Below, piece by piece: positions 1-64,000 of a stretch of DNA of 64,000 nucleotides. The DNA is taken from the NCBI RefSeq assembly GCF_032444005.1, contig NC_091284.1, positions 838,736,001 through 838,800,000 of the forward strand, in the 5' to 3' direction. This DNA is from Ranitomeya imitator (taxonomy: Eukaryota). Both the position numbers and the translations under genes were made by a program. Under the pieces are notes generated by a model. That model did no database searches. It saw only the letters and a program-made list of their open reading frames with translations, and was not told the DNA's origin. How positions within the stretch are numbered: position 1 is the first letter of the stretch; every line of letters starts with the position of its first letter.

Positions 1-302
1 GGAGCAGTTCATGAGGGAACTTAGGGGACATTATTAAATGTTAAGAGGGCACTTAAGCATCATTGTTATAGGGGCACTCAGAGTATTGTGACCATCAAAG
101 TTGCATATGGTCACAATATGGCGGTAAAGTCAATGTTCGTTTTTGTATATAGATTTATTTTCAATAACAGCGCGGTCATATTCTGAGGTTCCCCTATACT
201 CACAATTAGAGTGCGCTACCATAGCTGTAATCAGGGTTAGCTGGTTAGGGGCCCACTCAGATGTTTCGCCCCCCCTAAGTTGAAGCCCTCGCTACGCCTC
301 TG
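1..302. mobile_element. Right end of a hAT-like non-autonomous DNA transposon (left part outside window)
   Basis: Ends in GCTACGCCTCTG (291-302), the reverse complement of the CAGAGGCGTAGC terminus of the TSD-flanked element at 8168. Confidence 0.55.
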
Positions 303-1122
303 GTTACAATGAATGATTTGTGTTCACTATGGATAGGGAGATCTAGTATGGTTTACCACAGCCCTTATATTTCCGTAGTGGAGGATACCAGTAGTTCATA
401 GTACAATAATAGTATGTTTTTGAGCCTCAGTGATCTTTTCTCTGGACACTCTGTCAGGATGTCATTTGGCCTTGTTATTTATTTTATGTGGTATGGATTA
501 ATAAAGATGTAAACTTTTAAAAGATATACATGGGTCTCTTCTTGCGGCTAAAATAATTTAAGTCCGCTTAAGGATTGTATATTATTTTAATTCATAGATC
601 TTGGAATAATAATAAGTTCCACAATTGGATGTGTTTAAAAAAAATGTTCCTGTCCTGAGATATTCTTATACCTGTGTCCAACTATGCAGCGCTGCTTTAG
701 TTCGTGGTGGGCACATACCACAGCTGTTGGGCAGGGGGAGCATAAAATCACTTATGATATGTAAGTATACAGACAGCATAGCAGAGGCTCATAGCTGGTG
801 CTTCACGAGATAACACATTTCCCTGTCTGTTTTATCATAGGAGCGAGTGTGTCTGCTGCATTTTCAGCCTTCTGAGCTCATCATAATTCAAATCATAGAG
901 GAAGGAGCTTCAGTGTACGCTGAGTTTATATGTTACTGACTTGATTTATTATGAGCTCAGGGGACTGGAGATGCTGCGGAAACACTCGCTCCTGTGATTA
1001 AACAGGGAAATGTGTTACCTCAGGAAACAGCAGCTTTGGGCCCCAACTGTCATGTCTGCATACTCACTTATTATAAGGCAGTGGAGACTATCCTAGTGGG
1101 TGGGAGCAGAGGCTGTCCAACA

Positions 1123-1568
1123 TGTCACCAAGGAATAGAGACTGTGGAGATACGGGGGTCAGCGGGTGCAGTAGTCCGCTAGCCAAAACTGCATGGACCA
1201 CGAATCATCCCGGTGAATGCCAGTTCTCCATTTACTGTTGGTGTAGTACTACTCAGACAACACAGGGTGAGGGTAAAACAGTGTGGCACTACTTTATTGA
1301 ATCACAAAACAGATAAATAACAAGTAGAACAGTCCCAGTACAAAACCCAAGACGGTGCAAAATTGCAGAGTCTCACACTTTCGCTGATTCGCTGGGATAA
1401 GAGCAGCTCTGACTTCAGAGCTTCCAGGGCCGACTACCCCACCTGGGGTATGCACAGGGAGGAGGTAACGACAAGCTTAGGACAATGACAATCCATTGAG
1501 GTACAAGGCCTGTTGACAGGAGGATCACAACCTGGCTTCTCCGAACGTCTCCATGGAGCCAGGTGACA
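1123..1568. mobile_element. Possible solo LTR / LTR-like repeat
   Basis: TGTCACC...GGTGACA terminal inverted 7-mers (TG..CA); no target-site duplication found. Confidence 0.35.
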
Positions 1569-2086
1569 GGTAAGTCCCATTCCTGGCTTTCCCAAATGTA
1601 TCCATGGGGCTCACGTGACTGATGGGTCCAAATCCTGACTGCCGCAAACATATCCATGGTTCAGTGATGGTCAATGGAACAGATCTGTATTCTTTCAGCC
1701 GGGGCCGTGGTCCCCTAATCTGGCATCCTGTAGAATGTCAAATCTGTGTCCCTCATGATGGTCTTGGCTGCTGTCCTGTAGAGAGTCTCTGGTTCTTTGG
1801 ATATTTGGATGTCTGGATGTATTTCTGTCTATGGAGGTATCTGTTACATAGGCATATATATCCTCTTTTTACAGTTAACAACTGTCCTTCAAGCCAGCAT
1901 CCAGAGGAAAAGGGGTAGAATTGTAAGGAGATCAACTTGCATTGTTTAATTATTTAATCTATTTTCACAGTTTTTCCTCCTTTGTTTTGCAAGTCAACAA
2001 GCTAGCTGGCCTGGACAATGTGTATTCAGATATCAGCAAACATAATTGTTCAATTATCCTGCGCCTCTAGTCATCCAGGATAACAG

Positions 2087-3412
2087 TGCAGTGCCCCAGG
2101 GTCCTGGTCGTTGCAGTAATGTCATTTTCATCTAGGGGAGAGTGATATTACGTTTGGAGGCAAAGAAGGATAACTGCATCCAGGTATCACAAACATGCAA
2201 CACATTTCACACTCCAGGCCGCCAGGGGGAGTTCTTGCTCCTATTTATTAGGTCACTCCCCACATTGGTAAAACTGGTTGCCTGTAGGGAAAGTTAGTGA
2301 GTTGCTGGCTGAGCTTCGCTCAGGTAGTTGGTTCCTGGCAAGGGTGGGATCCTATCAGAGATCGATGAAGAAGGACATGGAGCTGTGCATGCCCTCAGAG
2401 CTGCAGCTCCTAGAAAGAGACATTGAAGGCAGAACTGTATTGCAGTGAGCGTGCAAAGAAGTTGTAGCAAAGGAGTGGATATCAGAAGGGGACCAGCCCT
2501 ACACAGGCTGCCTCCTTCTGAGGCGCAGAATCCCGGTGACCGGAACACTGAGGGAGCAACGACCCTTTATGCCTTGCTCCAGAGACCGGCAGGTTACCTG
2601 TCCGCCCTATACCCAGGAGGCATAGTGGCTCCCCTTAGAGCAGTGTTCCCCAAGTCCGGCCCTCAAGAGCCACCAACAGGTCATGTTTTCAGGATTTCCT
2701 TAGTATTGCACAGGTGATGCAATTATCACCTGTGCAATACTAAGGAAATACTGAAAATATGACCTGTTGGTGGGTCTTGAGGACACTGCCTTAGAGGCTG
2801 GTGCATGATAGAGTCCCTATAAACCGCCTCAAGCCACTAGTCATACGGGTTTGTCCTATCCTATCCGGGGGACAGAGAGAGAGACATAACATCTACAACA
2901 GTTGTGAGGACCTTATGAGAAGCTTAGCAGTAAGGGACTACAACATTGCCGCGCTAGAGGACGGCTACTGATTTCCAACTGGACAAGGGGCCTCTGGATT
3001 TGCCTCCAAACCGGCCGGACTCTGCCTGCCTTGTGATCTGGTGCTCTGGACTGTGGACACTGAAGCCTTCAGTAAAGAGGTAAAGAGACTGCAACCTTGT
3101 GTCCTCGTTCTTCACTGCGCCTCACACCATCCACCATCTACACACTGGGAAGCCCTGGGGACACACTTCACCTGTGGGAAGGTATACCATCTAGCTGCCA
3201 TAACATCACCCCAGTGGACCCCTTAAAGCAGCGTCGGTCACCCGGACCGAATACCACAGGTGGCATCACGAACACAAACTTCATCCCTTTAAAGACCTTT
3301 CCCTTTTACACGGACGTCCCGAGGGCCACAGACCGGGTCAGCCACCGTGACATCCCCCTGTGAACCGCAGGACCTGATACCGAGTACCCCACTGCCCTGA
3401 CGGGGCAATCCA
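2087..3412 (+). mobile_element. Solo LTR (Gypsy-type, family shared with 8019, 15560, 45565)
   Basis: TG...CA ends, 4-bp TSD ACAG (2083-2086 / 3413-3416); 3' part closely similar to 17150-17520 and 10100-10300. Confidence 0.75.
2641..2788. mobile_element. 148-bp palindromic hAT-type MITE inserted in the solo LTR
   Basis: CAGTG...CACTG ends, 8-bp TSD CCTTAGAG (2633-2640 / 2789-2796), long internal inverted arms. Confidence 0.85.
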
Positions 3413-3669
3413 ACAGCACAATATGTTACATCAAATGTCAACTTATAAGTCAGTATTACAGGCTTATAAGAACAAAAGTATGTGTTTTCTTGACCAACCA
3501 GAAAGAAACGTATAAATTCAAAAGTCAACATATATATAACAGTCTATTTCTCCTGGCTTACTGAAAATATGCGTCTGGCTAATTAGAATAAAATGCTGTG
3601 TCGTCACGGAGACTATCCTATTAGGTCACCAAGAAGAGGAGGCTACCCTTCTGGGTCACCAAGGAGTAA

Positions 3670-4027
3670 GGCTGGGTTCCCATTGCGTTATGGGACCGCG
3701 TTAAACGGACAGCGTTGCACGGCGAAATTAACGCCGTGCAACGCGGCCGTTAACGCGCCCATTCACGCTAATGGGAACGCGCTTCACTAGCGCGTGCCAT
3801 GTTCGGCACGCGCTAGCGACGCGTCGGTGATTCCTGGCGCGCCGCGGACGCTGCTTGCAGCGTCCGAGGCGCGCCCGCGGTCCGTTCCCCGCTCTCGCAG
3901 ATCGGGGATCTGCGAGAGCGGGGACGTTACCGCGACCCCGACCGCAGCCCCATAGAAAACATTGCGTTAGCGCAATCCGCTAGCGCTAGCGCTAAATGGA
4001 TTGCACTAACGCAATGTGACCCTAGCC
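3670..4027. mobile_element. CpG-rich multi-hairpin MITE, PIF/Harbinger-like
   Basis: TIR GGCTGGGTTCCCATTGCGTTA / TAACGCAATGTGACCCTAGCC, flanked by TAA/TTA; several internal palindromes. Confidence 0.7.
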
Positions 4028-5986
4028 TTAAGATTCTACTTCTGGTCACGAAAGAGTAGCAGCTATCGTATCAGGTTACCAGGAAGTTCTGTCTATACCT
4101 CCAGATTACCAGGTCACCAGAGAGTAGAAGCTATACTACCGAGTCACCGAAGATTGGAAGCTGACATAAATGGTCACCAGGGAGTGGCTATTATAAGGAG
4201 ATGGACATACTGCCCACGTTCCACCTTGAAAACACATGTATTGCTGTAATATGTGATGTGACATACGTTATTAGTGACGATGCTGTAGTTTGACCAACAG
4301 TAGGGAGAGTTAGAGTTAATATTTTGGGACTAGCCCAGAGTGGAAGCTGTCAAAGTGAAGGGACAGACACCTGTTAGAACATCAGAGAGGGCCGAGCCTA
4401 GAGTGAAAGCAGACCTAAGGTCTGACTAGTCAACAAAGTCACGCAATGTTGTTGTCTCTGATGAGAGTGGAGACTGAGGCATTGGATAGCGAGATCTGGA
4501 GTAGAGATGAAGAAGAGTGACAGAAAGACAGAGAGAAGCACAGGATATGGGTCCTGGGACAAGACGCCTAGTGGTACGGCCCCAAGTTAGCAACTCAGAG
4601 AGGTCATGGGCCAAAATGGAGCTGGGAACATGAGATAGAAAAAATGCATCAGCAAGCAGGGAAGCTAAATAATGGCCATAGTGGCCATAGCTCCCCTAAG
4701 GGGAAAAGAAGGACAAGGAACAACAGGTTGAAGTTTAGGACTCTCAAAGGACGGCGGTAGCGGAGAGACTCCCGAAGTGCTGTTGTAAACTGCTGCAGAG
4801 TGGTGATCATGGCCGAGCCACTGTCCAGGAACAGTGTCCCAGTCCCAGGGTGCTGTCAGGGGTGGGTGGCATCACACTCTCTTGTAGACCACAGGCCACC
4901 ATTGACTCCAGGCTTTCGTCCTCAGGAGCCACCACACACAATTCTAGGGACACCAAGTTCTTTACAATAGGCAAACGATTACTGGTCATGTGGGATAGGG
5001 CACAGAATTTCACGTTTCTTGCTTCCTTAGTACCATACCTCTTCAGCCCTCATTTGTCCTAGACTCCATTAGCCTCGGGGATTTCATGTCCACTTCAGCA
5101 GTGGACCCGGCACCGGCCACCTGCCCCCACATAGTTCCACGTCCAGCGACCTTGAGATGTCAGAAGATCGGGCACACTCCCTGGTACTTGGCTCCAGCCC
5201 GAGGGTCCAGACGTTACCAGAATGTTCATCAGGGATCTCAATATGGCCCATGCTGCCCCTAGCAGCCCGCTGAACCTGACCTTGACCTTGACACTGCACT
5301 TCTCTAACCACAAACTGTCAGGATGTGCCCACCCACTGGGCTAGTCCTATCATTAACTATTTCCTATCCTATAGACTAAACCTATTGATAAACCACTTAC
5401 TATATAAACCGTAGTCTATCCTAACACTGTACACTGCTCACAATACACATTAACCCTTCACATGACTTACAGTATACACCGTACATTACCACAGTGTATG
5501 TTCAGTACAGAACTGTGTTATTGTTGGCTGGTGGTCTCACTCATCGGACCACTCAACATCTCGTCCTGGCCAACCTGTCACCATCATCATGCAGCATGCA
5601 AGGGCATAGCGCCCCATGGACAAAGCCCCCACACCCAGCCAGGACCCCACCTTCATGAAGCATGCTGGGGTGTGAAAGATGAGTAACTTGCCCAAGATAA
5701 CTGCCCCGCGTTGTTACCATCCTACCAGGTCATCGGGGCTAAGATGTGCCTGTATGTTACAAGAACACCACAGTATAAAAACTCAGCTGACACCAATACA
5801 GCTGGCATCAATGTAGCTGACGTGTGCGGTGGCCAGGACCTTCCTCACATGGCTAGCAGATCATTGTGGCCAGTGTATGACCATGTGCATGATGACTAAT
5901 GCTGTGCTGCCATCTAGTGGCACAACTGCATAATGGTCCATAGTGGAGCTGGCCGGACTGGGAGCCGATCTGGTGAGGCCCCTTAA

Positions 5987-6387
5987 GGCTATGTGCACAC
6001 GTTGCGGATTTACTGCGGATCCACAGCGGTTTTTGCGGTGCAGAAACGCTGCCGATCCGCAAGTGATTTACAGTACAATGTAAATCAATAGGAAAAAAAA
6101 AAAAAAAGCTGTGCAAATGGTGCAGAAAATTCCGTTCGGAAACGCAGCAGAAAAGAAGAAGTAGAATGTCACTTCTTTTTTGCGGATCTGAAGCGTTTTT
6201 GTACCCATTCCATTATAGAAATCCGCAGGGGTAAAAAACGCAAGAAATCCGCAAAAAATCCACAGCAAATTCGCATAAAATCCGCACAAAAAACGCGTCA
6301 AATGCACACCTACGTTTTCTGCCACCAGGAGATGCAGAATCCGCACAAAAAATTCCAGAGGTTAATCCGCAACGTGTGCACATAGTC
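5987..6387. mobile_element. PIF/Harbinger-like MITE
   Basis: TIR GGCTATGTGCACACGTTGCGGATT / AATCCGCAACGTGTGCACATAGTC with TAA on both sides; internal CCGCA/TGCGG repeats. Confidence 0.8.
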
Positions 6388-8167
6388 TAAGTGTGCGCCG
6401 TGCACGTGGCGGGGCTGCGAATCTAGAGGGCACACATGCTGTGAGATAAAGCCCTGCTCAGTGTAGGAGACCACCTAAGACGGTCCGCGCTCGTGAGGAA
6501 GGCGGCTGCTGGGAATTGATCTGCAGCCATGATGACAAGTGCGCTGTGGAAGAGAAGAATGGAGAGAAGGATAGCAGTGCACAGGAAGAGAGTGCGGATA
6601 CGACTGCCGTGCAACATACACACTGTACAGAACCCTCAGCAGTGCGGATGTCACCAGATTGTTACCCAGGGAGGCGCTGCTGCTGGCTACTATTGTGCCA
6701 TGCTAGTTTGGTCCTTCCGGTAATCTCTGAGCTTGGGCCCCTTACTGCCATGTGTGTGGGCGATATGACAGACACCATAAATGTGGGTGAAGGTTAGGGA
6801 AGATCTCCTGTAATGTAGAGTAAATGCAGTGATCCTCAACGATCGCCATCTTCCCCGGCCATAAAACTTTTGGTGAGAGTTCTTCTCTACTCTCTGACAC
6901 AAGTAATGTCCAGACTGGATGTCACAAGAAGCAGTGGTGAGGTGTGAGGAGGAGCTCGTTAGACGCACAGTGTGCTGGGTCCATTACAGAGTTGATACGC
7001 AGCGTCCCTGGTGACATGACTGGGGCATGGGACAGCGTGGGCTCAGACCCGTGGAAACATAGCTGCTTCCATAAAAAAGTTCATGTTTCCTGCTAGCAGA
7101 CGTCAGTCACATGCAAAAAGAGCAAACAGGCAGAGAAGAGAAGCTGTGGAGCCCGCGCGGAGTGACTGCGGCAGAGCTAGCTAGCAGTGGGGGTGAGCAG
7201 CGCTTCATAGAGAGAACCACACAGCAGAACGTAAGATGCTTCAACCTCAGCTGGCTGCCAAAATCCTCTGTCCCAAGGGAAGGACAGCCGGCTACCTGCA
7301 TGAGAGAACAACTGCTACTGTAAGTGGAGAGTGATGGAGATTAGGGTGAGGAGGAGCCACATGAAGAGTCCTGAGGCCAATGCCTAAGTGTCAGCGGCAG
7401 TGCCACCGCAGAGAGATGGATGAGGCTGGAACTGAGTGTGAAGAAAAGATCATTGCTAACAAGAGAGGTGACTGCTGTACGGCACAGAAAGACACAAAGA
7501 CTGTGGTGGAGGAAAGGAAGAGCTGCCGAGCAAATTGCCAGCCAACTTCATAAAGTGTCAGTGGTGTCAGCCCCCAATATAGTGCAGTACAGGGCATTCA
7601 CCACAAGATGGCGAAACGGACCTAGACATAATCACCTGGCCGGAGATTATATAAATCCGCCATCACTGCCATATCCTCATTCATGATAATTGCTGCTGCT
7701 CACAACCTCCTGCAGCGGCCACATTATTGTGTCTCGTGATATCAAGGACACGACAAAGGAAAGGAGATGGCACCAAATTATAGTCAAAGTGGTCGGTCAG
7801 GTGTCGCACATGACCACCAGTCCTAGAAGTGACATCTCCTCTTCTTTTCTGGATTTGTAGATCTTGTTTGAAAATAGATTGAAAATTTCAAAATCTCTGT
7901 CTGCAGTCAGTGAACGTGAAGCTAAAAAGGGTCCTCCCATAAATAAATGTATCACCTCTATTCAGAATAGGAGAGAAAAGTATCAGTGAGGATCCAGTGT
8001 AACACCCCAGGTAACCGGTTGTTACAGTGATGTTGCCTTCATTTCGGGGAGGGTTATATCATGCTTGGAGGCAAGGAAGATTCCCTTTACTAAGTAATGC
8101 ACCTACATGCAACACATTCTGAATCTAGGCCAGAAAGGGGAGCTCTGAACCCAGATTCAGGGGAGCT

Positions 8168-9729
8168 CAGAGGCGTAGCTAGAGCTTTTGCCGCCTGGGG
8201 CTGTTCCCGAGTTTGCCCCCCCCCCCCCCCCCCCGGCTCAATACACACAAAGGTTACCAAAAATGGTTTTCCTGTTTTGTAGAACTTAAACTGGGCCTAA
8301 TGGTGTCACCCCCACATGCCACACCTGTGACTTAATACCACCACACCATGACCAGGCCACATAGTGACCAAATAATACTACATACAAGGGACAAATACCA
8401 CCGCACCATTTCCAGACCACATATTACCACCACATAGTGACAATACTACAATACTGATCAGTAATAAAAAAAAACCCACAATACTATCACCATAAGTGCC
8501 AGTATTTCCAGGAGATCTGTACTTAGTATGCAGTGTCTGTGTACTGTAGAGGCTATACAGTGATCACTGGTGACATTATACACAGGACCTCTATATAGTA
8601 TACAGTGTATAGTGTCAGTGTATAGGTAACACTGATTTACCAGTGATGTCTCTAGGTGAAGTCCTTCATCTTTCATCCAGCACAGACCGCCATCATTCCT
8701 TCCAGCCAGGACTCGTTTCTGCAGGAAATAACACAGTTATCTCGAGCTCTGCTTGCAGAACACATTACTTAATTTTTCACAACTTCTACATTACATCACA
8801 TGAAGAAAAAAAGGTGATATAGTGTCACTCTGCACAGTAACAGGACCGCCCCCCATTTAAAACAGTATACTCAAAAAATAAAATAAATACATCACTGCAG
8901 AAATAATATCCCTTAATTATCCCCTATGGTAACACTATTCCCCACCCTGGCCCTGTTTATCTCATTCCTGGCTCCAGCCATATCTTCTCGCATCCTGCCC
9001 TCATGAGTATCCATTCTACCCCATATGATCTCCCCATCCTGCCCCATATGTCTCCATCGTATCCGTCCTGCCCCATGATCCAATCCTGCCCCGTGTCTCC
9101 AATCATGCCCCGTATCTACATTCTGCCCATGCCTCAAGTCCTGCCCCCAGTGTGTCCAGCATATTACCCCCATGTTGTCCAGCAATCTGCCCCAGTGTGT
9201 CCAGCATATTACCCCCATGTTGTCCAGCAATCTGCCCCAGTGTGTCCAGCATATTACCCCCAGTGTGTCCAGCAATCTGCCCCAGTATGTCCAGCACTGC
9301 CCCCAGTGTGTCCAGCAATCTGCCCCAGTGTCCAGCATTGCCCCAGTGTGTCCAGAAGTCTGCCCCAGTGTGTCCAGCATATTACCCCCAGTGTCCAGCA
9401 TTGCCCCAGTGTGTCCAGCATATTACCCCCAGTGTGTCCAGCAATCTGCCCCAGTGTCCAGCATTGCCCCAGTGTGTCCAGAAGTCTGCCCCAGGGTCTC
9501 CAGCATTACCTCAATGTGTCCAGAAATCTGCCCCAGGGTCTCCAGTATTGCCCCAGTGTGTCCAGCAATCTGCCCCATGGTCTCCTGTATTGCCCCAGTG
9601 TGTCCAGCATTCTGCCCCATGGTCTCCAGTATTGCCCCGGTGTGTCCAGCAATCTGCCCCATGGTCTCCTGTATTGCCCCAGTGTGTCCACCCCCCCCCC
9701 CCCCCCGCACTCTCCTTCCTACGCCACTG
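8168..9729. mobile_element. hAT-type non-autonomous element
   Basis: TIR CAGAGGCGTAG / CTACGCCACTG, 8-bp TSD GGGGAGCT (8160-8167 / 9730-9737). Confidence 0.85.
9143..9690. repeat. ~20-23-bp minisatellite (CCCCAGTGTGTCCAGCA core) inside the hAT element
   Basis: Direct tandem repeats; explains the overlapping low-complexity ORFs on both strands. Confidence 0.9.
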
Positions 9730-10844
9730 GGGGAGCTATAAGTATTCTGGTCTGGAGGAGGAGTTAGAGAGTTGGTCCAGAGAGACCAAGGAGGACAGTT
9801 GGTCAAGGAAGACCAAGGCAGACAGTTGTTGAGAGACAGTGGAGGAGAGAGGAGTGAGAGCAGACAGTGGAGCCGTGCAGCCAAGTGTGAGCTGCAGCTC
9901 CAGGAAAGGAAGATGACCTGAAGGGTTGGAATGTAGTGAGCATCTGAGGAAAGAAGCACAGGAGAGGAAAGGAGCTTAGAGGGAAACTGTGACCGGGCAC
10001 CCTCTGAGCTGAAGTGCAGAAACTGGGCACCGGGAGCCCGAGGCTGTGTTGTGCTCCAGGTCGCACAGCAGAACCGGAGGACAAAGGACTTGTCACCACC
10101 TGTTGCCGGTACCCTGGATTGTGGCTGCTTACAACCAAGTAAACTAAGGACCCCGCTTCACCTGTGAGAAGTGTCACCATCTTGCTGCAGTAACATTATC
10201 CCAGAGGACCCTTTTAAGCAGTGTCGGTCCCCTCTGACAGAGAACCACAGGTGGCGTCACAAATACAAACTTTATTAAACCCTTTAAAGACCTTTCCCCT
10301 TTTACTTGAGCACCCAGAGAGGGAGACAGGGGCGCCCCAGGCCCCAGGAAGGAGAGCCCAGGAACATCCTGGGGGAGACGAGCTCCGGCGAGTCCACGAG
10401 TACCTTCTCCTCCCGAGTGGTCGCCATGCTACGTGAGTACGAGGACGCCGGCAAAGCACTGACCGGGCTGAAGGAGGAGCTGTGGGTGGCTCGGGTCCTG
10501 AACACCCAAGCCTCTAACAAAGAGAAACCCGCGACCTCCCAGAGGTTCAGAGCCCTCAGAGACGAGATGGTCCGGTTAGTGCTCCTCCGGGAGGGGATTG
10601 AGAAAAGCGCAGGTCCCTTCCTGGAGAGGTTTAAGAACCAGCGGCGGTTCTCAGAAATGAAGGGGTTAAATACCTCAGGAGAGCCGCCAGCCGGCGTCCT
10701 AAGCGAGGAGGAGGAGGACGACGTGGCTGTGACTGGAGTCCTACAAGCTGGAACCAGCCGGGAGAGTGAGTCGCAGATCCGACAAGAGGGGAGCGGCCTC
10801 CCGGCACGGCAGAGGACTCCGACAGCACAGGCTGGAGTGTCAGC

Positions 10845-11390
10845 GGAGGAAGAGGAGGAGGGCGGTCTGCTAGAGGAGGAAGAGGAGGAGGGCGGTCTGC
10901 TAGAGGAGGAAGAGGAGGAGGGCGGTCTGCTAGAGGAGGAAGAGGAGGAGGGCGGTGTGCTAGAGGAGGAAGAGGAGGAGGGCGGTCTGCTAGAGGAGGA
11001 AGAGGAGGAGGGCGGTCTGCTAGAGGAGGAGGGCGGTCTGCTAGAGGAGGAAGAGGAGGAGGGCGGTCTGCTAGAGGACTCCGACAGCACAGGCTGGAGT
11101 GTCAGCGGAGGAAGAGGAGGAGGGCGGTCTGCTAGAGGAGGAAGACGAGGAGGGTGGTCTGCTAGAGGAGGAAGAGGAGGAGGGCGGTCTGCTAGTGGAG
11201 GAAGAGGAGGAGGGCGGTCTGCTAGAGGAGGAGGGCGGTCTGCTAGAGGAGGAAGAGGAGCAGGGCGGTCTGCTAGAGGAGGAAGAGGAGGAGGGCGGTC
11301 TGCTAGAGGAGGAAGAGGAGGAGGGCGGTCTGCTAGAGGAGGAAGAGGAGGAGGGCGGTCTGCTAGAGGAGGAGGGCGGTCTGCTAGAGG
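10845..11390 (+). repeat. 30-bp tandem repeat encoding (EEEEEEGGLL)n, in two duplicated blocks
   Basis: GAGGAGGAAGAGGAGGAGGGCGGTCTGCTA units; leader CCGACAGCACAGGCTGGAGTGTCAGCG occurs twice (~10819, ~11081). Confidence 0.9.
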
Positions 11391-12394
11391 AGATCCGACA
11401 GCTGGAGTCTCCAGTGAACCTGGACCGCTTTTCCTTTGGTGAGGACGACCCAGCAGAGGAAACCAAGAAGAGGAAGAAGACGACGAAGGAGACCGCACGG
11501 GAGGTGGTGAGTTACAGATATGTACTGATGGATGATGTTACACCTACCGCCTCCTGTGTAAACCCCACCAAACCTAAAGGCACGGGCTCTGCAGTGGGTC
11601 CGGGGCATAGGCAAGGTGGGGAGAGGAGGAGGACGTCCGGCGGTGCTGCCGTCTGTGCGGGGAACAGTGCAGGGGGCGAGGCTGTGGTGGTACTCACGGC
11701 GCCGGACATAGGGGACCCCGAGGAGTTTCCCTCACTGCCCTCTGCGGCTAAGCCAGTTATCACCGGGGCGGCTGAGGGGGGTGAGGGGGATGTCCACGCT
11801 GTTGCGAAAGGGGGACGATGTGTGCAGACTCCATCCCTGCTCACTACGGCTGAGCCGGCCAACGCCGGGACTGTGGGGGGCAGGTCCGAGAGACTTGGTG
11901 CGGCAAAAGGGGGGCGCACTGTTGTGACAGGGGAGCAGTGCGCCTCAACAGAGAAGAGGCACGCGGCTGCGACAGGGGAGCAGCGAGTCCAAAAAGGACA
12001 AAAAAAGCAGGAAAAATCATCTGCAGGGAACACTGGGCGCCCTGCTGCGACGGGGGGACAGAGTGCTCCAGCGCCCAAACGTGACCACCAGGACCCTGAA
12101 GTCTGTGGGTGCGGGGCAGGCGATTCCCCCCAACAAGCAGCAGGCCCATTATAATAAAATACAAACTGCTGCAGTGGGGGGGCAGGGCGCTCCAGAGACA
12201 CAACACAGCACCAATCAAGGGAAAACGGGTGTGGTGCTGCACCCCTCCCCCGGTCCAGCAGGTGTGAGTGCAGAGAAGCCAGACACAAGTGAGGAAGGAA
12301 TGGATGTGACTGTGGAAGGTGCAGAGAACACTGGGACAAATGGTGGTGACACTACTGGTAATAAAGTGACGGGAAGTGGTGGCAATGGTAAGGG

Positions 12395-13790
12395 GAATGA
12401 TGGGAGTAGTAGTGGAGTGAATGGTGGCAGTAGTGGTGGAGTGAATGATGGGAGTAGTGGTGGAGTGAATGATGGGAGTAGTGGTGGAGTGAATGGTGGG
12501 AGTAGTGGTGGAGTGAATGATGGGAGTAGTGGTGGAGTGAATGGTGGGAGTAGTGGTGGAGTGAATGGTGGGAGTAGTGGTGGAGTGAATGGTGGGAGTA
12601 GTGGTGGAGTGAATGATGGGAGTAGTGGTGGAGTGAATGATGGGAGTAGTTGTGGAATGAATGATGGGAGTAGTGGTAGAGTAAATGGTGGGAGTAGTGG
12701 TGGAGTGAATGATGGGAGTAGTGGTGGAGTGAATGATGGGAGTAGTGGTGGAGTGAATGGAGGGAGTAGTGGTGGAGTGAATGGTGGGAGTAGTGGTGGA
12801 GTGAATGATGGGAGTAGTGGTGGAGTGAATGATGGGAGTAGTGGTGGAGTGAATGATGGGAGTAGTGGTGGAGTGAATGATGGGAGTAGTGGTGGAGTGA
12901 ATGGTGGGAGTAGTGGTGGAGTGAATGGTGGGAGTAGTGGTGGAGTGAATAGTGGGAGTAGTGGTGGAGTGAATGGTGGGAGTAGTGGTGGAGTGAATGG
13001 TGGGAGTAGTGGTGGAGTGAATGGTGGGAGTAGTGGTGGAGTGAATGGTGGGAGTAGTGGTGGAGTGAATGGTGGGAGTAGTGGTGGAGTGAATGGTGGG
13101 AGTAGTGATGGAGTGAATGATGGGAGTAGTGGTGTTGCAAATGATGGGAGTAGTGGTGTTGCAAATGATGGGAGTAGTGGTGGAGTGAATGATGGGAGTA
13201 GTGGTGGAGTGAATGGTGGGAGTAGCGGTGGAGTGAATGGTGGGAGTAGCGGTGGAGTGAATGGTGGGAGTAGCGGTGGAGTGAATGGTGGGAGTAGCGG
13301 TGGAGTGAATGGTGGGAGTAGCGGTGGAGTGAATGGTGGGAGTAGCGGTGGAGTGAATGGTGGGAGTAGCGGTGGAGTGAATGGTGGGAGAAGCGGTGGA
13401 GTGAATGGTGGGAGTAGCGGTGGAGTGAATGGTGGGAGTAGCGGTGGAGTGAATGGTGGGAGTAGCGGTGGAGTGAATGGTGGGAGAAGCGGTGGAGTGA
13501 ATGGTGGGAGTAGCGGTGGAGTGAATGGTGGGAGTAGCGGTGGAGTGAATGGTGGGAGTAGCGGTGGAGTGAATGGTGGGAGTAGCGGTGGAGTGAATGG
13601 TGGGAGTAGCGGTCGAGTGAATGGTGGGAGTAGCGGTGGAGTGAATGGTGGGAGTAGCGGTGGAGTGAATGATGGGAGTAGTGGTGGAGTGAATGATGGG
13701 AGTAGTGGTGGAGTGAATGATGGAAGTAGTGGTGGAGTGAATGATGGGAGTAGTGATGTTGCAAATGATGGGAGTAGTGGTGGAGTGAAT
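12395..13790 (+). repeat. 24-bp tandem repeat (roughly 58 units) encoding (GGVN[G/D]GSS)n in frame with Tx1 ORF1
   Basis: GGTGGAGTGAATGGTGGGAGTAGT units; the ORF 12063-14330 stays open through the array. Confidence 0.95.
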
Positions 13791-15559
13791 GAGGAGAGCA
13801 TTACTGGTGTTGGTGGAGGGGAAGCAGGTAGTGGTCCCGCTGCCCTTCCAGCGGTGGCGGGGGCTTCAGCCCCAAGCTATTCAGGAGCTGTCACTGCTGG
13901 GGGTAGTAGTGCGCCCTTGTCTGGTAACCCTGAGGATGGTGACTTGCAGCAGCGCTTCCTGGACGCCCTGAGGAGAGGGGAGAGTTCCATCAATGTAGAG
14001 GGGAGGGAGGTTGATCTGTCTTTCTGGATAGAGAGACACGGTCTTTCCGCCTTCCGAGATAGAGGGGCAGAGACTGTCTGGTCTCTGCCGACACCGGGGC
14101 AGAGGAGTAACCGTAGGAATGTGGCCCGTCTCCAGCGGGTAAGCAAGGATGCCTGTCCTGATCGGTGGAAGGTTGCTGAGCTCCTGCTGGGGATGGGCTT
14201 CGCGGCATATGACATCTTCGCCTTGATCCATCCCTATGGGACCTCCTACTTCGATGTCAGCTTCGTGAGACCGGAGGGCCTTGAGCTTTTCTGGTCTCGC
14301 CATGAGCTGGCTCGGGGTTGCCCCGAATAGCGGGGTTTCCACGCTGTAGCAATATCCCGCCAGAACTCAGTCAGGAAGTTGACCGTTTTGACCAGTAATG
14401 AGTCACTTTCCTGTGTCGACATCTCCACCTGGGTTGGACGATACGGCGACATCGTTGGTATTCCCGAGAAGACCCTCGATGAGCATGGTATCTGGTCAGG
14501 AGCCTGGACCTTCATGGTGAAATTGAAGGTTTCAGGAAACACTGTTACCCATATCCCTTCCTCAACATTTTTGGGGAGGGACAGGATCTTGATTTTCTAC
14601 CGGGGGCAGCCTAAGGTCTGTCACAGGTGCGGCAGCCCCACACACTTCAGTGCGCAGTGTACCACCCAGAAATGCGCACTGTGTGGGGACCTCGGCCATC
14701 TCGCTGCTACCTGTGGCAGGATTAGGTGTAACCTGTGTGGTGACCTCGATCACCCGTTCAGTCGCTGTCCGCGTTCCTTCGCCAATGCGGTCCTGAAAGC
14801 GGCGAGTGCGGGACAGGCGAAAGCCGGGACTAATCTCGCCGGTGAAGGGACCAGCAGAGGCGGAGGAGGCAGGGAACCGGTGAGGAGCAGGCTGCCGCCA
14901 TCCAATATCAGGCGGCAGGAGCAGCGCCATGGGAACAGGGGGCAGGGAGTAATGACACTAAACTCTGACCCGGGTGCTTCACTTGCAGCTGAGGATCCTA
15001 AAGACAGCGAATTGAGCGAGGAAGTCAAGAGACTTGAAAGGGAGGAGCAAAAGGACGCCATGTCTGCCCAGGAACCTTCATCCGGTGACAGTCTGGATGG
15101 AGAGGGTGAGTGGTCACAGGAAAAGAAAAAGGGTAACAGGAAAACAACTAAGGATAAGAGGGGGTCCGTGCCTCGAGCCTCCTCCTTGGAGTGTGACCCT
15201 GATCCAGGTGCCATTGGAAGGTCTAACCGCCCCCCCCTCTGGTGGATCTGTCCAACCAGTTTCGGGCCTTCCAGGACTCCCCTCCAGAGGGGAACAACGG
15301 GGACCCGGAGCCGGAAGTTGCAGACATGGTTGTTGGGGCTCAGGAGGTCGCTGGGTCTTCTTCTCAGGGGACAACTAAAGGGCCCTCTGGGGGGGACTAC
15401 CTCAGGACCACCAGACAGGGGCCATAGTGTATGTAAGGAGAGAATGGATGAGTCTGTTTGGCTTAAGCGCACTAAAAACTCATCATTGTCGGAGGAAGAG
15501 GGTGAAACTGTTGGTGTGGAAAGACAAAAGCTATCTAATTCAATCAATCATGATGGTGG

Positions 15560-17520
15560 TGTGACGCCCCATGGTCCCGGTCGTCACAGCGGCATTGCTT
15601 TCTTCACGGGGAGAGTGATGTCACGCTTGGAAGCGATGAAGGATAACTCTCACCAGGTACCACAAGCATGCAACATGTACACACTCCAGGCCACAAGGGG
15701 GAGCTTTTGATCCTAATTTCTAGGTGACTCCCCTGCATATAGAGATATATTGTGGTTTGGAGGAAAAGTTATTCAGATAGTGCCAGAGAGCCGACTAGAG
15801 CAGTCTGAGGCAGGAAGAACGTATGAGGAGCCGTGCAGCCAGGAGAAAGTGCTGCAGCTCCTGGACAGATATAATACCGACAGCCAAACAGATTGTAGTG
15901 AGCATGTGGGAGAGCGAAGCACAGGAGAAGGAACACCAGTGGAGCAGAGCAATGAATTAGCTACCTCCCTGGCTAGCGCAGATACCTGTAGCGGGAAGAC
16001 CGAGGTTGTGAGGGACTCTAAGATTTACAGCAGAAACCGTCAGGACAGCTGGATTATTACAAGTAACCTGTCTGCCCTGCCCTAACACACAGAAGGCACA
16101 GGGACACATGGAGCCCGGGTTGTGATAGAGACTGTTATGAACAGGTAATTCAGAACCACAATGGACCTTGAAGTTCAGAGCATACAAAGTGACCTGACAT
16201 TTACCAAAAACATATGACAAGCTCTGAGACGTGGAAACTCTGCTGACTGCAATCCCTAATCCTATCACACCACACTAGAGGTAGCCGTGGATTGCGCCTA
16301 ACGCTCCCTATGCAACTCGGCACAGCCTGAGAAACTAACTAGTCCTGAAGATAGAAAAATAAGCCTACCTTGCCTCAGAGAAATTCCCCAAAGGAAAAGG
16401 CAGCCCCCCACATATAATGACTGTGAGTAAAGATGAAATACAAACACAGAGATGAAATAGATTTAGCAAAGTGAGGCCCGACTTACTGAATAGACCGAGG
16501 ATAGGAAAGATAGCTTTGCGGTCAACACAAAAACCTACAAACAACCACGCAGAGGGGCAAAAAGACCCTCCGCACCGACTAACGGTACGGAGGTGCTCCC
16601 TCTGCGTCTCAGAGCTTCCAGCAAGCAAGAAAAACCAATATAGCAAGCTGGACAGAAAATATAGCAAACAAAAATAACATAAGCAGAACTTAGCTTATGC
16701 AGGATAGACAGGCCACAGGAACGATCCAGGAGGAAGCAAGACCAATACTAGAACATTGACTGGAGGCCAGGATCAAAGCACCAGGTGGAGTTAAATAGAG
16801 CAGCACCTAACGACTTAACCACGTCACCTGAGGAAGGAAACTCAGAAGCCGCAGTACCACTCTCATCCACCAAAGGAAGCTTATAGACAGAACCAGCCGC
16901 AGTACCACTCACGACCACAAGAGGGAGCTTGGCCACAGAATTCACAACAAGAGACCCTGCAAAAAGGCTCGAGTCACCTGTCATTCAGATTTATGTCCCA
17001 CCTATATGAAGGACAGAGAGAACTGTGAGGACCTTATCAGAAGCCATAGGCAGTAAGGGACTACAACACTACTGCGCTATGAGGAAGGCTTTTAACTCCA
17101 CCTGGTAAAGGGGACTCTGAATTCGCTTACAAGCCGGCCGGACCCTGCCTGTCTTGTGATCTGGTGCCCTGGACTGTGGCTACCTGAAGTGCTCAGTAAA
17201 TAAGGTAGAGAGACTGCAAACCTGTGTCCTTGTTCTTTACTGTGCTATTCACCATCTTCCATCTACACACTGGGAGCCCTGGGGACATACTTCACCTGTG
17301 GGAAGTTATAACATCTAGCTGCCATAACATCACCCCAGAGGACCCCTTAAACCATCGTCGGTCCCTTCTGACCGAATACCACAGGTGGCGTCACGAACAC
17401 AAACTGTTATCAATACCCCATTTACATGGGCGCCCTGGGCCACGGACTGGGTCACCGTGACATCCCCCAGTGAATACCGGACCCGGTACCGGGTACCCCA
17501 CGGCCCTTTCGGGTGACTCA
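15560..17520 (+). mobile_element. Solo LTR inserted at the start of Tx1 ORF2
   Basis: TGTGACGCC...GACTCA, 4-bp TSD GTGG (15556-15559 / 17521-17524); same family as 2087-3412. Confidence 0.8.
16133..16949 (-). mobile_element. Unrelated solo LTR (817 bp) nested in the 15560 LTR
   Basis: TGTTATGA...TCACAACA ends with flanking direct repeat AGAGAC (16127-16132 / 16950-16955). Orientation is tentative. Confidence 0.75.
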
Positions 17521-20500
17521 GTGGCACCCACCCTGTTGATGCTGGCAACCATTAATGTTGCCAGCATAAAGTCAGAAGCGGCAAGGTACACGGCATTTCA
17601 TTTTCTTGACCAACTTGACGCCAACATCTTGTTTTTGCAGGAGACCAGGTTGACTGACCTATCAACCATGCATATAGCAAGGCGGGAGTGGAAGCACAGG
17701 ACCTCCTACTGGTCTCTTGTGGCTGAGTTGTATAGCAGGGTGGCGGTCCTTTTTAAGACCGCAGCAGTTGAATGCAGACTATTAATCGAATTAGAAAAGG
17801 GGAGTTGCTTGATCCTAGATGCATGGGGGGACATGAGCTTTGGCTCATTAACATCTACGGTCCCCAGTCCAAGTGGGACCGCCAGTGTCTCATCATGAAG
17901 ATTATTATTATTACACATTTTTATAGCGCCATTTTGTTCCATGGCGCTTTACATTGGAAAAGGGGGCAAATATAGACAAATACATTAAATATGAGCAAAA
18001 AAACAAGGCACTAACAGGTAAAGAGGAGGGAGGACGCTGCCCGCAAGGGCTCACAGTCAGAAGGGGATGGGTGAGGATACACTAGGGTAGAGCAGGTTGT
18101 GCGGTGGTTCAGTAGGTTGAGGATCACTACTGGCTTGTCGGAAGAGGTGAGTCTTCAGGTTCTTTTTTCAAGGTTTGTATGGTAGGCGAGAGTCTGATGT
18201 GTTGGGGTAGAGAGTTCCAGAATATGGGAGAAGCACGGGAGAATTCTTGGATGTGGTTGAAGAGATGAGAGGGAAGTACAGAAGGAGATTTTGAGAAGAT
18301 CAGAGGTTGCGTGAAGGTAAATACCAGGAGACCATGTCACAGATGTATGGAGGAGACAGGTTGTGGATGGCTTTATATGTCATAGTAAGGGTTTTGAACT
18401 GGAGTCTCTGGATGATAGGAAGCCAGTGAAGGGCTTGCATAGGAGAGAGGCTGGGGAATAGCGGGGGACAGGTAGATTAGTCGGGCAGCAGAGTGTAGGA
18501 TGGATTGGAGTGGTGCAAGAGTGCTAGAGGGGAGGCCAGAGAGTAGGAGGTTGTAGTAGTCAAGGTGGGAGATGATAAGGGCGTGCACTAGTGTTTTTGT
18601 GGTGTCGTGGTCAAGGAATGCGCAGATCCCGGAAATATGTTTGAGTTTGAGGTGGCAGGAGGAGGCAAGGGCTTGGATATGTGGCTTGAAGAGAGAGAGG
18701 GCGGAGTCGAGGATCACCCTGAGGCACCGAGCATGCGAGACTGGGGAAAGTGAGCAGTCATTGATATTGATGGATAGGTCTGGTGGAGGGGTAGAGTGAG
18801 ATGGGGGAAATATGATGAATTCTGTTTTTGTCCATATTCAGTTTTAGAAAGTGAGCAGAAAAGAAGGCCGAGATAGCAGACAGATAGTGTGGGATTTTGG
18901 TAAGTAAGAAGGTGAGGTCAGGTCCAGATAGGTAGATCTGTGTGTCATCGGCGTAGAGATGATACTGCATACCGTGGGATTCCACGAGCTGTCCCAGGCT
19001 GAAGGTGTAGATGGAGAAGAGTAGGGGTCCTAGAACAGATCAAACCTTTCTTATTTTCGAGTTGGCAGGTGGTCTTTGGAGGGGATTTCAAGAACGTCAT
19101 GAGACCCTGTGATAGAGGAAGTTCCGGAGACTTGCTGGCTTACGATTGCGTTGCGTTAAATAGGATAGTAAGTGAGGCACGCCTGGTGGATGTCCCCATC
19201 CGGCACAACACAGGCCACACAGGATTCACCTTTTTTAGAAGTAGTCAGTGCAGGTCTAGGTTAGACAGGTTTTATTTGAAGGAGGAGGCCGTCTCCTCGC
19301 TGTTGTTGGTTGTGGAGGTGGAGGTTTGATTATGTTTTCTCTGAGCGTTACAGAGACTCCTCGGATGGGAAGAGGTTATTGGAAGCTGAATTCGTCACTC
19401 CTTGAGGAAGAAGCTGTAAGACGGTCCTTTGAGGAATTTCTTCAGAGCCAGGTACCGCTGCTGGGCCTAAGTAACACTAAATCTGAGTGGTGGGAGATGT
19501 TCAAACATCAGGTGGCGAGATTCTTCCGGCAACTCTCGAACCTCAGAAGCCTGAACAGGGATCGCCTGTATCAGAGCCTGAGGAGGAAACTCGAGCATCT
19601 TGTCTCGACTGGGGGTAGCCGCGAGGCGATCTCCAGTGTGAAATCCTTACTGAAGAGGTGTCAGTCATAAGCACGCATCTTTGGTTTTTGAGAGGGAGTA
19701 CGGGAAGTACTACTTGCCCGACCCTTACAGAAGCTGCAAGATGTCAGGGAATAGTAAGATAGTGACGGGGCTGATGGACAGTACGGGATCCCTGAGAAGG
19801 TCCAGATCAGGGATCTTGGAGGTCGTCAGTTCATACTACTCGCACCTCTTGGGAAGGAAGGAACTGGATCGTGACAGGATGTCGGCTTTCCTGGCTGAAG
19901 TTATTCCTGAGCCAGGGGCTGACCTCTCGCTGGGAAGGTTTGGGAGAAGCGATCAAAGAAGAGGAAGTAAGACTAGCGATCGATGGGCTCAGGCCTAAAA
20001 AAATCACCAAGTCCGGAGGGGGGGATCCCGCGTTTGATCTTCTGGACACCCTCCCCAAACCCCAAGAACATGCCAAAGACCTAGGCATCAAATTTGGCCA
20101 GGGTGATTACCCCACAAAAAACTGGGAAGGCAGTATCAAAGGTGTCGCCCAAAGAGTGGACCAATGGAAGGGTTGGTCTTTGACCCTGAGGAAAAGGGTT
20201 GACTTGTGCAAAGCTTTCCTGCTCCCCTTGCTAATCTACCTGGGCAGCGTCTGTGTCTTGCCAGAACCTCTCTGGACACGGGTCTACAGTCTGTTCTTCC
20301 AGATGTTATGGGGGAGAATAGACTGAACCTTGTCAAGCGGGAGGTCACTTATCGCTGCAAAGCATGGAGCACTTCCTACTTCATTGTCCCTTAAATACAG
20401 TTGTGTACAACAGGGTGGGCGCTTCCATTGGTTGGCCGCGGCTGGCCACTCTGTCCTATGCCGAGTGGGCCTATGGAGCGTTCAGAGACCTCGGGAGAAG

Positions 20501-20717
20501 GGACCGAGCCACTTTATTCTTAGTCAGTGCAGTGGTCAGGTATTTCACGTGGAACGCACGAGTTTTAGTTTCGACGCAGAGTAAAATCCTCCATGTAGAT
20601 GAAGTTTGTAGCAGCATCCTAGGTGCCCTGGTGAAGGTGCGCTCTCTGGAGTGCGGAGGACTGGGTGCCCGGAGGGCGGCCCATCTCTGGAGGGGTTTCT
20701 CCTTCAGGGTGCCTTAG
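17521..20717 (+). pseudogene. Tx1 ORF2 remnant (endonuclease, linker, C-terminal region; RT core deleted)
   Basis: ATINVASIK, FLQET, VFGGDFK, SRLDRFY, GYWKLNSSLL, MEHFLLHCP; multiple frameshifts and internal deletions. Confidence 0.8.
17903..19036 (-). mobile_element. 5'-truncated L2/CR1-type LINE fragment inserted in the Tx1 endonuclease
   Basis: Minus-strand [10 protein letters not shown]...[13 protein letters not shown] motifs, (TAA)n-type 3' tail at ~17903, AGAT repeated at both junctions; removal rejoins the Tx1 sequence as ATGAAGAT|CAAACC. Confidence 0.85.
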
Positions 20718-21714
20718 TCCGTTAGCGCTCCTATATCCTGGTGGTGGGCTGATATCTTTACACCCTAGATTTTTGTTTTGTATTTCTGTTCCCTAAAATA
20801 GGAGGTTTGCAGGCATCGAACTTGAGCCTCGGGTGGTGAGAATGTAGGTTGTGTTCTGTGATGTTGGTTTATGTATATATTGTATATAGTGTATTGTATA
20901 TATTGTATATAGTGTGTATAATAGAGGGTCTTAGTTAGGTTGGGTGGGGGGCTTGGGGGGTTCAACGGCGGTGATAAGAGACTGATCTGGCCTGGCCCAG
21001 GCCCCGCCTGGGGAAAAACTTTGGGGCCTGATCCTAGCTCTGATAATTCCTGAACTTTGTGGCCAGAGCTGGATCAGGGGTGGCGGGATAGTTAGTGTAG
21101 GTGTGTGTTTATACATAGTTTAATAAAAATATATATATGTATATTTTTTTTCGTAATGTAAATTTTGTACACTATATTGTATTTAGGTTTGTTATAGGGT
21201 GAATGTGGTGGTGTAAGGGGGGCTGTAAGGTGCGGCAGTGGGACCAGCACATATTTCTTGTGTTTGCGGTGTTGTATAATATTCGATATAGTGTAATATG
21301 TTTATAGTGTATATATTGTATATAATATTGTATATAGGACGGTGTGAATGTAGTTGGGGTTGTGTATAGTAGTATGAATGAAGCTGGGCCGGGGGTCTTA
21401 CATGATTTTATACTATTTATTATTTATTATTCTATGGGGGTATTCATGTAGTCATGGGTAGTTTGTTTTTTACTTTATTTTATTTGAATTTTTTCTTTCC
21501 TGTCCCTGATTTGTAGGTCATGAACTTTGTCCTTTTTGTTTCCATTTCTGGTTTATTTATTTGTGATTTGTGTCGTTTTTTGTCGTCTGATTGGAGTTTT
21601 GTTCTTATGTGTTGTTCTGTTGTGTTTTATTTGGTAATGTATCGTAGTTGGGTCACGTGAAGTATTTTTTATTTAATAAAAAAGTCCTACAATCTATTAC
21701 TCCCTGTTATCAGC

Positions 21715-21759
21715 CATTTCTGGAGGGAGGTGACTGCAATCCTTATTACTTGCAGCAGG
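21715..21759 (+). other. Candidate 45-nt exon (unassigned)
   Basis: Pyrimidine-rich acceptor ...CTCCCTGTTATCAG and consensus donor CAG|GTAAGT; open in phase 0 (PFLEGGDCNPYYLQQ) and phase 2. No homology recognised. Confidence 0.25.
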
Positions 21760-22859
21760 TAAGTGGTGAAGCAGTCTGATCCCTTTCTATTACATTTGGT
21801 TCCCAGCACTCGCACCGGAGGGGGTGATAACATGTAATCAGAGGGTCCTGTGTGTGGGCTCCTTCCTACATTACACCCCCCTCTGCACCCGGCACTGCAC
21901 TGGTTAATACACCCCTTTCTCCGGTAATGAGGCCATTGTGTGTGACGGCCGTAATCGGCTGTTTTCTTCTTTCTTGCGCCTCGTGTTCTGCAGACCTGAA
22001 TTACAATAATCGGATTATTCCTTAGACTCGCGGGACGCTGCGCACAAATCACCAACCACCGGCCGCCACCAGATAAAAGCAAAGTAGAACCTGGCGGGAT
22101 CCAGAAGAGGAAGCTAACAAATCGAAAGTTGCCCTCTGATGTCTGCCCAGCCATTTCTATCTGTAACTGGGAAAGCTGAGTGGTGACCAGTATGGCCCCA
22201 GTATGGGATAAGTTTACTGGACAGTTCAAGTTCATCATAGTGTAGCAGGTCGTATTGGGAGCAACACTTCTTATTCCTTGTTTCCTTAATACAGTGCGTC
22301 TTCAGCATTAGTACCCATTGTTCCTGGACTATCCCTATGGTTACTGTTCCTGTCAGTCCCAGGTAGTCCCGCAGTACATCCGGGATCCGTTATCTTCCCT
22401 TCACGCGGTTCCACGTCCATCGTCCTCTCTTCATAGTACCTGTACCGAGCCTTGAGCTCCGGACGTTGCAGGAATGTCCGCGAGGGATTCCAGGAAGGCT
22501 CCCACTGCCCTGAACGATAGATTCTTGCCCACTGCAGATTGAACTTAACTTTGGTTACTGCACCTCTTTATCTCATCTGCTATCAGGAAGCAGTCCTTTT
22601 ACTGGGGCTTGTCCCTCCCACTGTGGGCTAGTCCTGAACCTTAAAGGGTTTGCTCGGTTCAAATCTGTGTAACTGAAGACTTATGAATTCCCCCAGCGTA
22701 TGCAGGGATTAGCCAGATTCAGACCAGAGACCGGAGGGTATGTATGCGTTATACATACTGCCGACCAGTGGCCACGGCCTCGCTTCCATACACTTGTATC
22801 AAGCATGGCCATGCCCTCTCAATGACCACGGCCACTGGCCACCTATGTCTCTAGATGGG

Positions 22860-23095
22860 TTGCAGTGTCGCTCAGTACAAGTGTATGGAAGCAAGGCCTT
22901 GGACAACATCTGCAAGGAGTTTGTATGTTCTCCCCGTGATTGCGTGGGTTTCCTCTGGGTTCTCCGGTTTCCTCCCACATTCCAAAGACATACTGATAGG
23001 GAATTTAGATTGTGAGCCCCATCGAGGACAGCGATGATAATGTCTGTAAAGCGCTGCGGAATATGTTAGAGCTATATAAAAATAAAGATTATTAT
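22860..23095 (+). mobile_element. V-SINE-type SINE with L2-like 3' tail
   Basis: Central GGAGTTTGTATGTTCTCCCCGTG...GTGGGTTTCCTC...CTCCGGTTTCCTCCCACA...CAAAGAC domain; tail TGTAAAGCGCTGCGGAATATG...AATAAAGATTATTA. Confidence 0.7.
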
Positions 23096-24077
23096 TTGGC
23101 CCGGACAACCCCTGTAACTATGTCGGTCCCTGCAGCATGGGGTGGGGCAGATCTCTCCCTATAATCACGACCTCACACCCTAAGTCCTCCTCTCTAGCTG
23201 TCCCCCGCTATACATGGCAGGATATATCTAAGACCGCATTACACTATTCACATTGTAACGCACAGCTCAGCACGACTCGTGTCTTCACGGGGGGTAGAAA
23301 CACCATAGTACAGCAGAGGAGGCGTCGCAGTGTGCCTGTATCTGATCGCGGCTGCCTCATGAATATTTCAGTTTCTTCGCCGTCGCAGTAATTAAAGACA
23401 AGAAACAACAATGGACCCATTAACCCTTCATAAGGCGGAGGGATCAGCAAGATTTGGGCCTCGACTACCAGAAATACTGTCTCCCAAAACAGGAAAAGGT
23501 CAGCACCCTGCTACACCCGCCGTGTACCGTCTATGATGACTGTGCTGCTGTTAGCGATGCACAGAGGGTCCGGGGCCCCCCGCGTGGCTCTCCAGACCTT
23601 CCTTTATAGCTCTGTGCGCATATTGGGGTCACTTCAGGTTGTGGGTGGGCATGGACCGTTATAGGAGAAGCCACGGTAGGTTTATTATAAGTTTCTTATT
23701 TCTAGTTCTAGAACCGTCCAATCTTTACAAGGTCACATGACCGTGCGCGGCAGTGAAAGGGTTAACCCCTGCGGTGCTGCCATTAATTACTGCGTCCGTC
23801 TCGCTGCTCTTTTATCTCCGCGTCGCCTCCGGTGTACAATGATATTATCATTGGGTAATCAGCCTCCGTAATTAAATAGCCGGATTGTTCAGGAGACGTA
23901 ATCTGCTCCCTATCAGCAGTGGCGGGACCAATGGCGCTAACAGAATCCGCACAGATCATCTACAGGTGGGGTACGGCGTAAAGAAACCAGGACACAAGGA
24001 CGCCGAGAAGACGCAGCCTCATCTGTGCGTCCGCATGTCCTATACATTGTAATGAAGCAGCATCACCAGGCACCACG

Positions 24078-27000
24078 TCGTCATATAGTGTCCCCTCATA
24101 CCGTCACATAGTGTACCCCCATACCATCCTCTAGTGTCCCCTCATATCGTCACATAGTGTACCCCCATACCATCCCCTAGTGTCCCCTCATATCGTCACA
24201 TAGTGTCCCCTCATACCGTCACATAGTGTACCCCCATACCATCCTCTAGTGTCCCCTCATATCGTCACATAGTGTACCCCCATACCATCCCCTAGTGTCC
24301 CCTCATATCGTCACATAGTGTCCCCTCATACCGTCACATAGTGTACCCCCATACCATCCTCTAGTGTCCCCTCATATCGTCACATAGTGTACCCCCATAC
24401 CATCATCTAGTGTCCCCTCATATCGTCACATAGTGTACCCCCATACCATCCTCTAGTGTCCCCTCATATCGTCATATAGTGTCCCCTCATACCGTCACAT
24501 AGTGTACCCCCATACCGTCATCTAGTGTCCCCTCATACCGTCACATAGTGTACCCCCATACCATCCTCTAGTGTCCCCTCATATCGTCATATAGTGTCCC
24601 CTCATACCGTCACATAGTGTACCCCCATACCGTCATATAGTGTCCCCTCATACCGTCACATAGTGTACCCCCATACCGTCATATAGTGTCCCCTCATACC
24701 GTCACATAGTGTACCCCCATACCGTCATCTAGTGTCCCCTCATACCGTCACATAGTGTACCCCCATACCATCATCTAGTGTCCCCTCATATCGTCATATA
24801 GTGTCCCCTCATACCGTCACATAGTGTACCCCCATACCGTCATATAGTGTCCCCTCCTACCGTCACATAGTGTACCCCCATACCGTCATATAGTGTCCCC
24901 TCATACCGTCACATAGTGTACCCCCATACCATCCTCTAGTGTCCCCTCATATCGTCACATAGTGTACCCCCATACCGTCATATAGTGTCCCCTCATACCG
25001 TCACATAGTGTACCCCCATACCGTCATCTAGTGTCCCCTCATACCGTCACATAGTGTACCCCCATACCATCCTCTAGTGTCCCCTCATATCGTCACATAG
25101 TGTACCCCCATACCGTCATATAGTGTCCCCTCATACCGTCACATAGTGTACCCCCATACGATCCTCTAGTGTCCCCTCATATCGTCACATAGTGTACCCC
25201 CATACCGTCACATAGTGTACCCCCATACCATCCTCTAGTGTCCCCTCATATCGTCACATAGTGTACCCTCATATCGTCACATAGTGTACCCCCATATCAT
25301 CACATAGTGTACCCCCATACCGTCACATAGTGTCCCCTCATATCATCACATAGTGTACCCCCATACCATCCTCTAGTGTCCCCTTATACCGTCATATAGT
25401 GTACCCCCATACCATCCTCTAGTGTCCCCTCATATCATCACATAGTGTACCCCCATACCGTCACATAGTGTCCCCTCATATCGTTACATAGTGTACCCCC
25501 ATACCATCATCTAGTGTCCCCTCATATCGTTACAGTGTACCCCCATACCATCATCTAGTGTCCCCTCATATCGTTACATAGTGTACCCCCATACCATCAT
25601 CTAGTGTCCCCTCATATCGTTACAGTGTACCCCCATACCATCCTCTAGTGTCCCCTCATATCGTTACATAGTGTACCCCCATACCGTCACATAGTGTCCC
25701 CTCATATCATCACATAGTGTACCCCCATACCATCATCTAGTGTCCCCTCATATCGTTACATAGTGTACCCCCATACCGTCACATAGTGTCCCCTCATATC
25801 GTTACATAGTGTACCCCCATACCATCCTCTAGTGCCCCCTCATATCGTTACATAGTGTACCCCCATACCGTCACATAGTGTCCCCTCATATCGTTACATA
25901 GTGTACCCCCAAACCATCATCTAGTGTCCCCTCATATCGTTACATAGTGTACCCCCATACCATCCTCTAGTGCCCCCTCATATCGTTACATAGTGTACCC
26001 CCATACCGTCACATAGTGTCCCCTCATATCGTTACATAGTGTACCCCCATACCATCCTCTAGTGTCCCCTCATATCATCACATAGTGTACCCCCATACCA
26101 TCCTCTAGTGTCCCCTCATATCGTTACATAGTGTACCCCCATACCGTCACATAGTGTCCCCTCATATCGTTACATAGTGTACCCCCATACCGTCATCTAG
26201 TGTCCCCTCATATCGTTACTTAGTGTACCCCCATACCATCCTCTAGTGTCCCCTCATATCTTTACATAGCGTACCCCCATACCATCATCTAGTGTCCCCT
26301 CATACCGTCACATAGTGTACCCCCATACCATCATCTAGTGTCCCCTCATATCGTCAAATAGTGTACCCCCATACCATCCTCTTGTGTCTCCTCATATCGT
26401 TACATATTGTACCCCCATACCATCATCTAGTGTCCCCTCATACCATCACATAGTGTACCCCCATACCATCATCTAGTGTCCCCTCATATCGTTACATAGT
26501 GTACCCCCATACCATCATCTAGTGTCCCCTCATACCATCACATAGTGTACCCCCATACGTCACATAGTGTCCCCTCATATCATCACATAGTGTACCCCCA
26601 TACCATCCTCTAGTGTCTCCTCATATCGTTACATAGTGTACCCCATACCATCCTCTAGTGCCCCCTCATATCGTTACATAGTGTACCCCCATACGTCACA
26701 TAGTGTCCCCTCATATCATCACATAGTGTACCCCCATACCATCATCTAGTGTCCCCTCATATCATCACATAGTGTACCCCCATACCATCCTCTAGTGTCC
26801 CCTCATATCGTTACATAGTGTACCCCCATACCATCCTCTAGTGTCCCCTCATATCGTTACATAGTGTACCCCCATACCATCATCTAGTGTCCCCTCATAT
26901 CATCACATAGTGTACCCCCATACCATCCTCTAGTGTCCCCTCATATCGTCACATAGTGCACCCCCATACCGTCATCTAGTGTCCCTTCATATCGTTACAT

Positions 27001-27893
27001 AGTGTACCCCCATACCATCATCTAGTGTCCCCTCATATCGTTACATAGTGTACCCCCATACCATCCTCTAGTGTCCCCTCATATCGTTACATAGTGTACC
27101 CCCATACCATCCTCTAGTGTCCCCTCATATCGTTACATAGTGTACCCCCATACCATCCTCTAGTGTCCCCTCATATCGTTACATAGTGCACCCCCATACC
27201 ATCCTCTAGTGTCCCCTCATATCATTACATAGTGTACCCCCATACCATCATCTAGTGTCTCCTCATATCGTCACATAGTGTACCCCCATACCATCCTCTA
27301 GTGTCCCCTCATATCGTTACATAGTGTACCCCCATACCATCCTCTAGTGTCCCCTCATATCGTTACATAGTGTACCCCCATACCATCATCTAGTGTCCCC
27401 TCATATCGTTACATAGTGCACCCCCATACCATCCTCTAGTGTCCCCTCATATCATTACATAGTGTACCCCCATACCATCATCTAGTGTCTCCTCATATCG
27501 TTACATAGTGTACCCCCATACCATCATCTAGTGTCCCCTCATATCGTTACATAGTGTACCCCCATACCATCCTCTAGTGTCCCCTCATATCGTTACATAG
27601 TGTACCCCCATACCATCATCTAGTGTCTCCTCATATCGTTACATAGTGTACCCCCATACCATCATCTAGTGTCCCCTCATATCGTTACATAGTGTACCCC
27701 CATACCGTCATATAGTGTACCCCCATACCATCATCCAGTGTCCCCTCATACCATCACATAGTGTACCCCCATACCATCATATAGTGTCCCCTCATACCGT
27801 CACATAGTGTACCCCCATACCATCATATAGTGTCCCCTCATACCGTCACATAGTGTACCCCCATACCATCATCTAGTGTCCCCTCATATCGTA
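24078..27893. repeat. ~3.8-kb minisatellite of 23-bp monomers, largely alternating as a 46-bp dimer
   Basis: TAGTGTCCCCTCATA[TC]CGT[CT]ACA alternating with TAGTGTACCCCCATACCATC[CA]TC. Confidence 0.95.
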
Positions 27894-27949
27894 GTGCTTT
27901 GGGACATGCGGTGGGACAATCAGGCCACATTTGCCCACAACACCAATGT

Positions 27950-29265
27950 CCTTCAGCTGTACAGACGCCATCACCCATAAGATACCGACGGGAGACACTT
28001 CACCGATCAGAGAAAGATATCGACAGATACCTCCCAAGCTGTACCAGGAGATGAAGACCTTGTTGAAACAAATGGAGTAAGGAGTGGTGCAGAGTAGTCA
28101 GAGTCCATGGGCAGCCTCGGTAGTGCTTGTCAAGAAGGATGGAACCATTAGTTTTTGCGTGAACTACCAGCGGTTGAATGTGTTCCCCGCATCGAAGAGT
28201 CCTTGACAACCCTAGAGAAGGCAAAATACTTCTCCACTCTGGATCTAGATAGCGGGTACTGATAGGTACCAGTAGCAAAAAAGGCAAGGTAAAGGCAACG
28301 TTCATACTCCCCATGGGACTGTTTGAATTTAACAGAATGCCATTCGGACTTTCCATTTCCTAGGGTATGTTTTCTGTGGCTGATGGAGAAGTGCTTGAGC
28401 AACCTTAACTTTGAAGCTGCTCTGATATACCTGAATGATATCAATGTGCACTCTGCTACCCTTCAGGATTACCTGAACAGTCTCGGGCAGGTACTCGGGC
28501 AATTACAGACCCATCGCCTGAACGTAAAGCCTAAGAAGTGTCATCATCTTTTCAAGAAAGAGATTGAGTATCTGGGCCATAGGGTCTCCCCGGACAAAGT
28601 CCTGCCTTTCCAAGACAAAGTAGCTGCCATACAATAGCCAGCACCCATAACCCTGCAGGAGTTGAAAGCTTTCCTTGGAATGGCAGGGTACTATCATCGG
28701 TTCATCAAAGACTGCGCAAAAACAGCGGGCCCTCTGAATGAGCTGCTAAGAGGGACAGCTGGGGTACTCAAGAGTCAAAGAATACACTGGGAACAGAAGC
28801 AGGAGGAGACCTTTCAGACCCCGAAAGAAGCCTTGACATCGGCCCCCATCCTGGCATATGCAGATTTTGATAGGCTATTCCTCATACACATGATGGCAGT
28901 CTCTATGGACCCGGGGCAGACTTTTTGCAGATTCGGGAAGGGCATCACCTATGCCAGTAGGTCCCTACAGAATGCGTAGCGCAACCCTAACAACTACAGC
29001 GCTTCTGGCTGGAACTCATTGCCTTGGTGTTGGCCATTATGGAGAAGTTTGGGGAATTCCTGACAGGGGCCAAGATCCTTGTGCTGACTGACAACAATCC
29101 GCTTACCCATCAGGACACTGTTAAGCTGGGGGCCCTGGAACAGTGTTGGGTAGTTTGCCTTGCAAAATTTGACTCGATCTGCTATCGCCCTGCCACGGAG
29201 TACACCAATACTGATGGCCTGTCAAGGCTAATCTGTGGAAGTCTAGAAAAAGGACCTCAATGAAC
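27950..29265 (+). mobile_element. Decayed Ty3/Gypsy pol fragment (RT then RNase H)
   Basis: [32 protein letters not shown] (YLDD), EYLGHRVS, FLGMAGYY, YASRSL, LTDNNPL across frameshifts. Confidence 0.85.
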
Positions 29266-29559
29266 ACCTGGAACAAGAGGAAACTCTGGACTTCTGCAAA
29301 TTCACACCCCCGGCAGAAGTGGCACAGTGAAGTGGGGAGGCCCGCTCTCTAAGTACAAGATGAAGATGCAGGATTGCAGTAAGTGGAAGGCTGGATAACC
29401 CAACAAAAAATACCTGACAAGGAAGAAAATGCAGACCTAGATACTAAGATGAAGCCGTGCTGCACCAGCATGATAGGTTGGAAATTCAAGGAACCGTTCC
29501 ATACCTCAAGCCGGATACGCATATGGTAATGTTGAATCTCTCTGAGTCTAATTGAACCA

Positions 29560-29640
29560 CTTAGTGTATAACTAATGAAGGTCTGACGACCAAAACTTGC
29601 CTTATGCTTTAAATAAGCTTACCAAATAGAGTGCCGGATT
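29560..29640 (+). other. Decayed hammerhead-like PLE terminal remnant
   Basis: CTAATGA-A-GGTC-tgac-GACC-AAAAC (29572-29596) followed by AAATAA and GAGTGC. Confidence 0.5.
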
Positions 29641-30247
29641 CCTGGACCTTCGACACATGAATATGTTACAGCCATCTGAAGATCCCACATCTGTCCTTAG
29701 AGAGCCTCATCTTGCCTCTTCTTCAAGGCTGGCTTTCCCTGACTGTGACTCTAGTGAAGACTGGTGGACCATTGCTGAGACTGAGGAAGGTTCCTCTCCA
29801 TGGATGATGACGTTACTGACACAGAACCATTGCCAGGTCGCAGAGAAGAGGAATCCTAGGCTATGTCCAATCTTTCTGCTGAAGTGGACAAACCTAACGT
29901 TAGTGTTCTCAGTGAAGATCGTCAAGACCTCTGGAGATCTAGCAGGCCTAATACAAGGGCTCAATCAAATAGGTATAACGCTGATCAGTTTGGTCCACCT
30001 GTATGTATTGTAGGCAACGGGCCAATGCTATGTGTAAACAGTTGCATAGAATATTTTATCCTTCTACCTGGACTATACAGCAAGGCTGAGGATGACCAGT
30101 GTGGAGACATGAGGGTCAGTGGGTGCTCTCGTCCTCTGGCCCGGTTGTCTTTAGTAAGGCGAAAAAAAAGTAAAACACTGCACTCATCCAATTCAAATTT
30201 GCTAAAGCGAAAAAGTTTATTGCAGACGTGAAAGCAAAAACAGTGAG

Positions 30248-30304
30248 GCAACAAGTTTAACGTTTCGGCCACTCAGTGGCCTTGTTCACAAATGGTGCTG
30301 TAAC
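30248..30304 (-). ncRNA. Minimal hammerhead ribozyme motif with G3:C8 variant core (left-arm copy)
   Basis: Reverse complement is identical to the 43617-43670 motif. Confidence 0.55.
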
Positions 30305-32200
30305 AAAGAGATAAAAAAAAAACAGTGTATGAACATAACATATACATAGTAATAAAAATATATATACAAGACTATTTACAAGGAAGATATAGGAACTGGA
30401 ACCCATGTCATATCATGTAGAAGGAGGAAAAAGGTTCTAATGATCCTGCAACCAATAGTAAACCCGAAGGGTATAAAGAAAGGAGGTTGGGTTTATAGAG
30501 GATAAGATCTCTACAGGCGGGGGGATCTGGTAAGAGGTTTATAAACATACCCTTAGGAACTGTTTGTGACACGTCATGTAAGAACAAGGATAAAGTAATA
30601 TGTAGTCAGGTAAGGTAGTCCGGCTGTGGCCTATATGGAATGAACACAAGAAGCTGTCGATAAAGAAGTAGATGGTGTAAGCAATCAAAATAAAATAAAA
30701 TAAAAGTGTATAGAGCCATATGAAGTCGGAATGATGTATATATATATATATATGAGAGAGTAATTACCCAAATGGCAGATAAAACTGTCTTATTATTCAA
30801 TGGTCGGAAGCTGTAGTGCAGTCCAGCGATAAATTTGAGACATCTGTCAAAAGGTCAGGTTGGCTGTAATATATATAGTATAGGGATGTATACACTATAC
30901 AAGTTCTAGGATAGACCAGTAAATCAAGTAAATCAGCAAAGTTGCTACCTGGATTGTTACGTTGGCTCCTATGTGGCCCTGCAGACTTGAGGGTTCCAGC
31001 AGAGAGAATAGGGTGAGGCAGGGAATATTAAAATTCCTTCATGCCGTGTCTGTCACCTTAGTAAGGACCTACGTGCCCATAGAGGGTATGAGCAGGGATA
31101 CAAAGCGTCATGTAATGTCTAGAGTCCGACCAGAGGTACTTATCTTAAAATCCGATTATAGTCTCACAGTCATTGGTGGTGCAATGGAGGCGCGGTCCGG
31201 GGTTGCAACGTTCGCAGCTGGAGGTACCGTGGGAAGCGCCGACACAAGCAGTGTCTAGGCGGTGAGAGCGGCGGTAACTGGACTCCAAGGTGTGGAGTTT
31301 TAAAAAGGCCACAGCCGGTCATGTGACCGGAAAGGGAAAAAACCGCCCGCAACTGCGCACTAGCCTAAGCGAGGACTAGGTGACAAGCGCCTGCGTGTGA
31401 GGCTTGTGTAGCCGGCGTCTGCGCGTTGATAGGGAAAACCGGCGCCTGCGCAGAACGTTGTCCTAGAGGGCACAGCGCAAGAGAGGTGTGCACTTGCGCA
31501 TGAGTACTATAGGGGCCGAATATGCCGGGCGCAACAGCACTCAGGAGGAGAGCCACTCTAAGTCCAAAGTGTATCTGGGGAGCCAGGGGCTAGACAAACC
31601 TATGACGATAGAGATAAAATAGGCACTGGTATAGGAGAACTAGGAAGAGAGGAGCGTCCTAGTCCTAATGAAGGACCCCGGCATGTAGTATACCCATAAA
31701 GGCATGAAGTGGTAGTATGTATCTTATGTAGTAGGTATGGTGACATACAGCTAGAGGAAAAACAAAGCAGGAGTATAATAGGATACATAGGAGTGCAATA
31801 TCCTAGTAATAGCAATGTGGGGGAGAAAATAAATTGACATTATAAATAGATATAATATGACATGACGGTAATGTAGTAGGAGTCCAAACTAACAATGATT
31901 ATTCATAAGGAACCCGAGTTGAATAGGTAGGNNNNNNNNNNNNNNNNNNNNNNNNNNNNNNNNNNNNNNNNNNNNNNNNNNNNNNNNNNNNNNNNNNNNN
32001 NNNNNNNNNNNNNNNNNNNNNNNNNNNNNNNNNNNNNNNNNNNNNNNNNNNNNNNNNNNNNNNNNNNNNNNTGAAAATAAGATAAGGGTAAATGAAGCTT
32101 AGGGGGCTCCTAAAGGGTGTGTCTCTTACCATCCCATGGAAATACGATACGAATTCTACATGTGCAGAGGGTTAGTTTGCCTAAGGGAAAGAAAATCCGG

Positions 32201-34171
32201 TTAAGATAGCCAATCTAACTCCCTATTGAGTCCTTTAGGATGAAGTGTGTCAAGCGTGTAAATCCAGAAGGATTCCCTCTGTTTAAGTAACTGGATATGA
32301 TTCCCTCCTCTCCTAGGGCGATGGACTTTTTCAATAACCTGCAAGCGTAATTGTGCTATTGTGTGGTGGGCTTCTTTAAAATGGAATGGTAATGGCAACC
32401 AGGTTTTACCACATCTAATGGTAGATTTGTGGCTTGAGATCCTATTTTTGATGGCCTGGGTGGTCTCACCCACATAGAGCAAACCGCATGGGCACTTAAT
32501 GATATATACCACAAAGTTTGAATTGCAAGTGTGGTATTCTTTGATCGAGAAGGCCTTGCCAGTGCGGGGGTGAAGAAACTCGTTACCTTTTATGACGTTT
32601 GAGCAACACATGCAGCTGAGGCAGGGAAAAGTACCAGTTCTTTTCTGGCCTGAAAGTGTCAAGAGTGATGATGTTTTAGATGTACCCAGATCAGCCCGTA
32701 CCACCTTGTCTTTTACATTCTGGGGTCGTCGCATGCTCATGAGGGGAGGATCCTTGAAAATAGGAATGTTGGGGTATGCTTTGGACAATAGTGGCCAGTG
32801 ACCACGAATCAGGTTATGTATTCTGTGCATGGTAGGGTGGTGGTTATGAACAAATGGAAGTTTAGGGTTCTTGACCATAGTAGGGGCAGTAGCTTCAGTG
32901 TTAAGGGCTTTGGAGGATTCCAAATCGAGAAGTTTGGTCGGGTAATTCCGGGCCTTAAATTTATTGGACATTTCCTGAACTCTATTGTTCCTAGTCACTG
33001 GGTCGGAGACAATTCTGGCTACCCTTTTGAATTGGGACCTAGGGAGGCTATCCCGGGTAGGTTTGGGGTGACAACTATTATAGAGTAACAGGCTGTTACA
33101 GTCAGTAGGTTTCACAAATAGGTCCGTACTCAAATTCCCAGATGCGTCTTTCATGATTTTAGTATCAAGAAAGGCAATTTCCTTGTTGTGGTGTACCAAT
33201 GTGAAAGTCAGCTCTGGTCTAACTTCGTTTATAGTTCTAAAGAACTCTTGTAGAGTGGTCTGATCACCTTTCCATATACAGAAAATGTCATCTATATACC
33301 TGTACCATGTAAGGGCATGTTGTTGAAACATAGAGTTGGGGTAAATATGTGTGCGCTCAAAGTGATCCATATACAAGTTCGCATATGCCGGGGCCACATT
33401 TGACCCCATGGCAGTACCGCATGTTTGTAAAAAGAAGTCATCTTCAAACATGAAGAAGTTCTCCCTAAGGACAAGATTCAGCAGGTCAAGGCACAGGTCT
33501 AGTAGGTTCGGATCCATATTGGCCTCACGAAGAGTCAGCGTTACTGCCTCAATACCCTTGTCGTGTTCAATGGAGGTGTACAGACTATTCACGTCTAAAG
33601 TACACAAAGTACTGTCTGGAGGAATGTTATTAATACTGCGAATTTTGTTCAGGAAGTCACCTGTGTCTAGAATGTAGGATTTGGTAGAGCGAGCATGGGG
33701 GGTGAGAATTTTTTCTAGAAAAATGGACAATAGATTCAATATTGAGTTAGTAGATGCCACTATAGGGCGACCAGGGGGATTGTGGAGATCCTTGTGGATT
33801 TTGGGTAGGATATATAGTACCGGGGTCACAGGATGGTGGTTTATGAGGTATGTTCTGGTTTTCGCATCTATAGTTTTGAGTTGTTGGTGTTTATCTAGGA
33901 CAGAGGTAATCTTCTGACATATGTTGTAGGTGGGGTCAGTTTGTAATTTCCTATATGTGGAGGGATCCGAGAGTTGGCGTCTAACTTCCGCAGTGTACTG
34001 GTTTCTATTCATAACAACTGTGGCACCCCCCTTATCCGCCGGCTTAATAATAATGTTTTTATTCCTACTCAGTGAACCCAAGGCCTGTCTCTCAGAGGTA
34101 TTCAGGTTGTGTTGAACTGGGAGAAGACCCAGGTGTTGATCATGAAGAGTACTTTTAATGTCTCTGTCCAA
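32201..34171 (-). CDS. PLE reverse transcriptase + GIY-YIG endonuclease (probably Neptune-type); N-terminal part continues frameshifted to ~34483
   Basis: GTAMGS..APAYANLYMD, WYRYIDD, Cys-rich linker CLSCMCC, VVYIIKCPCGLLYVGET; upstream frame has LKVLNMGLSFCP. Confidence 0.9.
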   Translation of the reverse strand: MDRDIKSTLHDQHLGLLPVQHNLNTSERQALGSLSRNKNIIIKPADKGGATVVMNRNQYTAEVRRQLSDPSTYRKLQTDPTYNICQKITSVLDKHQQLKTIDAKTRTYLINHHPVTPVLYILPKIHKDLHNPPGRPIVASTNSILNLLSIFLEKILTPHARSTKSYILDTGDFLNKIRSINNIPPDSTLCTLDVNSLYTSIEHDKGIEAVTLTLREANMDPNLLDLCLDLLNLVLRENFFMFEDDFFLQTCGTAMGSNVAPAYANLYMDHFERTHIYPNSMFQQHALTWYRYIDDIFCIWKGDQTTLQEFFRTINEVRPELTFTLVHHNKEIAFLDTKIMKDASGNLSTDLFVKPTDCNSLLLYNSCHPKPTRDSLPRSQFKRVARIVSDPVTRNNRVQEMSNKFKARNYPTKLLDLESSKALNTEATAPTMVKNPKLPFVHNHHPTMHRIHNLIRGHWPLLSKAYPNIPIFKDPPLMSMRRPQNVKDKVVRADLGTSKTSSLLTLSGQKRTGTFPCLSCMCCSNVIKGNEFLHPRTGKAFSIKEYHTCNSNFVVYIIKCPCGLLYVGETTQAIKNRISSHKSTIRCGKTWLPLPFHFKEAHHTIAQLRLQVIEKVHRPRRGGNHIQLLKQRESFWIYTLDTLHPKGLNRELDWLS

Positions 34172-34503
34172 GTGAAAGTTTCTGCTGCATGATATGATTT
34201 GGGTGGCATGAATGTACTGGGGTTCCTGAGTCCTAAAGAATTGATGCTGATTTTGGGTATGTCCGGGTTAGGTGCGGCATCTGTGGTGTTATCCCTACTA
34301 GGAGGGTTGGCCTCAAAATGTACCTTCAATCTTATGCTTCTATAGAAGCGTTGAAGGTCTTTTTCTAGCTGAAAAGAGTCCCACCTTGGTGTGGGACAAA
34401 AAGACAAACCCATATTGAGAACCTTCAACTCTAGGGGGGACAGAGAATAATCAGATATATTGATTACCGAGTTTGGACTCCTACCAGAATTGTCTCCGAC
34501 CCA

Positions 34504-35301
34504 GTGACTAGGAACAATAGAGTTCAGGAAATGTCCAATAAATTTAAGGCCCGGAATTACCCGACCAAACTTCTTGATTTGGAATCCTCCAAAGCCCTTA
34601 ACACTGAAGCTACTGCCCCTACTATGGTCAAGAACCCTAGACTTCCGTTTGTTCATAACCACCACCCTACCATGCACAGAATACATAACCTGATTCGTGG
34701 TCACTGGTCACTATTGTCCAAAGCATACCCCAACATTCCTATTTTCAAGGATCCTCCCCTCATTAGCATGCGACGACCCCAGAATGTAAAAGACAAGGTG
34801 GTACGGGCTGATCTGGGTACATCTAAAACATCATCACTCTTGACACTTTCAGGCCAGAAAAGAACTGGTACTTTTCCCTGCCTCAGCTGCATGTGTTGCT
34901 CAAACGTCATAAAAGGTAACGAGTTTCTTCACCCCCGCACTGGCAAGGCCTTCTCGATCAAAGAATACCACACTTGCAATTCAAACTTTGTGGTATATAT
35001 CATTAAGTGCCCATGCGGTTTGCTCTATGTGGGTGAGACCACCCAAGCCATCAAAAATAGGATCTCAAGCCACAAATCTACCATTAGATGTGGTAAAACC
35101 TGGTTGCCATTACCATTCCATTTTAAAGAAGCCCACCACACAATAGCACAATTACGCTTCCAGGTTATTGAGAAAGTCCATCGCCCTAGGAGAGGAGGGA
35201 ATCATATCCAGTTACTTAAACAGAGGGAATCCTTCTGGATTTACACGCTTGACACACTTCATCCTAAAGGACTCAATAGGGAGTTAGATTGGCTATCTTA
35301 A
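34504..35301 (+). pseudogene. Duplicated C-terminal PLE ORF fragment (thumb/linker/GIY-YIG)
   Basis: Matches the last 265 aa of the 32201-34171 ORF except 4 residues (K/R, P/S, M/I, L/F). Confidence 0.85.
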
Positions 35302-36755
35302 CCGGATTTTCTTTCCCTTAGGCAAACTAACCCTCTGCACATGTAGAATTCGTATCGTATTTCCATGGGATGGTAAGAGACACACCCTTTAGGAGCCCCC
35401 TAAGCTTCATTTACCCTTATCTTATTTTCAATTTCCNNNNNNNNNNNNNNNNNNNNNNNNNNNNNNNNNNNNNNNNNNNNNNNNNNNNNNNNNNNNNNNN
35501 NNNNNNNNNNNNNNNNNNNNNNNNNNNNNNNNNNNNNNNNNNNNNNNNNNNNNNNNNNNNNNNNNNNNNNNNNNNNNNNNNNTTCCTACCTATTCAACTC
35601 TGGTTCCTTATGAATAATCATTGTTAGTTTGGACTCCTACTACATTACCGTCATGTCATATTATATCTATTTATAATGTCAATTTATTTTCTCCCCCACA
35701 TTGCTATTACTAGGATATTGCACTCCTATGTATCCTATTATACTCCTGCTTTGTTTTTCCTCTAGCTGTATGTCACCATACCTACTACATAAGATACATA
35801 CTACCACTTCATGCCTTTATGGGTATACTACATGCCGGGGTCCTTCATTAGGACTAGGACGCTCCTCTCTTCCTAGTTCTCCTATACCAGTGCCTATTTT
35901 ATCTCTATCGTCATAGGTTTGTCTAGCCCCTGGCTCCCCAGATACACTTTGGACTTAGAGTGGCTCTCCTCCTGAGTGCTGTTGCGCCCGGCATATTCGG
36001 CCCCTATAGTACTCATGCGCAAGTGCACACCTCTCTTGCGCTGTGCCCTCTAGGACAACGTTCTGCGCAGGCGCCGGTTTTCCCTATCAACGCGCAGACG
36101 CCGGCTACACAAGCCTCACACGCAGGCGCTTGTCACCTAGTCCTCGCTTAGGCTAGTGCGCAGTTGCGGGCGGTTTTTTCCCTTTCCGGTCACATGACCG
36201 GCTGTGGCCTTTTTAAAACTCCACACCTTGGAGTCCAGTTACCGCCGCTCTCACCGCCTAGACACTGCTTGTGTCGGCGCTTCCCACGGTACCTCCAGCT
36301 GCGAACGTTGCAACCCCGGACCGCGCCTCCATTGCACCACCAATGACTGTGAGACTATAATCGGATTTTAAGATAAGTACCTCTGGTCGGACTCTAGACA
36401 TTACATGACGCTTTGTATCCCTGCTCATACCCTCTATGGGCACGTAGGTCCTTACTAAGGTGACAGACACGGCATGAAGGAATTTTAATATTCCCTGCCT
36501 CACCCTATTCTCTCTGCTGGAACCCTCAAGTCTGCAGGGCCACATAGGAGCCAACGTAACAATCCAGGTAGCAACTTTGCTGATTTACTTGATTTACTGG
36601 TCTATCCTAGAACTTGTATAGTGTATACATCCCTATACTATATATATTACAGCCAACCTGACCTTTTGACAGATGTCTCAAATTTATCGCTGGACTGCAC
36701 TACAGCTTCCGACCATTGAATAATAAGACAGTTTTATCTGCCATTTGGGTAATTA

Positions 36756-36805
<50 letters not shown>

Positions 36806-37173
36806 TACAGTGGGGCAAAAAAGTATTTAGTCAGTCAGCAATAGTGCAAGTTCCACCACTTAAAAAGATGAGAGGCGTCTGTAATTTACATCATAGGTAG
36901 ACCTCAACTATGGGAGACAAACTGAGAAAAAAAAATCCAGAAAATCACATTGTCTGTTTTTTATCATTTTTTTTGCATATAATGGTGGAAAATAAGTATT
37001 TGGTCAGAAACAAACAATCAAGATTTCTGGCTCTCACAGACCTGTAACTTCTTCTTTAAGAGTCTCCTCTTTCCTCCACTCATTACCTGTAGTAATGGCA
37101 CCTGTTTAAACTTGTTATCAGTATAAAAAGACACCTGTGCACACCCTCAAACAGTCTGACTCCAAACTCCACT

Positions 37174-38196
37174 ATGGTGAAGACCAAAGAGCTGTCAAAG
37201 GACACCAGAAACAAAATTGTAGCCCTGCACCAGGATGGGAAGACTGAATCTGCAATAGCCAACCAGCTTGGAGTGAATAAATCAACAGTGGGAGCAATAA
37301 TTAGAAAATGGAAGACATACAAGACCACTGATAATCTCCCTCGATCTGGGGCTCCACGCAAAATCCCACCCCGTGGGGTCAGAATGATCACAAGAACGGT
37401 GAGCAAAAATCCCAGAACCACGCGGGGGGACCTAGTGAGTGAACTGCAGAGAGCTGGGACCAATGTAACAAGGCCTACCATAAGTAACACACTACGCCAC
37501 CATGGACTCAGATCCTGCAGTGCCAGACGTGTCCCACTGCTTAAGCCAGTACATGTCCGGGCCCGTCTGAAGTTTGCTAGAGAGCATTTGGATGATCCAG
37601 AGGAGTTTTGGGAGAATGTCCTATGGTCTGATGAAACCAAACTGGAACGGTTTGGTAGAAACACAACTTGTCGTGTTTGGAGGAAAAAGAATACTGAGTT
37701 GCATCCATCAAACACCATACCTACTGTAAAGCATGGTGGTGGAAACATCATGCTTTGGGGCTGTTTCTCTGCAAAGGGGCCAGGATGACTGATCCGGGTA
37801 CATGAAAGAATGAATGGGGTCATGTATCGTGAGATTTTGAGTGCAAACCTCCTTCCATCAGCAAGGGCATTGAAGATGAAACGTGGCTGGGTCTTTCAAC
37901 ATGACAATGATCCAAAGCACACCGTCACGGCAACGAAGGAGTGGCTTCGTAAGAAGCATTTCAAGGTCCTGGAGTGGCCTAGCCAGTCTCCAGATCTCAA
38001 CCCTATAGAAAACCTTTGGAGGGAGTTGAAAGTCCGTGTTGCCAAGCGAAAAGCCAAAAACATCACTGCTCTAGAGGAGATCTGCATGGAGGAATGGGCC
38101 AACATACCAACAACAGTGTGTGGCAACCTTGTGAAGACTTACAGAAAACGTTTGACCTCTGTCATTGCCAACAAAGGATATATTACAAAGTATTGA
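37174..38196 (+). pseudogene. Tc1 DD34E transposase (340 codons) with a single internal TGA
   Basis: ORFs 37174-37788 and 37810-38196 are in frame; [23 protein letters not shown] with 34 residues between D and E; TGA at 37786-37788 is probably CGA. Confidence 0.9.
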
Positions 38197-40097
38197 GATG
38201 AAATTTTGTTTCTGACCAAATACTTATTTTCCACCATAATATGCAAATAAAATGATAAAAAAGCAGACAATGTGATTTTCTGGATTTTTTTTCTCAGTTT
38301 GTCTCCCATAGTTGAGGTCTACCTATGATGTAAATTACAGACGCCTCTCATCTTTTTAACCCCTTTCTGCCATCAGACGTACTATTGCGTCCATGGGGGG
38401 TGGGCCCTACTTCCCAAGGACGCAATAGTACGTCATATGCGATCGGCAGCGCTCACGGGGGGAGCGGCGCCGATCGCGGCCGGGTGTCAGCTGCCTATCG
38501 CAGCTGACATCCGGCACTATGTGCCAGGAGCGGTCACGGACCGCCCCCGGCACATTAACCCCCGGCACACCGCGATCAAAGATGATCGCGATGTGCCGGC
38601 GGTGCAGGGAAGCACCGCGCAGGGAGGGGGGCTCCCTGCGGGCTTCCCTGAGACCCCCGCAGCAACGCGATGTAATCGCGTTGCTGCGAGGGTCTTGCCG
38701 CCCTCCCTCCCTGCTCCAGGTCCCGGATCCAAGATGGCCGCGGATCCGGGTCCTGCAGGGAGGGAGGTGGCTTCACAGAGCCTGCTCAGAGCAGGCACTG
38801 TGAAGCCTGCACTGCTGCATGTCAGATCAGTGATCTGACAGAGTGCTGTGCAAACTGTCAGATCACTGATCTGTGATGTCCCCCCCTGGGACAAAGTAAA
38901 AAAGTAAAAAAAAAATTTTCCAAATGTGTAAAAAAAATTAAAAAAAAATATTCCTAAATAATGAAAAAAAAAAAAAAATATTCCCATAAATACATTTCTT
39001 CATCTAAATAAAAAAAAAAAAAAACAATAAAAGTACACATATTTAGTATCGCCGCGTCCGTATCGACTCGCCCTATAAAACTGGCACACTAGTTAACCCC
39101 TTCAGTAAACACCGTAAGAAAAAAAAAAAAAAAAACGAGGCAAAAAACGACACTTTATTATCATACCGCCGAACAAAAAGTGGAATAACACGTGATCAAA
39201 AAGACAGATATAAACAACCATGGTACCGCTGAAAGCGTCATCTTGTCCCGCAAAAAACGAGCCACCATACAGCATCATCAGCAAAAAAATGAAAAAGTTA
39301 TAGTCCTGAGAATAAAGCGATGCCAAAATAATTATTTTTTCTATAAAATAGTTTTTATCGTATAAAAGCGCCAAAACATAAAAAAATGATATAAATGAGA
39401 TGTCGCTGTAATCATACTGACCCGAAGAATAAAACTGCTTTATCAATTTTACCAAACGCGGAACGGTATAAACGCCTCCCCCAAAAGAAATTCATGAATA
39501 GCTGGTTTTTGGTCATTCTGTCTCACAAAAATCGGAATAAAAAGCGATCAAAAAATGTCACGTGCCCGAAAATGTTACCAATAAAAACGTCAACTCGTCG
39601 CGTAAAAAACAAGACCTCACATGACTGTGTGGACCAAAATATGGAAAAATTATAGCTCTCAAAATGTGGTAACGCAAAAAATATTTTTTGCAATAAAAAG
39701 CGTCTTTCAGTGTGTGACGGCTGCCAATCATAAAAATCCGCTAAAAAACCCGCTATAAAAGTAAATCAAACCCCCCTTCATCACCCCCTTAGTTAGGGAA
39801 AAATAAAAAAATGTATTTATTTCCATTTTNNNNNNNNNNNNNNNNNNNNNNNNNNNNNNNNNNNNNNNNNNNNNNNNNNNNNNNNNNNNNNNNNNNNNNN
39901 NNNNNNNNNNNNNNNNNNNNNNNNNNNNNNNNNNNNNNNNNNNNNNNNNNNNNNNNNNNNNNNNNNNNNNNNNNNNNNNNNNNNNNNNNNNNNNNNNNNN
40001 NNNNNNNNNNNNNNNNNNNNNNNNNNNNNNNNNNNNNNNNNNNNNNNNNNNNNNNNNNNNNNNNNNNNNNNNNNNNNNNNNNNNNNNNNNNNNNNNN

Positions 40098-40260
40098 TTA
40101 GGGTTGGGGCTAAAGTTACAGTTAGGGTTTAGATTACATTTACAGTTGGGAATAGGGTTGGGATTAGGGTTAGGGGTGTGTCAGGGTTAGAGGTGTGGTT
40201 AGGGTTACCGTTGGAATTAGGGTTAGGGGAGTGTTTGGATTAGGGTTTCAGTTATAATTG
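40098..40260 (+). repeat. Degenerate (TTAGGG)n-like tract inside the piggyBac-like element
   Basis: Repeated TTAGGG/TTAGGGG variants directly after an N gap. Confidence 0.7.
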
Positions 40261-42480
40261 GGGGGTTTCCACTGTTTAGGCACATCAGGGGCTCTCCAAA
40301 AGCGACATGGCGTCCGATCTCAATTCCAGCCAATTCTGCGTTGAAAAAGTAAAACAGTGCTTCTTTCCTTCCGAGCTCACCCGTGTGCCCAAACAGGGGT
40401 TTACCCCAACATATGGGGTATCAGCGTACTCAGGACAAATAGGACAACAACTGTTGGGGTCCAATTTCTCCTGTTACCCTTGGGAAAATACAAAACTGGG
40501 GGCTAAAAAATAATTTTTGTGGGAAAAAAAAGATTTTTTATTTTTACGGCTCTGCGTTATAAACTGTAGTGAAACACTTGGGGTTCAAAGTTCTCACAAC
40601 ACATCTAGATAAGTTCCCGGGGGGGTCTAGTTTCCAATATGGGGTCACTTGTGGGGGGTTTCTACTGTTTAGGTACATTAGGGGCTCTGCAAACGCAATG
40701 TGACGCCTGCAGACCATTCCATCTAAGTCTGCATTCAAATGGCACTCCTTCCCTTCCGAGCCCTCCCATGCGCCCAAACAGTGGTTTCCCCCCACATATG
40801 GGGTATCAGCGCACTCAGGACAAATTGGACAACACATTTTTGGGTCCAATTTCTCCTGTTACCCTCGGGAAAATACAAAACTGGGGGCTAAAAAATAATT
40901 TTTGTGGGAAAAAAATTTTGTTTTATTTTTACGGCTCTCCATTATAAACCTCTGTGAAGCCCTTGGTGGGTCAAAGCGCTCACCACACATCTAGATAAGT
41001 TCCTTAGGGGGTCTACTTTCCAAAATGGTGTCACTTGTGGGGGGTTTCTACTGTTTAGGTACATTAGGGGCTCTGCAAACGCAATGTGACGCCTGCAGAC
41101 CATTCCATCTAAGTCTGCATTCAAATGGCACTCCTTCCCTTCCGAGCCCTCCCATGCGCCCAAACAGTGGTTTCCCCCCACATATGGGGTATCAGCGCAC
41201 TCAGGACAAATTGGACAACACATTTTTGGGTCCAATTTCTCATGTTACCCTCGGGAAAATACAAAACTGGGGGCTAAAAAATAATTTTTGTGGGAAAAAA
41301 TTTTTGTTTTATTTTTACGGCTCTCCATTATAAACCTCTGTGAAGCCCTTGGTGGGTCAAAGCGCTCACCACACATCTAGATAAGTTCCTTAGGGGGTCT
41401 ACTTTCCAAAATGGTGTCACTTGTGAGTGGTTTCTACTATTTAGGTACATTAGGGGCTCTGCAAACGCAACATGGCGTCTCATCTCAATTCCTGTTAATT
41501 TTGCATTGAAAAGTCAAACGGCGCTCCTTCCTTTCCGAGCTCTCCCATCCGCCCAAACAGTGGTTTACCCCCACATATGGGGTATCAGCGCACTCAGGAC
41601 AAATTGTACAACAACTATTGGGGTCCAATTTCTTCTCTTACCCTTGGAAAAATAAAAAATTGGGGGCGAAAAGATAATTTTTGTGAAAAAATATGATTTT
41701 TTTATTTTTACGGTTCTGCATTATAAACTTCTGTGAAGCACTGGGTGGGTCAAAGTGCTCACCACACCTCTAGATAAGTTCCTTAGGGGGTCTACTTTCC
41801 AAAATGGTGTCACTTGTGGGGGGTTTCAATGTTTAGGCACATCAGTGGCTTTCCAAACGCAACATGGCATCCCATCTCAATTCCTGTCAATTTTGCATTG
41901 AAAAGTCAAACGGCGCTCCTTCCCTTCCGAGCTCTCCCATCCGCCCAAACAGTGGTTTACCCCCACATATGGGATATCAGCTTACTCAGGACAAATTGTA
42001 CAACAACTATTGGGGTCCAATTTCTTCTCTTACCCTTGGAAAAATAAAAAATTGGGGGCGAAAAGATAATTTGTGTGAAAAAATATGATTTTTTATTTTT
42101 ACGGTTCTACATTATAAACTTCTGTGAAGCACTTGGTGGGTGAAAGAGCTCACCACACCTCTATATAAGTTCCTTAGGGGGTCTACTTTCCAAAATGGTG
42201 TCACTTGTGGGGGGTTTCAATGTTTAGGCACATCAGGGGCTCTCCAAACGAAACATGGTGTCCCATCTCAATTCCTGTCAATTTTGCATTGAAAAGTCAA
42301 ATGGCGCTCCTTCGCTTCCGAGCTGTGCCATGCGCCCAAACAGTGGTTTACCCCCACATGTGGGGTATTGGCGTACTCAGGACAAATTGTACAACAATGA
42401 TTGCAGTCCATTTTCTCCTGTTACCCTTGGTAAAATAAAACAAATTGGAGCTGAATTAAATTTTTTGTGAAAAAAAGTTA
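40260..42480. repeat. ~390-bp tandem repeat, about 5-6 diverged units
   Basis: GGGTCTACTTTCCAAAATGGTGTCACTTGTG recurs at ~386-391-bp spacing; duplicated ORFs 40639/41025 and 41814/42205. Confidence 0.9.
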
Positions 42481-43137
42481 AATGTTCATTTTTATTTAAA
42501 CATTCAAAAAATTCCTGTGAAGCACCAGAAGGGTTAATAAACTTCTTGAATGTGGTTTTAAGCACCTTGAGGGGTGTAGTTTTTAGAATGGTGTCACACT
42601 TGGGTATTTTCTATCATATAGACCCCTCAAAATGACTTCAAATGAGATGTGGTCCCTAAAAAAAAAAATGGTGTTGTAGAAATGAGAAATTGCTGGTCAA
42701 ATTTTCACCCTTATAACTCCCTAAGAAAAAAAAATTTTGGTTCCAAAATTGTGCTGATGTAAAGTAGACATGTGGGAAATGTTACTTATTAAGTATTTTG
42801 TGTGACATATATCTGTGATTTAATTGCATAAAAATTCAAAGTTGGAAAATTGCGAAATTTTCATAATTTTCGCCAAATTTCCGTTTTTTTCACAAATAAA
42901 CGCAGGTACTATCAAAGAATTTTTACCATTGTCATGAAGTACAATATGTCACGAGAAAACAATGTCAGATTCACTGGGATCCGTTGAAGCGTTCCAGAGT
43001 TATAACCTCATAAAGGGACAGTGGTCAGAATTGTAAAAATTGGCCCGGTCATTAACGTGCAAACCACCCTTGGGGGTAAAGGGGTTAAGTGGTGGAACTT
43101 GCACTATTGCTGACTGACTAAATACTTTTTTGCCCCA

Positions 43138-43188
<51 letters not shown>

Positions 43189-43616
43189 TCCGACTTCATA
43201 TGGCTCTATACACTTTTATTTTATTTTATTTTGATTGCTTACACCATCTACTTCTTTATCGACAGCTTCTTGTGTTCATTCCATATAGGCCACAGCCGGA
43301 CTACCTTACCTGACTACATATTACTTTATCCTTGTTCTTACATGACGTGTCACAAACAGTTCCTAAGGGTATGTTTATAAACCTCTTACCAGATCCCCCC
43401 GCCTGTAGAGATCTTATCCTCTATAAACCCAACCTCCTTTCTTTATACCCTTCGGGTTTACTATTGGTTGCAGGATCATTAGAACCTTTTTCCTCCTTCT
43501 ACATGATATGACATGGGTTCCAGTTCCTATATCTTCCTTGTAAATAGTCTTGTATATATAGTTTTATTACTATGTATATGTTATGTTCATACACTGTTTT
43601 TTTTTATCTCTTTGTT

Positions 43617-43670
43617 ACAGCACCATTTGTGAACAAGGCCACTGAGTGGCCGAAACGTTAAACTTGTTGC
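43617..43670 (+). ncRNA. Minimal hammerhead ribozyme motif with G3:C8 variant core (right-arm copy)
   Basis: TTT-GTGAACA-A-GGCCAC-tga-GTGGCC-GAAAC-GTT-AAA; same layout as the canonical motif at 57495. Confidence 0.55.
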
Positions 43671-44099
43671 CTCACTGTTTTTGCCTTCACGTCTGCAATA
43701 AACTTTTTCACTTTAGAAAATTTGAACTTGATGAGTGCAGTGTTTTACTTTTTCTCCAGTAATTGAGGGTCTTTGGATCCCGTGCACTAGCACCATCGAG
43801 AAACTCTACCTATTTGTCGAGTGCTAGCTCTTTATCCTTTCAAGTCTTTGGTAAGGCTGCATGGACCAGGGCTCATCCCACTCAATGCCCGCACTCCTTC
43901 CACGTGGGCATAATACTATAATATAAGGTGAGGGTAAAACAGTTAATGTTTACTTTATCACTCATCACTGATTTAATTAAACTGTACTAATCCCAACTGC
44001 CATCTCAGGTGACCAAGACAAGATGGTAACCCTGGAAAAAGCACACAAATAAATGAGTTTCATATACAGTTGTACCTGCTGCTTTTCATTATCCATAGC

Positions 44100-44310
44100 T
44101 TTCAATGGGTGAAAAATGCTGAAAAAACGCTGAAAGAAGTGACATGCTCTATGTCCAAAAAAAACATGCAAAGCACAAAATACTGATGACAAAAAAAACA
44201 ATGAGAGTGCATGAGATTTCTGAAATCTCATAGGCTTTGCTGGTACTGTAAAATGCAACTGAAAATTAGCATTAAAAAATGCAGCAAAAAAGCCTGATGT
44301 GAACTTAGCC
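44100..44310. mobile_element. Partial Harbinger-like MITE (right end)
   Basis: Ends GTGAACTTAGCC|TAA; internal AGAAGTGACATG resembles the 5987 MITE. Left end not found. Confidence 0.4.
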
Positions 44311-44490
44311 TAAGTGTGTCCTAATAACAAGAGACTGGAAAATGAACTATCGGCTTCAAGGGAGTCGATCACCAGGACTGTGTCCGAAGAAAAGAGTTGT
44401 ATTGCACAGCCAGGGTGGTTCTCCCCAAGTACCTGTAACCTGAGAGAGAAAACAACTCTGTGGTACCGCTACACCTGTAGCCTCTAAAAA

Positions 44491-46875
44491 GGATCGATCA
44501 TCCCAGTCTTGACCTGTACCCGGGAAGCATCATATGTAGAAAGGTTCCTGGTCGGTCTGGACCTGTTCCCAGGTAGCATCATCTCTAGAAGGGATCCTGG
44601 TCTGGACATGTTCCCAGGAAACATCATCTCTAGAGTTGATCCTGGTTGGTCTGGACCTGTACCCAGGTAGCATCATCTCTAGAAGGGATTGCAGTCTGGA
44701 CCTGTATTTAGTAAGTGCCATCTCTTTACGGGATCAATCATCCCAGTCTGGACCTGTACCTAGAAAGTGTCATCTCAAGAAGAGATTGATCATCCTAGTC
44801 AGTCTGGACCTGTGCCTGGAACATGTCATCTCTAGAAGAAATTGATCATCCCAGTCTGGACCTGTCCCCAGGAAGAATATATACCAAGTCTGGACCTCTA
44901 CCTGGGAAGTTTAATCTCTAGAAGGGATCCTGGTTGGTCTGGACCTGTATTCAGGTAGCATCATCTCTAGAAGGTATCCCAGTCTGGACCTGTATCTGGC
45001 AAGTGTGATCTCTAGAAGAGATCGATCATCCTGGTCTGGACCTGTTTCTGGAAAGTGTCATCTCTAGAAGGGATTGATCATCCTAGTCATTCTGGACCTC
45101 TACCTGGGAAGTGTCATCTCTAGAAGGGATCCTGGTCTGGACCTGTACCTGGGAAGCATCATCTCTAGAAGCGATCTCAGTCTGGACCTCTACCTGGGAA
45201 GTGTCATCTCTAGAAGGGATCCTGGTCTGGACCTGTACCTGGGAAGTATCATCTCTAGAAGCGATCCCAGTCTGGACCTTTACCTGGGACGTACCATCTC
45301 TAAAAGAGATTCTGGTCTGGACCTGTACCTTGGAAGCATCATCTCTAGAAGGATCCCAGTCTAGACCTTTATCTGGAAAGTGTTATCTCTAGAAGGGATC
45401 CTGGTCTGGACATGTACCTGGGAAGCATCATCTCTAGAAGGGATCCCAGTCAGGACCTTTACCTGGGAAGTGTCATCTCTAGAAGGGATACCAGTCTGGA
45501 CCTATACCTGGGAAGTGTCATCTGTAGAAGGGATCCCAGTCTGGACCTTTACCTGGAAAGCATCTGACGTGCCCACAGGGCAGTGGGGAACTCGGTAACG
45601 GGTCCGGTCACAAAAGGAGATGTCACGGTGGCTTCTACCCGGTCCGTGGCCCTGGGCATCAATGTTAAAGGGGTTTACATGTTCAATGTTTGTCGTGATG
45701 TCACCTTGGGGAGTTCGGTCAATAGGGGGACCGATGCTGCATTAGAGGGGTCCCCTGGGGGATGTTGCGGCAGCCCAGATGTTACACTTCCCACAGGTGA
45801 AGAGGATTCCCAGGGGTCTTATGATGTGTGGCATAGATGGTGTAGCTGGTGAATAAATGGAGTAGACAAGTGATAAGTCTTTACCTGGTTTACTTGTGGG
45901 TGACAGGCCACAGTCCAGGGTACCAGGCACAGATGATGGTGGTCCGGCCGACTCTGAGGCAAATTAGAGTTCTTTTTTCTCAGTAGAGGTCCATGAGCCT
46001 TTCCTACTTGCGCCTTTCTAAGTGAGGTCCCTGCTGCTTTAAGCTTCCTACAAGATCCTCCAGTTTCCACTTGTCCTGGGACAGGTACTGCACGATGGAC
46101 AGCTTGAGCCTTTTAACAGGGACTCTCAGATGCCCTGGTCTCCTCAGGTGCTGCGTCTCAGGCGTGGTGTGGGCAGGTGACGTATAGTGTAGTGCCCTCC
46201 GGTTCTGCTCCATGTCCTAGAGTCCACGAAAGCCTCGGGCTCCCGGTACCCGGATTCTTGCGCTTCAGCTCCGAAGGTGCCCTGCCACAGTTCCTCTCTG
46301 AGCCCTGCCTCTCTCCTGTGCTCTTTCCCTTGCAACTGCTCCACATGCAACCCCTCAGGTCTTCCTCGTTCCAGAGGCTGCAGCGCCCTCGTGGCTGCCA
46401 GGCCTCTCTCTCTCTCCACTCAGTTCCAGACTTCCATCTTCTTCTGTGTCTCTGCCAGACTACTCTAGCTCCTCCTCCAGGTCAGGATCTTTATACAGGG
46501 AAGCTCCCCTGAATCCAAGTCTTGAGCTCCCCCTCCTGGCCTGGATTCAGAATGTGTTGCATGTGTGAGCCTTACCTGCTGAAGAGAACTCCTTTGCCTC
46601 TGAGCATGACATAACCTTCCCCGAAGGAAAAGCAACATCACTGCAGCAATCGGTAACCTGGGGTGCTGCACATCATCTCTAGAAAGGATCCCAATCTGGA
46701 CCTTTACCTGGGAAGTGTCATCTCTAGAAGGGATCCTGGTCTGGACCTTTACCTGGGAAGTGTCATCTGTAGAAGGGATCAATCATCCCAGTCTGGAACT
46801 GTACCCATGAAGTATCATCTCTAGAAGGGATCCCGTTCTGGGTCTACTATGTACCCAAGAAGTGTCATCTCTAGA
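44491..46875. repeat. ~45-bp minisatellite interrupted by a solo LTR
   Basis: GGATCCCAGTCTGGACCTGTACCTGGGAAGTGTCATCTCTAGAAG units at 44491-45564 and 46671-46875. Confidence 0.9.
45565..46670 (-). mobile_element. Solo LTR (1106 bp), same family as 2087/8019/15560
   Basis: TG...CA ends, 4-bp TSD CATC (45561-45564 / 46671-46674); reverse complement matches the 8019 start. Confidence 0.8.
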
Positions 46876-47044
46876 CAGATAATGTGCAAATATTATAAAA
46901 TGTCCCCTAATATATAATGCCACCGGAGCAATGAATATAATAAACCACTTCTGGTGATGTGTCTGTCCGCCCTTGGTTGATGGATTTTGTTGGCTCTCAT
47001 TGATGATGAGATGATCACAGTGGGTTCTGTATGGTCCTGTACAG

Positions 47045-47145
47045 ATGGTGCAGATGACCTAAGTGATCATTATCTGACTCAGCCATTGTTTTTCTTCCTG
47101 TCAGTAGATTTGCTCTCCGTCCTTTTGCTGATGTTCTCTACTTAG
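47045..47145 (+). CDS. Candidate terminal exon encoding a GPI-anchor-like C-terminal signal, possibly an ecto-ADP-ribosyltransferase (ART1-like)
   Basis: Acceptor ...GTCCTGTACAG; phase-1 reading (D)GADDLSDHYLTQPLFFFLSVDLLSVLLLMFST*; unique non-repeat sequence facing the CHRNA10 3' end. Gene identity is inferred from synteny only. Confidence 0.45.
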
Positions 47146-47590
47146 TTTGACCCAGTTAACAAGTGTTTTACTTGTGATGTTCTCCATGTATAATATTATC
47201 ACGCCAGCACTTTCTTATCGCTTTGGTATAAGCTCTTCTGCAGCTTTAAGCTGTGAGATAAGACAGAGCAAGGAAAATTCAGTCTGGAGATAGAAGACAA
47301 GGAGAGTGGAAGCCTTTTAAATTGTTAATTAGTTTGGACAACCCGGATAACACTTAATCTAAGGAGGTTTGTGAAGTTCAAGTGTGCGCAGGGAAAAGAC
47401 CTGAAACAGTGGAGGGAATTAACTCATAAAGAAGCAACTTTATAGGAAATTCATCATTTGCAGAAATATAACAAATTGCAAAAGCAAAATGTCCATTGTA
47501 ATTGGTTATTCAATAATTTATTTTTTATCCTATGTTTGTCTGATTTATTTATTACTTTTCTATTATTCTATTTATGCTACAATTCATCCT

Positions 47591-48248
47591 TGTCACGGTC
47601 CACTCCGTGCTGTCAACAATATGTCATGGATCCCAACAATATGTCAGGGATCCAGGGGAGGAAATCTTTATCGTTCCCACTACTCACACCAATTTGTCTC
47701 GAACTGGGGTTGTTTGGTTGCCCCCTGGTTCCTTCTGAAGGAGATTAATCTATATCCCAGTTCCGGTTTGGAACCTGCAGCTCTCTGGCGCCCCCTGACC
47801 CTCAGGTCTGATTAGGTACTGCACCTAGGGTAATTAGTCGCCAGAAAGGCTGCCTGCTATGCCCTGGCTATTGCGCTGACTGCAGCGAGGGCGATTTAAC
47901 TACTCCCACTCAAGCGGGAATAATAATTAACGCCGCCTTGTGGGCTGAGTAATGACATGCACTGCGCTTCCAACTATTTACATTTCTTGAGCCCCAAAGA
48001 CATTCCTGGGTCAGTAAGGGGAGGGGGAATGAGGGGCTTTATGGGATTAGTCATCTGCAGTTTAAAAGCCACACCCTGCTCACACATTAGAAGCAAGTTG
48101 CACAGTGTCTCTGCCATAGGGCTTTGATTGTGGTATGAGCTAAATCAGGGGGGAGAAAGGGGGGTCAAAGCTGCAGTGTGTGTGTAGAAAGCCATGTAAC
48201 CTTCTGAAACTAAACTCACAATATGACATTTTTGGCATTCTCGTGATA
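47591..48248 (-). mobile_element. 3' LTR of the Gmr1-like element
   Basis: TGTCACGG...CTCGTGATA ends; minus-strand polypurine tract AAAAGGGGGAGT directly adjacent (48249-48260). Confidence 0.6.
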
Positions 48249-51200
48249 ACTCCCCCTTTTGGACTGCACTACGGAGGCAGAACCTCTCAGTACTCCTCCA
48301 AGCGCACCTCAGTAGGTTCACCCTGGTGGGACAACCCATCTGCATTGCCATGCTCCCTGTCCATTTTTTGTTCGATGGTAAAGTCATAGTGCTGGAGGGA
48401 AAGGCTCCAGCTTAGCAACCTTCCGTTGGTTCCACACATGACTTTTAGCCAGTGCAGAGGGTTGTGGTCCATCACCACAGTGAAGGGGCAACCATATCAG
48501 CAGGGCTGCAAGTGTTGCGGGGCCCAGACTATGGCCAGGCACTACTTCTCGATGGTGTAGTAGGCCACTTCCCTTGGCAGAAGCTTCCGGCTCAGGTACA
48601 ACACGGGGTGCTCGTGGTTCCCCGAGTCAACCTGGCTGAGCACAGCACTGAGGCCAAACTTGCTGGTGTCTGACTGCCCCAAAAACGGTTGACTGCTGTC
48701 AACTGCTTTCAACACAGGGGCTTTGGACAGTGCTGTTTCAACGCCTGGAAGGCCCCCTCACAGCCATCAGTCCAGTTGACTATGTGGGGTAGCTTCTTCC
48801 TGGTGAACTCTGTCAAGGGTTTTGCCAGGCTTCTATAGTTCTGTACAAAGTGCCTATAGTACCCTGCAGTGTCCAGGAAGGACATCACCTATTTATTGGT
48901 CCTGGGAGTGGGCCACTTTCCCAGGCTCTGGCTTTATGGAGCCCCCGCCTACCCAGTGCCCCAGGTAGAGGACCTCACTCATGCCCATCTGGCACTTTCC
49001 CAGCTTGATGATCAGACCGGCTCGGTGAATTCGCCTGAGCACCTCCTCAAGATGCTGCAGGTGTTCACCCCAGGAGGAACTGAAGATGGCAATGTCATCC
49101 CAGTCCCTGAAGCAGGTGGTTGACCATCCGCTGGAAAGTGGCAGGGGCATTCTTCATGCCGAAGGTCATGACCATGGTCATACAGTCCAAAGGGTGTGAT
49201 AAAGGTGGACTTCTACGCCTCGGGGCTCAGGGGAATCTGCCAGTATCCCCGTCTCAGATCCATTATGATGAGATATGTTGCGCCAGCTAACAGCTCCAGC
49301 AGCTCCTTGATGCGTGGCATTGGGTGTGCATCAAAGCCCCCTGTAGTCCACGCAGAACTGGATGGTCCGATCCTTCTTTGGCACGAGAATTAAAGATGAG
49401 GCCCACGTGCTCTTTGACTGCTGAATCACCCCCAGCTGTAACATCTCATTGATCTCCTATAGCATAACCTGCTGCACCTTGTCGGAGATCCGATAGGGTG
49501 TTCGCCGTAGTGGGGCATAATTTCTGGTGTCCATCTTCTGGACCGCTAACTCTGTCCTTCCAGGTCAGTTGGAGAACACGGCCCGGAAGGGTCCCAGCGT
49601 GGTCCGCAACTGCGAAAGCTGGGGTTCGGTTACCAAGGTGCTTACCTCCACATCCTCGATGGACCCACCGGTCTTGGCTTGGACCAGCATGTCCAGGAGG
49701 GTGACTTCCTTCCTGTTTTCGAGCAGGCTGCAGACTGGTAGGGCGTAGGCTTCACATTCGTGATGAACCTTTATCATAGTGACATGAAAGGCCTTTCGCC
49801 TACCCCACGTAGGTGACCGGCTTGAGCTGTTGGTGGATGACGTATGGGCCCTCCCAGGCTGCCTGAAGCTTATCCTTTGGTACGGGGATCAGCACCCACA
49901 CCTTTTAACCCACCTGGTAGGCTCGCTCCCAGGCGTTCTGGTCGTACCAGTGCTTCTGATCGGCCTGAGCCTTCGTCATGTTGTCATGCACCAACTGTGT
50001 CAAGGTCTGCATTTTGTCGCGGAAGTGCATGACATACTCCACTATGGACACTTCAGAAGGGTTCAGCTCGCCTACAGTACAGGAGCTTGAAGGGGGAGAA
50101 CCCCCTCAAGGCCTGCGGAACCTCTTGGTAAGCGAATATCAAGTGTGGGAGGTACCGCTCCCAGTCGCGTCCTTGGGTCTCAACCAGCATGAGTAGCATC
50201 TGTTTGAGGGTACCATTGAAGTGCTCATACAAGCCATTGGTCTGTGGGTGATACGCCCTCGATACCAGACGCTTCACCTGCATTGTCTTACAGAGAGCCT
50301 CCATTATGCGAGACATGAATTGGGTCCCTTGATCAGTAAGCTGGGAAATCCTACCAGATCGCCAACAGTGCATTCGCAACCTTATCTGCCCTGGTTGACG
50401 ACAGAGCCACTGCCTCTGGGTATCGGGTAGCGTAGTCTAAGACAGTGAGGACGTATTGCTGTCCAGAGCTGCTGGGAAAGGCCAGTGGGCCCACAATATC
50501 CACCGTGATCTTCTGGAAAGGCTCCTCTATAACTGGCAAAGGGATCAGGGAAGCCTTAAGAGCAGACCTCACCTTTTCTACTCTTTGACAGGTGATACAG
50601 GTGCAGCAGTAGTTTGTCACATCTGTCCCCATCTTGGGCCAATAGAAGTGTTGAGACAGCCGGGCCTTAGTTTTGCTGATCCCCAAGTGTCCAGCAAGTG
50701 GGATCTCATGGGTAATCTGCAACAACTCACCCCTGAATTGGTACGGGACAACCAGCTGTCTTTCCCTCAACCACTCCTTTTGGGATTTTCTAGGTACTGT
50801 CTCCTGGTACAACCTCCCTCGTACCCAGAACACCCTCTCCTTATCAGTCACGGAGGTGGGCGTCTCGGTGAGGTGTCTCAAATTCTCCAGGCTCGCATCT
50901 GCGTGCAGAGCAGCCTGGAACTCCTGGCTATGGGCAGCCGGAGGCGACATCAGGGTCCCTTCCCCATGGGAACCCTCTGGGACCTGCTCTGGGTCCATCT
51001 CTGGTTCAGTCACGCCTGAGACTGAGGAGGGTCCAGAAGGCAGAACGTTATTTGTGCTCCGGGCACTCTGACTGCGGGTGACAGCAGCTACGTAGGCTGT
51101 CCACAGACCCATCACCTGGCGCTGCTATGGGTACTACTTCCCCATCCACCCCCAACATCCCAGGAGCAGTGCTACTTATGGGCCAGTTACCTTCTTCTGT

Positions 51201-51290
51201 GGCACTGGTTCATTGCACGACATCACCTTCCTCACGGTTCCCATGCATCTCCCCATTTCCCATAGCACAAGGGCAAAAAGGTATTACAAA
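48249..51290 (-). mobile_element. Decayed Gmr1-type Gypsy internal region (integrase upstream of RT-RNase H)
   Basis: Minus strand order: HEIPLAGH..CCTCITC, VDIVGP, TDQG, NGLYEHFN (IN, 51115-50053), then FCVDY, FGMKNAPATFQ, WDDIAIFS (RT), then RNase H ..DHNPLHWL. Confidence 0.85.
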
Positions 51291-52099
51291 AGAAGACAAA
51301 TATCGCACATACAGACAATTACAAATAAAACAGGGATTAGCAGAAGAAAAAAAAACACTTACAGTTCCTTATATCATTTCAGCTCCTGGCAGACCATGTG
51401 GCTCGGGGGAGGGGCGACACATCAAGAGGCATTACAGAGTGTCTCTCAGCTAGCTTCCTGGTCAAAGGCTAGCGAAAACTGACGTCTCAGGGTCTTATAC
51501 CCCTTGGTCGTGACATCACTGAGTGGTCGGAGCTATGGAATGCACTCCTACTTTCTCAGAGGGACTCAGAGTTATGGAACATTCATATCCACCGTAGTTC
51601 CAGGATGCAACCTCGTATAGTAATCATGGAACTACCCTTCCTCCGGACATGAGCTGTGCATTAATTTGAGCTCAAACATGACGTGGTTATGAGCCCATGT
51701 TTCTCCGTATCCGCTAGGCGCTGTGCCTAGAAAATGCAGTGTGGGATGGCCCGGCCGATGCACATACCAATATATAACTTCCATATCTCTGTCACTGAGT
51801 GGGGTCAAGCTGAGCCATCTCTGTGATCAGTGTAGTAAATTTCTTTTTTTTATCTTTATTTTATGTAACTGTATATGCTGTATTGTTTTGTACCCCTTGT
51901 AAATCTTTTGTATATTTTTATAAACACTGCCTATTGTTTTGGATTAAATATAAAATTTAATAGTTCTGTTCCTTTTGTTCTGTAAATCGCACCCCGAAGC
52001 CATACACTAACAGAAATCAGGTGTCCAGTCAGCCTGATGGTGTCAGCAAGTAATCCTTGGGTTATTGTGGAGTTAGCAGTGACAGTACCGGGTTATATA

Positions 52100-52445
52100 C
52101 AATTGTGATCAAAAGTTTACACACCCCAACATAATTTTTGCTTTCTTGGCATGTTTACAGAGAATATGAATGATAACACCAAAACTTTTTCTCCACTCAT
52201 GGTTAGTGGTTGGGTGAAGCCATTTATTGTCAAACTACTGTTTTTTCTCTTTATAAATCATAATGACAACCCAAAACATCAAAATGACCCTGATCAAAAG
52301 TTCACATCCCCTGGTGATTTTGGCCTGATAACATGCACAGAAGTTGACACAAATGGGTGTGAATGGCTACTAAAGGTAACATCCTCACCTGTGACTTGTT
52401 TCCTTGTAATCATTGTGTGCATAAAAGCTGAGTGAGTTTTTTGGA
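52100..52445 (+). mobile_element. Tc1-like left-end fragment
   Basis: TA|CAATTGTGATCAAAAGTTTACACACCC terminus and internal ATCAAAAGTTCACATCCC repeat; no transposase. Confidence 0.5.
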
Positions 52446-53984
52446 TACTTTTGTCCACTAATAAAAACTATCATTTTATCAATTTTACTAATATTTTTAA
52501 AAAAAAAAACTTCTAGCCAGGAGTTTCAGACCTATCTGGCGGGCGCTGAGTGACCCCATAGAGAAGCCCATCTCCGAATCATAGGAGAAGGTACTGTGGG
52601 ATCTAGGAAGGGTGGGCCGTAAGGTGGGCTTGTGGGGGGCGTGTAAATCAGCCCCCATGCCACCTCAAAAAGTGGGCGGTGTCATAGAAAACATTGAAAT
52701 CCATAAAGAAACTCCGGTGAGGGGGAATCCCTCTCTTCTCTATTACAGAATTTCCAGTAGGAAAAAGAGCTTACATTCTAAACATGATGTATAATTGCAC
52801 AATGGTCATAGGGAAATGGGGAACTTAAGTATAGCTAGGAGATGAGGAAACCAATTAAGATAGGAAAATGTAGCCATTCAAGTTCGCTTTGAAGCCAAGA
52901 CTCCCTTGTGTGAACAAACAATTAAGGCAGAATACCTTTTGTGAGATTAGGTATGAAGTCTGGCATTTGATTAGAGGAGGGACACATTAAGCTGCTATGA
53001 TTAAAGAACTTCCTCAGGCTTTGTGTCTCTGAAGGAAAGTTATGAATATTGGGGTTTGTAAAGATCCAATATCGATGGGACATACATTTTCAACTTTAGA
53101 TCAATAGGGGAAGAATATGGATATTTTTTCATAACTGTGACAAATGCCTATAATCCCCAAACAATAGTGGTCAGTTAGCTGACAATAGCCATCCCATGTT
53201 TGCTATCTATTTAAAGGTAAAACCCTGAAAAAAAATATGGCGGCGCTCTCGACCGACTAACTCAGGTGCTGATAAAAGGACAAGGTGAATTACGATCTTT
53301 GATCAATGCTAAGGAAGATACATATCAGTGTAGACTTGACCCACGTTAACCAGACATTCCTATAAGGAGTTAGGCATACAGGGGTGCAGCATAGACCCCC
53401 AATGAAGATAAATAGGCGCCTTATAGCAGTGTAGAAAATGTAACACACCAATGTGCTTAAAACCTATTTTGTTTTGGATCATGTTGATTGGGGAGAAATC
53501 TACTATAAGGAAAGCAGTGCAGAACCTACGTGGAAATGGTGCCTGCTGAAGCCAAGTCCATAGGTTGTGGAATTGATGATTATTGAGGTTGTGACTGTAT
53601 TACAATATAATTAGGTAACTGAGGGACAACTTATCTGGCAGGTAGAATGGTGGCCATGTTGGTATGTTGGTTGTCACTTAGCGGGGCACAAGATGACAAC
53701 TCCAGAACTCTACTTCAGATTTCGTTCCGCGTAGAAAGTTCTGATTCAGAAACAAAATTAGTGTGCAAGCAACAAGAAAGGTTATAAGAGGGTCCTCGAA
53801 GTTGGGGGGACCATCCATGCAGCACAGAGGTTTGGAAAGTATATTGGTAATCTTTAAGGCATACTTGCCAGAAAATCTCCCAAAACTTCAGGAGGCTGCC
53901 AGAAAAGTGAAGACCTCTGGGACACATAAAACAGAAGGTAAGTCTCCTGAGCACTACTGAAGCCTGTGGGAAGCAGTGATTATA

Positions 53985-55621
<1,637 letters not shown>

Positions 55622-57267
55622 TAGAAGGTTTCTTCTGAGTAATGTCGGATGCTGCACCTTCAGATGAAACAATGAATTTAGGGACATGGAGAGTATGTGA
55701 TATGAACATCGTGTGGCTCTTCTACTGAGTGACTAAGAACAGTTGCCAGATACGAGCTGATCATAAACCAATCATACGTGGAGACACAACATGCTCCTGA
55801 AGCGCCGCTGGACAATGCCTGTCATTGTTGGCGATCTTCTGCTGACAATACTTGCTTGGAGTAGTGGTTGTGCAGAGGCCGGAGATGCAGCCTGGCAGTA
55901 AATGCATTTCAGCTCTAGTAAATGTCTCTTGTCCATTCCTCACATTATTTCAGACCCTTTCCTGTCATGATGGAAATCCATGTCTTTAATTATTTACCTC
56001 TTGTCACCTTCAGTGTCCACGTGACGCACAGCTGCTTTCATGAAATATAGATGGACATCCACTTAGATGAGTCAGGGGCAGCGCGTGGTACAACAAGTCC
56101 ATGTGCTCGGCCTGGGTGACACAAACACCAGAGCTATGGATGGATGCCCATCTACTGTGGTAGTATAAATGGTCCATAGAAGATGGGGGTCAATGATACT
56201 GTATGCTTCTAATGGCCATCCATATGTGTGCCCCCCATCTATACCCTCTGGATTGTCCGCAGCCATGCTACAGCTTCTTCAGGGCGTGGACAACAGCAGC
56301 CGTAAACTATCCATGTCCTTATACTAAGGCTTTGGACCTAGCTGCTGGATCTGTGGGGATTACATGGAAGCAGAGAGTAGTGGTAAGTGGTGTAGCAGGA
56401 TGGTTGACTCAGGGCTTCAATTTCAATGGGGGTGAAAAATTTTGCTCGTACCCCAATTCTTCTTCTTCTTCTTGGAGTGACACATGGGTGGTACAGACAG
56501 GGCCTGGAAGGGGCTGCAGGAGTCAACATGGGTTTGTAATCATCTGCTGCGCTCTGCGTATGCAAAGAAGAAAGCTGTAGTGTAGACGGTTAGGGTTAGT
56601 GATAGTGTTAGGGCTAGAACAAGGTTTAGAGAAGGGTTAAGGATAATGGGCTAGGGCTGCGGTAGAGCTAGGACAAAGTTTAGAGTTATGATTAGGGTTA
56701 AAGATAGTGATAGGGTTTGGACTAGGTTAAAGGATATTAATAGGGTTGGGGCTAGGGTTGAGGATAGAGATAGGGTTAGGGCTAGGACAAGGTTTAGAGT
56801 TAGGATTAGGGGTAAAGATAGTGATAGGGATAGGACAAGGTTTAGAGTTAGGATTAGGGGTAAAGATAGTGATAGTGATAGGGTTAGGACTAAAACAAGG
56901 TGTAGAGTTAGGATTAGGGTTAAAGATAGTGATAGGGTTTGGACTAGGGTAAAGGATAGTGATAGGGTTAGGGCTAGGACAAGGTTTAGAGTTAGGATTA
57001 GGGGTAAAGATAGTGATAGGACAAGGTTTAGAATTAGGACTAGGATTAAAGATAGTGATAGTGTTAGGGCTAGGGTTAAGGATAGTGATAGGGTTAGGAC
57101 TAAAACAAGGTGTAGAGTTTGGACTAGAGTTAAGGATAGTGATAGGGTTAGGTCAAGGTTTAGAGTTAGGATTAGGGGTAAAGATAGTGATCTGGTTAGG
57201 GATAGGACAAGGTTTAGAATTAAGCACTCAACTTAAGTATATTTTGCAGCAAGGTTTATTGTAGCAT

Positions 57268-57320
57268 GGACAATAAGACGTTTCAGTCTGTGGTGACCTT
57301 CATCAGTTACATAATGTTCA
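57268..57320 (-). ncRNA. Second hammerhead copy (stem II GACC>GACT)
   Basis: Reverse complement of the 57481 motif with one C>T at a CpG (57285). Confidence 0.6.
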
Positions 57321-57480
57321 ATAGCAGACGTTGACCGAAGATAAGACGCGGAGTCCACCGCTCGTCCACTGCTCCAGGTACTACCATCATTCACTCTCCT
57401 ATAGCGCTCTGCATTGCGCTAGAAGTCTTTCACTTGCCTCATATATACGGCACCACTTATCTTCGGTCAACGTTTGCTAT

Positions 57481-57534
57481 TGAACATTATGTAACTGATG
57501 AAGGTCACCACAGACCGAAACGTCTTATTGTCCA
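57481..57534 (+). ncRNA. Canonical minimal hammerhead ribozyme motif
   Basis: TAA-CTGATGA-A-GGTC-accaca-GACC-GAAAC-GTC-TTA; predicted cleavage after 57524. Confidence 0.75.
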
Positions 57535-58325
57535 TACTACAATAAACCTTGCTGCAAAATATACTTAAGTTGAGTGCTGGGTTTACTATCTTGCATCTAT
57601 ATGGTTTGGGAACCTAACCCTAGCACCTCCCTTTATTTCGTAGTTGGGCTCACGCTGTCTTTTCTATAAGGTTTAGAGTTAGGACTAGGGTTAAAGATAG
57701 TGATAGTGTTAGGGCTAAAACAAGGTGTAGACTTAGGACTAGGGTTAAAGATAGTGATAGGGTTAGGACTAGGGTTAAAGATAGTGATAGTGTTAGGACT
57801 AAAACATGGTGTAGAGTTAGGACTAGGGTTAAGGATAGCAATAGGGTTAGGGCTAGGACAAAATTTAGCCCTAGGGTTAAAGGTAGGTTTAGGGTTAGTT
57901 TTACATATAGCATAATAAAATATTAACATAAAAAGTAATAATAAATAAAGTCTAAAAATGTATTACAATGTACTGTATAACTTTATTTTTATTTTTTTTT
58001 AATTGTATGTCAGATTTCAGCAAAAATCAGAAAATAACTGTATGATCAATGGGAAAACTTTAATTACATCAGTATTTTCTTAAAATACATGATCTTGGCG
58101 GATACAAAGTTTAATACTGGACTGGTGGAAGGGACTCAGGTACTGTAGTGCTGACAGTCCATGGATTTGGGGCGTAAAATGCTGATCTTGCCCCAGCGCT
58201 GACAACGCGTGCTACGCCACCGGCGGTGGTCATGCTTTATTGAGCAGAAAGACAAGACAGCACACAGGAGAAAGGCAGGCATTATTGGTTGTTGGCATTC
58301 CATGGCGGGTAGAAGGCAGGAAATA

Positions 58326-61173
58326 CAGTGGCAGGGAAAAGTCTGTGCACCCCTGGCCAAAATTACTGTGCTGTGAACAGTTAAGCAAGTTGAAGATGAA
58401 ATTATCTAAAAGGCCTAAAGTTACAGATGACACACTTCCTTTGTATTTTAGGAGTTTCTGTAAGAGGCCTCCTATTCTGCACTCATTACCTGTATTAATT
58501 GCACCTGTTTGACCTCGTTACCTGTATATAAGACACCTGTCCACACCCTCAATCACACTCTAACCTCTCCACCATGGCCAAGGCCAAAGAGCTGCCTAAT
58601 GACACCGGGGACATAATTATAGACCTGCACAAGGCTGGGATGGGCTACAGGACAATAGGCAAGCAGTTTAGGCAGAAGGCAACAACTGTTGGCACAATTA
58701 TTAGAAAATGGAAGCAACACACGATGAGGGTCAATCTTCCTTGGTCTGGGGCTCCATGCAAGATCTCCCCTCGTGGGGTAAGGATGATTCTGAGAAAGGT
58801 GAGAAATCAGGCCTGGGCTTCAGGAGGACCTGATCAATGACCTGAAGAGAGCTGGGACCACAGTCTCATACCTGACCTTTGGTGACACACTACGCCGTCA
58901 TGGATAAAAATCCTGCAAGGCACGGAAGGTCCCACTGCTCACCCCAGCACATGTCCAGGCCAGTTTGAAGTTCACCAGTGACCATCTGGATGATGTGAGG
59001 AGGCATGGGAGAAGGTGATGTGGTCAAATGAGACCAAAATAGAACTTTTTGGTATGAACTCCACTCGCTGTGTTTGGAGGAAGAAGGATAAGTACAACCC
59101 CAAGAACACTGTCCCCACCGTGAAGAATGGTGGGGGAAAACTTCATACTTTGGGGTGACTGCACCATATTGAAGGGAGGATGGATGGGGTCATGTATCGC
59201 GGGATTTTGGCCAACAACCTCCTCCCCTCAGTAAAAGCATTGAAGATTGGTTGCGGCTGGGTCTTCCAGCATGACAATGACCCAAAACACACAGCCAAGG
59301 CAACTAAGGAGCAGCTCCACAAGAAGCATTTCCAGGGACTGGAGTGGCCTAGTCAGTCTCCAGACCTGAACCCAATAGAAAATTTTTGGAGGAGCTGAAA
59401 CTCAATATTGCCCAGCGACAGCCCCAAAACCTGAAAGATCTGAAGATCTGTATGGAGGAGGGGGCCAAAATCCCTGCTGCAGTGTGCGCAAACCTGGTGA
59501 AGAACTACAGGAAACGTCTGACCTCTGTAATCGCAAAGAAAGGTTTTTGTACCAAATATTAAGTTCTAGTTTTCTATTATATGAAAAACTTATTTCAAGC
59601 AATAAAATGCAATTTAATTACGTAAAAATCCTACAATGTGATTTTTTTGTTATTTTTTTTTAGATTCTGACACTCACAGTTGGTGTACCTCCGGAAACAA
59701 ACGTTGCAAATCGGCAGTGTATCAAATATTTATTTTCCCCCACTATATATTTATTTTAAAAATTGCAAAAAAGGAAAATGGGTTGATGCAAAATTTTGGG
59801 CACCCTTGTAGATTTGTGTGCTCAGACTTTGACCTTAATTAGCCTGTTATTGTTATGGCTTGTTTACCATCATCATAGGAAAGGCCAGATGATGAAAATT
59901 TCCCAGCTTTATGAAAACCCGGCCTCCTCTAACCTTGTGCCAAAAAACAGCAGCCATGAGCTCTTCTAAGCAGCTGCCGAGCACTGTGACAATGAAAATA
60001 GTGGAGCTCACAAAGCAGGAGAAGGATATAGGATAGCAAAGTATTTACAAGTTGCCCTTTCCTTAGTTTGAAATGTAATTAAGAAATGGCAGTTATCAAG
60101 AACAGTGAAGGTCAAGATAAAGACTGGAAGACCAAGCAAAATCTCAGTGATCGCTGCTCCTAGGATTACTAGAGGCAAATCAGAACCCCCGCTTGACTGC
60201 AAAAGACCTCCAGAAAGATTTAGCAGACTCTGGAGTTGTGGTACATTGTTCTACTGTTCAGAGACACCTGCACAAATATGGCCTTCATGGAAGAGTCATC
60301 AGAAGAAAACCTCTCCTGCATCCTCACCATAGAATTCAGCATTAGAAGTCTGCAAAAGAACATCTAAACAAGCCTGATGCATTTTGGAAACAAGTCCTGT
60401 GGACTGATGAGGTTAAAATAGAACTATGGCCACAATGATCAAACTTGTGTGTGGAGAAAAAAAGGCACAGAATTTCAGGAAAAGAGCATCTTGCCAACCA
60501 TTAAGCATGGGGGCGGATCAATCATGCTCTGGGGTTGTATTGTCTTGCAGCCAATGGAACGGGGAACATTCCACGGGTAGAGGGAAGAATGGATTCAATG
60601 AAATGTCAACAAGTTCTTGATGCAAACACAAAACCATCTGTAAAAAAAGCTGAAGGTGAAAAGAGGAAGAGGATGGCTGCTACTAGTGGAGAATGGTCCT
60701 AAACACACGTCACAATCCACAATAGACGACCTGAAAAGGTGCAAGATGAAGGTTTTACAATGGCCCTCACAGTCCCCTGATCTCAGCATCATTGATGTGG
60801 CTAAATCTCAAAATAGCAGAGGATGGAAGATGCCCCACGAGTCTCACAGAACTGGAATAGATGAAAATCGCTCTAACAATAATTGAATCTTGTCTGGCTG
60901 CAAAAAAGCATTTACAAACTGTGATGCATGCAAAAGGGGGTGCTCTAGGTATTAACCAAGCAGGGTGCACAAACTTTTGCATCAGCACATTTTCCTTTTT
61001 TGTAATTTTTAAAATGTAAAACATGAAAATATAAGTTATATATGCTAAAATACAAAAGAAATGTGTCATCTGTAACTTTAGGCCTTTTAGAGATAATTTC
61101 ATCTTCATCTTGCTTAACTGTTGACAATAAGAGTAATTTTGACCAGGGGTGTACAGACTTTTACATGCCACTG
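58326..61173 (+). mobile_element. Decayed Tc1 (family A) containing a second Tc1
   Basis: TA|CAGTGGCA...TGCCACTG|TA with matching ~120-bp ends; degenerate transposase ~59957-60760. Confidence 0.8.
58450..59745 (+). mobile_element. Decayed Tc1 (family B, related to the 36808 element) lacking its left TIR
   Basis: MAKAKEL..., [16 protein letters not shown] in broken frames; right end TTTTCCCCCACTA|TA. Confidence 0.75.
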
Positions 61174-61974
61174 TACATAGACTATGCATCCGGTACAAAT
61201 GATCCAATGACAACGCAATAGTCAGACACAACCTGCTCATTCACCCACACATCTGACCGTCATGAACGATGGGCTTTTATTATTTCACATAAACCATGAA
61301 GATATCTCACTACATAATGGCTTCATAACATGCTTATATAAGTTCATCTAAACACAACAAGACCCAGAAAGACGCTATGGCCAGAGATGATCTGAAGCTT
61401 TCTGGACGTTTCCCAACAACCAAATCATGGATCGTAACGACAATGCAGAGACTGGGGAACGGAAAACCTTCACAATGCGCCATGCATCTCCGCTGGTAAT
61501 GAGTAATACTCATGACGATCCACGTCCTCCGGGAGGTTGAGGCCCCGGACAATGATCTAAGCCACACTGGAACAAATTGACAAGATGTCGGGGTGACCAT
61601 AGAGATTAGACCTGTTCACATGACATTATTGGCCTCCGAAGCCGCTGACATACCTCCGATGGACGCCATGAAGAGGGATCCATCATCCTTATGCACCAAT
61701 TGATTTTTTTTTATTGGAAACTAATATATGGAATATCATAGTCTGTTATTCTATAGCTTTTTTATTTTGTGATATAGAAAACAATCCCACTTTTTGCCTG
61801 GCATTGAGTGAATGGACTCAGATGGACACTCGGTTTGTCCATCGGAAGCTTCCTTTTTGGAAAATGCACTACCTTGATGTGAACAGAAGTTTCTGAAAGT
61901 CAACTGATTTCAAGATGCGTGATCCTTTGTATCCGAAGGGCATAACATGGTGGTCTGAGGGAGACAGCGGGGAC

Positions 61975-62530
61975 TGGAGGGAGGAGAAGGACAGAGGAGT
62001 CTAGAAGAAGAGAAGGACAGAGGAGTCTGGAGCAAAGAGAGAAGGACAGAGGAGTCTGAAGGAGGAGGACAGGAGTCTGGAGAAAGAGTTGAGAAGAGTC
62101 TGGAGGGAGGAGAAGGAGGTAGGAGGACAGAGGAGTCTGGAGGGAAGAGACAGACACAGGATGAGTCTGGAAGGAGGAGGACAGAGGAGTCTCAAGGGAT
62201 ACAGAGGAATCTGGAAGGAGGAGGACAGAGGAGTCTTGGGGGAGGACAGAGGAGTCTCAAGGGATACAGAGGAGTCTGGAAGGAGGAGGACAGAGGAGTC
62301 TGGAGGGAGGACAGAGGAGTCTAGAGTATGATGACAGAAGAGTCTAGCAGGAAGAGAAGGACACAGGAGGAGTCTGGAAGGAGGAGAAGGACAGAGGAGT
62401 CTGGAAGAAGATGATGAGAAAGGAGTCTTGAGGAAGGGGAGGACAGAGGAGTCTGAAGGAGGACAAAGGAATCTGAAGGAGGAGGAAGACAGCGGAGTCT
62501 GGAGAGGAACAGAAGATTCTGGAGGAGGCA
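61975..62530. repeat. Purine-rich minisatellite (GGAGGACAGAGGAGTCT core)
   Basis: Direct repeats with strong strand asymmetry. Confidence 0.9.
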
Positions 62531-63781
62531 TAGGGATATGGAGGTTATGCTTCTTCCCCTCTGGTCATGTTAATTGAGGAGTCCAACAGCTGTTGACTAT
62601 ATGAGCATGTAACAGAGAATAGAGTTGAGTAAGCAGATTTTCGGGACACTCGTCCACCACATATATGGTCCTTATGGTCACTCGAGTAGAGCACTATATA
62701 CTTTCTACTACGGTGCATCTTCTGATGAGTAGGCCACTGTGATTTCATTACACTGCAATGCCACTTATAAAGATGTTGTGGCGATCTACTAATCAGAAGT
62801 GGTGCAGGGGATGGCGTGGGAAGTAGGGGTTCTCGGTGCTCTACTCCAGTGGCCATGGAAAACAGGCTGCTGGATCAGGATCCTGCTAAACTTGTTACGC
62901 TACTCTAGCTGACACACTTGGACAACTGAACCCTTGAATACCCACAATAACTTGACAATCATTAATTACATAAACCGTTTTCATGGATGATGAATCAAAG
63001 ATGCTACAAATGAACATTTGGTCGAGGAGAGCAGTGGGACAATGGTCAGCAGATCTTCTGGGATAGACTCAGTCAACATGGTGAGACATGGAAGAACCGG
63101 CCTTCGACTTGAGAACTATTTGGTTGTTTGAGTCTCCTCTACAGCCTTGTTGTCTCCAGTTACTTTCTCTATATGTCTTCTCCAGGAAGCATTATGGTTT
63201 GATTGAGTGCACAATGGCTTTAATTTAGATGAAGATATTTACGGTACATACTCTTATAATGAGGTAATGCATAATGGGACTGAAGAAGACGTACCGAGCA
63301 GAGAATCCAGTAATTGGCCAAGTCTTATTATGGAAAACATACCTAGCACACTACTTAAATAGTACGGTAAGACTGATCCATTACTTCTCCACTAAAGGCA
63401 CACAACCAGGTTGGACATATTGGGCCTTGCACATCCATGATGATTCATTGACAATGTTCCATGTTTTTCCCAGTAATTAGCTTTTTCCATGATGATAGTA
63501 TGGTTTAGTTGTAGCCTGGTGGCTCTATATGTTGTAGAAAAGGTTTTAGGCACCCATCCATTGAACGTGTTAACCACCTTGGACTGGAGAACTCCCCACT
63601 ATCAAAACCTTTTCTGACAATGTATCTCAGACGGTTCCCGCGATTAGTCTGACCCTTTGGAGGGCCGTATGATGAGACTGGATGGGCGGTGATGTGAAGC
63701 TGTAGCTAGACAGACCTGGTTAGGCAATTGATTTTCGGGATTAGCAATGGCTGGAAACACTTCATCCACGTGCAAGCCCAC

Positions 63782-64000
63782 TCAGATCGCCTTTCCTATT
63801 ATTAGCACACTCATGATGAACACCATGAAGAAGAACACCCACATGAAGAACCGGTCCATCACCTTGGCTACTTTTTTCCATTCCCCGGTCCGTTTTTGCG
63901 CTGCCTTTTGCTCTCTGAAGCAGCTGGCCATATATTCAATGTTTTTCAGCAGACGTTCATTGTGGCACAGACATTGTAACTTGGGGCACTCACCGCACCC
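63782..64000 (-). CDS. CHRNA10: Last coding exon (partial) of neuronal nicotinic acetylcholine receptor alpha10: MA helix + TM4
   Basis: My translation: [72 protein letters not shown]. The alpha9/alpha10 family is clear; KRTGEW..VMDR and the GKAx ending favour non-mammalian alpha10 over alpha9. Confidence 0.8.

Follow-up and report, generated by a model that had tools for sequence, protein, structure and literature searches.

The 64-kb stretch of Ranitomeya imitator DNA analysed here (the window) carries, once in each of two inverted Penelope-like element (PLE) copies, a motif supported as a Penelope-type minimal hammerhead with a G3:C8 core, since context, orientation, architecture and positional homology all agree; it is a real, rare natural variant of a known ribozyme. 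The C3-G8 pair is a key prediction of the active hammerhead structure, and to our knowledge the 3:8 pair has so far been known to vary in nature to U3-A8 only. In the literature we found engineered examples of G3:C8 and no natural one, in a search whose scope excludes the 2017 work of Lunse, Weinberg and Breaker, reportedly the largest PLE-hammerhead survey with about 150,000 PLE hammerheads, so an earlier description is possible. We put at roughly 60% the probability that the motif is the hammerhead of a young PLE family, minimal in form, dimer-acting, G3:C8 in its core and still cutting. Its identity as a hammerhead descendant is supported by the motif itself, its place and strand, its positional homology and the constraint on 3:8 pairing, all documented below, and beyond that we infer cleavage, dependence on a dimer and retention of the swap by selection.

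Architecturally, the motif is compact (Table 1). Its 31-nt sequence occurs, exactly, twice in the window, at 43629-43659 (+) and 30259-30289 (-), and was never matched in 100 shuffles, the chance expectation being none. Compared with the first conserved box of hammerheads (C3 U4 G5 A6 N7 G8 A9), U4, G5, A6 and A9 are kept and positions 3 and 8 are changed, a departure from the strict consensus, and the second box (G12 A13 A14 A15.1, U16.1, H17) is present as GAAA, U and U17. Helix II, at 6 bp with G-C at its base, falls within the expected 4-8 bp closed by G10.1-C11.1; loop 3 is absent, and 15.2-16.2 are palindromic as ACGU, as in minimal hammerheads. The nine other invariant core nucleotides are all intact, as are the G10.1-C11.1 pair, helix II with its perfect pairing and the ACGU palindrome. 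According to Cervera and De la Pena 2014 (PMC4209133), PLE minimal hammerheads are marked by an unpaired nucleotide between A9 and G10.1, by the conserved G10.1-C11.1 pair and by palindromy of 15.2-16.2; their helix II is long and their helix I short, the latter having a closing stem and a loop that is poorly defined. The candidate carries every one of these hallmarks. It further resembles the metazoan representatives of that class in its location (PLE terminal repeat or 3' tail), in its sense orientation and in having no loop 3, with dimer action expected; it differs in reading GUGAACA where theirs read CUGANGA, that is, in having G3/C8 for C3/G8 (PMC4209133).

The original prediction had read the motif letter by letter exactly as it stands in the sequence, which also bears out its claims that the core departs from CUGANGA at positions 3 and 8 alone while remaining Watson-Crick as G3:C8, that stem II is a perfect 6 bp, and that CUGANGA searches would miss the motif, the core box being GUGAACA. 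The identical copy that it placed at 30248-30304 is indeed exact, although inverted: it reads as the reverse complement and occupies 30259-30289 of the minus strand. An alternative register without the extra A (UGAACAA against CUGANGA) mismatches at five positions and was rejected. In the minimum-free-energy fold, helix II, the UUU/AAA pairing, an internal loop and a closing stem are all present; its z-score is not significant, as expected for so small a motif. The same fold pairs G3 with U17 as a wobble, a competing and inactive alternative. In this class helix I is typically about 3-6 bp, and an internal loop with a closing stem is frequent; here it comprises three A-U pairs by the core plus the predicted 5-bp closing stem, at the weak end of the 2-8 bp seen in natural motifs.

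Table 1 Coordinates, in the window, of the hammerhead motifs, their parts and the surrounding elements.
Feature	Position	Strand	Details
Minimal hammerhead motif, right PLE copy	43626..43662	+	from sequence and descriptor
Helix I, 5' strand UUU	43626-43628	+	pairs with AAA 43660-43662
Core box 1, GUGAACA	43629-43635	+	G3-U4-G5-A6-A7-C8-A9
Single unpaired A	43636	+	between A9 and G10.1
Helix II, GGCCAC/GUGGCC	43637-43642 and 43646-43651	+	6 perfect bp; loop UGA (hairpin 43637-43651)
GAAA	43652-43655	+	G12-A15.1
C15.2 G16.2	43656-43657	+	U16.1 at 43658; U17 at 43659
Predicted cut, right copy	43659/43660	+	GUU^A
Predicted helix I extension	43618..43669	+	internal loop and 5-bp closing stem; 43618-43622 pair with 43665-43669
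Inverted identical motif, left PLE copy	30256..30292	-	core and helices from 30289 down to 30259
Predicted cut, left copy	between 30259 and 30258	-	
Left PLE copy, 5'-truncated	30165..34483	-	ORF 32201-34171: RT, CxxCxCC linker, GIY-YIG
Right PLE copy, inner part, more 5'-truncated	34484..36863	+	ORF remnant 34504-35301 with GIY-YIG
Right PLE copy, outer part	43085..43758	+	hammerhead and 3' end (...GTTTTAC T5 CTCCA)
Conserved CAATAAAC box, right PLE copy tail	43695-43703	+	
Later insertion, ~6.2 kb, in the (TA)n tract of the right arm	36864..43084	.	not PLE
Tc1/Sleeping-Beauty-like transposon within the insertion	36860-38359		HTH and DDE_3 domains; 75-nt and 58-nt inverted ends
Rest of the insertion, ~4.7 kb	38360-43084		
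Canonical minimal hammerhead	57495..57524	+	CUGAUGA, unpaired A, 4-bp helix II, GAAACGUC
Partner hammerhead of 57495-57524	57277-57306	-	

Structurally, the locus is, judged from its sequence, two head-to-head, 5'-truncated Penelope-like elements, joined at 34483/34484 with their 3' ends outward; in a base-by-base alignment the left arm of the inverted structure covers 30165-33018, and unique sequence follows to 34483. Pfam identifies RVT_1 and GIY-YIG in the element, with a Cys-rich CxxCxCC linker ahead of the GIY-YIG block, and the nearest proteins are uncharacterised PLE-type sequences of Ranitomeya and Dendrobates at 73-87% identity; full-length relatives have ~838 aa. The element is an EN+ PLE with a C-terminal GIY-YIG, Neptune-like in a clade assignment made from the linker rather than from a tree. 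In the left copy a non-coding tail of ~1.9 kb follows the ORF and ends ~94 nt beyond the hammerhead, and in each copy the motif lies on the ORF strand (sense), ~94 nt upstream of the 3' end. PLE hammerheads lie in such a 3'-end position, and inverted 5'-truncated pairs are common for PLEs (PMC8557442). The motif had been said to be present in both PLE arms, and each arm of the RT and GIY-YIG element does contain a sense-strand copy.

The two copies do not have separate histories. More than 100 contigs of other runs follow the left flank as far as 30158 and then run on into window sequence from 43849, and because the flanks are continuous in these other copies of the flanking repeat, the whole 13.6 kb represents one insertion event; by the same comparison, the continuous flanks indicate a single insertion into a high-copy repeat. 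With the arms coming from one insertion, identical motifs are not independent evidence against decay, and the argument that identical copies exclude local decay does not cover decay before insertion. Both outer flanks of the PLE pair, 30109-30158 and 43762-43848, start with TGAGGGTC and end with GTCTTTRGTAAGG, a duplication that would be either a long imperfect target duplication or two adjoining repeat units. Aligned with each other, the arms mismatch at 15 positions, eight of them in the 690-nt ORF part and one in the next ~1,970 nt. Five mismatches fall within 45 nt, 26-70 nt downstream of the predicted cut (30189-30233 / 43685-43729), and at two of these five it is the right arm, not the left, that agrees with the contigs of other runs; different templates, local hypermutation and gene conversion of the inner arms are candidate explanations for the cluster. 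Elsewhere in the window, some 150 units of 23 nt form a long tandem array with strongly negative GC skew from 24010 to about 27800, and the region 10000-14000 is GC-rich (0.55-0.61) with an extreme positive GC skew of up to 0.70.

A canonical comparator lies in the same window. A small inverted-repeat element without coding sequence occupies 57223-57578, among degenerate TTAGGG-like repeats, and contains two canonical motifs (helix II GGUC/GACC); it is probably a retrozyme-like non-autonomous relative. Downstream of the hammerhead, the tails of the small element and of the PLE have in common a TGAGTGC..GTTTAC end and the CAATAAAC box, whose order is the same and whose spacing is similar in the two, and a local alignment score as high as theirs came up in 1/1000 shuffles; the candidate thus occupies the position that a canonical hammerhead holds in a related tail. 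The two motifs are alike in the unpaired A, GAAACGU and the homologous downstream tail, whereas the comparator has C3/G8, U7, C17 and a 4-bp helix II and lacks an ORF. In the core, the comparator's C3 is G in the candidate, its G8 is C, and its U7, at a position that is free to vary, is A. The CAATAAAC box contains AATAAA and lies at 43695-43703 and 57538-57546, ~35 nt past the hammerhead in the PLE and ~14 nt past it in the small element; it could possibly be a polyadenylation signal or a protein-recognition site.

Evolutionarily, the pairing of positions 3 and 8 can be followed across unrelated PLEs. Our sample comprised 82 PLE loci, 80 of them on metagenome contigs and 2 on MAG contigs, collected with a profile of frog, salamander and other PLE proteins, and both strands of the loci were searched (379 kb for the antisense scan) with a free-core descriptor derived from the minimal hammerhead of Cervera and De la Pena. 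This descriptor leaves positions 3, 7 and 8 unconstrained, and requires NUGANNA, 0-1 extra nucleotide, a helix II of at least 4 bp closed by G-C, GAAA, complementary 15.2-16.2, a U followed by any base other than G, and a helix I of at least 3 bp. A strict run on the 80 loci gave 35 sense matches (3:8 being C:G in 25 and U:A in 10) and 0 antisense matches; a relaxed run gave 41 sense matches, which are 31 distinct sequences (20 C:G, 9 U:A, 1 C.A and 1 U:C), and 1 antisense match. The two MAG loci contributed two further C:G motifs. Adding these to the relaxed set and removing the C.A and U:C matches leaves 31 distinct good sense motifs from the 82 loci, 22 with C:G and 9 with U:A, so that 3:8 is paired in 31/31; G:C at 3:8 occurs in none of them. 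The C.A motif (L057:1734-1765) is a diverged copy at a metagenomic locus, beside U3:A8 copies of the same hammerhead family, and is a possible natural intermediate between U:A and C:G, and the U:C match, which sits inside an ORF and resembles the lone antisense noise match, is likely due to chance. In metagenome and viral collections, scans for the exact motif with N at 3, 7 and 8 returned nothing, and a PLE protein scan of viral contigs likewise found nothing.

The candidate sits comfortably among these natural motifs, every measured feature lying inside their ranges save the identity of the 3:8 pair. An unpaired nucleotide follows A9 in 30/31, helix II spans 4-7 bp and helix I 2-8 bp (n=31), and the commonest base at N7 is A (13/31). 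Stem III had been described as a short self-complementary ACGT typical of PLE hammerheads, a description in keeping with the dinucleotide helix III design of 27/31 motifs. U17 is the commonest base at the cleavage site (17/31); the idea that U17 in the candidate is an adaptation against a G3-C17 mispair, suggested by PMC3884650, was dropped, U17 being commonest in canonical PLE motifs too. The 3:8 pairing in PLE hammerheads is under constraint, and the candidate obeys that constraint: natural motifs show covariation of positions 3 and 8, with G:C as the third and rare combination. If two random substitutions fell among the 11 conserved core positions, they would land on 3 and 8 and restore a pair with a probability of (1/55) x (3/9), ~0.6% by our own calculation.

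Natural exchange at this pair has a precedent in U3-A8, a covariation published by Perreault et al. 2011 (PMC3088659) and found in the Cercyon PLEs of Schistosoma (PMC4209133). Like the candidate, these variants keep a Watson-Crick pair at 3:8 in PLE hammerheads; unlike it, they can be reached from C:G by wobble (through U.G, or C.A as in L057), whereas G:C lies two transversions away through unpaired states. Engineered C3G/G8C doubles, attributed to Martick and Scott 2006 as cited in PMC11167929 and to Przybilski and Hammann 2007 as cited in PMC3088659, have the same G3:C8 core, with the single mutants dead and the double partly active. The case nearest to ours is the hammerhead of the Anolis Poseidon PLE (PAc), in which C3G and G8C each abolish cleavage and the double partly restores it (PMC11167929); it too is a PLE hammerhead, and it requires the element's protein. 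For another construct, a G3-C8 core gave higher activity if position 17 was G than if it was C, a difference that the authors attribute to a competing pair with position 17 (PMC3884650). All of these doubles are laboratory constructs in canonical backgrounds, whereas the candidate's family is natural and has U17 and a helix I of 3 bp.

Mechanistically, we posit that in a sense transcript the 6-bp helix II hairpin and the short helix I would form, the motif having no helix III of its own, and that helix III would arise by pairing of the palindromic ACGU of two motif copies, either in tandem or as a pLTR in one RNA, or in two RNAs. The resulting double hammerhead would cut after U17 (GUU^A; 43659/43660 and 30259/30258), with G3-C8 standing in for the canonical tertiary pair, C3-G8. 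The active hammerhead pairs C3 with G8 and uses G12 as general base and the 2'-OH of nucleotide 8 as general acid (Martick and Scott 2006, as cited in PMC11167929), and both catalytic residues are retained here. As the swap leaves nucleotide 8 in place, the ribozyme would probably still be active and cut, only more slowly, and probably with help from the element's protein. Cleavage by the candidate is plausible by analogy with engineered C3G/G8C doubles, which partly cut, that of the Anolis PLE hammerhead included. The present locus, with its truncated and oppositely directed copies, cannot give a transcript with two sense motifs, and any function belongs to source copies of the family rather than to this insertion.

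The main rival to a G3:C8 hammerhead that still cuts, and a serious alternative to which we give a substantial minority share of the probability, is a true PLE hammerhead descendant that no longer cleaves or whose cleavage has become irrelevant. Such a motif might survive as an RNA fold that serves a different purpose, for instance by binding the RT/EN protein or by flagging the 3' region at which reverse transcription initiates internally, or it might just be young, with too little time for decay; under this reading G:C would either belong to the fold or be fortuitous. The alternative is serious because PLE insertion depends only weakly on cleavage: catalytic mutants of the Anolis element insert normally in vitro, no RNA-seq ends were seen at its hammerhead cut site (PMC11167929), and Naiad and Chlamys PLEs without hammerheads proliferate (PMC8557442). 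From the normal insertion of hammerhead-dead mutants and the success of hammerhead-less clades, selection for cleavage in PLEs may be weak. Such weak dependence would make the unpaired intermediate between C:G and G:C tolerable, and two transversions with no wobble intermediate are easier to accept if cleavage is dispensable. In vitro, PLE minimal hammerheads are poor cutters even when their core is canonical (PMC4209133), a low activity that fits this alternative, as do the very weak helix I and the predicted G3.U17 pair of the candidate. Against it stand the intact remainder of the core, from the nine invariant nucleotides and G10.1-C11.1 to helix II and the ACGU palindrome, and the fact that the sole two core changes are ones that restore a pair, at the ~0.6% calculated above for random substitution. 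The pairing held at 3:8 in 31/31 distinct natural PLE motifs and the cutting of the engineered G3:C8 double mutant (PMC11167929) argue in the same direction.

A chance resemblance, in which a GC-rich palindromic hairpin merely happens to lie beside GAAAC, is strongly disfavoured and in our estimation very improbable. Rfam hammerhead models, at the gathering score and at E<=10, found no match to the candidate, which would suit such a coincidence, as would the non-significant folding z-score; however, the same models missed the canonical motif at 57495, so the Rfam negative carries no weight. Applied to the 64-kb window, the free-core descriptor matched the two candidate copies and the canonical motif at 57495 and nothing else, and it gave 0 matches on 300 dinucleotide-preserving shuffles and 0 (strict run) on the antisense of the 379 kb of PLE loci. 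The motif moreover lies in the place and on the strand expected for a PLE hammerhead, in positional homology to a canonical one.

Beyond this locus, the family is abundant. About 1,700 contigs per run, under one organism label (a related or the same organism), match the left copy at at least 80%, most of them being less than 95% alike, and summed contig depth is about 900-2,500 in the hammerhead zone (30191-30313) and about 150-450 in the neighbouring tail. Across 30209-30460, motif included, there was no fixed difference among the variants listed (40 of ~1,300), and an exact 31-mer from somewhere within 43614-43676 (two 31-mers were sampled) is present in DNA runs of four organism labels and in RNA-derived contigs. 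An assembly or sequencing artefact, whether homogenised arms or an error that made the G and the C, is barely credible: long stretches of the arms are 100% identical, as palindrome collapse in polishing would produce, but 15 positions distinguish the arms, and five of these follow closely on the motif. Independent runs moreover have contigs spanning the motif, and the 40 variants listed of ~1,300 include no fixed difference there; an exact 31-mer from the motif region also recurs in many runs. In some contigs the match is confined to about 30258-30291, with dissimilar flanks. Others, at 30259-30298, appear to have two hammerhead segments head to tail with CTTAC between them, at a 45-nt period, a close spacing that would favour a double hammerhead.

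Since CUGANGA searches and Rfam models miss motifs of this kind, censuses of PLE hammerheads undercount them. We regard as rather unlikely, if possible, the larger proposition that this is the first natural G3:C8 hammerhead family, that it belongs to the currently most active dendrobatid PLE lineage and that it is still catalytically competent. If true, it would mean that a ribozyme can, in nature, carry one of its tertiary pairs across a fitness valley of two transversions, a crossing perhaps allowed by the weak need for cleavage in PLE transposition, with pairing later restored by selection. A natural, multi-copy G3:C8 family would constitute a third independent state of the 3:8 pair and would confirm the structural model on evolutionary evidence alone. 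Such a family would also offer natural tests of two questions, namely how much the base identity of nucleotide 8 matters relative to its ribose, and how far PLEs rely on hammerhead cleavage.
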